In this document: piece after piece, positions 1 to 64,000 of the stretch
How the letters are laid out: the number at the start of each line of letters is the position of its first letter
Numbering within the stretch: the first letter of the stretch is position 1
Assembly: GCA_964502365.1 (NCBI GenBank)
Contig: CAZCWQ010000002.1
Location: 5,557 to 69,556, forward strand
Source: an uncultured Desulfobacterales bacterium
GTDB taxonomy: Bacteria > Desulfobacterota > Desulfobacteria > Desulfobacterales > C00003060
Reading direction: 5' to 3'
Length of the DNA: 64,000 nt
Notes under the pieces: model-generated
Databases searched by the model: none
The model's input: only the letters and a program-made list of their open reading frames with translations
Told to the model about the DNA's origin: nothing
Translations under genes and position numbers: made by a program

Positions 1-1
1 C

Positions 2-163
2 CACATCGGGCTTGAACAATCCGTTGAGCGGACGCTCGATTTCTTCCTTCGTGAGGCCCTTGCTTCAAAAGGAGGCGAGGTCCGTCCCGAAGAAGTGCGA
101 GATTCAGCCACGCTGTTGTCCCTGGTCGGTGACAAGTCCTTCGCCAACGGCAACGTTCCATGA
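2..163 (+). CDS. 3' end of an NAD-dependent sugar epimerase/decarboxylase (ArnA dehydrogenase-like), truncated by the window edge
   Basis: The frame is open from the window edge to TGA 161-163 and translates as HIGLEQSVERTLDFFLREAL.... The stop overlaps the arnD start (ATGA). The tail resembles SDR-type UDP-sugar enzyme C-termini, and arnD/arnT lie immediately downstream. Confidence 0.35.
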   Translation, partial: HIGLEQSVERTLDFFLREALASKGGEVRPEEVRDSATLLSLVGDKSFANGNVP

Positions 164-1071
164 AGGTAGGCCTGAGGATTGACGCGGATACCTTCAGGGG
201 AACGAAGTATGGCGTGCCGAACCTCATGAAACTCCTCTCCGGCCACGCAATTTCAGTATCGTTCTTCTTCTCTGTGGGGCCAGACAACATGGGCAGGCAT
301 CTGTGGCGGCTTGTTCGCCCCTCTTTTCTCGGAAAAATGCTCAGGTCAAAGGCTGCAAGCCTCTACGGATGGGATATCCTTCTGAAAGGCACACTGTGGC
401 CCGGCCCGGTTATCGGCAAAAAGCTGGGGGGTGTAATACGCTCTGCGTCGGAGGCCGGCCACGAGGTGGGGTTGCACGCATGGGATCATCATGCCTGGCA
501 GATCCATATTGATACGATGAGTCGTGGAGCCATCCATAGATGCCTGGACAGAGGCTTCGAGCTGCTAACGAGCATTGTCGGTCGACCGCCTGACTGTTCA
601 GCAGTACCAGGATGGAGATGCAACGATATTACACTCCTGGAAAAGGCCGGATTCCCTTTTAGATACAACAGTGACTGCAGGGGCGAGTGCATATTCTTGC
701 CGTTAGTGGATGGGGAGGTCCTGTCCCAGCCGCAGATTCCCGTGACCGTGCCTACCTATGATGAAGTGATCGGGCGCGGCGGGATATCCAACAGGAATTA
801 TAATGACTATATATTGTCCCTGTTCAAACCGGACAGGCTCAATGTCCTGACCATTCATGCTGAAGTGGAAGGCATGGCATGTCTTGTCATGTTCGAAAGG
901 TTTCTAAAAATGGCACGATCGAGAGGGGTATCCTTAGTTCCACTGGGGACGTTCCTCAAGGAACGAGCGCCTATGGGTCATGCAACGATTATCAAAATGC
1001 CGATTCAAGGCCGCGAAGGATGGGTCTCATGCCAGTCAACAGTGAAAAGACAGGCGGAAATTGATTCATGA
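160..1071 (+). CDS. arnD: 4-deoxy-4-formamido-L-arabinose-phosphoundecaprenol deformylase (polysaccharide deacetylase family)
   Basis: 303 aa, MKVGLRIDADTFRG...FFFSVGPDNMGRHLWR...HAWDH. This is the typical ArnD/NodB-fold pattern. The stop overlaps the arnT start by 4 nt. Confidence 0.8.
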   Translation: MKVGLRIDADTFRGTKYGVPNLMKLLSGHAISVSFFFSVGPDNMGRHLWRLVRPSFLGKMLRSKAASLYGWDILLKGTLWPGPVIGKKLGGVIRSASEAGHEVGLHAWDHHAWQIHIDTMSRGAIHRCLDRGFELLTSIVGRPPDCSAVPGWRCNDITLLEKAGFPFRYNSDCRGECIFLPLVDGEVLSQPQIPVTVPTYDEVIGRGGISNRNYNDYILSLFKPDRLNVLTIHAEVEGMACLVMFERFLKMARSRGVSLVPLGTFLKERAPMGHATIIKMPIQGREGWVSCQSTVKRQAEIDS

Positions 1072-2711
1072 AAAAGCCTTCTATTGCAGTCATGGGCCTC
1101 TTCCTTCTGGTCTATATCGTGCCCCTTGGTGTGCGGCCCATGTTTATCCCAGATGAGCCCCGTTACGCGGAGATTCCGCGGGAGATGATCGCCTCCGGTG
1201 ATTGGGTAGTTCCTTATCTGAACGGTCTGAGGTATTTCGAAAAGCCCGTGGCGGGTTACTGGATAAACGCAGGGTCGATAATGGTTTTTGGTGAAAATGC
1301 GTTTGCCGTGCGATTCCCCTCAGCCCTGGCGACTGGGATCTCGGCGTTGATACTATTTTTTCTAGTGACAAGATTTGCAGGCGGGCGTTTGGCCGGGGTT
1401 CTCACTGCCGCGGTCTTTCTGACCTGCGTGGAAGTATTTGTAATCGGCACAACCGGTATCTTAGACAGCCTGCTTTCCCTGTTCATAACTGCGGCCATGG
1501 TGTCATTCTTTTTTGCCCACATGGAAGAGAGGCCGATAAAGAAGACCGGTCTCCTTGCATTGTCCGGGATTTTTTGCGCCCTGGCATTCCTCACAAAGGG
1601 GTTCCTTGGCTTTGCGATACCACTGGTTGCCATCATTCCGTTCCTGATCTGGGAACGCCGGTGGAAAGAACTTGTAAAGGTCTGCCTGGCTATGGTTATT
1701 TCAGCTGGCCTGGTCTGCCTGCCGTGGGCCGTCATGATCTACACCCGGGAACACGATTTCTGGGATTTTTTTGTCTGGAATGAACATATAAGACGATTCG
1801 TGGCTGACAGCGCGCAGCACAAAGAACCGTTCTGGTATTTCTTCCTGCTCCTTCCGGGAGCCGCTCTGCCATGGACTTTTCTCTTTCCTGCGGCAATCTC
1901 GGGTATGAAGCAGTCGGATTTTAAAAACCCCTTCATCCGTTTTGCGGTTTGCTGGTTTCTTTTCCCGTTTCTGTTCTTTTCGGTCTCCAATGGAAAGCTG
2001 CTCACATACATCCTGCCATGCTTTCCACCGCTTGCGGTTCTCATAACAATAGGGCTTCGCAGTTACTTGGAAAGAGGCAAAACAAGGGCGTTCACGGTCG
2101 GCGCCTTGCTATTTGCCCTGGTGACCGCCCTTCTCACAGTCTCATTACTGGTGGTTCAGACAGCGGATTTTCATGGATTGAAGCCGTATGCCCAAACCTG
2201 GAAATGGGCTCTCGCCATGGCCGGATTCCTGTCGTGGTCGTTGTTCCTGTTGTTTTCCATCAGGCAATCAGAGCACCAAAAAAAGATAATGCTGTACAGT
2301 GCCGCTCCGGTACTCTTGATGTTTATCGCCCACTTTATAATGCCGGACCCGACTATGGATCATAAGGCGCCGGGAGAGTTTCTGCTTCGTCATTCCAATA
2401 GAATTCGGCCGGATACCATTCTTGTTTCAGAAGATGACCCGGTGCGAGCCGTTTGCTGGTTCTACAGGCGAAGCGACGTCTATCTCCTTGGACAAGCAGG
2501 CGAGTTGTCTTATGGACTCCATTTTGAAGACTCGAAGGATCGCCTGCTGAACCCGGAGCAATTTGAGGAGCTAGTCCTTAAGAATCGCGGAACAGGACGC
2601 GTTACGCTGATTGCCAGAGCAAGGAGCTACAAAAAGTGGAAGCAAGATTTTCCTGAACCACTGTTTGAGGACAGCAGCGGTAACGGCGGCTTTGTGTTTG
2701 TGCAGTTTTAG
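1068..2711 (+). CDS. arnT: Undecaprenyl-phosphate 4-amino-4-deoxy-L-arabinose transferase (GT39/GT83-like)
   Basis: 547 aa polytopic membrane protein. The N-terminal PDEPRYAEIPREM motif and the multi-TM layout are typical of ArnT/PMT-type glycosyltransferases. It is translationally coupled to arnD. Confidence 0.8.
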   Translation: MKKPSIAVMGLFLLVYIVPLGVRPMFIPDEPRYAEIPREMIASGDWVVPYLNGLRYFEKPVAGYWINAGSIMVFGENAFAVRFPSALATGISALILFFLVTRFAGGRLAGVLTAAVFLTCVEVFVIGTTGILDSLLSLFITAAMVSFFFAHMEERPIKKTGLLALSGIFCALAFLTKGFLGFAIPLVAIIPFLIWERRWKELVKVCLAMVISAGLVCLPWAVMIYTREHDFWDFFVWNEHIRRFVADSAQHKEPFWYFFLLLPGAALPWTFLFPAAISGMKQSDFKNPFIRFAVCWFLFPFLFFSVSNGKLLTYILPCFPPLAVLITIGLRSYLERGKTRAFTVGALLFALVTALLTVSLLVVQTADFHGLKPYAQTWKWALAMAGFLSWSLFLLFSIRQSEHQKKIMLYSAAPVLLMFIAHFIMPDPTMDHKAPGEFLLRHSNRIRPDTILVSEDDPVRAVCWFYRRSDVYLLGQAGELSYGLHFEDSKDRLLNPEQFEELVLKNRGTGRVTLIARARSYKKWKQDFPEPLFEDSSGNGGFVFVQF

Positions 2712-2779
2712 AATGATATCCAGCAGGAAAAAAAGAAATTATATGGAACTATTTGTTGACCTTAGACAAAGAGGTAAAA

Positions 2780-4492
2780 ATGAATTTTTCAATAAAAGTG
2801 GACCCGAAAACCTGGCAAAAATACATGGCTGTTCGCCACAAGGGCCGGGCCCTTCTCACCGATCCCTTTACAAACAAGGGCTCGGCTTTTACCAACCGTG
2901 AGAGAGAGGAGCTCGACATCCTTGGGCTGTTGCCACCTCACATCTCAACTATGGAGGAACAACTGGAGCGAAGCTACGGAAATTTTAGGGCCCTACCAAA
3001 CGATCTTGAGAAGTTTTGCTTTTTGGAAAGCCTCCACGACAGAAACGAAACACTCTTCTACCGGCAGTTGCACGAGCACATGGACGAGATGATACCGATC
3101 GTATACACTCCCACCGTAGGGGAAGTATGCCAAAAATTCTCACACATCTATCGGCGTGCAAGGGGCCTCTATATAAGTTGCGATCACATAAACAACATAG
3201 AGAGGATCTTTGGTAACTTCTATACCAAGAACCCCTCCGTGATCGTCGTAACCGACGGCGAGCGCATCCTTGGACTTGGTGATCAGGGAGCTGGCGGGAT
3301 AGGAATCCCAATTGGAAAGCTCTGCCTTTACACGCTTGGGGCCGGTGTTTCTCCATACAGTACACTGCCAATCATGCTGGACGTAGGCACCGACAATGAA
3401 GATCGGCACAAAGACCCCCTGTACCTCGGTCTCCGGCAGAGGCGGATCCGGGGTAAAGAATACCAAGCATTCATCGATAAATTCGTGGATGCCGTTTGCA
3501 AGGTCTTTCCGAATACTCTGCTTCAGTGGGAGGACTTCCAGAGAGACAACGCGATAAGGCAGCTGAATCGGTTCAAGGAAAAATTATGTACCTTCAACGA
3601 TGACATACAGGGAACTGGAAGCGCAACCCTCGCATTCATATGCAGAGTACTAACTATTACAGGTCAGCCAATCCGAGACAACCGTATCCTTCTTGCCGGA
3701 GCAGGTGCAGCAGCATACGGGATTGCCAACCTCATTGTATCGGCCCTGCATGAAGAAGGATTATCGCTTGAAGAGGCGCGAAAGCATATCTGGATGGTCG
3801 ACAGCAAGGGACTTGTGACCAAGGCGCGCTCGGGGTTAGAGGAATTCAAGGCCGGCTATGCTAGGGAACTTGATGACATAGCCACGTACGAATGCAAGAA
3901 CCGTTCAAGGATAAGTTTGGAAGAAGCGATCACAAACGCCAGACCAACCATTCTCATTGGCACAACAGCGACTCCGGGGCTATTCAACGAAACCGTGGTG
4001 AGACTTATGGCCGAGATCAATGAGCGTCCCGTTATTCTCCCACTATCTAATCCCACGTCTAAAAGCGAGTGCAAGCCGGAGGAGGCCATCAAATGGTCCC
4101 AGGGCAGGGCGATCGTGGCCACTGGAAGCCCGTTCCCCCCAGTGGAGTACAACGGGCGAAATTATAAGATTGGCCAGTGCAACAACTTTTTCATCTTTCC
4201 TGGCATCGGGCTCGGTGTGACGGTTGGCAGTATCAGGCGTATAACCGACAAAATGTTCCTAGCCGCGGCTAAAGCGCTCTCAGAGAAGATCACCGACGGT
4301 AACTCCGAGCAGTTCGCTGTCTTTCCCGAACTCCGGCGAATTCGAGAATGCTCCCACGCTGTAGCCTGCGCCGTAATCAGATGCGCCGTGTCCGAAGGTC
4401 ACGCAGATGAGGAGGTTCTTATAAAATTGGAGGAGACTGTCCGGGACGCCATGTGGTTCCCGGAATACTTGCCTATGCGCTATGAAAGATGA
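2780..4492 (+). CDS. maeA: NAD-dependent malic enzyme
   Basis: Full-length match to the malic enzyme pattern (FTNKGSAF...VYTPTVG...VVTDGERILGLGDQG...GAGAAAYGIA). ATG 2780 is preceded by GAGGT. The ORF track starts at an upstream TTG (2753). Confidence 0.9.
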   Translation: MNFSIKVDPKTWQKYMAVRHKGRALLTDPFTNKGSAFTNREREELDILGLLPPHISTMEEQLERSYGNFRALPNDLEKFCFLESLHDRNETLFYRQLHEHMDEMIPIVYTPTVGEVCQKFSHIYRRARGLYISCDHINNIERIFGNFYTKNPSVIVVTDGERILGLGDQGAGGIGIPIGKLCLYTLGAGVSPYSTLPIMLDVGTDNEDRHKDPLYLGLRQRRIRGKEYQAFIDKFVDAVCKVFPNTLLQWEDFQRDNAIRQLNRFKEKLCTFNDDIQGTGSATLAFICRVLTITGQPIRDNRILLAGAGAAAYGIANLIVSALHEEGLSLEEARKHIWMVDSKGLVTKARSGLEEFKAGYARELDDIATYECKNRSRISLEEAITNARPTILIGTTATPGLFNETVVRLMAEINERPVILPLSNPTSKSECKPEEAIKWSQGRAIVATGSPFPPVEYNGRNYKIGQCNNFFIFPGIGLGVTVGSIRRITDKMFLAAAKALSEKITDGNSEQFAVFPELRRIRECSHAVACAVIRCAVSEGHADEEVLIKLEETVRDAMWFPEYLPMRYER

Positions 4493-4576
4493 GAGAAAGT
4501 GATACGAATCTAGAAAGTGTGTCGGGCGTTACAACGGCAATTATGGCCTGTGGTGTGCCATCCTAGAGAAAGGAGA

Positions 4577-6109
4577 ATGATCGTGCAGAAGCCGATCGAT
4601 AACTCACATCACTTGTTAGCCGACTGGAGTGCTAAAAAAGTCTTCTCGCTGGGGATAGCCTCGATGCTTCTGTCAGTGTGTTTACTGATTGCATGTACCC
4701 AGCAGGATGAAGGGACAAAGAAACCGGCCGGCGAGTTCGCATCACCAAAACCGACTCGTGTAGAGGCGGAGGAGAACCCGAAAACGCCGGCAGTCTTCAG
4801 CACGGCCATTGAGCGCGTAGCGGAGCAAACGATCCCTGCTGTTGTACACATCGAGGTGACTGAACGTGAAGAGGTGTTAAACCCCTTAACGCCTTTTGAA
4901 AATGATCCCTTTTTCCGGCACTTTTTTGGCATTCCCCAGTTGCCTCGAAAATTCAAACGTGAATTAAAAGGTCTTGGAACCGGAATGATCATGGACATTG
5001 AAGGCCACATCCTCACCAATAACCACGTGGCTGGAGGTGCGACCAAGATAGAGGTGCTACTTGCCAGTGGGAAAAGATACCCCGCCAAACTAATAGGCGC
5101 AGATCCCAAGACCGATCTGGCAGTGATAAAAATATCAGCAGAGAAATCACTGCCCCATGTTAGCTTCGGCGACTCGGACAAGGTAAATGTCGGTGCGTGG
5201 GTGGTGGCCATCGGCCATCCCAGAGGCTTGGATCAAACCGTCACCCAGGGGATCATCAGCGCCAAGCACAGGACCGGAATCATGGACCCAAGCAGTTACC
5301 AGGATTTTCTTCAAACAGACGCCGCCATCAATCCCGGCAACAGCGGTGGGCCCTTGCTGAACCTTCAAGGGGAGGTTATCGGAGTTAACGCCGCCATCGT
5401 GTCCCAATCCGGTGGGTTTGAAGGGATCGGGTTTGCCATTCCAAGTAATATGGCCCGTCATGTTGCCCAAGTGCTGATTGCTCATGGCAAGGTGGAACGG
5501 GGCTGGCTCGGTGTCACCATTCAGGATCTCACCCCCAAGCTGGCTATCGCTTTTGACGTGGAAACCACAAAGGGGGCATTGATTGCCGAGGTAGTCAAAG
5601 GCGGGCCGGCAGAGAAGGCGGGTATGAAAAGCGGCGATATTGTGATTGCTTATGCTGGCAAGTCTATCGAAAACAGTAGCAGCCTCCGGAATGAGGTGGC
5701 CCTCACTCCCATAGGCCGTGAGGTAAGTGTGACCCTCCTGCGCCATGGGAAGCAGATAGAACTTACGGTTAGGATCGGCAACCTGCAAGATGCGACAAAG
5801 ATGCTCTCCGTCTCGATTAAGCAACGGTTGGGCGGACAGGTGCGGTCTGTGACATCTAAAGAGACGGAAGAGTACGGTTTGAATCGTCAGCAAGGGGTCG
5901 TCATCGTTTCAGTTGATCCAAAGGGGCCCCTCTGGCAAGTCGGTTTTGAGGTGGGAGATATTATCCTGGAAATCAACGGCAAGACTATTGAGGACGCGGA
6001 AAGTCTTGCCGATGTCCTGAGAACTATACAACCACGCCAACGAATAGCCGTGCTTGCACTGGATCACCGCAGCGGCAATACGGGCTACGTTGAGGTGGTG
6101 GTTCAATAA
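4577..6109 (+). CDS. Periplasmic serine endoprotease DegP/HtrA family (trypsin domain plus 2 PDZ domains)
   Basis: Catalytic motifs HILTNNHV, DLAVIK and GNSGGPL are present, followed by two PDZ-like segments. ATG 4577 is preceded by AAAGGAGA, and there is an N-terminal membrane anchor. Confidence 0.9.
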   Translation: MIVQKPIDNSHHLLADWSAKKVFSLGIASMLLSVCLLIACTQQDEGTKKPAGEFASPKPTRVEAEENPKTPAVFSTAIERVAEQTIPAVVHIEVTEREEVLNPLTPFENDPFFRHFFGIPQLPRKFKRELKGLGTGMIMDIEGHILTNNHVAGGATKIEVLLASGKRYPAKLIGADPKTDLAVIKISAEKSLPHVSFGDSDKVNVGAWVVAIGHPRGLDQTVTQGIISAKHRTGIMDPSSYQDFLQTDAAINPGNSGGPLLNLQGEVIGVNAAIVSQSGGFEGIGFAIPSNMARHVAQVLIAHGKVERGWLGVTIQDLTPKLAIAFDVETTKGALIAEVVKGGPAEKAGMKSGDIVIAYAGKSIENSSSLRNEVALTPIGREVSVTLLRHGKQIELTVRIGNLQDATKMLSVSIKQRLGGQVRSVTSKETEEYGLNRQQGVVIVSVDPKGPLWQVGFEVGDIILEINGKTIEDAESLADVLRTIQPRQRIAVLALDHRSGNTGYVEVVVQ

Positions 6110-6175
6110 GAAGACACACGAAATCCCAAGGCTTTACGTGCTCCCTATATATAGAACGGTCTGAGGTGGCCCATA

Positions 6176-8731
6176 GTGAGACGAAGAGTTTTTCATAGTC
6201 TGACTCCGCTATTCGGGCTCCTCCTCTTTTGTGCAGCCCTCTGGATCCTGCATCACGAACTCAAAGCATATCATTTTCATGACATTATGCGTGATTTGCG
6301 TGGGTTGCCCACGCATCGCCTTTTTCTTGCTCTTGCACTCACTTTCATGAGCTACCTGGTAATGACCGGATACGACGCCCTGGCCTTGCGTTACATCCAT
6401 CATCCCCTCTCATACGGAAAAACCGCTCTGGCCTCCTTTATCGGTTATGCCTTCAGCAATAATATCGGGCTCTCAATGATTGCCGGTGCGTCTGTTCGCT
6501 ACTGTCTGTACTCGGCTTGGGGGCTTTCGGCCTTTGAGATCACCAAGGTGGTCGCTTTCTGCGGCCTGACCCTCTGGTTTGGGTTTTTTACCCTCGGGGG
6601 CCTGACATTTCTCATTGAGCCGATGGCTATTCCCGCAGTGCTTCACCTCCCTTTTGCCTCTGCCCGTCCGCTTGGCATGCTTCTCTTCGCGCTGGTGGCG
6701 GCTTATCTTTTGTGGAGCGTCTTGAGGAAGAGACCGTTGACGATTCGGGAATGGGAGTTTCCTTTGCCCTCCGCCGGCCTCTTTCTCATACAAATGGCAC
6801 TCGCTTCTGTGGATTGGATCTTGGCCGCCAGCGTGCTCTACGCTTTGATGCCCGCTGTGCCAAACATGTCCTATCCGGGATTTCTTTGCGTTTATATGCT
6901 GGCCCAATTGGCCGGGCTACTGAGCCAGGTCCCTGGGGGCCTGGGCATCTTTGAGACGGTGGTCCTCTTGCTCTTGTCTCCCATGTTGCCTGCCTCTGAG
7001 ATCCTTGGAGTCCTTTTGGCTTACCGGGGCATGTACTACCTTCTACCCCTTGGCGTGGCCGTGGCCCTGCTTGGAATCCAGGAGGTCCTGCAAAAGAAAG
7101 ACAAAGTCCAGCGTTTCACCCGAATCTTTGGTCAATGGGTCTCAGGTGTGGTGCCGCCCATCCTGAGCTTTACAATTCTTGTGGGCGGCGCACTTCTCCT
7201 CTTCTCTGGGTCCACGCCGGCGGTGAGCCGGCGGCTGATGTGGCTGAAAGACTTCATGCCCCTGTCGGTTCTCGAAATCTCGCATTTTCTCGGAAGCTTG
7301 GCCGGTACGGGTCTTCTGCTTTTGGCGTGGGGCTTAAAACGCAGGCTCGACGCGGCCTACGTCTTTACTATAGCCCTTCTTGCCTGTGGGGCACTATTTT
7401 CCTTGCTCAAGGGATTGGATTATGAGGAGGCCTTTGCCCTGTTGGTTATGCTCAGCGCATTGCTTCCCTGTCGCCATCATTTCTACAGGAAGGCCTCACT
7501 TTTTAGCCAGCGTTTCGATCCAGGCTGGATCGTCCTTGTCACTATTGTGCTCGCGTGCTCGGTCTGGCTGGGAATGTTTTCGTACAAACACGTGGAATAC
7601 TCTCATAATCTCTGGTGGCGTTTTGCTTTCTCCGGCAATGCCCCGCGGTTTTTGCGTAGCATTGTCGGTGCGACAGGGGTCATCCTATTTTTCGGCCTGG
7701 CAAAACTTCTAAGCCCTGCCGCGCCAAAGGTAACTCGAACACGGGAGGAGGATTTGGATAAGGTCCTTGGGATTGTCAAAACATCTCGCAAGGTCTATGC
7801 AAACCTTGCTCTCCTCGGCGACAAGGCATTCCTTTTTAGCAAAAATGGTAGCGCCTTCATCATGTATGGCGTTGAAGGCCGGAGCTGGGTGGCAATGGGG
7901 GACCCCATCGGCCGGGAGGAAGAATGGGCTGAGCTTGCCTGGCATTTTAGGGAGATATGCGACCGCTACGATGGGTGGCCTGTATTCTACGAGGTAGGAA
8001 CGGAAAAACTTCATCTGTACCTGGATCTAGGGTTTACCTCACTAAAGCTGGGGGAGGAGGCTAGCATCCCGCTGGAAAGATTCTCCTTAGAGGGGGGCGC
8101 TCGAAAGGGGCTGCGGTATACCGCCAACAAACTCGAAAAGGGAAGATATATTTTTGAGGTGATTCCTCTGGAAAAGATCCCTGCCTTCCTGCCAGAATTT
8201 AGAAGTATTTCAGATTCCTGGCTGGAGCATAAAGCCACCAGAGAGAAGCGATTCTCTCTGGGATTCTTTGACGCGGAGTATTTGAAACAGTTCCCAGCAT
8301 GTATTGTACGAAAGGATCATAAGGTCATTGCCTTCGCCAATATCTGGTCAGGTGCAGAGAAGGAAGAACTGTCTATCGACCTCATGCGGTACCTCCCCGA
8401 GGCGCCTCGTGACGTGATGGAGTATCTTTTCATTAAGCTTATGCTTTGGGGCAAGCGAGAGGGATATCGGCGGTTCAATCTCGGCATGGCGCCCCTTTCA
8501 GGCATTGAAGACCATGCCCTTGCCCCGCTCTGGAATCGCCTTGGGACATTTATCTTCCGTCATGGGGAACATTTTTATAACCTCAAGGGTCTCCGGCAAT
8601 ATAAGGAAAAGTTTGATCCTGAGTGGGTGGCGAAGTATCTTGCCTCGCCGGGCGGTCTTGTGTTGCCGCGCATTCTGGCTAACATCGCTTCACTGATATC
8701 CGGAGGCGTAAAAGGGGTCATCGCGAAATGA
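6176..8731 (+). CDS. mprF: Bifunctional lysylphosphatidylglycerol flippase/synthetase MprF
   Basis: 851 aa with a long N-terminal multi-TM flippase region and a C-terminal aminoacyl-PG synthase domain (RFSLGFFD...DLMRY...GYRRFNLGMAPLSG...FKEKFDPEW). Confidence 0.85.
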   Translation: MRRRVFHSLTPLFGLLLFCAALWILHHELKAYHFHDIMRDLRGLPTHRLFLALALTFMSYLVMTGYDALALRYIHHPLSYGKTALASFIGYAFSNNIGLSMIAGASVRYCLYSAWGLSAFEITKVVAFCGLTLWFGFFTLGGLTFLIEPMAIPAVLHLPFASARPLGMLLFALVAAYLLWSVLRKRPLTIREWEFPLPSAGLFLIQMALASVDWILAASVLYALMPAVPNMSYPGFLCVYMLAQLAGLLSQVPGGLGIFETVVLLLLSPMLPASEILGVLLAYRGMYYLLPLGVAVALLGIQEVLQKKDKVQRFTRIFGQWVSGVVPPILSFTILVGGALLLFSGSTPAVSRRLMWLKDFMPLSVLEISHFLGSLAGTGLLLLAWGLKRRLDAAYVFTIALLACGALFSLLKGLDYEEAFALLVMLSALLPCRHHFYRKASLFSQRFDPGWIVLVTIVLACSVWLGMFSYKHVEYSHNLWWRFAFSGNAPRFLRSIVGATGVILFFGLAKLLSPAAPKVTRTREEDLDKVLGIVKTSRKVYANLALLGDKAFLFSKNGSAFIMYGVEGRSWVAMGDPIGREEEWAELAWHFREICDRYDGWPVFYEVGTEKLHLYLDLGFTSLKLGEEASIPLERFSLEGGARKGLRYTANKLEKGRYIFEVIPLEKIPAFLPEFRSISDSWLEHKATREKRFSLGFFDAEYLKQFPACIVRKDHKVIAFANIWSGAEKEELSIDLMRYLPEAPRDVMEYLFIKLMLWGKREGYRRFNLGMAPLSGIEDHALAPLWNRLGTFIFRHGEHFYNLKGLRQYKEKFDPEWVAKYLASPGGLVLPRILANIASLISGGVKGVIAK

Positions 8732-8755
8732 AACAGGCATCTAATTCCGAAAAAC

Positions 8756-8944
8756 TTGGGCCTCAAGGAGCTCATTGCCATGGGTGTGGGCGGTATGGTG
8801 GGTGGCGGTATCTTTTCTGTCCTCGGGCTTTCGGTTGCCCTTTCCGGCCATGCGGCGCCCATCGCATTCGCCCTGGGTGGTCTCATTGCCCTTGTATCCG
8901 GGTTTTCCTACACCAAGTTGGGCCTGACCTATCACCTCGTGTAA
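8756..8944 (+). pseudogene. N-terminal fragment (about 62 codons) of an APC-family amino acid permease
   Basis: The translation LGLKELIAMGVGGMVGGGIFSVLG...FSYTKLGLTY* matches only the first two TM segments of APC permeases (compare the intact paralog at 55986-58280, FSYAELASVYPKSGG). It has only a TTG start, and the rest of the permease is absent. Confidence 0.55.
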
Positions 8945-9057
8945 AAAAACCACATGGTACACATGGCCAATGAACTAACCTTTCTTGCCTGGAGCAGGAC
9001 CAGCATTGGGGTTATGGCCAGTGTGTCCATGACCTGCCGTCCGGAACACTGGCAGGT

Positions 9058-9087
9058 CTTTACAAATTGTAATCTTTGTGAAAGATT
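9058..9087 (+). promoter_or_regulatory. Conserved 30-nt motif, copy A (CTTTACAAATTGTAATCTTTGTGAAAGATT), upstream of uspA
   Basis: It contains the perfect palindrome TTACAA-A-TTGTAA (9060-9072). It is followed by TTGAAA-17 nt-TATTAT, a sigma70-like promoter, and lies about 55 nt upstream of the uspA ATG. Confidence 0.45.
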
Positions 9088-9139
9088 TGAAAAACTACGG
9101 GTTGTTGTCTATTATTCATCTTGAAAGGAGGATATTAAA

Positions 9140-9592
9140 ATGGAACAGCAAGCGACAGTGTGTCCTTTGGCGAAAGGTGAGAGAATCCTTGTCGGAGTGG
9201 ATGGATCCAAGTATAGCCAGAAGGCCCTTGATCAGGCGATAAGCCTGGCGAAGGTATGCAATAGCACCCTTTTTGCGATCAGCGTCGTAGAAATCTATCC
9301 GGAAACACTGGCGATTGCACCCGAGCTGGAAGAAAAGATGTCACACAAGGCGCGGGAAATCCTTCAAAGAGCCAAGGACAAGGCCGCGAAAGAAAATATA
9401 CCATGCCAGACGATTGTGCATATGGGTGCACAGCCTCATGAGTTTGTCGTTCAAGAGGCAAAGGAAAAAGATATTGACCTCATCGTGCTAGGAATACATG
9501 GAAGGACAGGGCTAAAGAAGCTAATGATTGGCAGTGTCGCTGAGAGAGTAATTGGCCATGCACCATGTGCTGTAATGGTTACCCCGGCTTAA
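9140..9592 (+). CDS. Universal stress protein (UspA family)
   Basis: 150 aa, ILVGVDGS...DLIVLGIHGRTGLKKLMIGSVAERVIGHAPCAVMV. The ATG is preceded by GAAAGGAGG. Confidence 0.85.
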   Translation: MEQQATVCPLAKGERILVGVDGSKYSQKALDQAISLAKVCNSTLFAISVVEIYPETLAIAPELEEKMSHKAREILQRAKDKAAKENIPCQTIVHMGAQPHEFVVQEAKEKDIDLIVLGIHGRTGLKKLMIGSVAERVIGHAPCAVMVTPA

Positions 9593-9998
9593 AGGAAAGT
9601 AAGACTAAAAACAGTGCTTCCCGTAACGCCCGTTAGGGAATGTGTGAAGCCTCTCCCGCCCTGAAGGGCGGGCCTTGCGGGGAGCAACCCGGTCAACCGT
9701 TGGTGAAGGGGGTTTCTAAGCACAAGGAGGACAGTTCCTAAATATACTGATGAAGAAGCTTGTCAGTGTATCGGGTTGCCTACTGAAACATGTACCGGAG
9801 CAAGGAGAGACTTCGCCTTTTGGCTCAAATCCTTAGCCTGTGGGCCTCAAGGAAATAACCTCTGAATGAAGCATACTTTTGCCAATTTTCTGCTAACCTG
9901 ACTCTTCATCGCCCGCCATACCGACTGATTCCCAAACCAATTGCTTCCATTGATCTGCTTTACAGGAACCATGTGCCCGGAACCTCCAACCGGAAAAC

Positions 9999-10028
9999 CT
10001 TTCCAAATTGTAATCCTTCTGAAAGATT
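9999..10028 (+). promoter_or_regulatory. Conserved 30-nt motif, copy B (CTTTCCAAATTGTAATCCTTCTGAAAGATT), upstream of htrA paralog 2
   Basis: It is 27/30 identical to copy A by hand alignment. It is followed by the tandem GAAAGATTC-GC-GAAAGATTC and a TATAGT box, and lies about 80 nt upstream of ATG 10109. Confidence 0.45.
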
Positions 10029-10108
10029 CGCGAAAGATTCAATGGCTATAGTACGAGAGTAACAAAAGAGCATTTGCTTTTCTAATAACACAAACGGAGG
10101 AATCGGAG

Positions 10109-11551
10109 ATGCAACGCAAGGATACAAAGACACGGCAGTTGGTAGGATTAATGCTCGTCGTAGGCGTCGTGACATTTTTTTGCTTAGGGCAGAATGCACG
10201 GGCCGTTTTCCCCGGTCTCGGCAAGAAGGCCCCGCCAACTTTTGCCGATTTGGCCGACAATGTGAAACATTCGGTAGTGAATATCTCCACCACCCAAGTC
10301 GTGAAGGGGTCGCCGCTTCAGCCCTTTTTCGGCCCCAACGCTCCATTCAAAGGCTTTTTTGGAGATGACTTTTTCAAGGACTTTTTCGGAAACATGCCCC
10401 GCGGGGAAATGAAAACCCACGCACTGGGGTCCGGATTTGTAATCAGCGCGGATGGTCTCATACTCACAAATAACCATGTGGTTGAAAAAGCAACACAGAT
10501 CAAGGTCAAGCTTGAAACCGGAAAGGAGTATGACGCAAAGGTGGTTGGCAGAGATGCCAAGACAGATCTCGCCTTGATCCGCACAAAACCTGATGCCGAT
10601 TTCCCCAAGCCTGCCCATCTTGGAGATTCTGATGCTATTCGGGTGGGAGACTGTGTCATGGCCGTTGGCAACCCTTTTGGTTTGGGGCAAACCGTGACGA
10701 CAGGTATAATCAGTGCCAAAGGGCGCATCATAGGGGCTGGCCCTTATGATGATTTTCTTCAAACCGACGCGGCCATTAACCCAGGCAATAGCGGAGGCCC
10801 CCTTTTTAATATGAAGGGCGAGGTCATCGGGATCAATACAGCGATTATTGCCCAGGGCCAAAACATCGGTTTCGCTATTCCCGCCAACATGGCAAGAGAC
10901 CTCCTGCCCCAGCTCAAAGCTGGGAAGGTCACCCGAGGTTGGCTAGGTGTGATGATACAGGATATCACGCAGGAACTGGCCAAATCTTTTGGGCTCACGA
11001 AAACGAAAGGGGTCCTGATATCTGATGTCGTGAAAGACAGTCCGGCTGAAAAGGCTGGGTTAAAGCGTGGAGACGTTGTCATCCAGTTCAACGGAAAAGA
11101 AGTGGAAAACGCCCATACACTCTCCCGTCTTGTAGCGGCGATCCCTCCGAATTCGAAAGTCATGGTTGAGATCATCCGGGAGGCAAAAGAGCAAAACATC
11201 AAGGTAACGATTGGTACCATGCCTCAAAAAGAGGGGGAACAGTTGCCGGAAAAAGCAAAGGTCTGGGGTTTGACAGTTCAAAATATCACACCTGAATTGG
11301 CTCACCAACTCGGTTTGAATCCAGGCGAACAGGGGGTGGTAATCTCAGGAGTGGTGCCTGTCAGTCCGGCTGCCGAGGCCGGACTGCGCTCCAGAGACGT
11401 TATAGAGGAAGTTAACCGTCAGGGTATCCGAAATCTTAATGATTACAACCGGGCGTTGGAGAAGGCCAAGCATGATAAAACCGTGCTCTTTCTGGTCAGA
11501 CGGGAAAGCGGCACTCTATATTTGGTTGTGAACTCTGTGTCCAATGATTAA
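10109..11551 (+). CDS. Periplasmic serine endoprotease DegQ/DegP/HtrA family (second paralog)
   Basis: 480 aa with a signal peptide, catalytic motifs ILTNNHV, DLALIR and GNSGGPL, and two PDZ segments. The ATG is preceded by ACGGAGGA. Confidence 0.9.
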   Translation: MQRKDTKTRQLVGLMLVVGVVTFFCLGQNARAVFPGLGKKAPPTFADLADNVKHSVVNISTTQVVKGSPLQPFFGPNAPFKGFFGDDFFKDFFGNMPRGEMKTHALGSGFVISADGLILTNNHVVEKATQIKVKLETGKEYDAKVVGRDAKTDLALIRTKPDADFPKPAHLGDSDAIRVGDCVMAVGNPFGLGQTVTTGIISAKGRIIGAGPYDDFLQTDAAINPGNSGGPLFNMKGEVIGINTAIIAQGQNIGFAIPANMARDLLPQLKAGKVTRGWLGVMIQDITQELAKSFGLTKTKGVLISDVVKDSPAEKAGLKRGDVVIQFNGKEVENAHTLSRLVAAIPPNSKVMVEIIREAKEQNIKVTIGTMPQKEGEQLPEKAKVWGLTVQNITPELAHQLGLNPGEQGVVISGVVPVSPAAEAGLRSRDVIEEVNRQGIRNLNDYNRALEKAKHDKTVLFLVRRESGTLYLVVNSVSND

Positions 11552-11685
11552 GCAGCCCTTTGCCTGTCTACTGTATAACCGTGACACACTAGTAGTAAGC
11601 TCTCACCCTTCAGGTCTTGATTGGCTCGGAACGATGCGTCAACAAGCTGGTGGTGCCGCCATACTAAAGAATAATAACTGACAAC

Positions 11686-11715
11686 CTTTCCACATTGTAG
11701 CTTTCCTGAAAGCCT
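11686..11715 (+). promoter_or_regulatory. Conserved 30-nt motif, copy C (CTTTCCACATTGTAGCTTTCCTGAAAGCCT), upstream of the sensor kinase
   Basis: It is 22/30 identical to copy B by hand alignment and shares the CTTTC-N17-GAAAG frame. It lies about 170 nt upstream of ATG 11886. Confidence 0.35.
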
Positions 11716-11885
11716 GCTGAAGGCTTCAAGTTGTATTTTAAATGTATTACGTGGGCTATGGGGCTTGGCATTATCATAAACCCAAGCCAAGGAAAGGAGG
11801 GAGTTTTGTGATTTCTTTACGAGCTGGCAGATTCTCGAGAAACGCTAGCCGACATTATCGATATTATCGGATTTAGGAGAGAGCC

Positions 11886-12893
11886 ATGACCGTCGACAGA
11901 GCTCGGAAAAAAATCATAGTCATTTTCCTTATTCTTGGATGCATATTTTGCGTGTACTATTTCACTCCTCCTAGTATGAAATATCAGCATGCGGTTTACC
12001 GGGTGCTTTTTTACGTCCCCCTGGTTTTGGCGAGCTTCTGGTTCGGGCTGAATGGATCCATATATGTTTGTGCAGCTGTTGCCATATTCTTCCTTCCATA
12101 TGTAGTCAAATACTGGCATGGTTTCTCGTTGGAAGATTTTCATGAACTATTGGAGTTCATGTTATACATTGCTGTTGCTTGCATCCTTGGGCTTCTTGTT
12201 GACAAGGAAAGAAAGGAGCACAGAGCCCTTTTCCGGGCCGAGAGTCTGGCTGCCGTTGGAAGGGCCGTCTCGGAAATAGCCCACGATATGAAAACCCCGC
12301 TTATGGCTATAGGAGGTTGGACCACTCTGGTCTTGAGAGGACTGCGGGGTGAGGACCCCCACAGGATAAAACTAGAAATGGTGGTACAAGAAACGGCCCG
12401 TCTGGACTCCATGGTAAAGGAGATGTTGGACTTTAGTAGGCCCTCCGAACTCAAGCTCCGAAAAATAAGCCTCAATGAACTGGTGCGAGAAACTGTGGAG
12501 GTGGCGCTGCCAATGCCAGGAAACACAAAGGTGGATCTGAAAACCGACCTGCAACATTCTTTGCCCCCCCTCTTGCTGGATGGTCCTCAAATCAAGCAGG
12601 TTGTCTTGAATCTGATGACCAACGCAGTTCAGGCATCTCCACCCGGGGAGCGTGTACTCGTCAGCACTCGCGTAGAGAAGCACGACGTAGTGCTACAGGT
12701 GGCTGATTGCGGCTGCGGGATAAGAGAGGAAGACCTTGAAAGCGTGTTTCATCCATTCTTCTCGACAAAAAAGGAAGGGACCGGTCTGGGCCTGGGTATT
12801 GTGAAAAAGATCGTGGAGGCCCACCAAGCAACTGTCTCTTTCCATCCAAACCCGGAAAGAGGGGTGACTTTCATTGTACGGTTCCCCGTTTGA
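11886..12893 (+). CDS. Membrane-bound sensor histidine kinase (HisKA + HATPase_c), no adjacent response regulator
   Basis: 335 aa with an N-terminal TM region, an H-box (EIAHDMKTPL), an N-box (LNLMTNAVQA) and G-boxes (DCGCGI, GTGLGLGIV). Confidence 0.85.
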   Translation: MTVDRARKKIIVIFLILGCIFCVYYFTPPSMKYQHAVYRVLFYVPLVLASFWFGLNGSIYVCAAVAIFFLPYVVKYWHGFSLEDFHELLEFMLYIAVACILGLLVDKERKEHRALFRAESLAAVGRAVSEIAHDMKTPLMAIGGWTTLVLRGLRGEDPHRIKLEMVVQETARLDSMVKEMLDFSRPSELKLRKISLNELVRETVEVALPMPGNTKVDLKTDLQHSLPPLLLDGPQIKQVVLNLMTNAVQASPPGERVLVSTRVEKHDVVLQVADCGCGIREEDLESVFHPFFSTKKEGTGLGLGIVKKIVEAHQATVSFHPNPERGVTFIVRFPV

Positions 12894-13434
12894 TAAGTCC
12901 GTGGGTGAGACACAGAAAAAAGTCGAAGATTGCACTGTCAAGAAAAAAAACATTCGTTCTGTCTAATGTTTGAAAGACATATTGGCCGCCTCATGGATCG
13001 AACCCGATTTAAAGAATCGATCAGCCCGACACAGAAGCCAGGGCATCTCGAGCGAAAGGAAGCGAGGAATAAGATTAATGCCGACCGGTGGTGTTGGATA
13101 GCCCAACTACAGATTGGCCAGAAACGCCTTTTTGGTGCACTGATTGCCCGAGTAGTGAGAGGGCGCCTGCAGACCAGGGCGGCAATGAAAGGAGGTGATG
13201 TGGTCACGTATTATTAGGATAAGGAGGACCCATACAGCGTAACCCTCCGGAACGAAGCGGCCGAGCCGGCTATGTTCAGGTGGTGGTGCATTAGTGTGGA
13301 AGTCGATGATGCTGGGACTTTTTTGTTGACCTCTAGGTGGTAACGTACAAAGATATATTTTTGCATCACGACCGTAATGATTGCACCATTTGAATCAAGG
13401 TGGCCGTGAGATTGCACCTTGGTATAGGCAACAT

Positions 13435-14799
13435 ATGTCTATCGACCGAACCAGGATTCTCCTAGACACTGTTAAACGACTCCTCAGGAGAGGTAGTACC
13501 GCCCATCTCCGCAAGATTCTCGGCAAGACTCATGCTGCAGACCTTGGCGCGGTCTTCAGCTTCCTTACGCCCAGGGAGCAGGCTGGCCTTTTTGGCCTCA
13601 TGGAAGGCATTGAACAAAAGGCAAGCCTCTTCAGCGAACTGGAACACGAGATAGTTATAAGGCTAATTGAAGGCCTCCCGGCAGAACAAGCCGCAGCGCT
13701 TCTGGAGCAGATGCCCAACGATGATGTCGCCGACATCCTCGCTAAGCTTGCTGACGATCGTGCTAAACTTCTCCTTGAGCTCATGACAAAGGAAGGCTCC
13801 AGGGAAGTAGAAGCACTGCTTACCTACGATTCTGAAACCGCCGGTGGCATCATGCTGCCGGACTTTATTGCCTTAAAGCAAGAGACCACTGCAAAAGACT
13901 CCATTGAGGCCCTCCAGAAGATGTATGCGGCTGCTGAGATGCCCTTTTATCTGTATGTGGTCGATAATGACGGCCATCTCTTGGGCGTCATCTCGCTGCG
14001 CCAACTGGTGGTGGTCCCTCCTGGAACCAAGCTCAAGTCAATCATGACCACGGATGTGTTAAGCGTCCACACCGACACAGATCAGGAGGAAGTAGCCAGG
14101 ATGGTTGCTCGTTATAATGTTCTGGCTCTCCCAGTGTTAGACGAGGACAATATATTGGTTGGAGTTGTAACGGTAGACGATGTAATTGATATTATCTCCG
14201 AAGAAGCGACAGAGGATATTTTGAAAATGGCCGGCATCGCCGGGGGCATCGAATACGTTGAAACTCAAACCATCTTTAGGAGCATCCGCAAACGGTTGCC
14301 CTGGCTTTTGGCCAGCTGGATCGGTGGTGTCATTGCTTGCTATGTTGTTGGCCACTTTCAGCAAACTCTTAATAAGCTGGTTTACCTGGCTGCCTTCATG
14401 CCGATTATTATGGGCATGGGTGGTAACGTTGGTACGCAGACTTCCGCCAGTGTGGTGCGAGGATTGGCAACCGGTCGAATCATCACAGGCCCAATATGGC
14501 ATGTTGTCTTCAAAGAGCTCTTCGTTGGGTTTTGCCTCGGTTTTTTTTACGGCGCAATGCTTTCATTGTTTGCCCAGTTTCGATACGGATTTGGACTGTG
14601 GAGGCTAGGATTGGTGGTGGGCTTTGCCATGATATGTTCCATGACTATGGCTGCTACCATGGCTTCTTGTCTCCCCCTAGCATTTCACCGTTTCCGTATT
14701 GATCCCGCTGTTGCCACCGGACCTTTTGTCACAACTTTTACAGACATAGTAAGTGTGTTTGTTTATTTTGAGATCGCAACTGTTCTGCTCCACATATGA
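13435..14799 (+). CDS. mgtE: Magnesium transporter MgtE
   Basis: It has the N-terminal MgtE_N domain, tandem CBS domains (GHLLGVISLRQL, ILVGVVTVDDV) and the C-terminal TM domain (MGMGGNVGTQ). The ATG at 13435 is preferred over the TTG at 13381 used by the ORF track. Confidence 0.9.
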   Translation: MSIDRTRILLDTVKRLLRRGSTAHLRKILGKTHAADLGAVFSFLTPREQAGLFGLMEGIEQKASLFSELEHEIVIRLIEGLPAEQAAALLEQMPNDDVADILAKLADDRAKLLLELMTKEGSREVEALLTYDSETAGGIMLPDFIALKQETTAKDSIEALQKMYAAAEMPFYLYVVDNDGHLLGVISLRQLVVVPPGTKLKSIMTTDVLSVHTDTDQEEVARMVARYNVLALPVLDEDNILVGVVTVDDVIDIISEEATEDILKMAGIAGGIEYVETQTIFRSIRKRLPWLLASWIGGVIACYVVGHFQQTLNKLVYLAAFMPIIMGMGGNVGTQTSASVVRGLATGRIITGPIWHVVFKELFVGFCLGFFYGAMLSLFAQFRYGFGLWRLGLVVGFAMICSMTMAATMASCLPLAFHRFRIDPAVATGPFVTTFTDIVSVFVYFEIATVLLHI

Positions 14800-14920
14800 T
14801 CCCCGACCCTTTGGATTCCGGGTTACACACGGGCGGCCTTCCTTCTTCTCTTCACCTATGATCCGTTCAATGGTTTTCCAAGGCCGGAAAATTAGGGGGC
14901 TCTAAGAAGGAGGACCTGCG

Positions 14921-16672
14921 ATGCAAAGTGCCAGAATAGCCCTTGTTGCCTTTGTGGCCACAGCTATTACCGTTGGTGCGCTCTGGTTCACCAGCCATAG
15001 TGTGACCACGAAAAAGGCAACCCAAGAGGATGTGCTGACACAAGCAAATAGGGGCGGCTATCGGATTATTAGTGTGGATGAACTATGGGAGCGTCATAAA
15101 AAATATCCCCAAGAGCTTATCTTGGTAGATACACGTCAGGAATGGGAATATCGAGCCGGACATATCAAAGGTGCCTTGAACTTCCCACTGGAACCGACCT
15201 GGTTGTCGCGATGGCGAAAAAAAGACGCGCTTGAGAGATTCCTGGGGCCAGATAAGAATCGTGTTATCGTATTTTACTGAGCTGGACTGTCATGAGTCCG
15301 CAGCGACTCAGCGGCCCGGGTGGCCGTCAAACTCGGCTACAAAAATGTTTACCGTAACCCCAAGGGCTATCCGGAGTGGTACGCCAGGGGTCTACCAATA
15401 GAAAGCGCCCCAGCATTGCCTTCTGAAAAAACTTCCAAGCCCAAACCACCCGGGCCTCTGCATGGCTGGGCCATGATCTGGACACTTCTGGGCATCTTTG
15501 TGGGAGGTATGGCCCTCAATCTGACACCCTGCATCTATCCTCTGATCCCCATCACTGTCTCGTATTTTGGTGGCCGCAGCGCCCAGAGTCAGGCCGTGCT
15601 GGCTATCCACGGTGCCTGCTACATTGGCGGTCTGTCGTTTACCAATTCTGTGCTTGGCGTGGTGGCGGCCCTGACAGGAAGTCTTATGGGGGCCATGTTG
15701 CAGAACCCTGTAGTACTCGGACTGGTGTCTGCTGTTCTGCTCTTTCTTGCCACAAGCCTTTTTGGTCTCTGGGAATTACGACTGCCAACCAGCCTGACCC
15801 GGGCCGCCTCGAGATCTTTCACCGGTTACTTTGGGAGCCTATTTATGGGTTTGACCTTAGGGGCTGTGGCTGCCCCCTGTATCGGCCCTTTTGTCTTGGG
15901 TTTGCTCACCTGGGTAGCGAGTATGGGTAGCCCCTGGTTGGGCTTCTTGATATTTTTTAGCCTGAGCCTCGGCCTGGGCCTACCCCTCTTTTTCTTGGCC
16001 ATGTTTTCAGGACAACTGGAAAAACTTCCCCGTTCTGGAGAATGGATGCTGTGGGTTCGAAGACTAATGGGTTGGATCATGGTGGGAATGGCCGTCTATT
16101 TTATCCGACCGATTGTTCCCAAGACAGCCTGGATATTTCTTTTGGCAACCATCGCTTTGACTGCCGGTTTGCATCTCGGGTGGATTGACAGGACGGGAGC
16201 CGGCCTTCGAGGCTTCAAGTTGATCAAGGCAGGTGCTGCATTGGCGGGTCTGGCCATGGCCGCTCTCCTCATGGGTTCATGGGTAATGCGAGGCTCTGGG
16301 GTCGCCTGGCAGCCTTATTCTGACCAGCTATTGTCGGAGGCACGAAGATCAGAAAAGCCGGTCATCATTGATTTCTATGCTGACTGGTGTACACCGTGTC
16401 GCGAACTGGATGATGCCACCTTTCACGATCCCACGATTGTCGAACAAGCCAGGCGTGAGTTTATAATGATCAAGGTGGACCTCACCAGAAAAGGCAATCC
16501 CTTTCACGAAGGCCTTCTTGCGAAATATGGGGTCAAAGGCGTTCCCACAGTAGTTTTTTTGGACAGTGAGGGGGTTGAACGGCAAGATCTGCGCCTGGTG
16601 GATTTCATTCCCGCGGATCGGTTTCTGAACCGCATGGCTGAGGTTAGAAATCGCCTTGACTCTGGTCCCTAG
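14921..16672 (+). CDS. Candidate selenoprotein: membrane-anchored rhodanese domain fused to a DsbD/CcdA transmembrane domain and a C-terminal thioredoxin domain, read through in-frame UGA codons at 15278 and 15293
   Basis: ORFs 14921-15280 and 15320-16672 are in the same frame and are separated only by TGA-GCT-GGA-CTG-TCA-TGA. The joined sequence VIVFY-U-AGLS-U-VRSDSAARVAVKLGYKNVY restores a complete rhodanese fold. There is no SD before GTG 15320. Downstream are DsbD-type TM cysteines (LTPCIYP, AAPCIGPF) and a thioredoxin WCTPC motif. Confidence 0.6.
15281..15327 (+). promoter_or_regulatory. SECIS-like hairpins downstream of the two UGA codons in the rhodanese loop
   Basis: Hairpin 1 (15281-15304) pairs GCU-GGACU with AGUCC-(GC)-AGC around the loop GUCAUG. 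Hairpin 2 (15311-15327) pairs GCGGCC with GGCCGU around the loop CGGGU. The hairpin 2 loop lies about 24-28 nt after the second UGA, which is similar to the fdnG geometry. Confidence 0.4.
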
Positions 16673-16696
16673 AAAAATCTCAAAAAGGGGGCAAAC

Positions 16697-17014
16697 ATGC
16701 TGAAAGTCAGATTTTTTATGAATGAGCCCAATGGGAAGCCGTGAAAGCACTTCAAGAAGATGATGCCCAGGCTGGGCGAAAAATACGACATTGACATCGA
16801 GACAACAACTAAACCGAAAGCAGAATACACCACCGACGGGTATTTTGAACTGGACTTGCCGGTTGCGCCCGCAGTTATGGTGGGTGAAGAGATTGTGGCA
16901 GAAGGATCTGACGTTTCAGAAGAAAAACTCAAGTCGGTTATCTGCAAACATCTGGGTCTCCCACTGCCACGGACTCAAGAAAAAGGAATTATGCGTCGTC
17001 TATTGAAGACGTAA
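16697..17014 (+). CDS. Candidate small thioredoxin-fold selenoprotein (in-frame UGA at 16742)
   Basis: ATG 16697 is preceded by AAGGGGG. The translation is MLKVRFFMNEPNGKP-U-KHFKKMMPRLGEKYDIDIE...LPVAPAVMVGEEIVAEG...EEKLKSVICKHL. The beta-strand, redox site and helix layout resembles small thioredoxin/glutaredoxin-fold proteins. ORF 16760-17014 is in the same frame, and the hairpin GCCC-AGGCU-GGGC lies at 16765-16777. Confidence 0.4.
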
Positions 17015-17078
17015 ATTTCCGCAGTTGTATATCTGCTAATTGACGGGCTTGCTCCCCGTAACAGTAAGGACAGCGCGG

Positions 17079-17855
17079 ATGAGCTTGGTGACGATTAACT
17101 TTACTTCCTATCATGAATCGGTTTTCCGCGCACTCGATGACATCGGCACCAAGCACACACTCGCAAAACAGTCCGCAATCCTGATAAAACCCAACCTTAC
17201 CAATGCTTCTCGCCACCCGGTCACCACACCGGTCCAGTGCTGTGAAGCTGTGGTAGAATATGCACGTTACTGTTCAAAGGCGGATATTGTTATTGCCGAG
17301 GGCTCAGGCGATCCGTCCCTTGAAACCGACCAAATCTTCGATTTGCTTGGATATAGGAAAATGGCAACACGTCAAGGTGTTCTGCTTGTAGATTTGAACA
17401 CTGCACCACTTAAAAAACAGGAAGATAAGAAGTGCTCAGTTTTTCCGCAGATGCACCTCCCCGAAATCGCTTTCAATCATTTCATTATCTCCATTCCGGT
17501 ACTCAAAGCCCATTCTCTGGCCACCATAACCGGAACACTGAAAAACATGATGGGTTTTGCCCCACCCAAGCATTACTCAGGGCAACATGGCATCTGGAAG
17601 AAGGCAGCCTTTCATGAGAATATGCAGCAGGCAATTTGTGATCTGAACAGATACCGAAGCGCTGATCTGTCCTTGTTGGATGCCACGATTGGGCTCGCGG
17701 AACATCATCTGGGAGGGCGTCGTTGTAATCCGCCGGCGGGTAAAATAATTGCTGGATTCAATCCGTTGGAAGTGGATCGCGAGGCAGCAACTCTTCTCGG
17801 ACTCGACTGGAAAACAATTCCTCATCTCGCATCGGAAACAGAGAGAGCTTTTTGA
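17079..17855 (+). CDS. DUF362 domain protein
   Basis: The sequence ILIKPNL...VTTP...IAEGSG...ISIPVLKAHSLATITGTLKNMMG...DATIGL is the typical DUF362 pattern. ATG 17079 is in frame within ORF 17040-17855. Confidence 0.7.
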   Translation: MSLVTINFTSYHESVFRALDDIGTKHTLAKQSAILIKPNLTNASRHPVTTPVQCCEAVVEYARYCSKADIVIAEGSGDPSLETDQIFDLLGYRKMATRQGVLLVDLNTAPLKKQEDKKCSVFPQMHLPEIAFNHFIISIPVLKAHSLATITGTLKNMMGFAPPKHYSGQHGIWKKAAFHENMQQAICDLNRYRSADLSLLDATIGLAEHHLGGRRCNPPAGKIIAGFNPLEVDREAATLLGLDWKTIPHLASETERAF

Positions 17856-17975
17856 GGTTGTGCAAAGCTCTCAGGGTATAGTACACAAAAAATTTTACCA
17901 GATCTGTCATGTCCCCTCTCATGGTTTGCTTGCGGGATCATACTCCAGCCTTTGCTTTTCACGTCGTGTGGGTCT

Positions 17976-18935
17976 TCATTCGGTGCTCTCATCGCTCAAA
18001 ATGGTTCTCAGTCGGCCTGATACCCATTCGGCTTCACGATCAAAGCCGACCTTGCGATAGAAATGAAGAAGCTTGCGATAACGCTTTACAACATCGAATC
18101 CAATATTGAACTGAAGCTTGCGGAGACACACCGGGCACAGGTGGAGTGGCCTGTCGTCGCTTTCCTGTAAATGGTTGGACCCGTTCATCAGGCACTTGAA
18201 GAATATACAGTGTTCAAGCGAGAATATGTGGGCCATTTCGTGGACCAGGACTTTGCAGCTTCGGCGCAGCAAGATCTCTCTAAAGTCCTTTCCGTGCTTT
18301 TCTCCGTAAAAAGCCGGGTCATAACGGGCAAAGCTGAAAACCCCAACCCGATCGGAGATGGATGCCTGGCCGAAGACAAAATTCCACCAAGGATCAGGAT
18401 ACAGGTCATCCATTGTGACCGCCAGGGTGCAAAAGCCGTCCTTGGGAAGCCTTTTCTTAAGGAGCTTCAAGATGTCGGTAGTCAGTATTTGCCGATTCCC
18501 GGTATATCGGTTAATGCGTGTTCTCATGCTTGCCCCACCAGCACTAAGCGGGGGAAGCACAATTACATCCGTGACAAAGTAAGCGGCCGCATAGGTTCTT
18601 AATGCTTCAACCGAGGGGCTTAGCCCCTCAGGGAAAGTTCCCAACGGCTGCAAGTAGACCTTGCTCCGTGTTGGGTCCGGCTTGTTCGGATTGCACTCTA
18701 CGAATTGATCGAAGGTTTGGCCGGGCTCAGGGTGCTCAGCCAACCAATCACCCTGTTTCGGGACAGGGAGCGGTTCGAAATCGTTGACCGGGTTCAGGGC
18801 TCGCTGGAGGGTCATAGGAAGCCCCGCGGTCTTTCCGATGGCGAGGATGACCTCTGCCGGTTTTGGAGACTTGAAGTCCATAGCCAAACAGGTTGAACAA
18901 GCCACTATAGTGATAAGCTGAAGAAGGGCCACCAT
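17976..18935 (-). CDS. Archaemetzincin-like zinc metalloprotease (peptidase M54) with N-terminal signal peptide
   Basis: The sequence HEMAHIFSLEHCIFFKCLMNGSNHLQESDDRPLHLCPVCLRKL fits the archaemetzincin signature HExxHxx[GS]x3Cx4CxMx16-17CxxC. The N-terminus is hydrophobic. Confidence 0.75.
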   Translation of the reverse strand: MVALLQLITIVACSTCLAMDFKSPKPAEVILAIGKTAGLPMTLQRALNPVNDFEPLPVPKQGDWLAEHPEPGQTFDQFVECNPNKPDPTRSKVYLQPLGTFPEGLSPSVEALRTYAAAYFVTDVIVLPPLSAGGASMRTRINRYTGNRQILTTDILKLLKKRLPKDGFCTLAVTMDDLYPDPWWNFVFGQASISDRVGVFSFARYDPAFYGEKHGKDFREILLRRSCKVLVHEMAHIFSLEHCIFFKCLMNGSNHLQESDDRPLHLCPVCLRKLQFNIGFDVVKRYRKLLHFYRKVGFDREAEWVSGRLRTILSDESTE

Positions 18936-18992
18936 AGATTTTTGGCCACCCGCATTGATGAAATCGTAAAAAGTCTGGGGTATGAACTTACA

Positions 18993-19934
18993 TCAAAAGG
19001 TGACTTTGCAGGACAAAACCACCGCCTGACCTCCATCTATCCTCTGGGTCGACGTCTGAAGCACTGAGTGCTGTTTCAGATATTGGAAGAAATCGCGCTT
19101 CTGTTTGCGGTTGTATTTGTGAGCACAACTCACCGCGCTGTAAATATTGCCGGAGTAAAGTCCAATCTCAAAGAAGGTGATTAGACCCCCCAGGGCCTCA
19201 TTGCCATTATCAAACGACTCATAGGCCGCTAAGATCATGGCGCCGTTCAGCAAGAATGCAATCAGCGCATCCCGATACCTCTTGCAGTATAGGTGGCCGG
19301 CGCCAGGGACTACGGCAAGCCAGCCGGCAGCAGTGGGGCTCTTAGTTTTCAGAAATTTTTTTCTGTTCATATCTCCCAACAGCTTTTCTACCCCGTAGGA
19401 ATCTCTATTCTTTGAACCGATACTCTCAAACACAGCCCTGGCCTTTTCCCATTGGTCCATCTCGAGGTAGATCCATCCCTGCCTGTACATCACTTCATCC
19501 TTAACATCCGGGTTGTCAGTAACCCTGAGCACGTTGTCGAGTACCGCGCGAGCCAATGCCAACTGCTTGAGTCTCACATAACATTGTGCCAAGCTGAAAT
19601 ACGATTTTACGGCAAGGTCAGTGTCATGATATTTGTCGATCAAAGCATTAAAGGAGTCGATCGCCTTTTTGAATCGTTGTCCCTTAAGATATGACTCGGC
19701 CACTTTGTACATGGCCTGCTCGACTCTTTGATCTTGCGGGAAGAAGTATATGAAACGATTATACTCACTAATCGCTCTGTAATATTCCGCTTTTGCAAAA
19801 TAGCTTTCAGCAAACTGGAATTGTTCATCGGCCTTGATAGTGATAGACGTCTGTCCGAAGGCAAGGCATGGAGAAAGTATTGAGAAAAGAAGAAATGCCA
19901 CTGCAAGACCTGTAGAGGGTTTATTGTTTTCCAT
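18993..19934 (-). CDS. TPR-repeat protein with signal peptide and C-terminal membrane segment
   Basis: There are several TPR-like repeats (YFAKAEYYRAISEYNRF, AMYKVAESYLKGQRFKKAIDSF and others) and C-terminal hydrophobic helices with a PGAGHLY motif. The start is chosen at MENNK (19934); the ORF track extends to 19970. Confidence 0.6.
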   Translation of the reverse strand: MENNKPSTGLAVAFLLFSILSPCLAFGQTSITIKADEQFQFAESYFAKAEYYRAISEYNRFIYFFPQDQRVEQAMYKVAESYLKGQRFKKAIDSFNALIDKYHDTDLAVKSYFSLAQCYVRLKQLALARAVLDNVLRVTDNPDVKDEVMYRQGWIYLEMDQWEKARAVFESIGSKNRDSYGVEKLLGDMNRKKFLKTKSPTAAGWLAVVPGAGHLYCKRYRDALIAFLLNGAMILAAYESFDNGNEALGGLITFFEIGLYSGNIYSAVSCAHKYNRKQKRDFFQYLKQHSVLQTSTQRIDGGQAVVLSCKVTF

Positions 19935-20364
19935 TGCTCCACCAACGATCATTATTTTCCAAAGGGTCAAAGCACTTTCGTTCTCCTCTGACGATAATCC
20001 AAGGAGACAATTCTAGTTCGTCACGGCCGCACCGGTACAGACGATCCCATGTCATCATCCATCCCATGAGAAACCCATGTTTTTCAAAACACTCGATGCT
20101 GTATCGAGAACAAGACGGATGCATTGGACAGTCACTCCCGTCAATGGGTCCAATATACTTTCCAAGCATTTTGACGAAAAAAGTCGCTGCATTTACTGGT
20201 TTCGTTGCCCGCTGCTTGTAGTCATCCCCTGCATCACCACTCTGCCACGGGCCTTTCATAGGATCATCTTGGGCCACAGCGATGCCAGCAAAAGCAAAGA
20301 CAAGAAAGAACAGGATGATTTTGGAGCTTTTCACGGGTAAAGGCGAAAAGGAGATACACCCCAT
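19921..20364 (-). CDS. YidD-like (DUF37) membrane protein insertion efficiency factor homolog with signal peptide
   Basis: The sequence CPMHPSCSRYSIECFEKHGFLMGWMMTWDRLYRCG resembles the YidD core. The Met at 20364 shares one base with the stop of the upstream prenyltransferase (TAATG). The longer 231-aa ORF overlaps that gene and is rejected. Confidence 0.55.
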   Translation of the reverse strand: MGCISFSPLPVKSSKIILFFLVFAFAGIAVAQDDPMKGPWQSGDAGDDYKQRATKPVNAATFFVKMLGKYIGPIDGSDCPMHPSCSRYSIECFEKHGFLMGWMMTWDRLYRCGRDELELSPWIIVRGERKCFDPLENNDRWWSNGKQ

Positions 20365-21263
20365 TAGAAAACCACCTTCTGAAACACCAAAACCACCGAC
20401 AAGACCAATCCTAGGGCGAGATGGGTCTGGATGGTCAGGGCTTGGGCCGGGATAATTTCTTCGTAGGTCTGGTAGTGGGTGTTTAGGATCCTGATCGCCT
20501 TTAAGCTCAAGGGCATGGTTAGAAGAACCGCCAGGCAGAGCCACGAGGTTTTTCCGGCCAAAACCCAGTAGAGCACCACCGCGTACGGGCAGACCATGAG
20601 GAAGTGGTAAATCCATCGGGAGCGGTCACGGCCAAGTCGAACGACCAGATTGCGCTTGCCGGCGTCTCTGTCAGCCTCGAAGTCAGGAAACTGGTTGATC
20701 CAGATTACTGCCGTGATCAGAAAGCCAAGCGGGACACCCAGGGTGAATGCCTGCAAGGTAAGCAGGCCGGTCATGACATAGTAGGTTCCCCAGGTGATCA
20801 GTGGTCCAAAGGCCATGAAGATCGTCATCTCTCCGACTCCCCTGGACATGAAACTGACCGGGGATGCAGAATAGAGGTATCCTGCCAAAAAGCCCATCAA
20901 ACCGATGACCACTACAAAGGGTCGCCCTGAAAATGCCAGCCACATGCCACAGCCGGTGCCTAACACAAAGAAACCGATGGCCATGGCCCGTACGGTCCTA
21001 GCGTCCATGAGTTTGTCCTGGATCACGCGACTGCCGCCGCTAAAAGGTGTGGGGTGAAGGTTTATACGGTCGCTTCCTGGATCATCATAATAGTCATTGA
21101 TCAAATTGGCACCCAGGTGGAGGGAACCCACCCCGAACATCACCATAAGCAAGGGCCAGAGCTGAAGGGACCCGTGCAGGTAACTCAGGGCAGCAGCAAG
21201 AAGCACAGGCATAAGAGAGCCTGTCAAAAAAGGAAGACGCATGGCTTTTAGGTAAATGTTCAT
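20364..21263 (-). CDS. UbiA-family prenyltransferase (MenA-like 1,4-dihydroxy-2-naphthoate prenyltransferase)
   Basis: Polytopic membrane protein with NLINDYYD and a second Asp-rich region (DFEADRDAGKRNL). The start is chosen at MNIYLKAMRLPF. Confidence 0.7.
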   Translation of the reverse strand: MNIYLKAMRLPFLTGSLMPVLLAAALSYLHGSLQLWPLLMVMFGVGSLHLGANLINDYYDDPGSDRINLHPTPFSGGSRVIQDKLMDARTVRAMAIGFFVLGTGCGMWLAFSGRPFVVVIGLMGFLAGYLYSASPVSFMSRGVGEMTIFMAFGPLITWGTYYVMTGLLTLQAFTLGVPLGFLITAVIWINQFPDFEADRDAGKRNLVVRLGRDRSRWIYHFLMVCPYAVVLYWVLAGKTSWLCLAVLLTMPLSLKAIRILNTHYQTYEEIIPAQALTIQTHLALGLVLSVVLVFQKVVF

Positions 21264-21549
21264 AGGACACCTCTTTTCGGCTTTATACGACAGATACACC
21301 TCAATTATCATAATTGACTCTGTATTGCAAAGACCTGCTACAGGATAGAGCCGCCAGAATTTGCTTGATAACTCTGTCAGGGTGGGCTAAGAATCTCAAG
21401 CATACGAATTGAAAGGCTTCTCCTGTCCAAGAGCAGCGGCTGTTTGTGCTGAGGGCCGGGAACCACGGAGAAATTGTGGGCTCCACAGACGATGCGCAGC
21501 CGTTTAGTCAGGCCTTGCGCGGGACTTGTGAGGTGGTGGTACTAGACTG

Positions 21550-21987
21550 ATGAAAAGAATCCTCATATTTGTCATTTTCTCTGTTGTACTTTTTGTCGTG
21601 GATGCGAGTGCCGCTCGGCTCGCTGTTAGCGTAAACAAGGCCAACATTCGCTCAGGCCCTGGGACGAATCACGAGATCCTGTGGTCTGTTGGCAAGTATT
21701 ATCCCCTTGATACTCTCAAGAAATCAGGGAACTGGTATAAGATCCGAGACTTTGAAGGTGACGAGGGTTGGATCTTTCACTCTTTAATAAAGAAGATCTC
21801 GGCCGTCATCGTCAAAGCTCCCTTGGTCAATGTTCGCAGTGGACCAGAGACTAGCTCAAGAGTGCTATTTCAGGCAGAAAAAGGGGTCAGCTTCGAGCGC
21901 TTGGGAAAAAAGGGCAACTGGTTCAAGGTTCGGCATGCAGACGGCGAGGTGGGATGGATTCATAAGTCCCTGGTATGGGGATATTGA
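21550..21987 (+). CDS. Secreted protein with two bacterial SH3 (SH3_3) domains
   Basis: There is a signal peptide followed by two repeats of the ANIRSGPGT...WYKIRDFEGDEGWI / VNVRSGPET...WFKVRHADGEVGWI pattern. Confidence 0.75.
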   Translation: MKRILIFVIFSVVLFVVDASAARLAVSVNKANIRSGPGTNHEILWSVGKYYPLDTLKKSGNWYKIRDFEGDEGWIFHSLIKKISAVIVKAPLVNVRSGPETSSRVLFQAEKGVSFERLGKKGNWFKVRHADGEVGWIHKSLVWGY

Positions 21988-22047
21988 TGGCCCATCAAGC
22001 CCAAACTAGATCGGCGGAGAACCAAACGGGTTACAGTTACAACAATT

Positions 22048-22268
22048 GTAACACCTTAGCGCTTTGAAAAAGGCCGTTTTGTGAAGGACATTGAGCAATT
22101 TTGGAAAAAGATTCACGATGAGTCTGGCGTGAAGAATTGCAAACTGTTTGATCCGCCGGAGGCGAGCCCCGCAGGCGGAGAGTTTTTGCAATTTAGCCAG
22201 ACTTGTTGTGAATCCCAAAATTGTTCACAGGAGTGAGCAAAATGGAGCTTTTTTTAAAAGGCTAGACT
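22048..22268 (+). repeat. Intergenic repeat, long copy (shares its 5' 51 nt and 3' about 19 nt with the copy at 24659-24737)
   Basis: The segment GTAACACCTTAGCGCTTTGAAAAAGGCCGTTTTGTGAAGGACATTGAGCAA ... TTTTTTAAAAGGCTAGACT encloses about 150 nt that includes a terminator hairpin. Confidence 0.6.
22152..22187. terminator. Hairpin terminator between the convergent SH3 and DUF89-like genes
   Basis: TCCGCC (22152-22157) pairs with GGCGGA (22174-22179) and is followed by AGAGTTTTT. The flanking GCAAAC...GTTTTTGC could extend the stem or allow function on both strands. Confidence 0.45.
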
Positions 22269-22306
22269 GTTAGCAACAATTATCGCTCTTGCAGAAAACT
22301 TGCACA

Positions 22307-24115
22307 TTACGGCGAACAAATATCTTTCAACCGACGATCGTACATCTTCCCGATTCCGTATTCCTCGCGCCTCAAAAACTTCTCTTGTGACGGTCCTATG
22401 ATCTGCATTTCAGGGTGTTCCTTCTGTACGTCAAGGGCAATCTTCATTTCTTTGGTGCAACCGGTACTAAATGTGGCATCCTTTCCGACCCACTCGGGAG
22501 GAACCTTGGTCTTTGTCATTCGAAAAGCTTGCTCAATATCATCGTACGTCTGGAAGCGCCATATGTCGATGAGTCCACTTCGCTGAACAATTGCCCACAT
22601 AAACATCAGATCATCTGCATCCATCCCTGGCTCGGAATGCTCTGAGGGGTTGATAATGAAGGTCTTTGCAGCCTGATCTTTGACGGATTTGATATAGGTG
22701 GACATGATTTTTCTTGCTAACGCCTCCTTGCCAGGGATGGAACCGATTATGCCGCTATAAAACATGACAGTCATCCCTTGCTGTTTGGCTTGTTGCATTT
22801 GACCAATTATTGCTTGTGCTTTTTCTTCCAGGTCCTTGTGAGTGAATTTGATGACCGCAGGATGTCGGGCCTTGAAGCAAATCGAAAGAGCCCCGTTCTC
22901 ATCCTCGGCAACGCTGTAAATGTCTTGGGTAAAGCGGAAGTGTGTATCAAACAAACGGCGTCTCTGCTCAGGCCCCTTAGAGATGACACCGTCAACCTCC
23001 TTGAAGATCCGAGCAAAGGTAGTAGATCCCAAGAGAAAATTCAGGTTTTCACGGCTGCCATCAGAGATCGCCATAATGGATGAGTCCCTTTTCAATATGT
23101 CAACCAACTCGTTCTTGCCCAAATTTTTCCTCTCAATCAAGAAGGCGTCTTCAAGTTCCTTCAAGAGATTTTCGTCTTGCTGCACATCGTAAAAGTCAAC
23201 CTTCGTGAACCATGGGCCGTCCTTAAAGACTATGATTATTTTATGCCCAAGGCGGGCCAGGTATCGTATGATAGTCAAGTCTACCATGATCTCTCCTGCC
23301 TCATTGGCAAGCCACAGAATCTTCTTGGGTAGGGCTTCCCTTGCGCCATTGCCGTCCCTCCGAACGGCCAAAAACCGCCACAACTGGTCAACGCCGTCTC
23401 CCTTTATGGGCCGACTGAAGAACCTCAGATAATCGTCGACCGTGTATCGGGACATCTCATCAGACTCCCACATGGCAGTTTCCACAGAAAGGGCGAAGAG
23501 ACGCCGCAGCTTCAGGTAGTCTACCCGTTCCTTGACCTGCTCCAGGCTCACTGGTGAGCAGAGAAGGACTGAATCGTCAACATGCTCCAGGGCCATAAGG
23601 AGGGCCTCTGAGCTGAGGGCTCGGGATGCCACTTTATTTCGATGGGCCTTTTCACACAAGTATGGGTCTTCTATTTGGGTGTGGTTGATATAAATCTTCA
23701 GGAGACGCTTTTCCAGGCGGGAGGGGATCATTATCCCGTCCCGCGTCTCGTGCTCATACTTGGTCTTGAGGAGGGCTTTCAGGTAAGCTTTCTGCCACTC
23801 ATCCTCAATTTGGCGTTCTATCAGGCTGAGAACCTTGTGGAGGACTTCGTCATACTTTTCCTTTAAATACGGAGGTTTTTCGCGTTTCATGATCGTCCAA
23901 AACATGTGATCTGAACATGGATAATACCTCTCATTTTCCTCGGTGTAGACCATGAAGCGAACCTGCTCCGGGGTGGCCACGTGATCAGGATAGGCCAAAT
24001 GGTCGAGGTGGTTTTCTATAAAGAACGCCGTGTACCATGCATCCGCGGCAGGGTCTTTACCCGGTTGGTATCGCGATTCAGGATCAAAAACGGCAGGGCT
24101 TTTTTGGTTAGGCAT
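22307..24115 (-). CDS. Large hypothetical protein with a central DUF89/ARMT1-like (damage-control phosphatase-like) region
   Basis: 602 aa. The central segment LANEAGEIMVDL...IIVFKDGPWF...DGVISKGPEQ resembles the DUF89 DNAGxE ... KG core, while the N- and C-terminal thirds are not recognised. The start overlaps the tlpA-like stop by 8 nt. Confidence 0.4.
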   Translation of the reverse strand: MPNQKSPAVFDPESRYQPGKDPAADAWYTAFFIENHLDHLAYPDHVATPEQVRFMVYTEENERYYPCSDHMFWTIMKREKPPYLKEKYDEVLHKVLSLIERQIEDEWQKAYLKALLKTKYEHETRDGIMIPSRLEKRLLKIYINHTQIEDPYLCEKAHRNKVASRALSSEALLMALEHVDDSVLLCSPVSLEQVKERVDYLKLRRLFALSVETAMWESDEMSRYTVDDYLRFFSRPIKGDGVDQLWRFLAVRRDGNGAREALPKKILWLANEAGEIMVDLTIIRYLARLGHKIIIVFKDGPWFTKVDFYDVQQDENLLKELEDAFLIERKNLGKNELVDILKRDSSIMAISDGSRENLNFLLGSTTFARIFKEVDGVISKGPEQRRRLFDTHFRFTQDIYSVAEDENGALSICFKARHPAVIKFTHKDLEEKAQAIIGQMQQAKQQGMTVMFYSGIIGSIPGKEALARKIMSTYIKSVKDQAAKTFIINPSEHSEPGMDADDLMFMWAIVQRSGLIDIWRFQTYDDIEQAFRMTKTKVPPEWVGKDATFSTGCTKEMKIALDVQKEHPEMQIIGPSQEKFLRREEYGIGKMYDRRLKDICSP

Positions 24116-24623
24116 TTCTCTGTAATAGCTCCATTAAAGACTTCTCTAACAAACGCACTGGACGCAACCCAACAAAATGTTCGACAACCACTCCATTGCG
24201 ATCGACAAGAAAGCTGGTGGGAATACCCCTGATACCGCCATAATCTAGCACCACTTCTCTAGTTCCCAGCACAATGGTGTAGGTTATGCCGTAGTATCTA
24301 ACAAAACGATTGAGCAGAGGCGCTCCTTGCATATCCAGGGCTATGCCCACAATTTCCAATCCCTTATCCTTCAATTTCTCATAAAGCCTGATAAAAACGG
24401 GAATCTCCTGACGGCACGGTGCACACCACGTGGCAAAGAAATTCAAGAGCACCACTTTTCCTCTCAGGTCTTTCAGGTGCAAGGTATTCCCATTTAGGTC
24501 TTTGAGCGCAAAGTCCGGAGCTAGACTAGCAGAAGGTCTAGTTTCTCCATCTTCACTTGTGCACCCGAAAATCAGAAGGATGGCAAGGGTAGTGACGAGA
24601 AATATCCTCTGAACAGATCGCAT
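24108..24623 (-). CDS. TlpA-like thiol:disulfide oxidoreductase (thioredoxin/redoxin family) lipoprotein
   Basis: It has the WCAPC active site, a lipobox-like LIFGC and the redoxin fold pattern (VVLLNFFATWCAPCRQEIP). The start is chosen at MRSVQ (24623), preceded by AAGGGAAG. The longer ORF runs into the repeat element. Confidence 0.8.
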   Translation of the reverse strand: MRSVQRIFLVTTLAILLIFGCTSEDGETRPSASLAPDFALKDLNGNTLHLKDLRGKVVLLNFFATWCAPCRQEIPVFIRLYEKLKDKGLEIVGIALDMQGAPLLNRFVRYYGITYTIVLGTREVVLDYGGIRGIPTSFLVDRNGVVVEHFVGLRPVRLLEKSLMELLQRNA

Positions 24624-24658
24624 TGCTTCTTCCCTTTTTGATGTCATAATAGTTTTGT

Positions 24659-24737
24659 GTAACACTCTAGCGCTTTCAAAAAAGGCCGTTTTGCAAAGGA
24701 CATTGAGCAAAACCGATGTTTTTCAAAAGGCTAGACT
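24659..24737 (+). repeat. Intergenic repeat, short copy
   Basis: The sequence is GTAACACTCTAGCGCTTTCAAAAAAGGCCGTTTTGCAAAGGACATTGAGCAA ... GTTTTTCAAAAGGCTAGACT. About 46/52 positions of the 5' segment are identical to the 22048 copy by hand alignment, in the same orientation. Confidence 0.6.
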
Positions 24738-24738
24738 C

Positions 24739-26037
24739 TCACCGATCATCTATAACCCCGCCAGATGGCATGGCATACTGATCCAAGGTTGCACCCTCCA
24801 CGAACTTAATCGTCGCCTCGAGTCCAAGTATCTGCAACATCTGTCGCCGTAACCGTTTCAATGTATTTTCCACAACCTTTATCTCGTCTGAAAAAATATT
24901 CTCAGTCATTTCAAGCCATATCTCAATCATATCCAGATGGTTTTCTTTATGCAGGTGGATCAAGAAACGGGGTGAAGAGGCCCCGGAAATGTCCGTGAGT
25001 ATTTGTTTGACCTGCGCAGGATGCACTTTTACCCCACGGACCGTCAGTACATCTCCTGTGTGCCCTGTGATGCCTGATATCCGCGCAAGGGTTCGACCAC
25101 ATGGACATGTCTCTTCCACTGCGCAAGCAAGGTCTCCCGTTCGGAATCGAATAAGGGGAAAAGCCTTGGTTGTTAAGGTGGTCAGAACCACCTCTCCCTC
25201 CTCACCGCAGGGGCGTGGATCTCCACTACGAGGGTCGACAATCTCCAACACAAAATGGTCCTCGTTGACATGAAGGCCGTCCTTTTCATGACACTCAAAT
25301 GCGACTCCAGGACCCATGACATCGCTTGGCCCATATCCAGCGGTCACGTCAACCTTGAACGCAGTTTCCAGCCTCTCTCGCTTCTCCTCCGTTAAGGGCT
25401 CCCCCATGACCAGAATCGCCTTGAGTGCCAAGCTGGTTGCATCCACGCTGATTGCTTCCATAACATCGAGCATGTGCAACGCATAAGACGGGGTAGTGAG
25501 CAGCACCGAGGTCCTGTAATCGTGCATGGCCATAAGCTGTTTCGAGGTGCTCATATGTGTCATGGGCATGACCGAAGCGCCGATGTTTCCGGCCCCCTCT
25601 TTTAGGGCACCGCCCCAGTTTGATAGGCCCGGATTCAGGCAAATTTGGACCACATCCGTGTCAACCACACCTCCTGCCGTCAAGAAGCGAGAGGTGATAG
25701 TGTCCCTCACCCTGAGGTCCGTTTTCGTGTAACCCACTACTACCGGATTGACCGTAGTGCCCGCCGAGGGACTGATGCGGACAATATCCCGAAGGGGCAC
25801 GGCAAACAGACCATAAGGGTAATTCTCACCCAGATCTTTGCGGGTCGTAAAGGGAAGCCTTTTAATATCTTCCACGGAAGCCAGGACACTCGGATGGATT
25901 CCCAAAGAATCAAACTGCTTTCTGTAGCACGGGACATTCTTGTATGCCCGATTCAACGTGCTCTGGAGTCGCTCCAGTTGGAGCTGTACAAGATCCTGTC
26001 TTTCCATGCGGTCATTTTCGCCGTTCCAGAACTTCAA
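24739..26037 (-). CDS. paaK: Phenylacetate-CoA ligase family protein (PaaK / coenzyme F390 synthetase-like)
   Basis: The sequence [31 protein letters not shown]...LPFTTRKDL...SAGTT is the typical PaaK N-terminus and AMP-binding core. A TTG start at 26037 is preceded by AGGGAGGAA. The ORF track starts at 26058. Confidence 0.85.
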
Positions 26038-26783
26038 GTCGGATTCCTCCCTTCCCAAAATGTCTTGTAGTCCTTTCCGAGATAGGCCCGCTTGACATCA
26101 CTATCGTTCAGTAGATCATCTGAACTTCCCTGAAGGATCACCCTGCCGGTCTCCAAGACATACCCTCTGTCTGAAATCCTCAGAGAGGCCCGGGCGTTTT
26201 GCTCGACTACGAGAATGGTCACGCCACTGTCCCTGAGTATGGAGATTGTACTCATGATATCTCTTACCACCAAGGGGGCAAGGCCCATGGACGGCTCATC
26301 CAAAAGCAGAAGTTTCGGCCGTGCCATGAGGGCCCGCCCGATAGCGAGCATTTGTTGCTCCCCGCCGGAAAGGGTGCCGGCAATCTGCTCAATGCGCTCC
26401 TTTAACCGAGGGAAGAGTTGGAAGACCCAGTCCAAGTCCCTTTCGATGGCCTCTCTTTCCTTCTTCCCAAAGCGCAGATAGGCTCCCAGTTGTAAGTTCT
26501 CTAAGACTGTCAGAGGACCAAAGACTTGTCGCCCTTCAGGCACCTGGCTGATGCCGGCAGCTACCACTTTCTCAGGAGGTATACCGTTCATTCTACTGTC
26601 TTCAAAATAGATTTCCCCCTGCGCGCTGGGAATAAGGCCGGAAATGGTGTTTAAGATGGTCGTCTTGCCCGCACCATTGGCGCCAATCAAGCAAACGATC
26701 TCTCCGACACGAACATGGAGGGACACATTATCGAGGGCCCTGATCCGACCATAGTAGGTGTGAAGATTTTTGATCCTAAGCAT
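26034..26783 (-). CDS. livF: Branched-chain amino acid ABC transporter ATP-binding protein LivF
   Basis: It has Walker A (GANGAGKTT), the signature LSGGEQQML and Walker B (LLLLDEP), with a LivF-type length and C-terminus. Confidence 0.9.
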
Positions 26784-26787
26784 GAAC

Positions 26788-27546
26788 TCAATCCCCTAGA
26801 TAGGCCGAAACAACATCGTGATTGTTCTGAATTTGCCTTGGGGTTCCTTCTGCTATCTTCATTCCGTAGTTGAGTACCACAATCTCATCGGAAATCTCCA
26901 TAGCAACTTCCATGTTATGTTCTACCAGCAAGACTGTTATGCCACTGTCCCTTATCTTCAGGATCAGCTCGCACAGGGCCAGACTTTCAGTGGAGTCAAG
27001 ACCTGAGGCAGGCTCATCCAACAGGAGAAGCTTCGGCTCAGTAGCCAGGGCCCTGCCAATTTCTAAATAGCGCTGAAGACCGAAAGGGAGCCCAGAGGAA
27101 TCCTCGTAGGCTCGTTCCTTGAGGCCAACAAAGCCCAGAATTTCCATGGACCTATCCAGGATGGCCTGCCCTTCCTCACGCGCCGCACGGAGTCTGAAGG
27201 CCCCGCCAAATAGGCCCGCGTTGGTCTTGACATGGCGGCCCATCATGACATTTTCTATGACAGACATATTTTCGAAGAGTTCCACATTTTGAAAAGTGCG
27301 GGCAATACCCTTTTTGGCGATAACATGGGGCTTCAGACCATCAATCCTGTTGCCAAAAAACCAGATAGCCCCTTGGGTAATGGGGTGGATGCCGGTGACA
27401 ATATTATAAAGAGTTGTTTTGCCTGCACCATTGGGGCCGATTAGCGACTTGATCTGACCTTCGTTAACCAAAAAAGAGACATTTGACAGGGCAGTCAAAC
27501 CCCCAAACGATTTTTTCACATTCTCTATCTCAAGAATCTTGTTCAT
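26788..27546 (-). CDS. livG: Branched-chain amino acid ABC transporter ATP-binding protein LivG
   Basis: The N-terminus [25 protein letters not shown] is followed by GPNGAGKTT and [11 protein letters not shown], with a LivG-type insert. The N-terminal 53 codons of the ORF track are rejected. Confidence 0.9.
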
Positions 27547-27717
27547 TGCGGCTTGTAACACAAAACTCCATTTGGCAACCAATTGATTTATATATCTTCT
27601 TTCATCGAATTTAACAAGACGGTATCGCCTTCCAACGTAACCGTAGGTGTCAATATGATGCCGGGCAATTCTTTGGATTTCAAAAAGTCTACGACGATTT
27701 GCCAAGCACGGAAGGTC

Positions 27718-28986
27718 TCAATCGTGGAGGCAGTTGTCCAAATATCTTGGAAGTTGATCCGTCAAGTCATCAATGTCTGGACAGGGGCTTTTCAGAAACA
27801 TGACAAAGCTGTAAGGTTTGGTATTGCAGCACTCTATGAAGCCGGCTCTTGTTTTAATACCCTTCAAGGTGCCGGTCTTGTATAGCACCTGTCCTTTGCG
27901 AGTGAGGAGGTCCCGGTAGGGTTCAAAAGCCCTCAGAATGGAAAGCATATCGAGTGCGGACAACCGGTTTTGTCTTGATATCCCGGAGCCTTCCACAATT
28001 CGGATATCATTCAATCGGAGCACGTCGTTGGCGTAGCGAGAAACGGTTCGCCTTCCTTTTTCAACAGTGCCTGGAGGGCCGAGCACATGGGCTCCCAATA
28101 CAAGAAAGATCTGATTGGCTATGAAATTGCTCGAGAACTCCATCATTTTTCGCAAAGTGTCTTCCAACGTAAAAACAGACGTATACGTGAAAAAGAGCCG
28201 ATCTTCGGAACCCACCAATCCCATGCGGACTTTACCCTGAAAATCACAGCCTGTCTTTTTCAAAAAATGGACCAAGAGTTCCCCGGCATAACGAGCAGCA
28301 TCGCCACCGTTGTGAGTGAAGGTGTAACGGCCCTGCTTTAGGCCCATCTGATGCACCCTTTCGAGGGCAAGAGGTGTCATGGGCGTTTGAGGTTCTGCTG
28401 AAACAATTCTGCCCCCCTTGTCCCGCTTGAAAAATAGCGTGTTAAAGTTGGCACAAAGCGCTCCGACAGGAGCGTCATACGGATTGGTCGAGTTGTTGGT
28501 TCCCGGAACATGAATATCACGCACAAAATAGGTGTCATCGACTATGAGATCGTTGCAGTTTTGAAGCATGGGGGCCAGAGCCTGGGCAATGTCTTGCCAG
28601 ACCTCTGAGACAAGAAGCGGGTCTCCATAGCCCTTTATCTTTAAGTTACGCTCACGGTCGAGAAAAAATTCGGTGCGAAATCTGTGCGCTTTTCCCAGGT
28701 AATGAATGGCAGCAAGGGCAGTAAGAATCTTCAAGGTGGAGGCCGGGGCGTATCTTATGGTCTCGTTCTTCTTGTAAAGGACCCGGCCATCAGGATCGGC
28801 GACCAAAAGCGCCTCTGCTGAAGAGATCTGACTTGAGAGCGGGGAGACCTGCGCAGCCCACAAGGAAGCGCTCTGTGGTAACCATAAGGCCCAAAGAAGT
28901 GGACCAAGAACCGATATGACGCAAGTCCGTTTCAACGTGTGTGAACAGTGCGCAACTGCCAATCTGTATCTCTGAAAACCACTCAT
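27718..28986 (-). CDS. dacB: D-alanyl-D-alanine carboxypeptidase/endopeptidase (PBP4, peptidase S13)
   Basis: It has a signal peptide, the SxxK motif (PASTLKILTA), a later SGS-like motif (EGSGIS) and KTG (YKTGTLKG). Confidence 0.8.
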   Translation of the reverse strand: MSGFQRYRLAVAHCSHTLKRTCVISVLGPLLWALWLPQSASLWAAQVSPLSSQISSAEALLVADPDGRVLYKKNETIRYAPASTLKILTALAAIHYLGKAHRFRTEFFLDRERNLKIKGYGDPLLVSEVWQDIAQALAPMLQNCNDLIVDDTYFVRDIHVPGTNNSTNPYDAPVGALCANFNTLFFKRDKGGRIVSAEPQTPMTPLALERVHQMGLKQGRYTFTHNGGDAARYAGELLVHFLKKTGCDFQGKVRMGLVGSEDRLFFTYTSVFTLEDTLRKMMEFSSNFIANQIFLVLGAHVLGPPGTVEKGRRTVSRYANDVLRLNDIRIVEGSGISRQNRLSALDMLSILRAFEPYRDLLTRKGQVLYKTGTLKGIKTRAGFIECCNTKPYSFVMFLKSPCPDIDDLTDQLPRYLDNCLHD

Positions 28987-29391
28987 TGCAAAAAGACCTT
29001 TGCATAACCTCGTCTCGCTTCTTGATATGAGGTTCTTAATTGTCGCTTTCTGAGGTTATGCAAAGCTCTGGCAAACATAGGAAGTTGAGCTGCCTGAGTC
29101 AAGCAAAAACCAACGAATATGATATGTTATACTGATTGCCCACTGATGTGGAGCCGTTCGCTTCGCCCGGATGTGTTTCCCAGAAAGCTCATCATGGTCG
29201 TTCAAATGGATTATGCAAAAGTCCCGATCTGGTCCTGTAGAAAATATACGACACGAACCAACAAATTGAAAAGCCTGAAATTTCGTGATATGTGAATCTA
29301 GTTCGTAAGAAGTGCCGTCTAATTCCGATGTATCGCACGTGTGAGAATATTTCCACTGAGGCATTTGCAACCAAACAAGGAAGGGGTTCTT

Positions 29392-30003
29392 ATGGATAGT
29401 GCAATACGTAATGCAAGAAATCTGTGTTTGGCAGGATTGCCAGCGCTTTTCATAGCCTCTGGCATGTTGGGATACGCATCGGAAAAGGGTTTCCAGAATC
29501 CAAACACAAAAAAAGGAGATGCCAAAATGACTCTGACAATCACATCCTCGGTATTCTCACATAACGGAGATATTCCCAAGCGTCATACATGTGACGGCGA
29601 GGATATCTCCCCTGCATTGGAGTGGTCAGGCCTGCCCGGAGGCACCAAGAGTGTCGTTCTAATTGTAGACGATCCCGATGCTCCTGACCCTGCTGCACCA
29701 AGAATGACGTGGGTGCACTGGGTACTTTACAACATTCCTCCTGAGGCTCCTGCATTGCCCGAAGCTGTCAGCCCAAAGGATCTTCCCCAGGGAACTAAAG
29801 AGGGGCTTAACGACTGGAAACGTACTGGATACGGCGGCCCTTGCCCACCAATAGGCCGCCATCGTTACTTCCACAAGCTCTATGCCTTGGATACCGTTCT
29901 CCCGGACCTGGGAAGGCCGACCAAAGGAGAGCTTCAAAAGGCAATGGAAGGACACGTTCTGTCCAAAGCGGAACTGGTCGGAACTTACCAACGTTCACGA
30001 TGA
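29392..30003 (+). CDS. YbhB/YbcL family PEBP (Raf kinase inhibitor-like) protein, secreted
   Basis: The sequence DDPDAP...WVHWVLYNIP...GYGGPCPPIGRHRYFHKLYALD is the canonical bacterial PEBP pattern. ATG 29392 is preceded by AAGGAAGGGG. Confidence 0.85.
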   Translation: MDSAIRNARNLCLAGLPALFIASGMLGYASEKGFQNPNTKKGDAKMTLTITSSVFSHNGDIPKRHTCDGEDISPALEWSGLPGGTKSVVLIVDDPDAPDPAAPRMTWVHWVLYNIPPEAPALPEAVSPKDLPQGTKEGLNDWKRTGYGGPCPPIGRHRYFHKLYALDTVLPDLGRPTKGELQKAMEGHVLSKAELVGTYQRSR

Positions 30004-30056
30004 CAAGTATCTGGTTTGTTCCTCTAAGCTGATTATAATCATATCATGACAACCCC

Positions 30057-30956
30057 ATGTATCAAGCCCAACTGCGATGGCAGCCCATAGCCACCCTCCT
30101 CATCCTCGCCCTTATCTGGGGGGCGAATATGGCCATCATCAAACTCGGAGCCCGCGAACTGGCTCCATTGTTCATGGCCGGCCTGCGATCTCTGGTCGCC
30201 AGCGCATGCCTTTATGTTTGGATGAAGGCCAAGGGGATTCCTATTTTCCCTTCCAAGATTGTCTTTCTGCACGGAATTATAGTTGGAGTGTTATTTGGTT
30301 CTGAGTTTGGCTTCATATATGTGGGACTTCAATATACTCTCGCCTCCCGGATGTATATCCTCGTTTATACCGCCCCCTTCTTTGCAGCCGCAGGAGCCCA
30401 TTTTTTCCTGGAAGGGGACCGGCTCAATACCTGGAAGGCTTTGGGGCTCATCCTGGCTTTTGCCGGCGTGGTTTCCTTGTTTGCTGAGGACTTGGGCGCC
30501 TTTTCTATTGCCACTCTACCAGGTGATCTAATGGGTTTGGCAGCGGGTCTCTTATGGGCGGCCACGACGGTCTGCCTGAAGAAATTGCTCTCCCACCGGA
30601 GCGTGCCCTTGCAGAGTCTTTTCTACCAGGTTTTCTTTTCCGCACCTTTGCTATTCCTGATGAGTATCATCCTGGAAAATCCCATGGTGTCCGGGTTCTC
30701 CTTTGTAACGGGCTTTTCGGTGTTCTATCAGTGTATTGTTGTAGCCTTCATCAGCTATCTGGTATGGTTCGAGCTTATCCACCGGCATCCGGTTAGTCTT
30801 CTTCACGCCTTCTCTTTTTTCACTCCGGTCTTTGGTGTGTTTCTCAGCGGAATTCTGATCTTGGGCGAGCTGATTACTCCAAACCTTTTCTTAGCCTTGG
30901 CTCTGGTGAGTCTGGGTATGATCCTGGTGAATAAGCGACGTAAGGCCAGGAGTTAG
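30057..30956 (+). CDS. EamA/DMT superfamily transporter
   Basis: 299 aa with 10 predicted TM helices in two EamA-like halves. Confidence 0.8.
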   Translation: MYQAQLRWQPIATLLILALIWGANMAIIKLGARELAPLFMAGLRSLVASACLYVWMKAKGIPIFPSKIVFLHGIIVGVLFGSEFGFIYVGLQYTLASRMYILVYTAPFFAAAGAHFFLEGDRLNTWKALGLILAFAGVVSLFAEDLGAFSIATLPGDLMGLAAGLLWAATTVCLKKLLSHRSVPLQSLFYQVFFSAPLLFLMSIILENPMVSGFSFVTGFSVFYQCIVVAFISYLVWFELIHRHPVSLLHAFSFFTPVFGVFLSGILILGELITPNLFLALALVSLGMILVNKRRKARS

Positions 30957-31117
30957 ATTGGATAATAGATCGGTGAGAAACCTATGAAAAATGCCTCTGG
31001 TTGACCAGTGTCACCTTTGCTTCCAGTATTGCGGCACGATTCGTGCTAGAAAACAAAACTGCCTATTTTTTCAATCACTGTCAATCCGGACGAGGCAAAA
31101 CAACAAGGAGCTTTCTC

Positions 31118-32722
31118 GTGATCAAAAAACCCACCTATGAAGAATTGCAACAAAGGGTCAAGGAGTTAGAAATAGAGGCCGCTATGCGGAAACAGGCGGA
31201 TGAGGCCCTCCAGAGGAGCAAAGACCGGTACCGGCGTATCACCGCGGCAGTGACGGATTACATTTTTACGGTGCGCATTGAAAATGGGCATCCAGTGGAA
31301 ACTATTCATGGTCCTGCCTGTGTCGCCGTGACGGGATATACCCCTGAGGAGTTTGCCTCCGACCAGTATTTGTGGATTCGAATGGTCCACGAGGAAGATC
31401 GAAGGGCCGTTGAAGAGCAGGCAGTGCGTGTTCTTTCGGGACAAGAGATTAAGCCCTTGGAGCACCGCATCTTCCGAAAGGATGGCGTCCTGTGCTGGGT
31501 AAGGAATACTCTTGTTCCTCATTACGATGCCGAAGGGAACCTGTTGTCATATGATGGCCTGGTTCGCGACATCTCACATCAGAAGCGCCTCGAAGCTCGG
31601 CTTCAACAAGCTCGCAAGATGGAAGCGATCGGCACCCTTGCTGGCGGCATTGCCCATGACTTTAACAACCTGCTTATGGCCATACAGGGCAATGTCTCCC
31701 TAATGCTCTTTGACACTGATTATCCACATCGCAAAAGGTTAAAAAGCATTGAAAAACAGGTAAGAAGCGGATCTGGACTGACCAGGCAACTTCTTGGCTA
31801 TGCGAGGAAGGGGAAATATGAAATCAAGCTTATTAACCCCGACAAAGTGGTCGAAGAAATCTCTGAGACTTTTGGAAGGACCAGAAAGGAGATTACGATC
31901 CATCGAGATCTGGCAAAGGACTTATTCCCAATAGAAGCAGACCAAGGGCAAATTGAGCAGGTTTTGTTAAATCTGTTCATCAATGCAGGAGATGCCATGC
32001 CTGGTGGTGGGAATCTCACTATAAGAACCATGAATGTGACCCACCAAGAGATGAAGGGCAGGCTGTATGATCCAAAGCCGGGAAAATATGTTTTGCTGAC
32101 GATAACTGATACAGGCGCAGGGATGGACAAAGAAACCATGGAGCGCATCTTTGACCCTTTCTTTACGACCAAGCAGATGGGACGAGGGACGGGTCTTGGG
32201 TTGGCCTCTGTTTACGGCATTATAAAGGGTCATGGTGGATACATCGACGTTGATTCTGAGAAAGGCCAAGGGACCACTTTCAGCATTTATCTCCCTGCAT
32301 CCAAAGAAAAGGTAGAAAAAACTGTCGAGACTGCTGAGGAAATCATTGAGGGAAGCGGTACTATCCTCTTTGTGGATGATGAAGAAAGGGTTTTGGATGT
32401 GGGGGCTGACGTCCTCAAAGAATTAGGCTACACGGTGCTCGAGGCAAAAAGCGGAAGAGAGGCGACCGAGACCTACAAAGAACACCGAGACAAGATTGAT
32501 ATGGTCATACTGGATATGGTTATGCCTGACATGGGCGGAGGGGAGACCTATGACAGAATGAAGGAAATAAATCCTAATGTAAAAGTTCTTCTTTCAAGCG
32601 GATACAGTATAGACGGTCAAGCCAGCGAGATATTGAAACGTGGTTGTGATGGTTTTATTCAGAAGCCGTTTGGCATGAAAGAACTATCAGGGAGAATAAA
32701 GGAGATTCTGGTCAAGCAATAG
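31118..32722 (+). CDS. Hybrid sensor histidine kinase (coiled coil, PAS, HisKA, HATPase_c, receiver)
   Basis: It has a PAS segment (FTVRIENGHPVETIHGPACVAVTGYTPEEF), an H-box (GIAHDFNNLL), G-boxes (DTGAGM, GTGLGLASV) and a receiver domain (ILFVDDE...DMVILDMVMPDMGG...KPF). GTG 31118 is preceded by AAGGAG. Confidence 0.85.
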   Translation: MIKKPTYEELQQRVKELEIEAAMRKQADEALQRSKDRYRRITAAVTDYIFTVRIENGHPVETIHGPACVAVTGYTPEEFASDQYLWIRMVHEEDRRAVEEQAVRVLSGQEIKPLEHRIFRKDGVLCWVRNTLVPHYDAEGNLLSYDGLVRDISHQKRLEARLQQARKMEAIGTLAGGIAHDFNNLLMAIQGNVSLMLFDTDYPHRKRLKSIEKQVRSGSGLTRQLLGYARKGKYEIKLINPDKVVEEISETFGRTRKEITIHRDLAKDLFPIEADQGQIEQVLLNLFINAGDAMPGGGNLTIRTMNVTHQEMKGRLYDPKPGKYVLLTITDTGAGMDKETMERIFDPFFTTKQMGRGTGLGLASVYGIIKGHGGYIDVDSEKGQGTTFSIYLPASKEKVEKTVETAEEIIEGSGTILFVDDEERVLDVGADVLKELGYTVLEAKSGREATETYKEHRDKIDMVILDMVMPDMGGGETYDRMKEINPNVKVLLSSGYSIDGQASEILKRGCDGFIQKPFGMKELSGRIKEILVKQ

Positions 32723-32866
32723 GCCTTATAGCTCTCCCAAAATAATCTTGTTCGATGAGCCAACGCTTAACCCTCACCTTTCCCCACGACAAGTGACATG
32801 TGGTACCCAGTTCACATTATCCCATCACAGTTGCAGGCCTATCGACTTCCTGTGGGTCCATCAGAC

Positions 32867-32895
32867 TTGACATTGTCAGGATAATTGCATATATT
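32867..32895 (+). promoter_or_regulatory. Sigma70-type promoter for the DUF4143 ATPase gene
   Basis: TTGACA (32867-32872), a 17-nt spacer and TATATT (32890-32895) lie about 40 nt upstream of ATG 32936. Confidence 0.5.
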
Positions 32896-32935
32896 GTCGT
32901 CAGTTTTCAACGAAATATGACGATGAGGCTACCAA

Positions 32936-34087
32936 ATGATTCTGAAGCGAATATTCAAGGCCCCGAAACAGAGCTTTTTTCTTTTGGGTCCACGCGGATC
33001 TGGCAAGAGTACATGGCTTAGCGTCACCTTTCCCGAGGCACACGTATTCGACTTGCTGTCCGAGGAGACATATCAGAGGCTGCTGGCGAATCCCGGTCTT
33101 TTCGCGGATGAATTGCGCGCCGTTCCTTCGGGCCACTGGGTAATCGTGGACGAGGTGCAGCGACTGCCTGGATTGTTGAACGAGGTGCATCGGTTCATAG
33201 AGGGCAAGCGGCTGCGTTTTGTCCTGTGCGGTTCCAGTGCCCGCAAGCTCAAGCGTGCCGGCGTTAACCTGTTAGCCGGACGCGCCCTGCACAGGTCAAT
33301 GCACGCTTTCGTGCCCGAGGAGCTTGGCGAAAAATTCGATTTGGAAGAGGCCTTGCGGTATGGCTCGCTGCCCATTGTCTGGGATTCGACTGCCAAACAG
33401 GAGACGCTTTCCGCCTACGCCCGGCTCTATCTGAAAGAGGAAATCCAGGCCGAGGCACTCGTACGGAATCTGTCCGGTTTTGCCCGTTTTCTGCCTATAG
33501 CGGCCCTTTTTCACGGCCAAACCGTCAATGCGACCAATATTGCCCGGGAGGCAGGGGTGGCGAGAACGACGGTAACGGGGTATCTTGATGTCCTCGAGGA
33601 AACACTCCTGTGCTTTCGGCTTCCTGCCTACGAAGCAAAGCTGCGGGTGAGGGAACGGAAACTGCCCAAATGGTACTGGTGCGATTCGGGCATTGTGCGC
33701 GCCATGAAGCAGACCACCGGCACTTTGGCACCGGAGGAAAAGGGAGCATTGTTTGAGGGAATGGTAGCGCAGTTGTTGCGGGCTTATAAGGATTACCGCG
33801 GCATCTGTGACGATATGTATTACTGGGCACCTTCCGGCCGATCCCAGACAGAAGTGGATTTCATTCTGGTCCGAGGTACGGACCTGATCGCGGTCGAGGC
33901 AAAATCTGGAAATACGTTTACGGACGCTTGGTGCAAGGGTCTGCGCGCCGTGGCGCAACTCAAAGGTCTACAACGCCGGATTATCGTATACCCTCACGGA
34001 CCAGCAATGAGAACCAAGGACGGCATCGATGTCTTGCCTTTTCAGGAGCTTGCTGACCAGTTGGCCGGTAATGCTTTGTGGAATTAA
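32936..34087 (+). CDS. AAA+ ATPase with C-terminal DUF4143-like domain
   Basis: It has Walker A (GPRGSGKST), Walker B (WVIVDEVQ) and a C-terminal region typical of the AAA_14/DUF4143 family (YYWAPSGRSQTEVDFIL...AVEAKSG). Confidence 0.8.
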   Translation: MILKRIFKAPKQSFFLLGPRGSGKSTWLSVTFPEAHVFDLLSEETYQRLLANPGLFADELRAVPSGHWVIVDEVQRLPGLLNEVHRFIEGKRLRFVLCGSSARKLKRAGVNLLAGRALHRSMHAFVPEELGEKFDLEEALRYGSLPIVWDSTAKQETLSAYARLYLKEEIQAEALVRNLSGFARFLPIAALFHGQTVNATNIAREAGVARTTVTGYLDVLEETLLCFRLPAYEAKLRVRERKLPKWYWCDSGIVRAMKQTTGTLAPEEKGALFEGMVAQLLRAYKDYRGICDDMYYWAPSGRSQTEVDFILVRGTDLIAVEAKSGNTFTDAWCKGLRAVAQLKGLQRRIIVYPHGPAMRTKDGIDVLPFQELADQLAGNALWN

Positions 34088-34246
34088 CAGTAGTGGAGTC
34101 GGCGTTACATTAGGCTGGGAACTGGGGAACTATGGCGTAGCGGGCAAACTGGACTGCACAACCCAGGATTTAAGCCAACCTTTCTTGCCGACGAAACGTT
34201 ATCAGGCCCGAAAAGGTCTTCTGTGAACAATTTGGAGGAGATTGAA

Positions 34247-34381
34247 ATGACCAGACTCGGCAAGCTGCCGGTGCAATACAAAGCCGGCCTGCGCCATTGG
34301 GCTTACAGCCCGGAAGGCTGGGGCTTCAAGCTCGCCAAAAAATGCTATTTTATCTCCGTGGGCGTCTTTATTCGTCAGTGA
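34247..34381 (+). CDS. Possible small protein (44 aa), unknown function
   Basis: The ATG is preceded by GGAGGAG with 6-nt spacing. The translation is MTRLGKLPVQYKAGLRHWAYSPEGWGFKLAKKCYFISVGVFIRQ. It is below the ORF-track length cut-off and I recognise no family. Confidence 0.3.
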   Translation: MTRLGKLPVQYKAGLRHWAYSPEGWGFKLAKKCYFISVGVFIRQ

Positions 34382-34455
34382 ACTGCTTGTCTCAGGGCGA
34401 ACCCTATGATCGAAACCATTGAGGTGCGAAACTTGAGTCATATGTTTATGCCCGT

Positions 34456-34543
34456 CCCGCATCTCCGTTATGGCCTTTCAGTTACAGGCCCAAGGAAACA
34501 GCTCAACTATGAGCGAGGGCTGCTGGAGAGGCGGGGGTTTTTT
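34456..34543 (+). terminator. Branched stem-loop ending in a U-tract (complex terminator or small structured RNA)
   Basis: The outer stem pairs CCCGCATCTCC (34456-34466) with GGAGAGGCGGG (34525-34535), 10/11 complementary. It encloses two smaller hairpins (GGCC...GGCC and CAGCTC...GAGC..CTG) and is followed by GG and TTTTTT (34538-34543). Confidence 0.4.
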
Positions 34544-34804
34544 CAAGATTGTGAAGGGTTACGGGGGGGAGGCCATATGCAAATCACAACACTTCGGGAG
34601 AAGTCTTTTCACAGATATGACAAGCATCGATAGCCTGGTGATGTACCTTTTGAATGAGGATCAACAAATGAGACCTATAGTTCCAAGATTCTGATCATCC
34701 GGTTGCAGAATGATGAGATCTATATTCTTTCTGGAATGCGGTGTGATTGCAGCCATCACCAATCTGCGTTTGACCCCACTAGCTTGCGATACCTTAGGCA
34801 TTTA

Positions 34805-35455
34805 TCAACAGCCGTCGATAATTGGAGAAAAGTAATTCTCGCATTCGATTTCAACGATGGTAACCTCCACTTCCTCATACTTCAAGTCCTCATATTGTAG
34901 GGTTGGATCCCATTTTGTGACCTCTACATCACTATCATGCCTGAAGGGGTTAAGAATCGGACACGAGGTAAACCTAGCAAAACTAAGTTCGAAATTTGTC
35001 AATTCGACTGAAGGAATAGCAAAGGCACTTCGATAATGGATTCTAGTATGATCAAGGTTTAGAATATAATCCCTTAGCTGGGCCACGACCTGCATCCACC
35101 CATAGACCCGTCTTTCATCGGAGGAGCTTCGGTCCCGTGGATCTATACCAAGAACATGCGATATCAACGATCTGTATCCAGACATGTTGTGATATCTTTG
35201 CTTCTTGTTGGGCGCCTTTCTTGTATTCCAGTTCCACCAATTGTAACGGGCATTTCTTGATTCACTGAGGGATTTCTGTTCCATCAGAAGGTAATCTCTG
35301 TCTGATGTAATCTTTCTCCATACTCCGTCCCCTTGGAATCTCATGTAGTCATTGAAGTATGGGACTCTCTTATCCTGCAGCTGAACATATGTGGGCAAAT
35401 GTTCTTTCATGTAACTCTCCACTGCTGCCTCCAAGTTATCAGCGCTAATTGGCAC
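34805..35455 (-). CDS. Hypothetical protein (216 aa), no recognisable family
   Basis: Long ORF in a low-GC segment, 43 nt downstream of the 141-aa ORF on the same strand. The translation is Trp/Asn-rich (NARYNWWNWNTRKAPNKKQRY), with no TM segment or signal peptide. Confidence 0.6.
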   Translation of the reverse strand: MPISADNLEAAVESYMKEHLPTYVQLQDKRVPYFNDYMRFQGDGVWRKITSDRDYLLMEQKSLSESRNARYNWWNWNTRKAPNKKQRYHNMSGYRSLISHVLGIDPRDRSSSDERRVYGWMQVVAQLRDYILNLDHTRIHYRSAFAIPSVELTNFELSFARFTSCPILNPFRHDSDVEVTKWDPTLQYEDLKYEEVEVTIVEIECENYFSPIIDGC

Positions 35456-35498
35456 GACTCATCCCTCCCTCTGCAGATTGTGCACCGGTTCAGACTTG

Positions 35499-35924
35499 TC
35501 ACCTTTTCTCAAAGTACAGCTTCCCCCTCAACGAACGCCTGTTGCCAATAACGAACTCCACAAACCGAGTCTGCTCACTGTTAGTCATGTCTAAGAAGTC
35601 CTGTGTCTGCACTTCAACCATGCAGGTATCCGGATTCCACCACCCTCCCCAGACTTGTGATCGCTTCACGTCAATTCCAAGGTCGGAAGACAAGTCTTCA
35701 AGATTCCGCCTCTTCGACATGTGGAACAGCAGTACCGGCTTGCCATATTCAACTCCTTTACCCCCATAGACAACATAGAATACTGCCTGCCCACGTCCTA
35801 ATCCCGGCATCTTCACAGTATAATGAGCCACATTCTCACGCTGAGGATTATAATTAATGATCACTTCTTCCCCCAACGCCTCCATAATTTCTGCAACTCT
35901 ATCTCTTGCTTCTTCCGCACTCAT
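35499..35924 (-). CDS. Hypothetical protein (141 aa), no recognisable family
   Basis: The ATG is preceded by a strong SD (GGAAAGGAGGTGAAGAAGT-ATG). The composition looks like a soluble protein, but I recognise no motif. Confidence 0.65.
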   Translation of the reverse strand: MSAEEARDRVAEIMEALGEEVIINYNPQRENVAHYTVKMPGLGRGQAVFYVVYGGKGVEYGKPVLLFHMSKRRNLEDLSSDLGIDVKRSQVWGGWWNPDTCMVEVQTQDFLDMTNSEQTRFVEFVIGNRRSLRGKLYFEKR

Positions 35925-36116
35925 ACTTCTTCACCTCCTTTCCTAGGCAGACCGAAGTCATGATCAGCTTGCCATGATCGAGGTTTAGCCCCACGAGATT
36001 CCCGTCAAAGATATCGTACCAGTCTCGCGACTGGAACGCGGACATCAGGATCATAGACCTCAAACTAAAATTGAAACAGGCAACAGGGGTAATGCGAGTA
36101 CATCTCTCTTGCCAAC

Positions 36117-36206
36117 ATTATACAGCCTTACCCGTTGATTTCACCACAGATATCTAACCATCCCTCTGTCTCAGGCTACAGATGCACAAGTCAGATATCC
36201 ATCTGA
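36117..36206 (-). promoter_or_regulatory. Putative promoter and operator region of the orphan cassette
   Basis: On the minus strand there is a TATAAT box (36122-36117). Upstream of it lie two related palindromes, AGATATCT (36148-36155) and TCAGAT-ATCC-ATCTGA (36191-36206), which share CAGATATC. Confidence 0.35.
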
Positions 36207-36421
36207 TACCTCGACTGACGTAGGTGTAAAAGCGAACTTCAGTTCGAGGTTCTTTCATTCGGGGTACAGCATACGTGGTTCCAGGAAACTCTGTGGATGG
36301 CGCATCCCAGCTGGGACTTTCTTTCACCGCAGCTTCACGTCTGGCCTCCAGCCTATACCAGAATATTCCCAGTCAGCCAACAAGGTCATGCAAAGGCCCA
36401 CCCACAATGTGCCGGTGGTTG

Positions 36422-37453
36422 TCAGGTCGGCAGGTTTGTGACCCCCACAGTATTTCTAGGGATTCCTGGATCCGGAAAAACTCGCAGCTCCTCAAGATTG
36501 AATCGCTTCAGGAGACCTTTGATGTTGCCTTTTTTCTGCCCCATGAGCCTTGGGATGTCACTGGGATAAACCTTGAGCGCAACTCTTTTGGACAGCCCTT
36601 GTTGTGATTCAAGTTTCCGGACTGCAAGGTCAAAAAAAATAGCCGAATGGACCAGATGGCCGAAGGCAGGATGAAATGGCCCCCCCACAACATTGCCGGG
36701 CTCCAGCAGGCTTCCGGTGGCCTGGAGTCCCATGCGGATTATTGATATGCCTTGGGCCTGAAAAAATAGAAAGAGTCTTTTGGTTATCTCCACTGCCTCG
36801 GGCAGTGAAAGTGGTTTAAACCGACCTGAATTATACCACTTTTCAAGGGCCGTGTTTTTCACCACCACCGTGGGATAAATGCGGACAAAATCAGGCTTCA
36901 GTTTGGCCACACCCTGTCCGGTCTCGACGATCGACTGTGTGGTATCGCCTGGAAGACCCGGCATTATCTGTAGGCCAACCCTCAGGCCATGACTTTTCAA
37001 AACCTTGACAGCTTCTCTGGTGTGGTCTGCCGTGTGGCCACGTCGGCTGAGGGCAAGCACGGTGTCATCCATGGATTGGGCCCCTATTTCAACCACTCGA
37101 ACCTTATAGGGCGCCAGTGTATTGAGTGTGTTGTTACTGACGCTATCTGGTCGGGTGGAACAACGGATGCTCTTCACAAGACCCTTTTCCACAAATTTCT
37201 GGGCCTCGCTCAGAAGGGATGCTCTGTAAGAGTTAGGCAGTCCAAGAAAATTTCCCCCATAAAAGGCCACTTCAACTGCACCCCTGTGATTCCCCTTAAA
37301 GCCAAGGAATTCGGCTATCCGCTCCCGCGCTTGCCGCGGTGACACTCTTTGCTCCTTGAGGCCCGTAATCCGAACCTGATTACAAAACACACAACGGTGC
37401 GCACAGCCCACGTGGGGGATGAATAGAGGAATGATGAACGGCTTGGAATTCAT
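36422..37453 (-). CDS. Radical SAM protein, ELP3-like radical SAM domain without GNAT domain
   Basis: FIPHVGCAHRCVFCNQ carries the CxxxCxxC cluster motif, followed by an ELP3/HemN-like TIM-barrel pattern. The start is chosen at MNSKPF (37453), 25 nt after the rnc stop. Confidence 0.8.
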   Translation of the reverse strand: MNSKPFIIPLFIPHVGCAHRCVFCNQVRITGLKEQRVSPRQARERIAEFLGFKGNHRGAVEVAFYGGNFLGLPNSYRASLLSEAQKFVEKGLVKSIRCSTRPDSVSNNTLNTLAPYKVRVVEIGAQSMDDTVLALSRRGHTADHTREAVKVLKSHGLRVGLQIMPGLPGDTTQSIVETGQGVAKLKPDFVRIYPTVVVKNTALEKWYNSGRFKPLSLPEAVEITKRLFLFFQAQGISIIRMGLQATGSLLEPGNVVGGPFHPAFGHLVHSAIFFDLAVRKLESQQGLSKRVALKVYPSDIPRLMGQKKGNIKGLLKRFNLEELRVFPDPGIPRNTVGVTNLPT

Positions 37454-37478
37454 TTTTGTCAGGCAGGAGAATGAACAG

Positions 37479-38192
37479 TTATTTGAGCTCTTCTGCGTCC
37501 TGCTGGAGTTTTTCAAGTGCCACCTCGGCAGCGGCCTGTTCGGCTGTCTTTTTGCTCTTACCTGTCCCATAAGTCGTCAAAAAAGTGCCGACACTGAGGC
37601 AAACCTCAAAGGTCTTGTCATGGTCAGGACCCCTTTCGTCCACAACTCTATAATGAGGGATCGTCTTGAATTGACCCTGCACAAGCTCTTGAAGTTGGCT
37701 CTTGAAATCCTCTCCGGCCAGTATTTCCCTGACCTGCGGAATTATATCTGCAAACTGTCTTTCAATCACCTCAAAGGCCGCCTGGAAGCCCCCATCAAAG
37801 TACACGGCTGCAATAACCGCCTCAAGGGCATCAGCAAGGATCGAGCCTTTTTCTTCTCCGCGGCTCAGTGCCTCACCCCTTCCCAAGAGGAGATATTTGC
37901 CAATATTGAGCTTTTGTGCCACTACAGCCAGCTGCGACTCGTTGACAATGGCTGCCCTCATCCTTGACAGGCCCCCTTCGGGGATTTCAGGATAATCGTT
38001 CATCAAGATATGGCTGATTACCAGATCAAGAGCGGCATCTCCCAAGAATTCGAGGCGTTCGTTGTCATTTAGGGCGGGGTCTCGTTGCTCGTTCACATAG
38101 GAGCTATGCTGCACGGCTTCACGAAGCAGCCCGACGTCTTTGAAATGGTAATCAAGGGCGTCTTCCAAAGGCGAAAGGTCTTGTTCGCTCAT
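37479..38192 (-). CDS. rnc: Ribonuclease III
   Basis: It has the RNase III signature ERLEFLGDAALDL and a C-terminal dsRBD (GPDHDKTFEV...GTGKSKKTAEQAAA). Confidence 0.95.
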   Translation of the reverse strand: MSEQDLSPLEDALDYHFKDVGLLREAVQHSSYVNEQRDPALNDNERLEFLGDAALDLVISHILMNDYPEIPEGGLSRMRAAIVNESQLAVVAQKLNIGKYLLLGRGEALSRGEEKGSILADALEAVIAAVYFDGGFQAAFEVIERQFADIIPQVREILAGEDFKSQLQELVQGQFKTIPHYRVVDERGPDHDKTFEVCLSVGTFLTTYGTGKSKKTAEQAAAEVALEKLQQDAEELK

Positions 38193-39742
38193 GATTTGTT
38201 TTTCAGCCTTTCCAGGTTTTCCCTTGCAGATGTGATGCTTGGATCCAATTCCAGGGCCTTTTCATACATGGCAATTGCCTTCTCGACGTCACCCTTTTCC
38301 CGATAGTTGGTGCCAAGGCTGGCATAATCTATGGCAGAATGTGGATCTAGATCAACAGCTATCTTAAGGTTCTCAATAGCCTTGTCGTGGTACTTGAGTT
38401 GAAAGTAAGAAAATCCAAGGGCGTTGTAAATCTCTTTGACATCGCCGGCTATCTTCTTTGCCCTTTCCAACGGCAGGAGAGCTTCTTCATACTCGCCGAG
38501 GCTGTTGTGACACACCCCCATGTAGATGAGGATTCTGACCAAGTCCTCTTCCTGGGGTCGCGAATGCACGGCTTTTGAAAATTTCTTAAGGGCTGTTCGA
38601 TAATCTCCCTGTTCAAAAAAACAAAGCCCCATGTAAAAGTGGAAAAAGTCCTGGTCGGCGTACGAAAGTTCAGCCCTTTCAAAGGCTTCAATTGCCTGAT
38701 CATGGCGACCAGTCTTTGTGTGACACAGCCCGATTCGGAAATATATTGAGCCTGCTTCTTCAGCTGGAGAGAGGTTTAAAGATTTTCTGTAGCTTTCTAT
38801 GGCTTGAACATATCTCTCCGCTTCCTGGTGCAAGGTTCCAAAACGATATAACAAGGCTCCGATCTCATGTGCCGTAGTTTTTGGCAAGGGCAAATCTGAA
38901 AAGGGTTCAACCGCCCGTTCCCTGCACCCGAGACAGTCTCTTTTCGACTTGCCTTGCCCATGGTAAGGAGCCATTAGAGAATCCACATCATTGAGCTTGT
39001 CATAAATATTTGCCGAGCTCTGGTTCTTAAGAAATGCATCCAGGCAGCTATAGACCATGCCGTCGTGAGCCGAGATAACAAGGGCACCAGGGCATGGGTC
39101 GGTGAGCAATACAGTCTCGGATTCCAGCCTGGCTGAGGAATCTTCAAGGAGATCTTGACAATACAGGTCGCAAACGATCTCGGCTGGGCCCATGGAGTTG
39201 CCGTGGCCGTAATATACCTTTTCCGTCTTGGCCAGTAGATCTTCATCTTGTGCCAGAAAGAAGGTGTCTCTGTCCAGGAAGAGACTGGGCATTAAGAAGG
39301 CGCTCTTGAGCATGTCCAAAAGGCCTATGAGCGACGAGGGTTCATCTAGGCTGTCCGGGACAATAAGCGGGAGCAACATGAGTCTCGGGACCTCCTGGTG
39401 CATGTAGCCCTCATGGTCAAACTCGCCTGCTGTCCGCTTCCAAGGCTGGTAATAGTACCGGTAGTAATAGTCTACGTCTTTCATGGTCTTGACTGGGGCA
39501 CGATGGACAAAATGAACATAGAACCGAGCAAAGAGGTTCTCCCTGAGAAACTCCCTGACAGCCTTTTGGACACTTTCCACCTGCGACATGCCCTCGGGGA
39601 GATCTTTGGCAACAAGATATAGATTCGATGTCAGATTCACGTGTGAGAACAGGCCCGACAGAGTCCGGCAAAGCACCTGAAGTTGCTCTTTTCCCTGTGT
39701 GCCCAGTATCACGTATATCTTTTCCAAAACCGGATTTTTCAT
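38189..39742 (-). CDS. Protein with an unrecognised about 300-aa N-terminal domain and C-terminal TPR repeats
   Basis: The C-terminal half has at least 5 TPR-like repeats (YVQAIESYRKSL, HDQAIEAFERA, YRTALKKFSKAV, YEEALLPLERAK, HDKAIENLKIAV, VEKAIAMYEKAL). The stop overlaps the rnc start (ATGA). Confidence 0.7.
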   Translation of the reverse strand: MKNPVLEKIYVILGTQGKEQLQVLCRTLSGLFSHVNLTSNLYLVAKDLPEGMSQVESVQKAVREFLRENLFARFYVHFVHRAPVKTMKDVDYYYRYYYQPWKRTAGEFDHEGYMHQEVPRLMLLPLIVPDSLDEPSSLIGLLDMLKSAFLMPSLFLDRDTFFLAQDEDLLAKTEKVYYGHGNSMGPAEIVCDLYCQDLLEDSSARLESETVLLTDPCPGALVISAHDGMVYSCLDAFLKNQSSANIYDKLNDVDSLMAPYHGQGKSKRDCLGCRERAVEPFSDLPLPKTTAHEIGALLYRFGTLHQEAERYVQAIESYRKSLNLSPAEEAGSIYFRIGLCHTKTGRHDQAIEAFERAELSYADQDFFHFYMGLCFFEQGDYRTALKKFSKAVHSRPQEEDLVRILIYMGVCHNSLGEYEEALLPLERAKKIAGDVKEIYNALGFSYFQLKYHDKAIENLKIAVDLDPHSAIDYASLGTNYREKGDVEKAIAMYEKALELDPSITSARENLERLKNKS

Positions 39743-39772
39743 TGCTTCTTATACATTACCGGCTCAACCGAT

Positions 39773-41056
39773 TCACGAGACGATCCGTCTTCCCCTATCA
39801 AGGGAATGGGCCCGCCAAAGGTCCTGGACCTTTTTTATCTCGCTGTGTGTCATATGATACGTTTCGTACTGAGACCCAATGGAAAGATAGGCCGGCCGCT
39901 TGGTATTCAACAGCCGTATATTGTAATCCTCGTAATGTCGGGCTATGTGTGTCCCAAAATAGATCTGCATCTGCTGGGAGTTCGTGTTGCCCATAATCTT
40001 GACCTTGTTCTTTTTCACAAACTCCAGTGTCTTCATTGCATCCTCAAAGGTTTCGTATGGCAGCCCGAATATGGTGAAAAGCTCCACTTCTATCCCCTCA
40101 CCCTGGGCAAGCCTGATCGCCTCAGCCACCTTTTCAGTGGACACATGCTTGTCCAGCTTAGGCAACACCTGTTCTGAAGCCGATTCCAATCCAAAGGCAA
40201 TGGTGCTCACACCTGCCTGTTTCATCATTTTCATCATCTCCGGGTTCACCAAGTCCGCGCGGGTCTGCAACCACATTTCAGCCCCAAGACCCTCCGTCAA
40301 AATCCTGTCAAGCAGGTCTTGAACCCGTGCCCACCTGAAGGAAATGTTCGGATCGGCAAACCAGAGCCTCCGCACTCCCTTCCTTCTAATCCATTTAATT
40401 TCCTCAATAACCCTGTCCACGGAATGGAACCCTATTTTGTGGTTGAAAGCACGGGGGGTATAACAAAATATACAATTGTGAGGGCATCCCCGAGACGTAA
40501 GCATGATGGCTTCTTTCATCGTAGGATAGTCAAACACGTCATTCAGGTAAGGAGAGGGATAGTCATCCAGATCCTCAAAGCCCTCTAGGCCACTTGTGTC
40601 AACAACAGCGTTATTGCCGTCCCTGTAAGTGACTCCTGAAAGGTTTGAAAAAGGTGTGCCGTTTTCAATGGCCCGTGCAATACCCAGAAGTGTCACCTCG
40701 CCCGAGGATCGGCAGATGTAGTCGATGTCAGGCATCTCAACAAAGGCATCCGAGGGCATAAAGGTGGCCTGGGGTCCCCCAATGGCGATCCTAATGGTGC
40801 TATCTACAGACTTTACTAACCTTGCAAGCCCTATCACGTAGAGCATGGTTCTCTGGTAGGCCGAAAGTCCCACCAAGGCGGGTTGAAAGCTGGTAATGAG
40901 TTCGTACAGACCGGCACGGGAGGCAGATGTGTCCTCTCCGAGAGTCAATATCTTCACACTAAACCCCCTGGATTTGAGGAAGGACGCAATATATCCCAGG
41001 GAAATCGGCGGTGAGACTGGAGCAAATGGGTTTATTTCGATCAGCAAAATGTTCAC
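39773..41056 (-). CDS. B12-binding domain radical SAM protein (class B radical SAM)
   Basis: The N-terminal cobalamin-binding-like Rossmann segment (MNILLIEINPF...ISLGYIASFLKSRGFSVKIL) is followed by SRGCPHNCIFCYTP (CxxxCxxC). Confidence 0.85.
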   Translation of the reverse strand: MNILLIEINPFAPVSPPISLGYIASFLKSRGFSVKILTLGEDTSASRAGLYELITSFQPALVGLSAYQRTMLYVIGLARLVKSVDSTIRIAIGGPQATFMPSDAFVEMPDIDYICRSSGEVTLLGIARAIENGTPFSNLSGVTYRDGNNAVVDTSGLEGFEDLDDYPSPYLNDVFDYPTMKEAIMLTSRGCPHNCIFCYTPRAFNHKIGFHSVDRVIEEIKWIRRKGVRRLWFADPNISFRWARVQDLLDRILTEGLGAEMWLQTRADLVNPEMMKMMKQAGVSTIAFGLESASEQVLPKLDKHVSTEKVAEAIRLAQGEGIEVELFTIFGLPYETFEDAMKTLEFVKKNKVKIMGNTNSQQMQIYFGTHIARHYEDYNIRLLNTKRPAYLSIGSQYETYHMTHSEIKKVQDLWRAHSLDRGRRIVS

Positions 41057-41208
41057 GGCAATCGAGTATATAGGGAACAGGGCGGTGAGAGGTCAAGGAA
41101 AAACAAGTTATTATATCACTTCGCGATTTTAGGTTGCCTTGAAGCGACAAGATATAATAAACACAAGATGGCGGAACGATAGAATAACGCGTCAAATGAG
41201 CACCTTGT

Positions 41209-42756
41209 ATGGATGATCTCAATTATATCCTGATATTTCTGATTGGCGGCGTTGTCGGCGGTCTCATTGCATGGCTGGTGGCAAGATCAAGGATCGGTGC
41301 ACAGTGGTCAAGGGCTATCGCCAAAAACAACGAGGAGACTGCGCGACTGCAAGAAGTCATACGCAGCAACGAAAAAGAGCTTCAGGAAAAAAGCCGCGTG
41401 CTTACCGATTTGCGAGAGGAGCTGAGCCGTGCCGAAGCAAGCATACTGGAGATATCTGAAGAGCGCTCTGCCGCCAAGGCCAAGCTTGAACAGATGGACG
41501 AAGTGCGGCAGGCCCTTGAAGAAAGGACGGGAGAGGTAAAACATCTCACAGCATCCATCACGGAGTTGAAAGAAAAACAGGCCCAGCTGGAAACCATTAT
41601 ACAAAAAGAGCGCACGGCGGCCGAGGAAAAGTTACAATTGCTTGAAAACGCGAAGGAAAAACTGACAGACACCTTTCAGGCCATCTCGGCCACCGCATTG
41701 AGAAACAGCCACGAATCCTTTCTTGAACTGGCCAAGGCGACTTTGGCCAATTACCAGGAAGACGCCAAGAGGGATTTGGAGTTGCGTCAAAGGGAGGTTG
41801 AACAAATTGTCGAGCCGATAAAGGAATCATTGGGAAAATATGACAGACAGGTTCAGGAAATGGAGAGGATCAGGGAGAAGGCTTACGGAGGCCTGTCACA
41901 ACAAGTGAAGTCCCTCGCAGCCACTCAGCAGGAACTCCACAAAGAGACTGCCAATCTTGTCAAGGCACTCAGGACTCCTCATGTGCGGGGCAGATGGGGG
42001 GAAATCACGCTTAGAAGGGTGGCTGAGCTGGCTGGGATGTTGAACTACTGCGATTTTTTTGAACAAGAGACCAGAGATACGGACCAGGGCCGGTTGCGAC
42101 CCGACATGATTGTAAGGCTTCCTAATGAAAAACAGATTGTGGTCGATTCCAAGGCGTCACTTCTTGCCTACCTGGAAGCCCTGGAAGCCCAAACAGAGGA
42201 GGAAAGGACCAAGAAGCTTATCCTCCACTCCAAACAAATACAGACCCACATGAACAAGCTCGCGCAAAAGACTTACTGGGAACAGTTCCAGCCCACACCC
42301 GAATTTGTGGTCCTCTTCATACCCGGGGAAAGCTTCTTCAGCTCAGCATTGGAATACAATCCAGGCCTCATCGAAGAGGGCGTAAGCAAAGGTGTTATAC
42401 TGGCCACGCCGACAACCCTTATATCTTTGCTAAAGGCAGTATCCTTTGGGTGGCGACAAGAAACAATGGCACAGAACGCCAGAATCATCGGTAACCTGGG
42501 CAAAGAACTGTACGAAAGAATCACCACCATGGCAGAACATCTCGACAAACTTGGCACAAATATCGCCAAATGTGTGTCAACCTATAATCAGGTCATAGGC
42601 TCTTTTGAACGCCGGGTATTGGCCTCGGCAAGAAAATTTGGCGAACTCGGCATTGCCAAGAAAAACGGGGCAAAAATTGAGCATATAACCCCCATCGAAA
42701 AGACAACCCGCCAAATCAACCATATCGGATCCGATGAACGTAATGGCAACACCTAA
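41209..42756 (+). CDS. rmuC: DNA recombination protein RmuC
   Basis: It has an N-terminal TM segment, a long coiled coil and the RmuC nuclease-like C-terminal domain (RGRWGEITLRRVAELAGM...PDMIVRLPNEKQIVVDSK). Confidence 0.9.
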   Translation: MDDLNYILIFLIGGVVGGLIAWLVARSRIGAQWSRAIAKNNEETARLQEVIRSNEKELQEKSRVLTDLREELSRAEASILEISEERSAAKAKLEQMDEVRQALEERTGEVKHLTASITELKEKQAQLETIIQKERTAAEEKLQLLENAKEKLTDTFQAISATALRNSHESFLELAKATLANYQEDAKRDLELRQREVEQIVEPIKESLGKYDRQVQEMERIREKAYGGLSQQVKSLAATQQELHKETANLVKALRTPHVRGRWGEITLRRVAELAGMLNYCDFFEQETRDTDQGRLRPDMIVRLPNEKQIVVDSKASLLAYLEALEAQTEEERTKKLILHSKQIQTHMNKLAQKTYWEQFQPTPEFVVLFIPGESFFSSALEYNPGLIEEGVSKGVILATPTTLISLLKAVSFGWRQETMAQNARIIGNLGKELYERITTMAEHLDKLGTNIAKCVSTYNQVIGSFERRVLASARKFGELGIAKKNGAKIEHITPIEKTTRQINHIGSDERNGNT

Positions 42757-42833
42757 CCCGGATCGGGATTATTGACTCGATATCATGGGTATAGTATTGG
42801 GTTGACATCGAAAAAAAGTCACCGTTCCGGAGA

Positions 42834-44207
42834 GTGATCATATTGAGGATTGTCATTGTTGGCGCAGGCGAGGTTGGTTACCACATTGCTAGCCGTCTGG
42901 CCCTTGAGAAAAAAGATGTGGTAGTTGTCGACAATGATCCCGAGGCATTGAACCGGGTCTTTGACAATCTGGATGTGCAGGCTGTTCAAGGTTGTGGAAG
43001 TAGTCCGGTCGTCCTTGAAGAAGCAGGCATAAGCGAGGCTGATATCCTGCTGGCAGTAACTGATAGCGACGAGACCAATCTGGTGGCAGCCCTTTTCGCC
43101 AATATCCTGTCGCCTGGCACTATCAAGCTGGCCCGTATCCGAAGCGAAGACTATCTTCTTCATCAGAATGTTCTAAAACAAGAGCCTTATCGTATCGACG
43201 TAATCATCAGCCCGGAAGCCGAAGCGGTCAAAACCCTTGAAAGGCTCCTTCGTGTCCCCGGCGCAGTGGATGCGGGTGAATTTGGCGAGGGTCGGGTCAA
43301 GGTCATTGGCGTGCGTCTGGACACAAGTTGCCCTGTAACCGGGACAAGGCTGGTTGATTTTAGAAAGAAGACGGGTGACAAGAAGATCCTCGTTGCAGCC
43401 ATTATCAGAGATGAAGGGCTCATTATCCCCTCGGGCGAGGACCAACTCCAAGAAGGAGATATGGTCTATTTTGTCTCAGAAGAAAAAGATCTGAAGGCGG
43501 CCTTAGAAATCTTTGGCAAAAGTTCTGAACCCTTCAACCGCGTTCTCCTTGTTGGAGGCGGCAATCTCGGCCTCAAGCTAGCCAAAACCCTTGAAGGATA
43601 CTCCATCCATACAAAGCTCGTTGAGAAAGATTCAGATCGATGCCGACAGTTGGCGGAACACCTTGATAGGGTTGTGGTGCTCCATGGGGATGGCTCTGAC
43701 CAGCGGCTTCTTCAGGAAGAAAACGTCCAGCATATGGACGTGGTGGCAACACTCACGGGCGACGAGGAAACGAACGTCCTCACGTCCCTTCTCGCTAAAC
43801 GTATGGGTGCCCAGAAGACCGTGACCCGTATCAACAAGTTCAGCTATTTCCCTCTGGTTTCTGCCATTGGGCTTGACCACATCGTCAGCTCGAGGCTTGC
43901 TGCCATCAACACCATACTGCAGTATGTTCGGCGGGGCAGAGTTTTGTCTGCCATGACCCTCAAGTGGGAAGAAGCTGAAGTCCTGGAAGCTGTTGCCATG
44001 GAAACCTCTGATATTGTGGGAAAACCTCTCCGACAAATTTCTTTTCCCAAAGGCGCATTGGTTGTAGCCATCATGCGCGAAGTCGAGGTGATCATTCCTA
44101 CAGGTGACAGTGTTATCCTGCCAGAAGATCGCATAATCATCCTTTCCACACGTCAGGGCATTCCTCAAGTGGAAAAGGCCCTCATGGTCAAGTTGGAGCA
44201 CTTCTAG
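42834..44207 (+). CDS. trkA: Trk system potassium uptake protein TrkA (two NAD-binding plus two TrkA-C domains)
   Basis: It has IVGAGEVG and GGGNLG Rossmann motifs in a tandem architecture. A GTG start is used. Confidence 0.9.
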   Translation: MIILRIVIVGAGEVGYHIASRLALEKKDVVVVDNDPEALNRVFDNLDVQAVQGCGSSPVVLEEAGISEADILLAVTDSDETNLVAALFANILSPGTIKLARIRSEDYLLHQNVLKQEPYRIDVIISPEAEAVKTLERLLRVPGAVDAGEFGEGRVKVIGVRLDTSCPVTGTRLVDFRKKTGDKKILVAAIIRDEGLIIPSGEDQLQEGDMVYFVSEEKDLKAALEIFGKSSEPFNRVLLVGGGNLGLKLAKTLEGYSIHTKLVEKDSDRCRQLAEHLDRVVVLHGDGSDQRLLQEENVQHMDVVATLTGDEETNVLTSLLAKRMGAQKTVTRINKFSYFPLVSAIGLDHIVSSRLAAINTILQYVRRGRVLSAMTLKWEEAEVLEAVAMETSDIVGKPLRQISFPKGALVVAIMREVEVIIPTGDSVILPEDRIIILSTRQGIPQVEKALMVKLEHF

Positions 44208-45656
44208 ATGAGGCTTTTGTATACACTCCATCTGGTTGGGCTATTGACCATTTTTCTTGGCCTCACCATGGTCTTTCCCCTTCTTTTTGGCCTCTACTAC
44301 CAAGACGAAAGTGTGATGCCTCTGTTGAAATCAATAGGGGTCACTATTGGAAGTGGTTTAGTGCTCTACTTTCTTTTCGGAAGCACCAAAGGCGAGACGA
44401 TGAGCCATCGGGAGGGAATGGGAATAGTGGCAATTGGGTGGACAGCCGCAGGCCTTTTCGGAGCGCTGCCCTATTATTGGGGAGGCATGTTCAACAGCTT
44501 TTCCGATGCATTGTTTGAATCCCTTTCAGGTTTTACCACAACAGGTGCTTCGGTCTTGAGTTCCATAGAGATAGTTCCTCGTGGATTTCTCTTCTGGAGG
44601 AGCTTGACCCACTGGTTGGGTGGTATGGGCATTATTGTCCTTTCCTTGGCTATTTTGCCCTTTCTCGGCATCGGAGGCATGCAGTTGTATAAGGCAGAGG
44701 TGCCTGGACCGGTACCTGACAAATTGAAGCCCCGCATCAGAGATACGGCCATGGTCTTGTGGAAGGTCTATGTGCTTTTCTCTATAGCGGAAACCCTGTT
44801 ACTGATGTTGGGGGGCATGGACTTGTTTGAGGCTCTCTGCCACACATTCGGGACCATGGCCACAGGAGGATACTCCACTCGCAACGCCTCCATTGGAGCC
44901 TATCAAAGTCCATACATAGACGCTGTCATCATACTCTTTATGGTTTTTGCAGGAATCAACTTTTCCCTACACTATCAGTTCTTGAAGGGAGAACCACTGG
45001 CGTTCTGGCGTAATTCAGAGTTTCGTTTTTTCATAGGCATAGTGGCAGTCTTTTGCCTCACAGTCACTTTCAACATCTATCACACGGTATATGAAAAGCT
45101 TTTCCAGGCTATAGAGTTTGGACTCTTTCAGGTGATCTCTATCATTACCACTACTGGATACACGACAGCCGATTACGAAATATGGCCTTCTCTTTCGCAA
45201 ACTATCTTGCTGTTTTGCATGTTTCTTGGGGCCTCAGCCGGCTCCACCGGTGGCGGCATGAAGTGTCTGCGCATTATGCTGCTATTGAAGCATTCGAACA
45301 AACAGCTCTTTGCCCTGATTCACCCCCATGCGGTGACACAGGTCAAATTGGGGGGCCGCCCCATCTCGGACGAGGTCCTCCACAGCATATGGGGATATTT
45401 CATGCTTTACTTGGGCCTCTTTATCCTCTGCTCATTTCTCCTGGCTGCCATGGGTCTCGATATGGTCACGTCGTTTGCGGCTGTTGCTGCCACGATTGGG
45501 AACATCGGACCGGGCCTTGGGCTCGTGGGACCTACGGACAATTATGCCCATATACCGGTACTGGGCAAATGGCTGCTCATCATGTCTATGCTCCTGGGGC
45601 GACTGGAAATCTATACGGTCCTAGTACTATTCGTCCCGGAATTTTGGCGTAAGTGA
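44208..45656 (+). CDS. trkH: Trk system potassium uptake protein TrkH
   Basis: 482 aa polytopic membrane protein with repeated TrkH selectivity-filter-like motifs (TTTGAS, ATGGYS, TTTGYT, STGGGM). It starts directly after the trkA stop. Confidence 0.9.
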   Translation: MRLLYTLHLVGLLTIFLGLTMVFPLLFGLYYQDESVMPLLKSIGVTIGSGLVLYFLFGSTKGETMSHREGMGIVAIGWTAAGLFGALPYYWGGMFNSFSDALFESLSGFTTTGASVLSSIEIVPRGFLFWRSLTHWLGGMGIIVLSLAILPFLGIGGMQLYKAEVPGPVPDKLKPRIRDTAMVLWKVYVLFSIAETLLLMLGGMDLFEALCHTFGTMATGGYSTRNASIGAYQSPYIDAVIILFMVFAGINFSLHYQFLKGEPLAFWRNSEFRFFIGIVAVFCLTVTFNIYHTVYEKLFQAIEFGLFQVISIITTTGYTTADYEIWPSLSQTILLFCMFLGASAGSTGGGMKCLRIMLLLKHSNKQLFALIHPHAVTQVKLGGRPISDEVLHSIWGYFMLYLGLFILCSFLLAAMGLDMVTSFAAVAATIGNIGPGLGLVGPTDNYAHIPVLGKWLLIMSMLLGRLEIYTVLVLFVPEFWRK

Positions 45657-45677
45657 GTCTATGATGGAATTGGCACG

Positions 45678-46937
45678 ATGATCAAACTGGTAAAAGGTTT
45701 TAAGGATATCATGCCCCAAGAAACCGGGCTCTGGCAATATGTGGAGGCGCTTGTGCGTGAGATTTTTGACGACTTTGCTTTTGTGGAACTGCGAACCCCC
45801 ATAGTCGAGCAGACCGAGCTTTTTGCCCGCAGTATCGGTGCTGAGACGGATATTGTCGAAAAGGAGATGTACAGCTTTGCCGATCGAAGCGGCACCTCTC
45901 TCACCCTTCGCCCAGAGGCCACGGCCTCCGTCGTGAGAGCATATATCGAGCACAAGTTGTATGCAAAGGACCCTGTATGGAAGCTATATACGATCGGGCC
46001 GATGTTCCGCAGGGAGCGCCCGCAAAAAGGTCGGTACCGGCAGTTTTACCAAATCAATGCCGAGGTCTTTGGCCTACACGATCCCAGAGCAGATGCCGAA
46101 CTGATCCTGCTGTTGATGACCTTCATGGGCCGCCTTGAGCTTTCTGGGATCGTGCTCCACATCAACTCGCTGGGCTGCCCGGTGTGCCGCCCACAGTTTA
46201 AGGAGGACCTAAAATCCTTCTTGGCAAAGCGCTCCGCACAACTCTGTTCGGACTGCCTCAGAAGACGCGATCGAAACCCCCTGCGGATATTCGACTGCAA
46301 GGTGCCGGCCTGCAAGGAAACCGTGCTGGATGCACCATCTATACTAGACCACCTCTGTGAGGAGTGTCGGAGCCATTTTGACACGGTTAAAAGGGCACTG
46401 GAACGGTTTGGCATATCCTTCGAGACAAACCACCGTCTTGTGAGGGGGTTGGATTACTACACCCGAACGACTTTCGAAGTCCTTGCCGGCGCATTAGGGG
46501 CCCAAGACGCTGTGGCAGGTGGCGGACGATATGACGGTCTGGTAAAAGCCTTGGGCGGGCCGGATGAACCCGGCGTGGGCTTTGCAGTGGGTGTTGACCG
46601 ATTAATGGAGCTTTTAGCCGGCCAGTGGCAACGTTTTGAAAAGCGGCCGGACCTCTTCATTGCCGCTCTGGGCCCAAAGGCTCAGGACAGGGCATTCCAG
46701 TGGACACAGGAGTTCAGAATGCGACAGGTCTGCACGGAGATGGACTTTCAAGACCGCAGCCTTAAAGCTCAAATGCGACGGGCAAATAAACTTGGGGTAA
46801 CTCATGTCCTGATAGTCGGTGACCGCGAACTTGAAGATGGGGCTGTGGTACTCAGGAACCTTAAGACCAAAAAACAAGAGCAAGTCCCCTTAGAAGATCT
46901 TTTGACGGTTGTGGTCAATAAGACAAAAAGTCTATGA
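45678..46937 (+). CDS. hisS: Histidine--tRNA ligase
   Basis: It has class II aaRS motifs (MFRRERPQKGRYRQFYQ, GGGRYDGL) and the anticodon-binding C-terminus. Confidence 0.95.
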   Translation: MIKLVKGFKDIMPQETGLWQYVEALVREIFDDFAFVELRTPIVEQTELFARSIGAETDIVEKEMYSFADRSGTSLTLRPEATASVVRAYIEHKLYAKDPVWKLYTIGPMFRRERPQKGRYRQFYQINAEVFGLHDPRADAELILLLMTFMGRLELSGIVLHINSLGCPVCRPQFKEDLKSFLAKRSAQLCSDCLRRRDRNPLRIFDCKVPACKETVLDAPSILDHLCEECRSHFDTVKRALERFGISFETNHRLVRGLDYYTRTTFEVLAGALGAQDAVAGGGRYDGLVKALGGPDEPGVGFAVGVDRLMELLAGQWQRFEKRPDLFIAALGPKAQDRAFQWTQEFRMRQVCTEMDFQDRSLKAQMRRANKLGVTHVLIVGDRELEDGAVVLRNLKTKKQEQVPLEDLLTVVVNKTKSL

Positions 46938-46949
46938 AAGGAGCCGACC

Positions 46950-48740
46950 TTGCTTGATTCTCTTGGCAACATGAAACGAACCCACCACTGTTGTGAATTG
47001 ACGGCTGACGATGTGGGTAAAGAGGTAGTACTCATGGGCTGGGTGCAACGCCGTAGAGACCATGGGGGTGTGATTTTTGTAGACTTGCGGGACCGCGAAG
47101 GGCTGACCCAAGTGGTTTTTAACCCAGAGTTTAACAAAGCAGTTCATGACAAGGCGCAAGTCATCCGTAACGAGTTTGTCCTCGCAGCTCGGGGCACTGT
47201 CAAGCCGAGGCCCGAAGGCATGATCAACCCTAAGCTTAAGACCGGTGAAATTGATGTCATGGCCTCGGAGCTAAGGATACTGAATCACTCCCTAACACCA
47301 CCGTTCGTACTGGAAGATGATACGCAGGTGTCTGAAAACATACGTCTCAGGTACCGGTACATCGATATGCGCAGGCCCGGTCTGCAAGAAAACTTGATTC
47401 TTCGGCACCGGGCAGCCCAGGCGATTCGTTCCTACCTAAATGATTTAGGATTTCTGGACATTGAAACCCCTTTTTTGACCAAGAGCACACCGGAAGGGGC
47501 ACGGGACTACCTTGTGCCCAGCCGGCTCAATCCCGGGCAATTCTATGCACTGCCTCAGTCCCCCCAAATCTTTAAGCAACTCCTGATGCTGGCAGGATTT
47601 GACAAATACTACCAGATTGTTCGGTGCTTTCGAGACGAGGACCTTCGGGCAGACAGACAACCGGAGTTTACCCAAATCGATGTGGAGATGTCCTTTGTCA
47701 CAGAAGACGAAGTGATGGAAGTCACCGAGGGAATGATGGCCGCCCTGTTTGAAGAGACCCTTGACATAGAGCTTGAGCGTCCGTTCACGCGCCTGACGTA
47801 CGATGAAGCCACCGGCCGATTCGGCCTGGATAAGCCTGACCTTCGATTCGGCCTGGAGTTGAAGGATGTTTCTGACATTGTTGTAAACTCCGAGTTCAAG
47901 GCCTTTGCAGACGTGGCAAAGGCAGGAGGCCTGGTCAAGGCCTTAAATGCCAAAGGGTGTATCGACCTTTCCAGAAAAGAGATCGATGACCTCACACAAT
48001 TCGTGGCCATTTACAAGGCTAAAGGCCTGGCGTGGATCAAGGTGCGCCCTGATGGCTGGCAATCACCCATTGCCAAGTTTTTTACCGATTCTGAAAAGGT
48101 GTCTCTTGCCCAAAGGCTTGAAATGGAACTCGGCGACCTTGTGTTTTTTGTCGCCGATCAGGCCAAGGTGGCAAATGAAGCCCTGGGACACCTCCGAAAT
48201 CACCTAGGTCACAAACTCGGCTTGGTGGATGAGACCCAATACGATTTTGTGTGGGTAACCGAGTTTCCTCTCGTGGAATATGACGAGGATGAAAAACGGT
48301 ATGTGGCTGTGCACCACCCTTTCACCGCCCCCGTTGAAGATGACATGGAACGGATGACTGAAGACCCTCTTGCTGTCCGCTCACGAGCCTATGACCTTGT
48401 CCTGAACGGAGCAGAGATCGGCGGCGGCAGCATCCGCAACCATCAACATAAAGTTCAGGAAATGGTTTTTGAGGCCCTGGGTATCGACCGGGAAACCTTT
48501 GAGAAGAAGTTTGGTTTTATGCTAGAAGCCCTCAAGTTTGGAGCTCCTCCCCATGGCGGTATAGCGCTGGGCTTTGATAGACTGGTCATGCTGATGGCCA
48601 GACAATCCTCCATCCGTGACGTAATAGCCTTTCCGAAGACCCAGAAGGCAGCCTGTGTCCTTACTGGGGCCCCTTGCGAGGCATCGCCGGCACAGCTTCA
48701 AGAGCTTTCATTGAAGGTGCGAATCCCGAAGAACGAATAA
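46950..48740 (+). CDS. aspS: Aspartate--tRNA ligase
   Basis: It has an OB-fold N-terminus, the [11 protein letters not shown] and [18 protein letters not shown] motifs, the GAD insertion and GGGSIRNH. The TTG at 46950 has an AAAGGAG SD. The alternative ATG at 46971 (MKRTHHC) matches typical N-termini. Confidence 0.95.
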
Positions 48741-49102
48741 TTACGATTTCATCAATAATGGGAACACAACAAACAACATGGTAGGATTAGTGCAACTAAA
48801 CAAAAAAATCTTGACAGCGTACATGACTGGGTATAGCGTAACATATTAAAATACACAGTAATTGTGTCACATTGGACATATTTAAGCGATCTCTTCACCC
48901 TTGGCAAGACTTATAATCCTAGCCGAAAAAGACTGTGGATATTAAACTGTCGTTCTTGCATCTTGGGTATTACTCTCCATTAAGCAATTCTCTTGTCCAC
49001 AATCCCATTTCTTATTGAGAGGAGGTGAAATACAAGTAGTTCCAAGGGGACGAGGTTTCTCTGAATAACAAAAGTTTATTCGAAAGGAAGGTGAATGCGC
49101 AC

Positions 49103-52100
49103 ATGAAAGTAACACGCAGGCAATTCATGCAGATCTCTGGTGCAACGGCTGCCGGTCTTGCAATAAGCGGTCTGGGCTTTGACCTTTCGCCAGTGAGGTC
49201 ACACGCACAAATGCTCAAGACCAAGTATGCCAAAGAGACCACCACTATTTGTCCGTATTGTGCGGTCGGATGCGGTGCCATTGTACATACCAGCAACAAA
49301 GGCGACGGCCGTGTAATGAACATTGAGGGTGATCCGGACCATGTGATCAACCGTGGCTCGCTGTGCAGTAAAGGCGCAGCCCTGTCCGGACTGGCGGAAA
49401 ACACAAACAGGCTCCTTGACCCGATGTATAGAGCGCCTTATTCCAACGAGTGGAAGCAGGTGTCGTGGGATTGGGCCATGACGGAGATCGCCAAACGTGT
49501 CATGAAGACCCGGGACGCCACTTTTACCCAGAAAAATGGCAAGGGCCAGGTGGTCAACCGAACCACCGGTATTGTCTCTGTCGGAAGCGCTGCCTTAGAC
49601 AACGAAGAATGCTGGATTTACCAGGCCCTTATGCGGGCCTTGGGCCTTGTCTATATCGAACATCAGGCCCGTATCTGACACAGCGCCACTGTCGCGGCTC
49701 TGGCAGAGTCGTTCGGACGAGGTGCAATGACAAACCACTGGATCGACATCGGCAACAGCGACTGTATTCTTGTCATGGGAAGCAATGCTGCCGAGTGCCA
49801 TCCGATCTCGTTCAAGTACGTGGTCAATGCCATGAAAGAAGGGGCCAAGCTCATTAGTGTCGACCCCAGGTTTACCAGGACCTCCTCAAAGGCGGATATA
49901 TATGCGCCCTTGCGCTCGGGGACAGATATTGCCTTTCTGGGCGGAATGATCAAGTACATCCTGGACAACAAGCTCTACAATAAGGAGTATGTCCGTTCTT
50001 ATACGAATGCTCCTTTTATCGTTGGGAAGGCTTTTGGCTCTGGCATTAAAGACGGACTATTCGCAGGATACAACAAAAAGATCCGTTCCTACGACAAGAG
50101 CAAGTGGGCCTTTGAGATGGACAAGAACGGAGTCCCGAAAATGGATCGGAGCCTGAAGGATTCCCAATGCGTGTTTCAACTGTTGAAGGAACATTACAGC
50201 CGGTACGACACCGAGCTGGTTTCCAAGATCACGGGAACTCCGGAAGCCGACCTGAAGAAAGTCTATAAGACCTATGCAGCCACCGGCGCAACCGGCAAGG
50301 CGGCTACCATCATGTATGCCATGGGCTGGACCCAGCACACAGTGGGCACCCAGAACATCCGCGCCATGGCCATCATTCAACTGCTCCTGGGCAACATGGG
50401 GGTTGCTGGCGGAGGAGTGAATGCGCTTCGGGGTGAGTCCAATGTCCAGGGTTCTACGGACCACTGCCTGCTGTGGCACATTTGGCCCGGGTATCTCAAG
50501 ACTCCGAGGGCCTCGAACGTGTCTTTGGCGGCCTATAATGAAAAGTGGACACCCAAGAGCAATGATCCTTTGAGTGCCAACTGGTGGCAGAACTATCCGA
50601 AGTATTCGGTGAGCATGTTAAAATCGTTTTTTGGTGAAAATGCCGCACCTGATAACGACTTTGGATATGACTGGCTGCCCAAGGTGGACGACGGCAAAGC
50701 TTACTCGTGGCTTGACCTCTTTGATGAGATGTACAAGGGGACGGTGAGCGGCTTCTTTGCCTGGGGGCAAAACCCCGCGTGCAGCGGCGCTAACGCCGGC
50801 AAGAACCGCAAGGCCATGGCCAATCTGGATTGGATGGTCAATGTCAATCTCTTTGATAATGAGACCGGTTCGTTTTGGCACGGACCCGGGATGGACCCCA
50901 AGTCCATTAAAACAGAGGTCTTCATGCTTCCGGCCTGTGCGTCCGTCGAAAAGGAAGGCAGCATCACCAACAGCGGTCGTTGGATGCAGTGGCGATACCA
51001 GGGGCCAAAGCCCCTTGGCAACAGCAGGTCTGACGGCGACATGATGATGGAGCTTGGGTTCAAACTCAAAGAGCTTTATAAGAAGGGCGGCACGTTTCCC
51101 GAACCCATATTGAACCTCAAGTGGGACTACGTGACAGACGGCATGTATGATTCTCACAAGGTGGCCAAGGAGATCAACGGATATTTCCTGAAAGATGTAA
51201 CCATCAAGGGACAGTTGTATAAGAAGGGAACCCTGGTACCCAGCTTTGCTTTCTTGCAGGCTGACGGCTCCACCTCTTCAGGGAACTGGCTTTACTGCAA
51301 CAGTTACACGGAAAAGGGAAACATGGCTGCCCGGAGAAGCCAGGAAGATGCTGTAAACAAGATAGGGCTCTATCCAGCCTTTTCCTGGTGCTGGCCGGTA
51401 AATCGCAGAATCATCTACAACCGCGCCTCCGTCGACCTTAAGGGAGAACCGTGGGATAAGAAGGACTGGGTGATCCGGTGGAACGGGGAAAAATGGATCG
51501 GCGACGTGCCCGACGGCGGCTGGCCGCCTTTAGAGAGCCTGGAAAACCCCAACCCCAAGAGTAAGTGGGCTTTTATCATGAGGAAACACGGACACGCCCA
51601 GATTTTTGGCCCCGGCCTCGCAGACGGTCCATTCCCGGAACACTACGAACCGCTTGAGTGTCCGGTTGAAAAGAATCTTATGAACAAGCAGAGGATGAGT
51701 CCCACAGCCCCAGTCTACGGAACTGAGGCAGATGCGTACGCAACCTGCGATCCGAGATATCCCTTTGTGGGCACTACTTACCGCGTCGTGGAGCACTGGC
51801 AGACCGGTCTTCTGACCAGACCGCAGCCTTGGCTCCTTGAGATGCAGCCGCAGGTATTTGTGGAGATGAGCGAGGAGTTGGCAAAACTAAAGGGGATCAA
51901 GAACGGTGAGCGTGTATTGGCCACGTCCGCTCGTGGTTCCCTGGAGTGCACCGCGATCGTGACCAAGCGGTTCAAGCCTTTTAATATTGCAGGAAACACG
52001 GTTCATCAGGTGGGCTTCCCGTGGTGTTTTGGCTGGCGCTGGCCGGAAAATGGCAAGGAGGAAAGCGCCAATCTCTTGACGCCTTCAACCGGGGATCCGA

Positions 52101-52153
52101 ATACAAGAATCCCTGAGACCAAGGCCTTTATGTGCAATGTATCTAAAATATAG
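49103..52153 (+). CDS. fdnG: Formate dehydrogenase catalytic (alpha) subunit, periplasmic, selenocysteine-containing (UGA at 49676-49678)
   Basis: It has a Tat signal (RRQFMQISGATAAG) and an N-terminal 4Fe-4S motif (CPYCAVGCG). ORFs 49091-49678 and 49727-52153 are in the same frame. The joined sequence EHQARI-U-HSATVAAL is the canonical FDH Sec motif. Confidence 0.9.
49695..49711 (+). promoter_or_regulatory. SECIS-like hairpin downstream of the fdnG UGA
   Basis: CGGCUCU pairs with AGAGUCG (7 bp including one G-U) around the apical loop GGC. The hairpin starts 16 nt after the UGA. Confidence 0.5.
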
Positions 52154-52168
52154 AAGGAGGTGATCTGA

Positions 52169-52888
52169 ATGCCAGGCAAATCTTTTTTTGTGGATACTTC
52201 ACTGTGTACGGCGTGCAGGGGCTGCCAGGTCGCGTGCAAACAGTGGCACGGCCTGCCTGCAGAAATAACAATGAACCGTGGAACCTACCAAAACCCGGCG
52301 GATCTCTCCTTTGTGACATACAAACTTGTGAGGTTCGAAGAGGTGGTAGTGGACGGCAAGCTCAAGTGGCTCTTCTTTCCGGATCAGTGCCGGCACTGCT
52401 TGGAGCCGCCTTGTAAGATGACAGCCGATGATCCTAAAGCGATCTTCCAAGATCCGGCAACGGGGGCCGTAATCTACACGGCTAACACCAAACAACTCGA
52501 CAGCGAGGCTGTTATCGACTCGTGTCCGTATAACATCCCCCGAGCAGCCAAGGATGGAACCCTGGCCAAGTGCGACATGTGTATCGACCGGGTGGAAAAC
52601 GGGCTCGAGCCGGCCTGTGTGAAGACCTGCCCCACAGGGGCCATGAATTTTGGCGACCGGGAAGAGATCCTTGCGATGGCCAAGAAGCGTTTGTCAGTGG
52701 TGAAGAAGACGCAACCAAAGGCTCAACTTTTGGACTCTGATGACATTCGCGTCATTTATTTGGTCACTGAAACGCCGAACCTCTACTATAAGTTTGCTGT
52801 AGCCTCAAATTCGGCCTTTGACATATCAAGGGCGGTGGCTCTGAAGAGGCTTTTCAGGCCATTGAGCAGTTTGGCAGCAAACGTGTGA
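52169..52888 (+). CDS. fdnH: Formate dehydrogenase iron-sulfur (beta) subunit, 4Fe-4S ferredoxin type
   Basis: There are multiple Cys clusters (CTACRGCQVAC, CRHCLEPPC, CDMCIDR, CVKTCP). The SD AAGGAGG precedes the ATG. Confidence 0.85.
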   Translation: MPGKSFFVDTSLCTACRGCQVACKQWHGLPAEITMNRGTYQNPADLSFVTYKLVRFEEVVVDGKLKWLFFPDQCRHCLEPPCKMTADDPKAIFQDPATGAVIYTANTKQLDSEAVIDSCPYNIPRAAKDGTLAKCDMCIDRVENGLEPACVKTCPTGAMNFGDREEILAMAKKRLSVVKKTQPKAQLLDSDDIRVIYLVTETPNLYYKFAVASNSAFDISRAVALKRLFRPLSSLAANV

Positions 52889-52988
52889 ACGGCAAGGGCT
52901 TTTGACCAATAACCAAGAAGGGGAGAGGATCACTTGATCTTCTCCCCTTTTTGTGCTATGTCAAACTTGAAATAATAGGTGATATGGT

Positions 52989-53876
52989 ATGCTTGCAAAA
53001 GGATTAATGACCGCCGACAAAATTAAGCAGGCTGCAGCTGCTGTAAAGGCTTTGCGGCCTGCCTACGAAGGGCTCCTCGATTTTTATGAGAAACTTTTTT
53101 TGGCCCAGGAGGCCTCAAAGGAACAGACCCACACGGAACCTATCGATATTGCCGAAGATCTTCTTTCAGTCAAACAAGAAGAAAAGTTCCCCTTGATCAA
53201 CATGGCGGATTTTACTGTGGACATAAAGGCCTCCGAAGTATTGTTGAGGAAGATTTGCCGGTTTGCTCTTGACGCAAATGAGGTGTTGGCTGATGCTGGG
53301 CCGAAGATTGCAGATGCCCTGGACAAGGAAATGCTGGATTCTTCAGCCCTGTTTTCAAGCATCCTCAAGGAAGATGATACCTATCTGGACGATGTGGCAA
53401 GACGACTTCATGTGGACAAAAGAATCCTTACCTTTGCAGCTTACAGCAGCATCAAGCCCTCCCTTTGTATTTGTGCTGAACAGCTGGCCGCATATCTTGA
53501 CCAGGAGGCTACTTGGGAAAAGGGGTACTGTCCTATTTGCGGGAGCCCGCCGGCCCTGTCCATACTTCAGGGGGAAGGAGGGGAACGACACCTTCTTTGT
53601 AGCTTCTGTGGCCACGAGTGGCGGACATATAGGATATACTGTCCGTTCTGCGAAAACAGGGATCAAAAGACATTGCACTATTTTTTTGGCGAACAGGAAA
53701 AAGACTACCGCGTAGACGTGTGTGATAAGTGCAAGAAGTATATCAAGACGATCGATGTGAGGCAGATGAAGCACCCTGTGTATCCTTTCATAGAGCAGAT
53801 TTGCACTTTACACCTCGATATGATGGCCCAAGAGCAAGGCCTTGAAAGCGGCATTCCCCTATGGCTCCAAACATAG
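52989..53876 (+). CDS. fdhE: Formate dehydrogenase accessory protein FdhE
   Basis: It has paired CxxC motifs (CPICGS, CSFCGHEW, CPFCEN, CDKCKKY) in the FdhE arrangement and sits within the fdh operon. Confidence 0.8.
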   Translation: MLAKGLMTADKIKQAAAAVKALRPAYEGLLDFYEKLFLAQEASKEQTHTEPIDIAEDLLSVKQEEKFPLINMADFTVDIKASEVLLRKICRFALDANEVLADAGPKIADALDKEMLDSSALFSSILKEDDTYLDDVARRLHVDKRILTFAAYSSIKPSLCICAEQLAAYLDQEATWEKGYCPICGSPPALSILQGEGGERHLLCSFCGHEWRTYRIYCPFCENRDQKTLHYFFGEQEKDYRVDVCDKCKKYIKTIDVRQMKHPVYPFIEQICTLHLDMMAQEQGLESGIPLWLQT

Positions 53877-54844
53877 ATAATTACAACCGCAGGATCACCT
53901 ACCTCAGGGTCTCAGTCACAGACAGATGTAACCTGCGCTGCATGTACTGCCTGCCTGTAAAAGACCTGAAGCTCATGAATCACAGAGACATCCTGAGCTA
54001 CGAAGAGATCCTGACTGTTATTCAGGCGGCAGCTGAGGTGGGCATTAAGAAAGTGCGTCTCACAGGCGGGGAACCCTTGGTCCGCAAAAACTTTGTGCAC
54101 CTTGTCTCGTCTGTGTGCCGGATAACCGGTCTCGAAGATGTGAGCATTACCACAAATGGTGTGCTTTTATCTGAAAAGGCCCAGGAGGTCTTTGATGCCG
54201 GTGTTCATCGTATCAATGTAAGCCTGGATACGCTGAACGCTGCGAAATATGCCGAGATTACTGGGCGTGATTGCTTTGATAATGTTTGGGAAGGGCTTCA
54301 AACGGCTGAAGCCGTGGGGTTTTCTCCTATCAAGGTAAATGTGGTAGCCATGAAGGGCATAAATGATGACGAAGTCCTCCGGTTCGGCAAGCTCTCTGTG
54401 CAGAGGCCGTATCACGTTCGTTTCATCGAGTATATGCCTGTGGGACACGATAGCCTGTGGGGACCCGAGAAATACATCTCTTCAGATGAGATCAGATCCA
54501 ATCTGGAGTCCCTCGGTCGTCTCCAGCAGATACCCCGTCTTTCAGGGGACGGGCCTGCCAAGCGGTATCGCTTTGAATCAGCCAAGGGTGAAATAGGTTT
54601 TATCAGCGCCATGAGCCGCCATTTTTGTCCTTCCTGTAACAGGCTCAGGCTTACTGCTGACGGTAGACTCCGGCCCTGCCTCTTTGCCGATGACGAGGTG
54701 GACATCCTCGGCCCCCTCAGAAAAGGATGCGGCTCAGAAGATCTTAAGGCACTGTTTCGACAAGCCATTGCCAGGAAACCCAAGGAGCATCATGCCGACG
54801 CTGGAAAGGGGGGCATACGCCCCATGTCAGCCATTGGAGGATAG
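53861..54844 (+). CDS. moaA: GTP 3',8-cyclase MoaA (molybdenum cofactor biosynthesis, radical SAM)
   Basis: The sequences YLRVSVTDRCNLRCMYC, LTGGEPL and the C-terminal CxxCNRLRLTADG motif are present. Confidence 0.9.
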   Translation: MAPNIDNYNRRITYLRVSVTDRCNLRCMYCLPVKDLKLMNHRDILSYEEILTVIQAAAEVGIKKVRLTGGEPLVRKNFVHLVSSVCRITGLEDVSITTNGVLLSEKAQEVFDAGVHRINVSLDTLNAAKYAEITGRDCFDNVWEGLQTAEAVGFSPIKVNVVAMKGINDDEVLRFGKLSVQRPYHVRFIEYMPVGHDSLWGPEKYISSDEIRSNLESLGRLQQIPRLSGDGPAKRYRFESAKGEIGFISAMSRHFCPSCNRLRLTADGRLRPCLFADDEVDILGPLRKGCGSEDLKALFRQAIARKPKEHHADAGKGGIRPMSAIGG

Positions 54845-54852
54845 AACGGTTT

Positions 54853-55113
54853 ATGGAATGTCCTGATTGCCATTGTGAGTTGCCATCCAGAGAATGCACG
54901 CAGTGTGGCGAAAATATCCCTGTTTTCGGCAAGTTCTGCTGCTACTGCGGATCAGCCGTTCCAGAACCCAATAGCACAGAGCCCGTTGAAGATGGAATCG
55001 ACTTTTCCAAGCGTGTCCTGTGTAGTGACGGCAGTTGCATAGGCGTCATCAACAAACACGGCGTTTGCAGTGAATGTGGAAAGCCTTACACGGGAGAGGT
55101 GGAGCAAGCATAG
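54853..55113 (+). CDS. Small double zinc-ribbon protein
   Basis: 86 aa with the pairs CPDC...CTQC, CCYC and C...C...CSEC. The function is unknown. Confidence 0.55.
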   Translation: MECPDCHCELPSRECTQCGENIPVFGKFCCYCGSAVPEPNSTEPVEDGIDFSKRVLCSDGSCIGVINKHGVCSECGKPYTGEVEQA

Positions 55114-55166
55114 ATTTGAGACTAATGTAGGAGCCCGCATAAAATCGCGGAGCGATTCTATTCTAT

Positions 55167-55535
55167 ATGTACGAACTAAAGGTCATCACCCACTTTTCTG
55201 CTGCCCACCAGCTCAAGGATTTTCATGGTGCGTGTGAAGATCTGCACGGCCATAACTGGAAGGTCGAAGTCTATGTTACCTCAAATTACCTGGACAAAGC
55301 AGGTGTGGCCATCGACTTCAGAAGCCTTAAGAAACATGTGAATACCGTCTTGGGAACACTGGATCATAAGTTTCTGAACGACCTTGCTCCTTTCAAGAAC
55401 CAGAACCCCTCGTCAGAAAACATCGCCCGATATGTGGCCGTGCAACTGTCTTTATCTCTGGAAGGCCAAGATGTGAAGGTGAGCCGTGTCACTGCATGGG
55501 AGTCTGAATCAGCCTGCGCCACATACTATCCGTAA
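55167..55535 (+). CDS. queD: 6-carboxy-5,6,7,8-tetrahydropterin synthase (PTPS family)
   Basis: The sequence FSAAHQL...CEDLHGHNWKVEV...LDHKFLND is the typical QueD/PTPS pattern. Confidence 0.85.
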   Translation: MYELKVITHFSAAHQLKDFHGACEDLHGHNWKVEVYVTSNYLDKAGVAIDFRSLKKHVNTVLGTLDHKFLNDLAPFKNQNPSSENIARYVAVQLSLSLEGQDVKVSRVTAWESESACATYYP

Positions 55536-55541
55536 CGTTCT

Positions 55542-55823
55542 CTACCCCAAGCCGTCCTTGAACGTCTGCCAGTTGATCAGCATGTCAGCCATGCCATGGT
55601 AGATCAAGCGGGTCTCCGGAGTCAAGCAGCCCAGCCTTTTTATGGTCTCCTTTGCCAGTCTTTGAAGCTCCTCAATCTTCTTGTCAGCCTCCCGAATATC
55701 ATCACTGACATCTGCCCCAGCTTCGAGTTTCTGCTTGAACCTCTCAGGCCAAGCCTTGGCATTTGAAAGGTCTTCGAGGAGCTGCCTAATGGGATCATCT
55801 ACGGAGATCATACAACACAGCAT
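55542..55823 (-). CDS. Hypothetical small protein (about 90 aa, helical)
   Basis: The ORF is convergent with queD and I recognise no family. The start is uncertain (MLCCM or MISVDD). Confidence 0.35.
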   Translation of the reverse strand: MLCCMISVDDPIRQLLEDLSNAKAWPERFKQKLEAGADVSDDIREADKKIEELQRLAKETIKRLGCLTPETRLIYHGMADMLINWQTFKDGLG

Positions 55824-55985
55824 AATTTAAGCTGAAAATCCGGTCAATTTCCTCAGAACAGACAAACATTTATCAAGCCTGGTCGCAACCTTCTGGAGCG
55901 AATTGTTGGATTTGGATATTCCAAGTAGCAAAAATATAAGTATGACCCGTTTTCATTGAAGATCCCAACTGTCGGATAGATCCGC

Positions 55986-58280
55986 TTAACCCATCACCTT
56001 TTTGATGATGGATTTCACAGCGCCTTCATAACGCCTTACGATCATGACGGGAGTCTTTGAGTAACGCGCAACTTTCTCGGGAATCTCGCCGAACAGGACA
56101 CCGGAGAACACACCTTCTCTGGATGCTCCCAAGACGATCAAGTCGTAATCTGCCGCTATCTTTATCAACGATGTGGCAACTCTTTTACCCTCGACAAGAC
56201 GCATCTCTGTCTTATCCGCTAGACCTGCCAGGCGAATAGTCTTCTGAATCCACTGGTATGCCATTTCGCGTTTATGTTCGTCGGCATCGGGACTTACCAC
56301 ATAACAAGATGTGACATCGTATCCGTAGGCATCACGATATATTCCAACATATTCAGCAGCAAGCGTAGCATGCGGGCCACCGGCCGTGGGGATCAATATG
56401 CGCTGAATCGGACGGTCTCCCATCAGCTTGACGGCAATCAAATCACAGGGCGCGTGTCGGATTGCTTTATCCATCACTTCTCCCATAATCCGATCCCGCG
56501 TTGTTGAATAGCCTTTCCAGCCCATAAGAACCAGCGTCGCCTTTTCTGCTATGGCCGCATGAACGATGCCGTCCCAGGTCTGATGCGCAATGCGGATTGC
56601 TGAACGGGTTTCCACTCCCTGTTCTTTACCGTATTGGATCGCCTTTCTCAAAAGCGGAGTTTTGTGGTGGACAAATCTCATGCCTTCATGAGGAGGAATG
56701 TTGATCGGAATATCGATCACGCCGAGCACGACAATTTCACCCTGATACACCTTTGCGATCGGCACGGCCAATCTCATCAATGGTACGACATGGTCTGGGT
56801 TATGAAGCGGAACTAGAATGCGATAAGAATAAGTACTTGCACTCTTGGGCTGCTGAACTTCCAGCACTTGCGGCATATCCACAGCCGTAACCTTCTCAAA
56901 GTAAATGAAATAGACAAATAATCCCCCAATGATCCACGCGATTGCTATGTACCAGGCCCTTTGATCGAAATTGAACTGGTAGATCGCCAAAAACATATTG
57001 AGTATGATCGCCGCGATTGGAGTTACCGGATACAAAGGAACGCGGAACCCTCCTTTGAGCTCGGGAAACTTGCGGCGAAGCGCAATGAGAGACAGGTTAA
57101 CCAGGGTAAATGCGAGCAGGAACATGACACTGGCCGCAGACCCGATGACTTGAATCGGAAAAAGCAATGCCATAACGAGCACAATGGCCCCTGTAACCCC
57201 AATAGCAATGTGTGGAGTTCGACGTTTTGAATGGATCGCACTGAGGCTCAGCGGCAGCATCTTGTCGCGACTCATGGAAAAAGCTACCCGGGACGAGGCC
57301 AGAATCGTTGCGTTCAACGCCGAAACTGTGGAAAGCAGACCGCCGAAGATGATGAGTGCAACCCCCAAGGACGGCATGAAACTTTCAGCGGCCTTGGCGA
57401 TGGCGGTTTCCTGGTAGCGTCCGAGAAATTCCCATGATGTGCCCGACTCCGGTTGAATTGCGCCGATACAGACAAGCACGATCATAAGGTAGATGAACAC
57501 GGTGACGATTAGTGAGATCAACGTGGCCCTGGGAATGGTTTTTTCAGGCGCCTTTATCTCTTCGGCGACGGTAGCAATCAGGTCATAGCCTTCAAAGGCG
57601 ATGAATGTTAGCCCCATAGCGATAACAACGCCGCCGACACGTTTCGGCATAAAAGGGGTGAAATTGGTCAGCGCAACACCCGGAACGTCAAATATCCGCT
57701 TCAGTCCAAACAGTATAAAGATACCCAGAATAATAATCTTGGCCATGGTTATTATGTTTTCAACACTACCGGTCAAAGCCGTGCCCCTCATGTTGATGAG
57801 AATGAAAACAACGCTGACCACTGCTGTTATCATCAGTGCAGGGGCTTGGTGACCCGCGAGGTCAAAAACAGAATTGGCGATGGGAGAAAAATAGCTTTGA
57901 ATGAATTCCCAGAAATAGCTGCCAAACCCGAGGGCATAGAGCGCACACGCAATGATGTAGCAAAACCACAGCATCCAACCAGCGGCGAATCCTGCCGGAC
58001 CTGGAAACGCCTTTGCGATATAGGAATAGCCGCCTCCCGATTTTGGGTAGACCGAAGCCAGTTCCGCGTATGAGAATGCTGTCAGCAAGGTTACCAGACC
58101 GTTGAGGGCAAACGCCACAAGAGCGGCAGGGCCCGCTTCGCCGGCTGCGATGCCTGTGAGCACAAAAATTCCGGCGCCGATCATGGCGCCGATGCCAATC
58201 ATGGTCGCATCGAACAGGCCGAGGTTTCGGGCAAAAGATACCTCAACCTCTTCAGCTGAATTTTTTATCGGTGTCTGCAT
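55986..58280 (-). CDS. APC-family amino acid permease fused to two C-terminal universal stress protein (Usp) domains
   Basis: The N-terminal about 440 aa has 12 TM helices with FSYAELASVYPKSGGGYSY. The C-terminal about 300 aa carries two Usp-like modules (ILVPLHNP...LVLMGWKG; ILIPTAGGPH...LIVLGASREG...PVMIV). Confidence 0.85.
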   Translation of the reverse strand: MQTPIKNSAEEVEVSFARNLGLFDATMIGIGAMIGAGIFVLTGIAAGEAGPAALVAFALNGLVTLLTAFSYAELASVYPKSGGGYSYIAKAFPGPAGFAAGWMLWFCYIIACALYALGFGSYFWEFIQSYFSPIANSVFDLAGHQAPALMITAVVSVVFILINMRGTALTGSVENIITMAKIIILGIFILFGLKRIFDVPGVALTNFTPFMPKRVGGVVIAMGLTFIAFEGYDLIATVAEEIKAPEKTIPRATLISLIVTVFIYLMIVLVCIGAIQPESGTSWEFLGRYQETAIAKAAESFMPSLGVALIIFGGLLSTVSALNATILASSRVAFSMSRDKMLPLSLSAIHSKRRTPHIAIGVTGAIVLVMALLFPIQVIGSAASVMFLLAFTLVNLSLIALRRKFPELKGGFRVPLYPVTPIAAIILNMFLAIYQFNFDQRAWYIAIAWIIGGLFVYFIYFEKVTAVDMPQVLEVQQPKSASTYSYRILVPLHNPDHVVPLMRLAVPIAKVYQGEIVVLGVIDIPINIPPHEGMRFVHHKTPLLRKAIQYGKEQGVETRSAIRIAHQTWDGIVHAAIAEKATLVLMGWKGYSTTRDRIMGEVMDKAIRHAPCDLIAVKLMGDRPIQRILIPTAGGPHATLAAEYVGIYRDAYGYDVTSCYVVSPDADEHKREMAYQWIQKTIRLAGLADKTEMRLVEGKRVATSLIKIAADYDLIVLGASREGVFSGVLFGEIPEKVARYSKTPVMIVRRYEGAVKSIIKKVMG

Positions 58281-58418
58281 CGGTTTCTATCCCATTTTCT
58301 AAATCGGACAAATCCGCTCGCAAAAACCAGCGCCTCTGCATTTTTCTTTATCGGCTACGATCTTCAAGAACCTGTCTTCATACAAACCATTATTGGACGG
58401 CAGTTTTTGGTTATGATC

Positions 58419-58805
58419 TTACAGTCTTTCAATTACCCTTTTCAGTCTGGATTGCACTTGCTGAGCTATATTTTTTAGGTCTGGATTGTCAATGGCTTGC
58501 ATAGAGGCAACGGGATCAACTGCTGCAACCTCTATTCTGTTAGGTTCAACCTCTTGAACAACGACATTGCATGGCAGCATAGTTCCTATTTTATTTTCCG
58601 TTTGGAGAGCTTTATACGCAAAGGGTGGATTGCAGGCTCCGAGTATCCGATATTTATTGAATTCCACGTCCAATTTCTTTTTTAATGTGCTTTTAACGTC
58701 AATATCCGTGAGAATTCCAAATCCTTCCTTTTTCAATTCTTCAGTAAGTTTTGAAATGGCGTCATCGAACGGCATGGTAATTGTCTTGCTGAAATAATAC
58801 GTCAT
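58419..58805 (-). CDS. DUF302 domain protein
   Basis: The sequence FGILTDIDVKSTLKKKLDVEFNKYRILGACNP...MLPCNVVV is the typical DUF302 pattern. ATG 58805 is preceded by GAGGAGG. Confidence 0.8.
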   Translation of the reverse strand: MTYYFSKTITMPFDDAISKLTEELKKEGFGILTDIDVKSTLKKKLDVEFNKYRILGACNPPFAYKALQTENKIGTMLPCNVVVQEVEPNRIEVAAVDPVASMQAIDNPDLKNIAQQVQSRLKRVIERL

Positions 58806-59207
58806 GATATTCCTCCTCAGATTTGCTCTTTTTACCATACAACCTCGGCATGAGTGGGATGCGAAAGCCAAGCGATGATGGGGGGCCCGGCTTTTGCGGA
58901 TCTACCTTCATGCCGTTAAACGGCATCCTCCAGGCTACCTCGTGCGATTCTTACAAATCATGGCCTTCTTTTGCGCTTGATTGGCGAAGCGTTTCCTCCA
59001 GGACGGGGAGCTTTTTGATGGTCTCGCGGTCAACCCCTTCGCTCTGCGGTGCCGAATCTTTATCCGATGATGTCATTACTATTAACGTATCGCAACAACT
59101 TCAACTTTATCAAGTGTTTCTAATTCGCAGTCGTTCGCTACGGCTAAGCTGCTCATTTAAGCGGATGAAGACTGAAATAAGCTGCTGATAGGCCGCAAGA
59201 ATGCCTG

Positions 59208-61163
59208 TCAGCTTGATTGAATGGTTAGCTCTTTTTTGTTATCGCTACTATTTAGATCTACAGATTTTTCTATATCATCCTCAAAGGCAAGCAGATAAAT
59301 GATGGACCACTTGGGCTTAGGATCAATCCGCTGTTCTTCACAAAAAACATGGACCTTCCCTTTGAGATCAATGGCAAAAAGCGGAACAGCACGTTGCTTA
59401 TGCTTTGCAAGAAACTCATTGAATCCGAAATGTTGCGTAAATCTCGTGGTGCGAATTCTCCCGCCCTGCGACAGCGCTGAGGCCATATAAGCATATGTCA
59501 CCTTACTTCCAAAAAGTATTTTGCCTTGTCTTTGAGCTGGCAGTCTTGCCCTGTCCGACAGCTTTTCCTGTGGTTTGGACTGAATGGTAAACACGTTGTT
59601 TCGACCGACTTCCATCCTGTAATGCATGGCCGCAGCTACATTGACACTCTCGTGAGGAGAAAGAGCCAGCACGCGGCCGATGCCTATAAGGTCCAGGTGG
59701 CGGTCGGCATGTTCTGAAATTGGATTGCCGAAATAAGCACGCAATCCATCTGTTTTCGCCTTGGAGATCTCATCCCATCCGCTATCGGCGAGCAAAACGC
59801 TTATACCGTTTTGAACCAAAGCCTTAGCAATAGCTCGGGCCACAAAGTTTGCACCAATCATAAGAAATCCCTTTGGTTCAGGCTCGGCAACTTTCAACCA
59901 ACGAGCAATGGGGCGTGCCGTAGTGCTTTGCAGAACAACCGTAGCGATAATAACAAAAAAGGTGAGAGGGACAAGAAGTTTGGCGTCAGAGAATCCTGCT
60001 TTTTCGAGCTGAACAGTGAACAGAGCCGATATCGCGGCTGCGACGATGCCGCGTGGAGCGATCCAAGCGAGCATGTGGCGTTCAGGCCACGTTAATTTCG
60101 ACCTCACAGAAGACACCATCACATTTAGTGGGCGAGCGAGAAACTGGATAGCGATAAATAGCAATACAGCGCGCCAACCCAGGTCTTTTAGGGAGTAAAT
60201 GTCAAGACGTGCTGCCAACATAATAAAGAGCAGAGAAATTAATAGGATGCTTATGCTCTCCTTGAAATCAAGGATTTCTTCTACATCCACGCCTCTCATG
60301 TTTGCCAGCCAAACCCCCATAACCGTCACCGTTACGAGACCAGATTCAGGTTGCAGTAAATTTGATGCAATAAACGAGGCAATAACGACTGTCAGCGCAG
60401 CAACGTTATGCAGAAACTCCGGTAACCAGTGATATCTTATTGTGAGACCAAAAAGATATCCGCTACATGCGCCTATTATCGCCCCTACAGAAACCAGTTT
60501 ACCGAATGTCAACATGGTGTGGCTCAATGCATTCTGTCCACCTCCGGATATGATAAACTCATAGACCAGGACCGCCAACGACGCACCAATTGGATCAATA
60601 ACAATACCCTCCCACCGAAGGATATTTGAAACTGCCGACGTTGGGCGGATGGTGCGCAGCATAGGCACGATAACTGTAGGCCCACTCACCACCGTTATCG
60701 CTCCGAAGAGAAGGGATATTTCCCAAGACAATCCAACAGCATATCGTGCTGCCAAGGCGGTGATGAACCACGTAACCGCCATGCCAAAAGAGACCATGTT
60801 CCGGACAACGGTCTCCAATCCAACTATATCCTTGAATCTGAGAGTTAGACTTCCTTCAAAGAGAATTACGGCAACAGAAAGAGATACAAAAGGGAAAAAT
60901 AGATTTCCCAAAAGTTTTTCAGGCTTCATAAGGCCTAAGATCGCGCCCGCCACAATCCCTGTGAAAAGCAAAAAAATGATAGCTGGCAGTTTGACCCGCC
61001 AAGCTATCCATTGGCATAAAGTACAGGCTACAAGTGTACCTGCTATAATTGGCAGAACGTTTTCATACACAACAAGATTACTCCTAACACCTGGCTTCTG
61101 AAGTAAAGCCTCACGGCCGCCCCCGTCCCACATACCAATGGGCCTAATGATCAAGTACCACAA
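59208..61163 (-). CDS. CPA1-family Na+(K+)/H+ antiporter with C-terminal cytoplasmic regulatory domain
   Basis: The N-terminal about 400 aa is a multi-TM Na_H exchanger pattern (LFEGSL...GAITVVSGPTV...). The C-terminal region is soluble and TrkA-N-like (FLMIGANFVARAIAKAL). The exact start is uncertain. Confidence 0.75.
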   Translation of the reverse strand: MWYLIIRPIGMWDGGGREALLQKPGVRSNLVVYENVLPIIAGTLVACTLCQWIAWRVKLPAIIFLLFTGIVAGAILGLMKPEKLLGNLFFPFVSLSVAVILFEGSLTLRFKDIVGLETVVRNMVSFGMAVTWFITALAARYAVGLSWEISLLFGAITVVSGPTVIVPMLRTIRPTSAVSNILRWEGIVIDPIGASLAVLVYEFIISGGGQNALSHTMLTFGKLVSVGAIIGACSGYLFGLTIRYHWLPEFLHNVAALTVVIASFIASNLLQPESGLVTVTVMGVWLANMRGVDVEEILDFKESISILLISLLFIMLAARLDIYSLKDLGWRAVLLFIAIQFLARPLNVMVSSVRSKLTWPERHMLAWIAPRGIVAAAISALFTVQLEKAGFSDAKLLVPLTFFVIIATVVLQSTTARPIARWLKVAEPEPKGFLMIGANFVARAIAKALVQNGISVLLADSGWDEISKAKTDGLRAYFGNPISEHADRHLDLIGIGRVLALSPHESVNVAAAMHYRMEVGRNNVFTIQSKPQEKLSDRARLPAQRQGKILFGSKVTYAYMASALSQGGRIRTTRFTQHFGFNEFLAKHKQRAVPLFAIDLKGKVHVFCEEQRIDPKPKWSIIYLLAFEDDIEKSVDLNSSDNKKELTIQSS

Positions 61164-61246
61164 CGCTTCGGTTGATTCTTCTGGTCTATATAGCCCGTTG
61201 GTTTTCGCTTCGATTGGCGTTGCCGCTTACCCAAGAGGAAAAGGGG

Positions 61247-61720
61247 TCATCTTTGGAACCGCGGCATCTCGAAATTCTTACAGGCAATCAAGTAACGATA
61301 GCCGTATTCAATGACAGGCTCCTTTCGCTGATTGGTAATCTTGCACCTGATTGCCGCAAACCCACGGTCCGGTTTACTAGATGATCTTTGTAGCTCCGTC
61401 CACCAGGCTTCTACCGAAAGAACGTCACCCGGACGCACCGGATTGAACATTTTGACCTCATGCATGCCGACACCGCTAAGAATTGCCACATTGCCCTGCG
61501 CTTCTACGACTGCGCGAGTACAGGCCGAGAGGGTATGAAGTGAAGACGCAACCAGCCCTCCAAAAAACGATTCACCCGCTGCTTTCTCATCAATATGGAA
61601 TATTTGTGGATCAAATTTTTTTGCAAAATCGATAATAGTCTCTCGCGTCATTACCACAGGCTGACAATGAAGATGTTCGCCATCCCTTAGATCTTCGAAA
61701 TATCTCCTTTGCATTTGCAA
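61247..61720 (-). CDS. MaoC-like (R)-specific enoyl-CoA hydratase / hot-dog fold dehydratase
   Basis: 157 aa with a hot-dog pattern (FAKKFDPQIFHIDEKAA...GLVASSLHTLS...VRPGDVL). Confidence 0.75.
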   Translation of the reverse strand: MQMQRRYFEDLRDGEHLHCQPVVMTRETIIDFAKKFDPQIFHIDEKAAGESFFGGLVASSLHTLSACTRAVVEAQGNVAILSGVGMHEVKMFNPVRPGDVLSVEAWWTELQRSSSKPDRGFAAIRCKITNQRKEPVIEYGYRYLIACKNFEMPRFQR

Positions 61721-61797
61721 TTTTTCCTCGAATTAGATGCAAACGACTGGCATGAGGGGCGCGGCGGCTTTGGCCGCATCCCTTCTTGATGCCTTTG

Positions 61798-62604
61798 TTA
61801 TGCCTGCGGTTTTACTGCTTCAATAGTTGCCGAAACCACATAGTCCTCGATCTTGCTTCCCGGCATCCAGTCACGGATAAATGTCTTACTTTCAGCTTTT
61901 GGTTTGATCCGAATCTTCTCGAAGCCGGCTCGATCCAACATGGATTCGACCTCTTCGATAGAAGATGCACCTGCTATGCATCCAGTGTGGAAGGCCATAT
62001 CATTTTTTAAGTTATCTGGCAGTTCAGCGGTGGCAACAACATCGGAAATTGCCAGCCGCCCACCCGGCTTTAGTACGCGGAAAGCCTCACTAAATACCTT
62101 CTCTTTCTGAGGAGATAGATTGATCACACAATTCGAAATGATGACGTCCACAATTCCATCGGCAACCGGAAGGTTTTCCAACTCTCCCAAGCGAAAATCG
62201 ACATTCCCAAAGCCTGCCTTCTCCGCATTCCGGCGGGACTTGGTGATCATCTCCGGCGTCATGTCCACCCCTATAACCTGTCCTCTGTCCCCGACGGCCC
62301 GCGCTGCAAGGAAACAGTCGAACCCTCCGCCACTACCCAGGTCGAGCACCGTTTCGCCGGGCTGCAAAGATGCTATAGCTTGCGGATTGCCGCACCCAAG
62401 CCCCATGTTCGCTCCCTCCGGAACAGCCGCCACATCTTCACCGGAGTAACCCAGGCCAAGCGAAATGTCCTTTGCCGTCATCTCATTGGACGTTACGCAG
62501 CACGATGAGGAAGAGCAACCGCATCCTGAACGCCCTGAAATGGCAATCTTTCCGTAACTCTCCCTAACCGCACTACGAATCTCGTCATTCTTTTGCTTCT
62601 TCAT
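61798..62604 (-). CDS. arsM: Arsenite S-adenosylmethionine methyltransferase-like protein
   Basis: It has an N-terminal Cys cluster (GCGCSSSSCC), the SAM motif VLDLGSGGG, and ISNCVINL and HTGCIAGA. ATG 62604 is preceded by GAGGAGG. Confidence 0.7.
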   Translation of the reverse strand: MKKQKNDEIRSAVRESYGKIAISGRSGCGCSSSSCCVTSNEMTAKDISLGLGYSGEDVAAVPEGANMGLGCGNPQAIASLQPGETVLDLGSGGGFDCFLAARAVGDRGQVIGVDMTPEMITKSRRNAEKAGFGNVDFRLGELENLPVADGIVDVIISNCVINLSPQKEKVFSEAFRVLKPGGRLAISDVVATAELPDNLKNDMAFHTGCIAGASSIEEVESMLDRAGFEKIRIKPKAESKTFIRDWMPGSKIEDYVVSATIEAVKPQA

Positions 62605-62689
62605 GTGAACCTCCTCTATAGGGTTTATGAGCACCACTCACCCTATAGACGGGAAAAAGCGTAAAAGGACGCACATCGGCGGCCAATGA

Positions 62690-63238
62690 TTAACAAGCAT
62701 CACAAGCCTTGTCTTTTCGTTCGTAATCACAGAGCCGCCCCTTATGGTCGAACTCAAGACGGCAGCAGTCAGCCAGCATTCCTTTCAACAGGGCGCGTCC
62801 GCGTTGTACCCGTGATTTGGCGGCAGAAAGAGATATTCCTTGCACCCGGGCAACTTCCTTCTGCTTCAGCCCCTGTAATTCTGACAAAATGACTGTTTCG
62901 CGATATATATCTGGCAGCAATTGTATCATTGGTTGCAGACATGCCGACAAATCCTGAACAGCTTTTTCACTGGAATCAGACTCGGGATGTGTCAACCACC
63001 CAGGAATATCGACCATTGGTTTGTGCAAACGAAAATAGTCGATGATAGCGTTTCGCGTGATCTGGTAGAGCCAGCTTTGCAGCTTCGCCACATCCTTCAG
63101 GGAAGGCAAGGCGGTATGCGTTTTCAAGAATACATTCTGAAGGATGTCATCAGTCGCCGTGTCATTGGAAATTCTGCTTTTGATAAAAACGCGAAGCCTT
63201 GAATAATATTCAAGCCACACTTTTTCTGATGTGTTCAT
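62690..63238 (-). CDS. ECF-type RNA polymerase sigma factor with C-terminal Cys-rich extension (SigZ-like)
   Basis: It has sigma70 region 2 (DILQNVFLK...WLYQITRNAIIDYFR), region 4 (ELQGLKQKEVARVQGISLSAAKSRVQRGR) and the tail CCRLEFDHKGRLCDYERKDKACDAC. Confidence 0.8.
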   Translation of the reverse strand: MNTSEKVWLEYYSRLRVFIKSRISNDTATDDILQNVFLKTHTALPSLKDVAKLQSWLYQITRNAIIDYFRLHKPMVDIPGWLTHPESDSSEKAVQDLSACLQPMIQLLPDIYRETVILSELQGLKQKEVARVQGISLSAAKSRVQRGRALLKGMLADCCRLEFDHKGRLCDYERKDKACDAC

Positions 63239-63286
63239 CTAATTCCCTTGGGCATAATGCCCATGCTTATGTTGTGCAGTTTTTTC

Positions 63287-64000
63287 TTAAAATGCAACCA
63301 ATTGTCCGTTCTTGCCAGCTACTAGACTTGATGTAAATGCCTTAACAAGTAAAGGGTTAGCCACAAATGGCGGCAAACCCAAGGAACCAATAACTTGTTT
63401 ACAAAGCTCCATACCGGTCTGCTTGTTTTCTTCATGGGTACTTAAGACGATGTTATGAATTTTTTGCAAATAGATCATGCCTGATTCTATTCTTTGTTTT
63501 ATTTGATCTTTCCCTCGAATCGGAGCCTCCCAAGATGAAAGTAATATTTCTATGTTTTTCAACTCTGTCATTTTATTAATTGAGGCTGCGCAAGCTGCAA
63601 TATCATCGTAGAGAGGAAGGTCTCCAGGCACCGGCAGGGCATCCCCGGAAAAGAGGACTTTCTCTTCTTCAATAAATAGAGATATAGACCCAACAGAATG
63701 ACCAGGCGTATGTATTACGTTGCACTGTATGACCTCTTCTATTTCGAGAAGATCTCCGTCTTGAAGCAGACCGTCCACCGGGGTCGAACCACTGACCAAG
63801 CCATCAAAACCCGGAAGCGGTCTCTCTCGTTTCTGTCTCTGAACATCCTCAACCCAATCTCTTTCAGCGGGATGACAAAGAACCCCACAGCCTGTAGCTT
63901 CTTTAATGATTCGAGCAGAGCCAATATGGTCAGGGTGAGAGTGAGAAAGAATTAACGTAGATATCTCATGAGGATCCCTATCATTTTTCCTAATATAATC
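63287..64000 (-). CDS. MBL-fold metallo-hydrolase, 5' end beyond the window
   Basis: The frame stays open to position 64000 and translates as ...LILSHSHPDHIGSA...HTPGHSVGSISLF...GDALP (HxHxDH motif). The ORF track only reports the part after an internal TTG. Confidence 0.75.
   Translation of the reverse strand, partial: DYIRKNDRDPHEISTLILSHSHPDHIGSARIIKEATGCGVLCHPAERDWVEDVQRQKRERPLPGFDGLVSGSTPVDGLLQDGDLLEIEEVIQCNVIHTPGHSVGSISLFIEEEKVLFSGDALPVPGDLPLYDDIAACAASINKMTELKNIEILLSSWEAPIRGKDQIKQRIESGMIYLQKIHNIVLSTHEENKQTGMELCKQVIGSLGLPPFVANPLLVKAFTSSLVAGKNGQLVAF

What the first reader, a model, noticed from the sequence alone, without database searches (positions are those of the whole stretch)
15272..15327. 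Two in-frame UGA codons five codons apart in the active-site loop of a rhodanese-DsbD-thioredoxin fusion (candidate U-x4-U double selenocysteine site)
ORFs 14921-15280 and 15320-16672 share one reading frame and are separated only by TGA GCT GGA CTG TCA TGA.

Reading through gives ...NRVIVFY-U-AGLS-U-VRSDSAARVAVKLGYKNVY.... This reconstitutes a complete rhodanese domain:
- The first UGA sits exactly where the catalytic Cys follows the [FY] of the central beta strand in the canonical [FY]-C-x-x-G-x-R-[ST] loop.
- The second UGA sits in what looks like a 3-residue insertion (LSU) of that loop.

Splitting at the stops would cut the domain in two, and the second piece would start at a GTG with no Shine-Dalgarno.

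The host clearly decodes UGA as Sec, because fdnG in this window has the canonical Sec codon.

Hairpin evidence:
- A GC-rich hairpin (15311-15327, loop CGGGU) places its apical loop about 24-28 nt after the second UGA. That is the same geometry as the fdnG hairpin.
- A second hairpin (15281-15304) starts right after the first UGA.

Rhodanese-type and DsbD-type selenoproteins are known families. Two Sec codons within one active-site loop, on a three-module periplasmic redox fusion, is not something I know to be described. It would imply a selenenylsulfide/diselenide-type centre fed by the DsbD electron path.

Caveat: the first UGA has less convincing SECIS geometry. It could be a true stop or a decay mutation.
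Basis: partly seen in the sequence, partly recalled or inferred. Interest (0 to 1): 0.85.

Follow-up and report, generated by a model that had tools for sequence, protein, structure and literature searches.

The report
TsoB: known two-selenocysteine rhodanese–DsbD fusion
The two in-frame UGA codons are real and almost certainly both encode selenocysteine, but the gene belongs to a family described in 2025 (TsoB, motif UxxxxU), so this is a correct rediscovery and not a new kind of protein.

Summary
TGA codons at 15278-80 and 15293-95 lie in one frame and join ORFs 14921-15280 and 15320-16672 into a 583-residue protein: signal anchor, rhodanese, 8-TM DsbD core, thioredoxin. In 162 homologous loci, 160 carry TGA at both positions, two carry TGC at one of them, and none carries TAA/TAG, although TGA ends half of this window's ordinary genes. 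The four codons between the TGAs vary only synonymously. More distant relatives have Cys at either or both positions (C-x4-C, C-x4-U, G-x4-C). Each UGA has its own minimal SECIS hairpin. H2 (15311-27) shows clear compensatory changes. H1 (15293-15310), whose 5' arm is UGA-2 itself, shows strong synonymous-site constraint.

The family is already known. [quoted passage not shown] The next gene (16697-17014) is selenoprotein TsoC. TsoA and the usual ArsR-type regulator are absent from this window.

The likely mechanism is inferred, not shown: a DsbD-type electron relay (C204/C320, then C490/C493) ending in a periplasmic U120/U125 diselenide. Novelty: already known.

The parts
14921..16672 (+). 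tsoB coding sequence (583 residues, two Sec, stop TAG 16670-72)
   Evidence: NF045694 seleno_TsoB 1002.8 bits against a cutoff of 805, residues 7-575 matching profile 3-571/572. SD AAGGAGG lies upstream of the ATG.
14936..14992 (+). N-terminal signal anchor (residues 6-24)
   Evidence: Hydropathy peak 2.13. The positive-inside pattern of the later loops places the rhodanese domain in the periplasm.
15071..15385 (+). Rhodanese domain (residues 51-155), spans both UGAs
   Evidence: PF00581 64.3 bits. Alignments to PDB rhodaneses 6mxv, 3d1p and Cdc25A.
15278..15280 (+). Sec codon 1 (U120), at the position of the catalytic Cys
   Evidence: TGA in 161/162 loci and TGC in L001. Aligns with the catalytic Cys of solved rhodaneses. 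Cys in C-x4-C and C-x4-U relatives.
15281..15292 (+). Four codons between the Sec codons (AGLS here; AGLA/AGLT in most homologs)
   Evidence: Amino acids are conserved while third positions are free (1.41, 1.88, 1.34 bits), so the stretch is translated.
15293..15295 (+). Sec codon 2 (U125), inside the 2-residue loop extension; also the first three bases of SECIS-1
   Evidence: TGA in 161/162 loci and TGC in L127. Cys in P0169, P0234, P0256 and P0252.
15293..15310 (+). SECIS-1 (H1) for UGA-1: stem 15293-98 / 15305-10, loop CGCAGC 15299-15304
   Evidence: 97.3% of cells paired in 141 sequences. Synonymous sites in the stem are constrained (0.43, 0.14, 0.86 bits against a baseline of 1.0-1.9) while the loop site is free at 1.27 bits. 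Fits the bSECIS model. No double-sided covariation was found.
15311..15327 (+). SECIS-2 (H2) for UGA-2: stem 15311-16 / 15322-27, loop CGGGU 15317-21
   Evidence: 98.7% paired. Pair 42-54 is GC 91 / AU 39 / GU 7 / CG 1 and pair 45-51 is CG 122 / UA 17. There are 57 double-change cells against 15.9 +/- 2.7 in shuffles (0/500), and the signal is lost when partners are slid.
15476..16117 (+). DsbD-type transmembrane core (Pfam 186-399; 8 TM segments 184-456) with relay Cys C204 (15530-32) and C320 (15878-80)
   Evidence: PF02683 140.8 bits. Hydropathy analysis. C204 and C320 are invariant in 112 full-length homologs.
16304..16564 (+). C-terminal thioredoxin-like domain with WCTPC (C490/C493, 16388-16399)
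   Evidence: PF13899 52.1 bits. The CxxC is invariant in 112 homologs.
16697..17014 (+). tsoC, NEPxGxxU-motif selenoprotein gene, Sec codon 16742-16744, 24 nt after tsoB
   Evidence: NF045708 152.4 bits against a cutoff of 45. The motif follows tsoB in 80/123 loci with enough downstream sequence.
49091..52153 (+). Context: fdnG with Sec codon 49676-49678, showing the host decodes UGA as Sec
   Evidence: TIGR01553 matched at 2-194 and 212-1009 by the two ORFs on either side of the TGA. Sequence.

Best explanation
Window 14921-16672 is a single gene, tsoB. It encodes a 583-residue membrane selenoprotein of the described TsoB family (rhodanese/DsbD fusion-like, motif UxxxxU). Both UGAs are decoded as selenocysteine. 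UGA-1 is served by a 6-bp/6-nt-loop hairpin at 15293-15310, whose 5' arm begins with UGA-2 itself. UGA-2 is served by the next hairpin, 15311-15327. The ribosome must therefore melt SECIS-1 to bring UGA-2 into the A site, and SECIS-2 then takes over (inferred).

Protein layout: an N-terminal signal anchor, a periplasmic rhodanese domain whose active-site loop is 2 residues longer than normal and carries U120 (catalytic-Cys position) and U125, an 8-TM DsbD beta-type core with C204/C320, and a periplasmic thioredoxin domain with C490-x-x-C493.

Inferred mechanism: as in DsbD, reducing equivalents from the cytoplasm pass from C204/C320 to C490/C493 and then to the domain that replaces DsbD-alpha. 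Here that domain is the rhodanese, whose U120/U125 pair cycles between diselenide and diselenol (or carries a chalcogen or metalloid atom) and acts on an unknown periplasmic substrate. The frequent ArsR-type regulator in homologous operons suggests a metal(loid) or chalcogen stress role.

Shown here: gene continuity, conservation of both UGAs, the SECIS elements, family membership, and conservation of all three redox pairs. Inferred: actual Sec insertion, the diselenide, the direction of electron flow, and the substrate.
For: - Both TGAs are conserved in 160/162 loci, with single TGC variants and no TAA/TAG. TGA is only 22/44 of normal stops in this window.
- The codons between the TGAs are under purifying selection with free third positions.
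- The rhodanese domain is continuous across the junction.
- U120 aligns with the catalytic Cys.
- Cys occupies position 1 and/or position 2 in distant relatives: C-x4-C in P0256/P0252/P0247/P0219/P0241, C-x4-U confirmed from L163 DNA, G-x4-C in P0169.
- H2 shows covariation, and H1 shows pairing plus synonymous-site constraint. Both fit the published bSECIS constraints.
- NF045694 TsoB scores 1002.8 bits against a cutoff of 805, and TsoC is adjacent. The review table lists TsoB as UxxxxU with 2 Sec.
- U120, U125, C204, C320, C490 and C493 are invariant in 112 full-length homologs.
- The topology puts rhodanese and Trx on the same (periplasmic) side.
- NF001419 DsbD matches residues 183-575 to profile 166-572/574.
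- fdnG and tsoC show that Sec decoding operates in this genome.
Against: - There is no direct evidence of Sec insertion (no 75Se labelling or mass spectrometry).
- No selA/B/C/D or tRNA-Sec lies in the 64 kb.
- H1 has no double-sided compensatory change, because its columns are also fixed by coding. A competing small hairpin (15284-15299) is equally pairable in the alignment.
- A diselenide has a very low redox potential (own knowledge), so its reduction by a CxxC thioredoxin domain is not self-evident.
- The nearest non-Sec full-length relative (P0169) has Gly at position 1 and Cys only at position 2. In that relative the chemistry does not need a pair, so U125 rather than U120 may be the key residue.
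- tsoA and the ArsR-type regulator, common in other loci, are missing here.
Confidence: 0.87

Rival explanations
1. Two separate genes: a truncated 119-residue rhodanese fragment ending at a true TGA stop, and an independent DsbD-like gene starting at GTG 15320. Automatic gene callers annotate it this way.
For: Public gene calls split homologs this way: most N-terminal hits are 121-139 aa and end in ...VFY, and C-terminal pieces start at VAVKLGY or MRSDSAARV.
Against: - The split would cut the rhodanese domain in two.
- There is no SD before GTG 15320.
- The frame, the 4 intervening codons and the 8 codons before the GTG are conserved as protein in about 160 loci.
- The stop is never TAA/TAG in 324 codons.
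- Cys sits at both positions in relatives.
- SECIS elements are present.
Confidence: 0.02
2. Only UGA-2 is essential as Sec. UGA-1 is a leaky or dispensable position, or the protein works through a single Sec at position 125, with position 120 only modulating it.
For: - The closest non-Sec full-length fusion, P0169, has G-x4-C, and P0234 has D-x4-C.
- The stand-alone selenoprotein forms are C-x4-U, so Sec is favoured at position 2.
- H2 has the stronger covariation support.
Against: - UGA-1 is as conserved as UGA-2 (161/162 each).
- U120 occupies the canonical catalytic Cys position.
- H1 shows RNA-level constraint at the right distance from UGA-1.
- A TGC variant exists at each position, once each.
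Confidence: 0.08
3. The rhodanese domain is not the terminal redox module. It is a chalcogen or metalloid carrier or reductase (a perselenide/persulfide carrier, or an Acr2/Cdc25-like arsenate-type reductase with an extended loop), and the DsbD part only regenerates it.
For: - Rhodanese fold with an extended loop. Cdc25-type CX5R proteins are among the PDB sequence hits.
- An ArsR-family regulator with a Cys-rich tail lies upstream in 101 loci.
- Thioredoxin reductase is nearby in 11 loci.
Against: - No substrate evidence of any kind.
- The loop is C-x6-R, which matches neither the rhodanese CX4R nor the Cdc25 CX5R pattern.
- This window lacks the ArsR regulator.
- This reading overlaps with the best explanation and does not exclude it.
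Confidence: 0.3
4. Assembly or sequencing artefact, or a decaying pseudogene.
For: Two homologous contigs (P0001/L002 and P0004) read through the region only by frameshifts. L002 is a long-read contig with indels.
Against: The same TGA/TGA arrangement occurs in 160 independent assemblies. All functional residues are intact, and the HMM match is full-length and above cutoff.
Confidence: 0.01

Closest known systems
TsoB, rhodanese/DsbD fusion-like selenoprotein (NCBIfam NF045694; Haft & Tolstoy 2025, mSystems 10:e0141724, as cited in PMC13188914)
   Same: Full-length match above the curated cutoff, UxxxxU motif with two Sec, rhodanese + DsbD TM + thioredoxin architecture, and tsoC immediately downstream.
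   Different: This locus lacks tsoA and the ArsR-type regulator that accompany tsoB in many other loci. It is tsoB-tsoC directly downstream of mgtE.
DsbD protein-disulfide reductase (NF001419)
   Same: The beta-type TM core with its two relay Cys and the C-terminal gamma thioredoxin domain with CxxC. Profile positions 166-572/574 are matched. The predicted topology is the same.
   Different: The N-terminal Ig-like alpha domain is replaced by a rhodanese domain with two Sec. The score of 243.5 bits is below the 330 cutoff, so it is not a DsbD orthologue.
Extended-loop periplasmic rhodaneses with C-x4-C or C-x4-U (e.g. P0256, P0252, P0248/L163); possibly the review's 'rhodanese form 1, UxxS'
   Same: The same 2-residue-longer active-site loop with chalcogen residues at both positions, and a signal peptide.
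   Different: They are stand-alone domains without the DsbD/Trx modules, and have Cys at position 1. Equivalence to 'form 1' was not verified.
Canonical rhodanese (C-x-x-G-x-R-[ST]) and Cdc25/Acr2 (C-x5-R) active-site loops
   Same: The fold, and placement of the first chalcogen residue after the central beta strand.
   Different: The loop here is U-x4-U-x-R-S (C-x6-R). The second Sec sits where canonical rhodaneses have the conserved Gly region.
Selenoproteins with two Sec in one redox motif (UxxU: Prx-like, metal-binding protein and FmdB-family entries in PMC13188914; eukaryotic/marine SelL with a diselenide, from own knowledge)
   Same: Two closely spaced Sec residues presumed to form a diselenide.
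   Different: The spacing (x4 against x2), the fold (rhodanese against thioredoxin-like or other), and attachment to a transmembrane electron relay.

Membership tests
TsoB (NF045694) | Whole-protein HMM score at or above the curated cutoff (805 bits) over the full length | tested here: met
   1002.8 bits, residues 7-575 against profile 3-571/572, with U written as C.
TsoB (NF045694) | UxxxxU motif: two in-frame TGA codons four codons apart in the rhodanese loop | tested here: met
   TGA at 15278-80 and 15293-95. The same arrangement is found in 160/162 homologs. The motif is as listed in PMC13188914.
TsoB (NF045694) | Rhodanese + DsbD transmembrane + thioredoxin fusion | tested here: met
   PF00581, PF02683 and PF13899 in that order.
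Tso operon (three selenoprotein operon) | tsoC (NEPxGxxU selenoprotein) adjacent | tested here: met
   16697-17014, NF045708 152.4 bits against a cutoff of 45.
Tso operon (three selenoprotein operon) | tsoA (LULAxC selenoprotein) adjacent | tested here: not met
   No LULAxC motif and no TsoA-like sequence anywhere in the 64 kb. mgtE occupies the upstream position. tsoA is present upstream in only 52-60 of about 160 loci.
Selenoprotein (general) | Cys/Sec pairs: homologs with Cys aligned to each UGA | tested here: met
   Position 1: L001 TGC, and C-x4-C / C-x4-U relatives. Position 2: L127 TGC, plus P0169, P0234, P0256 and P0252.
Selenoprotein (general) | Physical incorporation of selenium at both positions | not testable with these tools
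   Needs 75Se labelling or mass spectrometry.
Selenoprotein (general) | Host has selA, selB, selC, selD | tested here: inconclusive
   None found in this 64-kb window. Two other selenoprotein genes, fdnG and tsoC, are present. The rest of the genome is not available.
Bacterial SECIS (consensus model quoted in PMC13188914) | 3-9 nt apical loop, 4-16 bp upper stem, G in the first two loop positions, loop 16-37 nt from the UGA | tested here: met
   H1: 6 bp, loop CGCAGC, 21 nt from the U of UGA-1. H2: 6 bp, loop CGGGU, 24 nt from the U of UGA-2.
Bacterial SECIS (consensus model quoted in PMC13188914) | Structure conserved with compensatory changes | tested here: met
   Met for H2: 57 double-change cells against 15.9 +/- 2.7 in shuffles, 0/500. 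Inconclusive for H1: 97.3% paired with one-sided changes only, but strong synonymous-site constraint.
DsbD (NF001419) | Whole-protein score above cutoff, and an Ig-like alpha domain with a Cys pair | tested here: not met
   243.5 bits against a cutoff of 330. Only profile positions 166-572 are matched, and the N-terminal domain is a rhodanese.
Canonical rhodanese sulfurtransferase | Catalytic Cys followed by the six-residue loop C-x-x-G-x-R-[ST] | tested here: not met
   The fold is matched (PF00581 64.3 bits), but the catalytic position is Sec and the loop is 2 residues longer, with a second Sec.

The most novel reading that the evidence does not exclude
The decoding architecture may not have been described. 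Two UGAs only 15 nt apart are each served by their own minimal SECIS, arranged back to back, and UGA-2 itself forms the base of SECIS-1's stem. SECIS-1 must therefore be unwound before UGA-2 can be read, and two SelB-dependent events occur within five codons. This arrangement is conserved in more than 140 distinct sequences. Together with the C-x4-C / C-x4-U / U-x4-U series in the extended-loop rhodanese clade, it would make TsoB a natural system for studying closely spaced Sec insertion and a diselenide as the end point of a DsbD-type relay. I could not read the primary paper, so I cannot say whether this is already reported there.
Probability: 0.3. Interest if true: 0.5.

Novelty: already known. 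Interest (0 to 1): 0.3.

Why it matters
The practical value is for annotation. Gene callers split this gene into a 119-residue "rhodanese" and a 450-residue "DsbD", and nearly all public homologs are split the same way. It should be annotated as one two-Sec selenoprotein, tsoB, followed by the selenoprotein gene tsoC.

Biologically, TsoB is one of the few bacterial proteins with two Sec residues in one active-site loop. It appears to place a diselenide-capable centre at the periplasmic end of a DsbD-type electron relay. Its substrate and role are unknown. The tandem-SECIS arrangement gives a compact natural test case for how SelB handles two UGAs five codons apart.

Tried and rejected
- **Long hairpin 15282-15319** (MFE fold of the window sequence): its lower stem is not conserved (66.7% paired, equal to shuffles), so it is specific to this window.
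Its loop lies only 11 nt from the U of UGA-1, outside the 16-37 nt SECIS range, and it excludes H1. Not preferred, but not excluded as an alternative fold.
- **** used a structure string that was mis-registered by 2 columns. Ignore it.
- **P0001 and P0004** seemed to be read-through homologs without stops. P0001's DNA shows a long-read contig with indels that carries TGA/TGA once the frame is restored. P0002 is a deletion or chimera lacking the loop.
- **Rfam and ARAGORN** found nothing in the window. Rfam reported no SECIS family match, and no tRNA-Sec is present.
- **tsoA and the ArsR regulator** were searched for in the window with a negative result.
- **The primary TsoB paper** (PMC12013261 / 10.1128/msystems.01417-24) is not in the held library.
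It was rerun with the exact 119-residue ORF.
- **The in-frame open stretch after the DUF362 gene's TGA (17853-55)** is low-complexity sequence that overlaps an antisense gene, so that TGA is an ordinary stop.
- **Structure prediction** was not attempted.
Full report
**1. Observation**

ORF 14921-15280 has an ATG start preceded by AAGGAGG and ends at TGA 15278-80. After GCT GGA CTG TCA comes a second TGA at 15293-95. The same frame continues through GTG 15320 to TAG 16670-72. Read-through gives ...NRVIVFY-U-AGLS-U-VRSDSAARVAVKLGYKNVY.... With U written as C, Pfam finds Rhodanese at residues 51-155 (across the junction), DsbD_TM at 186-399 and thioredoxin-like domains at 462-570. GTG 15320 has no Shine-Dalgarno sequence.

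**2. Comparative evidence that both UGAs are read**

- A protein search showed that nearly all homologs of the N-terminal piece are 121-139 aa, cover about 54% of the query and end in "...VFY". C-terminal pieces begin just after the second TGA.
- I fetched DNA for 80 genome loci and 80 metagenome loci. The scans found 282 and more than 568 relatives respectively. The genome records are mostly titled Desulfobacterales, Syntrophobacteraceae, Desulfatiglandales or "delta proteobacterium".
- Translating from the conserved DTRQEWE motif, essentially every locus reads FY * AGL[A/T/S] * [V/A]RSDSAARVA...GY in one frame.
- Codon tally over 162 loci: TGA/TGA in 160, TGC/TGA in one (L001) and TGA/TGC in one (L127). 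TAA and TAG never occur.
- In this window TGA ends only 22 of 44 long ORFs, with TAA 14 and TAG 8. True stops would therefore be expected to vary, and the genome does not reassign TGA globally.
- The four codons between the TGAs keep their amino acids (AGLA 100, AGLT 50, AGLS 4, others 8) while their third positions are free (1.41, 1.88, 1.34 bits). This is the signature of translated sequence.
- The two TGC variants differ from near-identical TGA/TGA sequences by a single base, so on their own they are weak evidence.

A profile-free scan of 1.84 billion cluster representatives gave independent Cys/Sec pairs:

| Form | Examples |
|---|---|
| C-x4-C, stand-alone periplasmic rhodaneses | P0256 VYCGFVKCTRS; P0252, P0247, P0219, P0241 |
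| Ends 5 residues after a Cys | P0151, P0213, P0248 and others |
| G-x4-C, full-length fusion | P0169 FYGADLSCDRSD |
| D-x4-C | P0234 |
| G-x4-D, neither position kept | P0185 |

DNA for P0248 (L163) reads IIY-C-RSFR-TGA-LRSSIAARRAARLGY..., which confirms a C-x4-U form.

**3. SECIS elements**

I aligned 141 distinct 96-nt segments (A2; column 1 = window 15272).

- **H2** (columns 40-45/51-56 = 15311-16/15322-27, loop CGGGU) is paired in 98.7% of cells. It has compensatory changes at two pairs made entirely of third-codon positions: pair 42-54 is GC 91, AU 39, GU 7, CG 1, and pair 45-51 is CG 122, UA 17. That is 57 double-change cells against 15.9 +/- 2.7 in shuffles (0/500). Sliding the partners drops pairing to 19-55%.
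- **H1** (columns 22-27/34-39 = 15293-98/15305-10, loop CGCAGC) is paired in 97.3% of cells but shows only one-sided changes, because its columns are also fixed by UGA, Val, Asp and Ser codons.
- **Synonymous sites give independent support for H1**. Fourfold sites upstream carry 1.35-1.98 bits and Asp third positions about 0.97 bits. In the H1 stem the values are Val 0.43, Asp 0.14 (C 143: T 3) and Ser 0.86 bits. The Arg site in the loop stays at 1.27 bits, and entropy returns to 1.4-1.5 bits immediately after H2.
- **Both hairpins meet the published bSECIS model** (3-9 nt loop, 4-16 bp stem, G in the first two loop positions, 16-37 nt from the UGA). The H1 loop starts 21 nt after the U of UGA-1 and the H2 loop starts 24 nt after the U of UGA-2.
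- H1 and H2 are adjacent and fold together in this window.
- **Rival folds were rejected.** The lower stem of the long MFE hairpin is not conserved.

A consequence is that UGA-2 is the first codon of the H1 stem. SECIS-1 must therefore be melted before UGA-2 is decoded.

**4. Identity**

[quoted passage not shown] It cites Haft & Tolstoy 2025, mSystems 10:e0141724. The same table lists TsoA (LULAxC), TsoC (NEPxGxxU), TsoX and TsoY, and the text describes the "Tso (three selenoprotein operon)".
- The primary paper is not in the held library.
- The direct test is decisive. The joined protein scores 1002.8 bits against NF045694 (cutoff 805) over residues 7-575, matching profile 3-571/572.
- The gene 24 nt downstream (16697-17014, TGA at 16742-44, MLKVRFFMNEPNGKP-U-KHF...) scores 152.4 bits against NF045708 TsoC (cutoff 45).
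- DsbD (NF001419) matches only its beta and gamma parts, at 243.5 bits, below its cutoff of 330.
- The non-Sec fusion P0169 scores 802.9 bits, just under the TsoB cutoff.

**5. Anatomy and likely mechanism**

- HMMER alignments to solved rhodaneses put U120 on the catalytic Cys and show a 2-residue insertion: vfyCaglsCvrs against fyCGGG--FRS in 6mxv and fyCA--SGKRG in 3d1p. Cdc25A needs a 1-residue gap. The loop is therefore U-x4-U-x-R-S, longer than both the rhodanese CX4R and the Cdc25 CX5R loops.
- Hydropathy gives an N-terminal anchor (residues 6-24) and eight TM segments (184-456). The K/R-rich short loops (283-303, 367-381, 423-433) fall on the cytoplasmic side, which places both the rhodanese and the thioredoxin domains in the periplasm, as in DsbD.
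- In 112 distinct full-length homologs, U120, U125, C204, C320, C490 and C493 are invariant, while C233 is not. These are three redox pairs arranged like DsbD alpha, beta and gamma.
- My best inference is therefore: cytoplasmic reductant, then C204/C320, then C490/C493, then U120/U125 (diselenide/diselenol), then an unknown periplasmic substrate.
- Caveats: a diselenide is hard to reduce (own knowledge), and the G-x4-C and D-x4-C relatives show that position 2 can act without position 1.

**6. Operon context**

- The TsoC motif follows tsoB in 80 of 123 loci that have enough downstream sequence. The LULAxC motif lies about 650 nt upstream in 52 of 162 loci.
- ORF clustering finds an ArsR-family regulator with a Cys-rich tail upstream in 101 loci, the TsoA C-terminal part in 60 loci, a GcvH-like gene in 22 and a thioredoxin-reductase-like gene in 11.
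- This window has only tsoB-tsoC. mgtE lies directly upstream and a DUF362 gene downstream. No tsoA or ArsR-like gene occurs anywhere in the 64 kb.

**7. Sec decoding in the host**

- fdnG is confirmed. ORFs 49091-49678 and 49727-52153 match TIGR01553 positions 2-194 and 212-1009 around TGA 49676-78, and are followed by fdhB, fdhE and moaA.
- No sel genes or tRNA-Sec are in the window.
- The window therefore carries three selenoprotein genes with four Sec codons in total.

**8. Verdict**

The object is a member of an already described family, so novelty is "already known". The remaining interest lies in the tandem, overlapping SECIS arrangement and in the C/U series of the extended-loop rhodanese clade. 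I could not check either against the primary paper.

Noticed in passing
window 16697-17014 (+), TGA at 16742-16744: A second selenoprotein gene, tsoC (NEPNGKP-U motif), lies 24 nt after tsoB. It scores 152.4 bits against NF045708 (cutoff 45). It has no Pfam domain and no obvious signal peptide. A GC hairpin (about 16764-16777) follows the UGA.
   Followed up: partly
L163:1282-1790 (also P0151, P0213, P0231, P0253, P0258, P0212, P0251, P0245): Stand-alone, signal-peptide-bearing rhodaneses with C-x4-U (IIY-C-RSFR-TGA-LRSS...). Gene callers truncate them 5 residues after the Cys. Their best NCBIfam hit is only the TsoB N-terminus, far below cutoff. The review has no 'CxxxxU' entry, but they may correspond to its 'rhodanese form 1, UxxS'. 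In L163 the neighbours include another rhodanese, a Nitrate_red_del chaperone and an FmdE/MoCF gene.
   Followed up: partly
L165:3001-4776 (P0169): A full-length rhodanese-DsbD-Trx fusion without Sec (FY-G-ADLS-C-DRSD) scores 802.9 bits, just under the TsoB cutoff of 805. It has lost the canonical catalytic position but keeps Cys at position 2. P0185 (G-x4-D) has lost both.
   Followed up: partly
loci L003-L162, upstream of tsoB (e.g. L100:821-1298): An ArsR-family HTH regulator with a Cys/His-rich C-terminal tail accompanies tsoB in 101 loci, and tsoA (LULAxC) in 52-60 loci. Both are absent from this window, where mgtE abuts tsoB.
   Followed up: yes
alignment A2 columns 6, 21 and 48 (window 15277, 15292, 15319): The base just before each UGA is biased: C before UGA-1 (TAC 135 : TAT 9) and A before UGA-2 (GCA/ACA; 0.41 bits). 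The third base of the H2 loop is only G or T (75:71), never A or C. These may be sequence-specific SelB or decoding-context requirements.
   Followed up: no
window 49091-54844 (+): A formate dehydrogenase-N cluster: Sec-containing fdnG (TGA 49676-78), fdhB, fdhE and moaA. A stem-loop with a GGC apical loop follows the Sec codon.
   Followed up: partly
P0002, P0001/L002, P0004: Database proteins that appear to bridge the junction are artefacts. P0002 lacks the whole active-site segment (deletion or chimera). P0001 comes from a long-read contig with compensating indels. P0004 is read in shifted frames.
   Followed up: partly
window 17040-17855 (+) and 17976-18935 (-): A DUF362 gene (PF04015, 124.9 bits) follows tsoC and an archaemetzincin-like gene lies antisense beyond it. 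The in-frame open stretch after the DUF362 TGA is low-complexity and overlaps the antisense gene, so it is not a Sec extension.
   Followed up: yes

Follow-up and report, generated by a model that had tools for sequence, protein, structure and literature searches.

The locus analyzed here raises the question of whether a short open reading frame (ORF) directly downstream of tsoB is complete as standard annotation presents it, or is the greater part of a longer gene in which an in-frame UGA codon is read as selenocysteine (Sec). The window, a stretch of 64,000 nt from an uncultured Desulfobacterales bacterium, contains at 16760-17014 (+) an 84-aa ORF that mechanical ORF calling yields and that we do not regard as a separate gene. 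In the longer reading, supported by a profile match and a predicted fold described below, the tsoC coding sequence occupies 16697-17014 (+) and consists of 105 codons, with Sec as codon 16, and a stop codon at 17012-17014. The frame runs through MLKVRFFMNEPNGKP, reaches TGA at 16742-16744 (+) and continues without a shift into the 84-aa ORF 16760-17014. The residues around this codon, N9-E10-P11-N12-G13-K14-P15-U16, form the motif NEPNGKPU, in which U16 corresponds to the U of NEPxGxxU. Read directly from the sequence, a Shine-Dalgarno-like AAGGGGG at 16685-16691 (+), including GGGGG at 16687-16691, ends 5 nt upstream of ATG 16697, and 24 nt separate tsoC from the stop codon of tsoB (TAG, 16670-16672). 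The preliminary description had placed the ribosome-binding site, ATG 16697, TGA 16742, a downstream hairpin and the stop codon at these sites, and all of them were recovered base for base.

The region around TGA 16742-16744 is identical in two independent metagenome assemblies, X1 and X2, and an assembly from another study, X4, has 24-25 differences over 500 nt, none of them at 16742-16744. Since all three independently reproduce the TGA, an assembly error at this codon is excluded. The sequencing runs that match the tsoC locus are DNA runs only. In an estuary metagenome, X7, short contigs of other organisms stack on 16697-16777 alone, with a summed depth of up to 85 as compared with 0 in the flanks; because they stack nowhere else, the N-terminal codons and the candidate SECIS element are the most nucleotide-conserved part of tsoC among its environmental relatives.

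The family to which the product belongs was identified by profile searches. The joined 105-aa product matches the NCBIfam model NF045708, 'NEPxGxxU motif selenoprotein TsoC', with 152.4 bits (E 2.4e-45; curated cut-off 45 bits) over model positions 1-86 of 87, and a six-frame search of the genome with this model gave 145.1 bits with exactly one TGA inside the match. The 84-aa ORF matches positions 21-86 only. The preliminary description had not recognized the family, and it is this NCBIfam search that gives it a name. No significant family was found in Pfam for either the joined or the 84-aa protein (best E 0.06), and a sequence profile search of the PDB with TsoC returned nothing meaningful, the best match (E 0.097) being a ribosomal protein. 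In a large protein collection we found 1335 relatives of TsoC, many of which are entered as 'hypothetical protein' of 83-84 aa that start at an internal Met. In full-length relatives the UGA position is occupied by W, C or R; one 'W' entry that was inspected proved to be a TGA rendered as Trp by the gene caller. In the review PMC13188914, Tso stands for 'three selenoprotein operon', the proteins listed are TsoA (LULAxC), TsoB (UxxxxU, two Sec), TsoC (GxxU, one Sec), TsoX and TsoY, and the Tso proteins are credited to Haft & Tolstoy 2025 (mSystems 10:e0141724). We are thus highly confident that the product of 16697-17014 (+) is TsoC, a soluble selenoprotein of 105 residues with a thioredoxin fold, which belongs to the known NEPxGxxU family. 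Because this family was described in 2025 and is curated as NF045708, TsoC is not new; the present gene is a rediscovery and adds no categorically new biology.

Orthologs of tsoC were collected from contigs representing one genome per species, in which 391 stretches encode a TsoC relative. The best 80 of these 391 loci, mostly from Desulfobacterales, Desulfobacteraceae, Syntrophobacterales and Desulfobaccales MAGs, were compared and provided 76 distinct Sec-type tsoC genes from the genomes of other species. The Sec codon is TGA in 76/76 of them, a pattern that, judged from the aligned genes, is beyond chance. An ATG lies 15 codons upstream of the TGA throughout, with the single exception of L058, which has TCA there. 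Ahead of the TGA the protein sequence MLKVRFFxNEPNGKP is conserved, with codons that differ among the 76 genes (L2 is CTC, CTG or TTG; V4 is GTC, GTA or GTG; R5 is AGA, AGG or CGA; P15 is CCC, CCG or CCT). Codons 2-15 are therefore translated, as the amino acids are kept and third positions vary freely, and the sequence upstream of the ATG is unrelated between loci. Homologs that simply begin at the equivalent of Met 16760, which would have spoken against the longer frame, are thus not what the comparison reveals: the amino acids that the 15 upstream codons encode are conserved. Of 301 genomes sampled evenly across the phylum, 25, belonging to 18 of 201 genera, have tsoC, nearly always with exactly one TGA.

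Several loci depart from this common arrangement. Tandem or nearby duplicates of tsoC, each with its own TGA, occur in L008 (2376-2693 and 2746-3030), L044, G017, G059, G096 and G308; the second copy is the more divergent one, and in L008 it reads NEPNGKT-U and has an altered LDLPVAP motif. In L066 (166-1164) the TsoC frame continues without a stop codon into a hydrophobic membrane protein of ~230 residues, for a total of 332 aa, which is either a natural fusion or the result of a lost stop. At L057:4046-4048 the Sec codon is replaced by TAA and the C-terminus diverges too; a pseudogene or an error in sequencing is the probable explanation.

Homologs with Cys at the UGA position, which the preliminary description had named as a check on its proposal, do exist. 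The codon is TGC in L002-L004, L101, L102/L103 and L105, and TGT in L104. Cys is the only functional replacement seen at this codon, so that the two residues form a classical Cys/Sec pair. Together with the 76/76 TGA orthologs, the Cys forms support the earlier proposal that the in-frame UGA specifies Sec in a small thioredoxin-like protein. Both the hairpin and RLG have been lost from L101, L102/103 and L105, three of the five Cys lineages, where R-L-G is replaced (PKIK, PWLK and PKLD) and the 3' arm is missing. The hairpin is retained in the Cys forms L002 and L104 and in an Arg form, L106, consistent with recent conversion. The Arg form (L106:2546-2548, GCA_050122795.1, JASFIG010000003.1) is a TsoC ortholog that adjoins TsoB, has CGA in place of TGA and keeps the hairpin GCCCAGGTTGGGC; its protein is carried by seven contigs, and the copy may have been inactivated recently or may have taken on a different function.

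The hairpin downstream of the UGA is a candidate apical hairpin of a bacterial SECIS element, located at 16764-16778 (+) and read as U-GCCCA / GGC / UGGGC-G. It is the same hairpin that had been noticed at 16765-16777 from the single sequence, and it is conserved among the orthologs by synonymous constraint and by pairing. Its parts are GCCC (16765-16768), AGGCU (16769-16773) and GGGC (16774-16777), and the pairs A16769:U16773 and U16764:G16778 can extend the stem to 5-6 bp around a GGC loop. The stem begins 22-23 nt, and the GG lies 28-29 nt, 3' of the U of the UGA. The hairpin overlaps codons M23-P24-R25-L26-G27, and among the 76 Sec-type genes synonymous sites are frozen over the hairpin only. 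Thus, Pro24 is CCC in 75/76 genes as compared with CCC in 17-63 of 72-76 in other Pro columns, and Arg25 is AGG in 59/59 as compared with 10/68 for Arg5; Leu26 is YTG in 76/76, and Gly27 is GGC, GGT or GGA. In a 78-sequence alignment, 94.9% of cells pair, against 30-52% after displacement of the 3' arm by 1-3 columns. At the outer pair, G:C is changed to A:U in three sequences and to U:G in two, and the closing A:U to G:U in 15. The stem is short and covariation is modest, with double-sided changes at only one of the six hairpin pairs (5 cells), and part of the conservation could stem from the conserved amino acids. Lineages with M-I-P-V-L-G have the stem shifted by one base (UCCC/GGGA), and those with M-I-P-R-L-G-N have a longer stem (AUUCCC/GGGAAU).

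The folding energy of the hairpin in the single sequence is no better than that of shuffled sequences (-8.2 kcal/mol, z = -0.89), and the same is true for single-sequence folding of the whole 5' part of tsoC; for this reason thermodynamic stability was dropped as evidence for the hairpin and the comparative data were used instead. On the RNA-level constraint at synonymous sites, we regard 16764-16778 as a candidate SECIS element. Because the Cys forms replace R-L-G and lose the 3' arm, it seems to be the SECIS RNA, and not the protein, that holds PRLG invariant in Sec-type TsoC. An Rfam search gave no match within 14800-17200; to our knowledge Rfam holds no model for the bacterial SECIS. A second hairpin, CAUUUC...GAGAUG, folded by RNAfold at +6 to +20 in many orthologs, was set aside, as it is not coaxial with the conserved hairpin and conserved residues determine its sequence.

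The host genome possesses the machinery for Sec incorporation. A single tRNA-SeC with anticodon tca was found by aragorn, selA scores 616 bits, and two separate full-length selB-like genes exceed the cut-off, at C131:861-2753 (+) and C4:42125-44047 (-), with 364 and 321 bits. Two Sec-specific elongation factors in one genome are unusual, and the two SelB-like proteins might serve different SECIS types. The selD gene (C11:34318-35238, +; 366 bits) contains one in-frame TGA, so its predicted product is a Sec-containing selenophosphate synthetase. TGA is the commonest ordinary stop codon, ending 16/31 long ORFs in the 64-kb window; therefore it is not a general sense codon in this genome. Given the TGA in orthologs, the Cys forms and this machinery, UGA 16742 almost certainly encodes selenocysteine.

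The structure of TsoC was modeled by AlphaFold2 from a 53-sequence alignment (A3), with a pLDDT of 90.3 and a pTM of 0.79. The model consists of E2-10, H14-29, E32-40, two short helices, E59-62, E65-69 and H75-86, and its last 20 residues are disordered. The order b1-a1-b2-b3-b4-a3 is that of the thioredoxin fold, and the top Foldseek matches in the PDB are essentially all thioredoxins (prob 1.00, E ~1e-3, TM 0.5-0.58), which bears out the fold that had been guessed from the sequence layout. In the model, Sec16 lies in the first turn of helix 1, at its N-terminus, and the invariant L54-P55-x-A57-P58 precedes strand 3, in the place of the cis-Pro of thioredoxins. By eye, G13-K14-P15-U16 aligns with C-G-P-C, so that Sec16 takes the position of the second Cys. 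Gly13 is invariant in the 53 aligned sequences, and the CxxC dithiol of thioredoxins is absent (GKPU). With Sec in the second-Cys place and Gly in the first, the active site would therefore be a single-chalcogen (GxxU) redox center and not a dithiol. The earlier remark that no partner Cys lies nearby holds for the immediate surroundings of the UGA, but it overlooked Cys83, which is distant in sequence. Its codon, TGC at 16943-16945 (+), falls in the C-terminal helix; Cys is present here in 73/76 genes and is nearly invariant in alignment A3. Cys83 was considered as a resolving partner and rejected, since the usual geometry of the fold would put the C-terminal end of helix 3 opposite the active site.

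The gene upstream of tsoC is tsoB (14921-16672, +), which encodes a fusion of a rhodanese, a DsbD-type membrane domain and a thioredoxin and matches NF045694 (seleno_TsoB) with 1002.8 bits (cut-off 805). It has two in-frame UGA codons on the + strand, U120 at 15278-15280 and U125 at 15293-15295, within the translation VIVFYUAGLSUVRS. The RNA 3' of the first of them (15278-15345) forms two strong hairpins (-28.2 kcal/mol, z = -2.84, equalled by 0/200 shuffles). These hairpins are far more stable than that of tsoC and may act as SECIS elements for the pair of neighboring UGAs in tsoB. The hydropathy profile of TsoB has one N-terminal anchor and about 8 internal hydrophobic helices, two of which carry Cys residues of the DsbD type (TPC and APCIGP). 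TsoC has neither a signal peptide nor a hydrophobic segment, its maximum 19-residue hydropathy being 1.13.

A TsoB homolog is encoded directly upstream of TsoC in about 70/80 loci (the best 80 of 391), mostly with gaps of 10-90 nt, so that the two genes are almost always paired. TsoA is present in 36/62 loci that have room for it and absent in 26/62, and in a search with its model, NF045695, it adjoins TsoB in four of eight other genomes with TsoC. ArsR-type regulators were found in 35/62 loci with room, a GcvH-related protein (NF045810) directly downstream of tsoC in 13/76, and ArsM-type and HUIPC-type selenoproteins in a few loci. Among Cys-type loci, L002-L004 adjoin an ArsR-rhodanese fusion and a CCG/dicluster protein, and L104 adjoins a GcvH-related protein. 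In L102 (1348-3738), L103 and L105, Cys-type TsoC (NEPNGDSC or NEPNGKSC) is encoded between a DsrE-family protein and a membrane protein of 565 aa that ends in a TauE/SafE domain and takes the usual position of TsoB. The host genome (93.5% complete) gave no match to NF045695 (TsoA), which leaves the operon short of its three selenoproteins, and none to TsoR, TsoX or TsoY; the model for the GcvH-related protein gave sub-threshold matches only. Since TsoB and TsoC are kept here without TsoA, TsoR, TsoX and TsoY, the two proteins together form the core unit. The genes downstream in the window, for a DUF362 protein (17040-17855), an archaemetzincin-like protein and a TPR protein, were considered as parts of the system and discarded, as they adjoin TsoC in 0/80 loci; mgtE upstream is likewise not conserved with TsoC among the 80 loci.

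These comparisons decide between the ways in which the UGA might be explained. If the real gene were only the 84-aa ORF from ATG 16760, the upstream 15 codons and the TGA would be a leader ORF or untranslated; this would agree with standard ORF calling, which yields 16760-17014, and with the many homologs deposited as hypothetical proteins of 83-84 aa. It is nevertheless very improbable, as in 76 genes the amino acids of those 15 codons are kept through synonymous changes, next to an unconserved pre-ATG sequence, the Cys forms read straight through, and the shorter product covers only positions 21-86 of NF045708 and is without strand 1 and the beginning of helix 1, both parts of a fold predicted with confidence. 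Translation through the UGA without Sec, by near-cognate insertion of Trp or Cys or by local recoding, is what the W assigned by some gene callers would suggest. We consider it extremely improbable in a genome that combines a full Sec machinery with other selenoprotein genes (TsoB, and SelD with its TGA) and uses TGA as its commonest ordinary stop; moreover, Cys alone replaces Sec functionally, and a conserved hairpin with a GG loop lies at SECIS distance. The TGA might also have replaced a Cys codon, by nonsense mutation or through faulty assembly, and tsoC would then be a pseudogene. Cys homologs do exist, and the site is mutable, as TAA in L057 and CGA in L106 attest. However, TGA is found in 76/76 distinct orthologs from many genera and in almost every one of the 25 genomes with tsoC in the 301-genome sample, independent assemblies agree, and the remainder of tsoC is under clear purifying selection; the comparative data effectively refute this possibility, to which we assign a vanishing probability.

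In the reading we prefer, translation would start at ATG 16697 behind the Shine-Dalgarno sequence of tsoC itself, and SelB with tRNA-Sec would decode UGA 16742 as selenocysteine, recruited by the hairpin 16764-16778 inside the coding sequence. The position of such a recruiting hairpin within the coding sequence would account for the lack of synonymous change in the M-P-R-L-G codons. Being without a signal peptide or a hydrophobic segment, TsoC would be cytoplasmic. The anchor and the ~8 membrane helices with DsbD-type Cys suggest that the U-x4-U rhodanese and CxxC thioredoxin domains of TsoB are periplasmic. DsbD is the source of the analogy for this topology.

What TsoC does in the cell can be proposed with less assurance. 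By hydropathy topology and analogy with DsbD, TsoC could be the cytoplasmic partner of the TsoB membrane domain, acting through a transient selenenylsulfide and taking the place that thioredoxin has for DsbD; we put this forward tentatively, as possible rather than probable. A transient Se-S (or Se-X) bond would link Sec16 of TsoC with the cysteines of the TsoB membrane domain and would feed electrons or chalcogen or metalloid species across the membrane. It counts against a donor role that a lone Sec without a nearby thiol is, unaided, incapable of two-electron delivery, and the neighbors found elsewhere (ArsR-type, ArsM-type, GcvH-related, DsrE and TauE) hint at metalloid or sulfur chemistry instead. 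TsoC might accordingly be a carrier of S, Se or As, holding the species as a Se-S, Se-Se or Se-As adduct on Sec16 and exchanging it with the rhodanese domain and further sulfur-relay proteins, and not an electron donor. Such a carrier would suit the Cys-type loci, where L102, L103 and L105 adjoin the TauE-family membrane fusion and DsrE, L002-L004 the ArsR-rhodanese fusion and the CCG/dicluster protein, and L104 the GcvH-related protein; it would also suit the Sec-type loci with ArsR-type regulators (35/62), the GcvH-related protein (13/76) and ArsM-type selenoproteins, as well as a weak match to MTH895/ArsE (E 0.054). Yet neighbors of this kind are absent from the host genome, which has kept TsoB and TsoC, and a rhodanese on the periplasmic side with TsoC in the cytoplasm, as hydropathy suggests, would leave no direct hand-over. 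A carrier function is therefore conceivable in our view and falls short of being probable. We are more doubtful that TsoB and TsoC alone make up a self-sufficient selenium-based transmembrane redox relay. In such a relay the single-Sec GxxU protein TsoC would replace thioredoxin as donor to the DsbD-type domain, which would serve the periplasmic U-x4-U rhodanese, with selenium chemistry on both sides of the membrane. Both the TsoBC relay and the RNA-imposed PRLG may already have been stated by Haft & Tolstoy 2025.

Taken as a selenoprotein, tsoC is a genuine gene that standard annotation cuts to 84 aa, as it does in many public entries. The host locus represents a further example of the minimal TsoB-TsoC pair, in which TsoB and TsoC are the conserved core and the other Tso genes are missing, as they are in many genomes. 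In the protein, Sec would stand where a thioredoxin fold has the second Cys of CxxC, without a partner thiol, and the Cys-type relatives of TsoC are found among sulfur-relay genes.

TsoC can be compared with several known systems. The resemblance to MTH895/ArsE (TIGR00412) is a similar size and a weak local match of residues 51-82 to model positions 43-74, the half with the cis-Pro and b3-b4-a3; at 13.9 bits (E 0.054) against a cut-off of 62, and with the active-site half unaligned, TsoC is not a member of that family. Rdx-type selenoproteins (SelW / SelT / SelH) are characterized by a CxxU motif. Compared by motif only, they share with TsoC the small thioredoxin-like fold and a Sec that is second in the CxxC-equivalent motif at the b1-a1 junction, whereas the first position in TsoC is an invariant Gly instead of Cys and no sequence relationship was detected. 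Thioredoxin, the cytoplasmic donor of DsbD, shares with TsoC the predicted fold and the location of the redox residue, the N-terminus of helix 1; tsoC also adjoins the gene for a DsbD-type membrane protein. TsoC differs from it in having G-K-P-U, with one Sec and no vicinal thiol, in a TM of only about 0.5-0.58, and in matching neither the Pfam thioredoxin families nor any PDB chain by sequence. Finally, when set beside the TsoC family itself (NF045708), the locus differs in its reduced genomic context, which is without TsoA, TsoR, TsoX and TsoY, and the protein does not differ at all, having the same full-length HMM match, the NEPNGKPU motif, the UGA at the U of that motif and tsoB directly upstream.

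Follow-up and report, generated by a model that had tools for sequence, protein, structure and literature searches.

A gene pair with a putative nuclease-like member between two genus-wide dispersed repeats in an uncultured Desulfobacterales bacterium

Background

Genes for PEP-CTERM proteins offer the closest described parallel to the control region considered here. They are preceded by an upstream motif that contains TTTACA (motif 1, activator-binding) and by a second motif of the sigma-54 -24/-12 type (motif 2), and some sites of this kind precede other kinds of gene (Haft et al. 2006, PMC1569441). For the larger of the two proteins encoded at the locus, the nearest described systems are the PD-(D/E)xK nucleases, including the small stand-alone members found in defence islands; for the repeat at the 3' end of the locus, they are the REP, ERIC and MITE-like elements and the attC sites of integrons.

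The window, that is, the whole 64,000-nt stretch of DNA analysed, comes from a sediment bacterium and contains a cassette of two genes, p141 and p216, bracketed by two dispersed repeats. The cassette had been described from the sequence as a low-GC orphan cassette, perhaps a horizontally acquired defence or toxin-antitoxin-like module with its own promoter and operators.

The gene pair and its surroundings

Both genes lie on the minus strand, p141 (a 141-aa ORF at 35499-35924) being the first of the pair and p216 (a 216-aa ORF at 34805-35455 with a GTG start) following after a gap of 43 nt. A Shine-Dalgarno sequence, AAGGAGGTG, stands at 35940-35932, 7 nt ahead of the p141 ATG, and GGGAGGG occupies the same distance upstream of the p216 GTG, a start that is also backed by alignment to the homologue P0003 (MGKSAENLAAAV versus MPISADNLEAAV). 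In both genes the codon score is higher in frame than in the other frames. Because of the strong Shine-Dalgarno sequences, the operon layout, the in-frame codon scores, the fold of p141 and the homologues of p216, both main ORFs are genuine genes. The initial annotation was thus right about the two ORFs and the strong Shine-Dalgarno sequence of the first, and also in recognising no domain, as neither protein has any match among the Pfam, PHROGs, NCBIfam or PADLOC models. Its two flanking mini-ORFs are not genes. One, a 51/54-aa ORF (35899-36063), lies in the leader (5' UTR, 35925-36092, minus strand), which runs between the 5' repeat and p141, holds the p141 Shine-Dalgarno sequence and has no Rfam match; the ORF has support of no kind and matches no family. 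The other, of 46 aa, falls inside the 3' repeat, described below.

The cassette sequence is identical between samples taken in 2021 and 2024. As to a possible strain polymorphism, in a third sample of the same study (run X3) positions 34840-36061 are without contig coverage at a depth of 3-5x, and the flanks are partly covered; the single junction contig of that run falls wholly within a repeat, with a loose end that is similar to a different locus (G000:C54).

Upstream, the order TPR-rnc-radical SAM is kept in the genus, and the content after the radical SAM gene varies by genome, so that synteny breaks there. This supports the view that the segment with the cassette is a variable one, following a conserved rnc/radical-SAM operon. 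None of 18 other genomes of the genus has DNA that matches the cassette. At the other end is a plus-strand gene for an AAA_14 and DUF4143 ATPase (32936-34087; Pfam DUF4143 1.3e-33, AAA_14 3.6e-15), the neighbour already noticed in the initial annotation, which matches the PADLOC candidate PDC-S01 over its full length (7.8e-48). It differs from the cassette in that it is convergent, separately transcribed and of other composition. Furthermore, a DUF4143 gene adjoins no other p216 homologue; therefore, nothing ties this ATPase functionally to the cassette. The DUF4143 gene is separated from the 3' repeat by a spacer (34088-34615), which lies outside the cassette and has a plus-strand ORF of 44 aa (34247-34381; GC3 0.69, codon score at the top of the genome's range) and a terminator-like hairpin with a T-run (34520-34534, plus strand). 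A search for a remnant gene at 34100-34640 gave no Pfam match up to an E-value ceiling of 5, a range in which the HMMER filters drop most matches above about 0.1.

A composition shift had been among the reasons for regarding the cassette as foreign, and this does not stand for the cassette as a whole. Its GC content is 45.7%, versus 49.1% for the genome; among 1100-bp windows of the genome this ranks at the 12th percentile, some 1.1 sd under the mean, and is not significant. Only p216 is low in GC (43.6%, 4th percentile; GC3 at the 8th percentile), and its codon usage is ordinary (73rd percentile), while p141 is ordinary in both GC (24th percentile) and codon score (32nd percentile). The local contrast arose because the GC-rich DUF4143 gene, itself a high outlier (55.6%, 97th percentile), had served as the "55-58%" comparison line. 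For annotation, then, local GC contrast here is no evidence that the cassette is an island, and composition does not mark it as horizontally acquired.

The encoded proteins

The p216 family comprises about 14 sequences, every one from a metagenome assembly. Seven true relatives were found by phmmer among 1.84 billion representatives (E 6.7e-64 to 6.9e-06), two more by profile search and four in JGI metagenomes, for a total of 13 homologues at 28-52% identity. No member occurs among 185,579 species representative genomes (the window's own genome aside) or among 400 genomes of the phylum, the window's own genome has no paralogue, and the family profiles match no PDB sequence. The family is very rare, uncharacterised and horizontally scattered.

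Alignment of 12 sequences, which are 28-51% identical, yields 23 invariant columns, all of which are kept in p216; they include D43, E59-x-K61, WW73-74, R95, AQLR125-128, Y141, P148, E151, N169, D190 and E202. D43, E59 and K61 form a D-x15-ExK pattern, and in the family the ExK is preceded by hydrophobic residues (..LFIEEKT.., ..LLMEQKS..) and an N-terminal helix is present. This pattern leads us to infer a PD-(D/E)xK (restriction-endonuclease-like) active site for the family, at D43...E59-x-K61. Members are soluble proteins of about 180-215 aa; p216 itself is acidic (pI 5.7), which is unusual for an enzyme acting on DNA, though it does not exclude one. An AlphaFold2 model of p216 from its single sequence is unusable (pLDDT 33). 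Weak matches to the FokI cleavage domain (FokI_cleav_dom in Pfam) appear in 2 of 12 family members (E 0.019 and 0.07); homology to FokI was rejected, as the Pfam match spans only the non-catalytic NPxxWWK and hhalign gives a probability of 3%. Similarly, an 896-aa protein (P0010) that had seemed to be a fusion relative is an InlB-repeat protein and a false positive (hhalign 0.2%).

Homologues of p216 adjoin defence or mobile genes. One homologue (L059) lies between a HEC-04-like AAA_15/21 ATPase gene (4.5e-47) and the type I restriction-modification genes hsdM-rhuM-hsdS; a second (L052) begins 25 nt after a TPR-CHAT gene, with Uma2/PDC-S03 (7.3e-45) nearby; a third (L062) is placed between an Nmad3 gene and an HNH-containing unit; and a fourth (L065) adjoins a DDE transposase gene. 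All four contexts of at least 4 kb, the window included, have restriction-modification, HEC-04, PDC-S03, PDC-S01, HNH or Nmad3 genes, a very small sample with no background statistic. The defence association comes from 4-5 informative neighbourhoods in all, most homologue contigs being shorter than 2 kb. For p216, a sparse and patchy family adjoining defence or mobile genes fits the earlier reading as an accessory or defence module. This fit does not extend to the pair: a p141-like neighbour is absent from 12 of 12 distinct p216-homologue contexts and p141 has no homologues, so that the pair does not co-occur across genomes, an outcome that the initial annotation had itself listed as speaking against its reading.

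The protein p141 is soluble and alpha/beta, with a pI of 6.2. Among 5.8 billion clusters it finds only itself; a protein search of 300 genomes of the order, including 8 sampled from the genus, gave no relative, and its own genome has no paralogue. An AlphaFold2 model from the single sequence reaches pLDDT 77.2 and pTM 0.72, and Foldseek searches with it against PDB and BFVD gave nothing significant (best E 0.025 and 0.0098, TM at most 0.39). It is best read as a lineage-specific, well-folded add-on that lies outside the conserved architecture of the p216 family.

The flanking repeats

Ahead of the leader is the 5' dispersed repeat (36093-36229, minus strand), an upstream regulatory module whose copies were collected by nhmmer and BLAST. 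On the minus strand it carries two AGATATCT-type palindromes (36191-36208 and 36148-36155) together with a TATAAT at 36122-36117; a conserved TGGCAAG block, whose TGGCA occupies 36114-36110, comes next and precedes ATGTAC. At least 8 clear copies occur in its own genome by nhmmer, and of 37 genomes searched by BLAST across the genus, 10 have it. Consequently, of the promoter and operators that had been assigned to the cassette, the TATAAT and the palindromes are there; they are not private to it but part of a multi-copy, genus-wide repeat. The family consensus reads ..AGATCTTTACAGCC..TTTTGGTTCCCAAA..GGTATGATATC..TGGCAAG-N4-TTGTAC. In the genome alignment, the window copy is the most diverged. 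It has TCTGACTTGTGC where the family has AGATCTTTACAGCC, and therefore the TTTACA motif has been lost there.

Copies of the 5' repeat stand 170-300 nt ahead of single-gene units; PEP-CTERM proteins are the products of two of these (G000:C80 and G009:C172); the other genes behind it encode a lipoprotein family, a FadL-like outer-membrane protein, a thioredoxin-like exported protein and a TusA-like protein. The family thus has both the TTTACA-containing upstream motif and sites before PEP-CTERM genes, as expected of a PEP-CTERM-type region, but the window copy does not show this combination. At the -24/-12 spacing, TGGCA is near-invariant and TTGT or ATGT falls at the consensus distance; the C of the -12 element is missing from most copies, and some of them are degenerate. 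This -12 element is poorly conserved altogether, being ATGT in the window and TTGT, TTAT or others in the family. The genome has rpoN and about 27 sigma-54 activators, among which the best score against the PrsR equivalog model (TIGR02915) is 439 bits, versus a cut-off of 502.6. A sigma-70-type scan of the window copy finds GTGAAA-16-TATAAT (10 of 12 positions), and promoter-like sites in the region are not above shuffled sequence (4 versus 3.3 +/- 2.0). The 5' repeat is probably an enhancer-dependent sigma-54 promoter of the PEP-CTERM kind.

Downstream of p216 lies the 3' dispersed repeat (34616-34752, minus strand), about 135 nt long, with a sharp 5' edge at CTGCAATCACACCGCATTCC. There are 6 copies in the genome, and 13 of 37 genomes of the genus have 1-9 each. 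Copies follow unrelated genes (PEP-CTERM, TusA-like, lipoprotein and others), and their orientation always equals that of the upstream gene. The 46-aa mini-ORF proposed earlier (34661-34801) lies in this non-coding repeat: the copies show no codon periodicity, and 3 of 11 have stops or frameshifts. A small protein (AITPHSRK..) and a plus-strand ORF (MMKSIFFLECGVIA) were both rejected, having no conserved start, no codon periodicity and, in some copies, stops. For annotation, neither the 46-aa ORF nor similar ORFs in other copies should be called genes. A structured RNA, ribozyme or terminator is likewise unsupported, as the repeat has no Rfam match and RNAalifold gives a weak signal on both strands (-1.6 kcal/mol and 0 compensatory pairs over 27 copies). 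The same holds for an IS200/605-type end, an omega-RNA or an attC site, given that no copy has an adjacent transposase or TnpB gene and that the ends are not complementary.

The two repeats, both genus-specific, bracket different genes on the same strand at no fewer than 9 loci in 6 genomes. The paired repeats illustrate a route by which a host regulon can take in a foreign or orphan gene.

Possible roles of the pair

Taken as a whole, the findings are best explained, with a probability of roughly 0.45, by a two-gene accessory unit that has a nuclease-like core in p216 and is expressed through genus-wide repeats. In this model, p141 and p216 would be one transcription unit in the variable region downstream of the rnc/radical-SAM operon. 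The functional core would be p216, a stand-alone accessory gene of defence-island type whose product acts on nucleic acid, and p141 might most plausibly serve as a local modulator or partner of p216. Such a unit would not be autonomous. It would be expressed from a diverged copy of the genus-wide upstream module, probably by sigma-54, although this copy also bears a good sigma-70-like -35/-10, and it would be closed by the genus-wide 135-nt 3' repeat. Nuclease chemistry, a defence role, the sigma factor used and an interaction between p141 and p216 are what we infer. The pair is probably of the accessory, defence-island type and occupies an expression slot of the host.

The initial annotation pointed instead to a dedicated two-component system (toxin-antitoxin, abortive infection, or effector and immunity protein), in which one protein neutralises or controls the other. 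Such an arrangement would account for the compact, co-directional layout with its 43-nt gap and a Shine-Dalgarno sequence for each gene. In addition, toxins and effectors frequently have partners that show no relation from one locus to the next, and small unrelated ORFs do lie 25-56 nt upstream of some p216 homologues (a 62-aa ORF at L050, a 121-aa membrane protein at L060 and the CHAT gene at L052). However, p141 has no homologue anywhere searched, neither protein matches a known toxin, antitoxin or PADLOC model, and a close same-strand upstream gene is missing at L059, with a gap of 560 nt, and at L058, with none; therefore, the family needs no partner. A dedicated system of this kind is distinctly unlikely, and the data give no support to a conserved two-gene toxin-antitoxin system. 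Since the other genes behind the 5' repeat family are of the envelope or secreted kind, a role in that regulon is possible instead, with the pair an ordinary, non-defence member of a PEP-CTERM/envelope-type, probably sigma-54 regulon, for example in biofilm formation, the envelope or sulfur handling. The range of genes that share the upstream module, the restriction of both repeats to the genus and the host-like codon usage of p141 and p216 would all agree with this. Nevertheless, as far as can be read from their sequences, neither protein has a recognisable signal peptide, lipobox or PEP-CTERM tail, which sets them apart from most payloads; the lack of matches in the genus (18 genomes for the cassette DNA, 8 for the p141 protein), the occurrence of the p216 family in unrelated metagenomes beside restriction-modification, nuclease and transposase genes, and the loss of TTTACA from the window copy also argue against it, and we consider it rather unlikely.

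It is very improbable that an earlier insertion left the two genes behind as decaying or non-functional passengers with no role today. The singleton status of p141, the divergence of the 5' module and the coverage gap in the third sample fit with such an origin, but both frames are intact with good Shine-Dalgarno sequences, every invariant family position is preserved in p216, the fold of p141 is confident and the sequence did not change between 2021 and 2024. Finally, as a long shot, the two repeats may form a genus-specific "expression slot" with an interchangeable payload, in which recombination at the conserved flanks swaps or captures genes, and the p216 family may be a new stand-alone defence nuclease. 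If so, its payloads may range from PEP-CTERM proteins, lipoproteins and TusA-like proteins to, at this locus, a foreign nuclease-like gene accompanied by an orphan. A CCCACATnTnGTGG-like motif recurs at two places, directly behind the promoter and some 40 nt ahead of the 3' repeat, and this motif, or the AGATCT-containing boxes common to both repeats, may be the recombination sites. Such a cassette system would be one in which neither an integrase nor an attC site has yet been recognised. To return to the accessory unit favoured above, should p216 prove to be a nuclease from a new family, one found repeatedly beside restriction-modification, HEC-04, Uma2, HNH and CHAT genes, it would be a testable candidate for a new function in defence or nucleic-acid targeting carried by a single gene.

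Comparison with described systems

Like the PD-(D/E)xK nucleases, the p216 family has an invariant D...(hydrophobic)ExK after an N-terminal helix in a protein of about 200 aa, and like the small stand-alone members of defence islands, it is scattered and adjoins restriction-modification, HNH, Uma2 and ATPase genes. The catalytic motif is present as a sequence pattern, but p216 is acidic and matches no described PD-(D/E)xK family in profile, sequence or fold, and its additional invariant blocks SWW, GQR, KW..IAQLR, YR..F.IP..E and EID.DNYFG have no known counterpart.

The 3' repeat resembles the REP, ERIC and MITE-like elements and attC in being multi-copy, in lying just after the stops of unrelated genes, in having one sharp edge and in often breaking assemblies. 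It differs in that terminal inverted repeats, a target-site duplication and a conserved hairpin are all missing; in addition, the orientation to the upstream gene is fixed, the copy number is low and copies are only 74-89% identical to the consensus. It is not arrayed, no integrase is seen and there is no attC-like R''/R' symmetry.

Compared with the PEP-CTERM cis-region (PMC1569441), the 5' repeat has the same arrangement of an upstream motif, AGATCTTTACAGCC, a spacer of about 75 nt and TGGCAAG-N4-TTGTAC, and a few of its sites likewise stand ahead of other kinds of gene. It differs in that the GC of the -12 element is mostly GT or TA, in that a PrsR equivalog above the cut-off is missing and in its greater length (about 135-170 nt conserved), with the extra palindromes GATATC and TTTGG-N3-CCAAA; the window copy differs further in having a sigma-70-like TATAAT and no TTTACA. 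Moreover, the 5' repeat is paired with a conserved 3' repeat, which is not described in PMC1569441. The paired repeats thus extend the PEP-CTERM-type regulatory site by a conserved, previously undescribed 3' element.

Organization of the locus

The cassette lies on the minus strand of the window, which corresponds to C2:5557-69556 in a 3.15-Mb assembly (218 contigs, 93.5% complete). A conserved upstream module of 137 nt (36229-36093), a member of a dispersed repeat family (the 5' repeat), is followed by a leader of ~170 nt and then by the 141-aa ORF, p141 (35924-35499), which has an ATG start with AAGGAGGTG 7 nt before it. After a gap of 43 nt comes the 216-aa ORF, p216 (35455-34805), which begins at a GTG preceded by GGGAGGG at a distance of 7 nt; a 52-nt spacer then leads to a second dispersed element on the same strand, the 135-nt 3' repeat (34752-34616).

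Both genes described in the initial annotation hold on recheck, as do the Shine-Dalgarno sequences. The TATAAT and the two palindromes upstream are also real, but the 137-nt block in which they were taken to be the cassette's own promoter and operators is one copy of a repeat family rather than a private element. The proposed mini-ORFs do not hold as genes, the 46-aa one lying inside the 3' repeat, which has been ruled non-coding.

The window DNA has matches in sediment metagenomes only. The cassette sequence is identical between the 2021 and 2024 samples; in a third sample, at a depth of just 3-5x, no contigs cover it. Across the genus the TPR-rnc-radical SAM order is syntenic, while the gene beyond radical SAM varies (an MBL hydrolase in genome G010, a CBS protein in G009), and the cassette DNA has no match among 18 other genus genomes.

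Composition and the DUF4143 neighbor

A low GC content had been offered as a sign of horizontal acquisition. Once computed, the deviation of the whole cassette is not significant: its GC is 45.7%, against 49.1% for the genome, which places it at the 12th percentile of 1100-bp windows. For the individual genes, the reference was a set of 1,516 long ORFs from the same genome. In this set p141 is unremarkable (GC 24th percentile, codon score 32nd), and p216 has low GC (4th percentile; GC3 8th) with host-like codon usage (73rd). The adjacent DUF4143/AAA_14 ATPase gene (32936-34087; PADLOC PDC-S01, 7.8e-48) is a high outlier at 55.6%, the 97th percentile of coding GC. The contrast first perceived is therefore largely due to this neighbor. 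The ATPase gene is likelier than the cassette to have arrived recently.

Next to the ATPase gene, a 44-aa ORF on the plus strand (MTRLGKLPVQYKAGLRHWAYSPEGWGFKL..., 34247-34381) has a strong Shine-Dalgarno sequence, a codon score at the top of the genome's range, and a GC3 of 0.69; a hairpin and T-run (34520-34534, plus strand) lie downstream, and the ORF has no Pfam match. This ORF could be a genuine small gene, or else what is left of the 5' end of a lost gene that came with the ATPase.

A rare family with a nuclease-like pattern

A word-indexed search with p216 returned only p216 itself. An exhaustive phmmer search of 1.84 billion representatives gave seven true relatives, from 6.7e-64 (52% identity) to 6.9e-06, together with an eighth match, P0010, a repeat protein rejected as a false positive; a profile search added two relatives and a JGI scan four. 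No member of the family was found in 400 genomes of the phylum or in 185,579 species represented by one genome apiece. In an alignment of 12 sequences, 23 columns are invariant, including D43, W46, E59, K61, E65, W73-W74, R95, W120, A125-Q-L-R128, Y141, P148, E151, N169, D190, and E202. The classical PD-(D/E)xK pattern is D-x(12-15)-[hydrophobic]-E-x-K behind an N-terminal helix; we infer that the family fits it and that p216 is a putative nuclease. The single-sequence structure model of p216 is unusable (pLDDT 33), and its profiles have no match in the PDB. FokI matches of the family were discarded, being weak and spanning only a non-catalytic NPxxWWK stretch.

In what is a small sample, with most homologue contigs <2 kb and few informative, the family keeps defense or mobile-gene company. 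At L059, a locus in an NCBI MAG, the order is HU, an AAA_15/21 ATPase (PADLOC HEC-04, 4.5e-47), the p216 homologue, and hsdM-rhuM-hsdS, which could represent an ATPase plus small-nuclease module set inside a type I restriction-modification locus; from the HEC-04-like ATPase on, these genes are co-stranded (813-6674 of JBLIRQ010000239.1, GCA_049472375.1). Locus L052 carries a TPR-CHAT gene, the homologue, an EcsC-like gene, and Uma2 (PDC-S03, 7.3e-45), the last 1.5 kb downstream; the protease-like TPR-CHAT gene stops 25 nt short of the homologue (L052 1-2338), a spacing that suggests co-transcription. At L062 the homologue is preceded by an Nmad3 protein and followed by a 178-aa ORF and an HNH protein similar to PtuB/PDC-M01B; the ORF, which has no match in Pfam or PADLOC, appears GIY-YIG-like only by our reading. 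A DDE transposase lies beside the homologue at L065/L064, as the DUF4143/PDC-S01 gene lies beside p216 in the window.

The gene upstream of the p216 homologue is different at every locus, and none is p141-like; therefore, the p141-p216 pair is not conserved. The accessory-module interpretation finds partial support in an accessory, variable region and in the defense-island-type relatives of p216, but a conserved two-gene or toxin-antitoxin-like unit is unsupported.

p141 matches nothing in Pfam, PHROGs, NCBIfam, or PADLOC. Relatives were sought among 5.8 billion protein clusters and in 300 genomes of the order, and none was found; its own genome contains no paralogue. From the single sequence, AlphaFold2 gives an alpha/beta model (H-4E-H-2E-2H-E) with a pLDDT of 77 and a pTM of 0.72, and such a confident single-sequence fold is rare for a chance ORF. 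Foldseek found nothing significant in the PDB (best E 0.025, TM 0.28) or BFVD (best E 0.0098). We regard p141 as a genuine singleton protein whose predicted fold could not be assigned to a class by these searches.

Dispersed repeats flanking the cassette

The 3' repeat occurs in six copies in the genome of the window, G000 (outside the window at C104, C137, C80, C59, and C31), and in 1-9 copies each in 13 of 37 genus genomes, with nine in G009; it is genus-specific. Copies are always oriented as the gene upstream, have a sharp 5' edge, often lie at contig ends, and are preceded by genes unrelated to each other. No conserved RNA structure was found on either strand, nor any Rfam match. The repeat holds two TA(T/A)AGATCTCAT boxes ~44 nt apart, and the AGATCT and GATATC cores recur in the 5' module. 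Two subfamilies are distinguished by a 10-nt insert that gives a CATTCC/GGAATG hairpin, and G322:C15 has two tandem copies (2022-2129 and 2232-2324).

The two repeats are found co-stranded, 0.6-2.3 kb apart, at no fewer than nine loci in six genomes with differing payloads (the window, G000:C80, G009:C172, G324:C325, G008:C159, G322:C149, G322:C150, G323:C268, and G323:C204); thus, the cassette occupies a host-specific "slot", whose payload might be exchanged through recombination at the flanks. Some 40 nt before 3' repeats (e.g., G000:C31, G009:C172) there is a CCCACATnTnGTGG-like motif, and a similar one occurs ~25 nt past the promoter in the leaders of several 5' repeats (G000:C121, C50, C57, C186). 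This recurrent, partly palindromic sequence (CCCACATnTnGTGG / CCCCAACATsTTGT), present at both payload ends, is a possible protein-binding or recombination site.

Proposed expression from a host module

The 5' repeat has eight clear copies in its own genome (window 36093-36229; G000:C121, C80 (two), C140, C186, C50, and C57) and is present in 10 of 37 genus genomes. Among the genes behind it are some for PEP-CTERM proteins (at G000:C80 and G009:C172) and one for a PAS histidine kinase; others encode a small lipoprotein whose repeats are rich in proline/glutamate, a FadL-like outer-membrane protein, a thioredoxin-like exported protein, and a TusA-like protein. As a predicted promoter, it would drive a mixed gene set, mostly of envelope or secreted proteins. 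At G000:C57, a FadL/OmpP1-like protein ~0.3-1.6 kb past the repeat is split into ORFs of 267 aa and 112 aa, perhaps by a frameshift or assembly error. Among three TusA-like paralogues (G000:C137, C31, C121), one has the 5' repeat in front and an adjoining sigma-54 activator gene; the other two have the 3' repeat next, in one case with a small Cys-rich ORF between.

In the model that we prefer, to which we give a probability of about 0.45, p216 would be a rare nuclease-like accessory gene and p141 its lineage-specific partner, both expressed from this host regulon module.

In the genome alignment, the copy in the window has diverged furthest: it has lost TTTACA, its -12 element is ATGT, and it is the one with a perfect TATAAT, with a sigma-70-type scan giving GTGAAA-16-TATAAT (10/12 positions). 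The genome encodes rpoN and ~27 sigma-54 activators, with no PrsR equivalog above cut-off. The family consensus is AGATATCAAACAGAGATCTTTACAGCC ... TTTTGGTTCCCAAA ... GGTATGATATC ... TGGCAAG-N4-TTGTAC. Upstream of PEP-CTERM genes, a TTTACA-containing motif separated by 32-92 nt from a sigma-54 -24/-12 motif has been described, with a long leader thereafter, and such sites occasionally precede other genes (Haft et al. 2006, PMC1569441). The 5' repeat family resembles this PEP-CTERM sigma-54 cis-regulatory site in layout.
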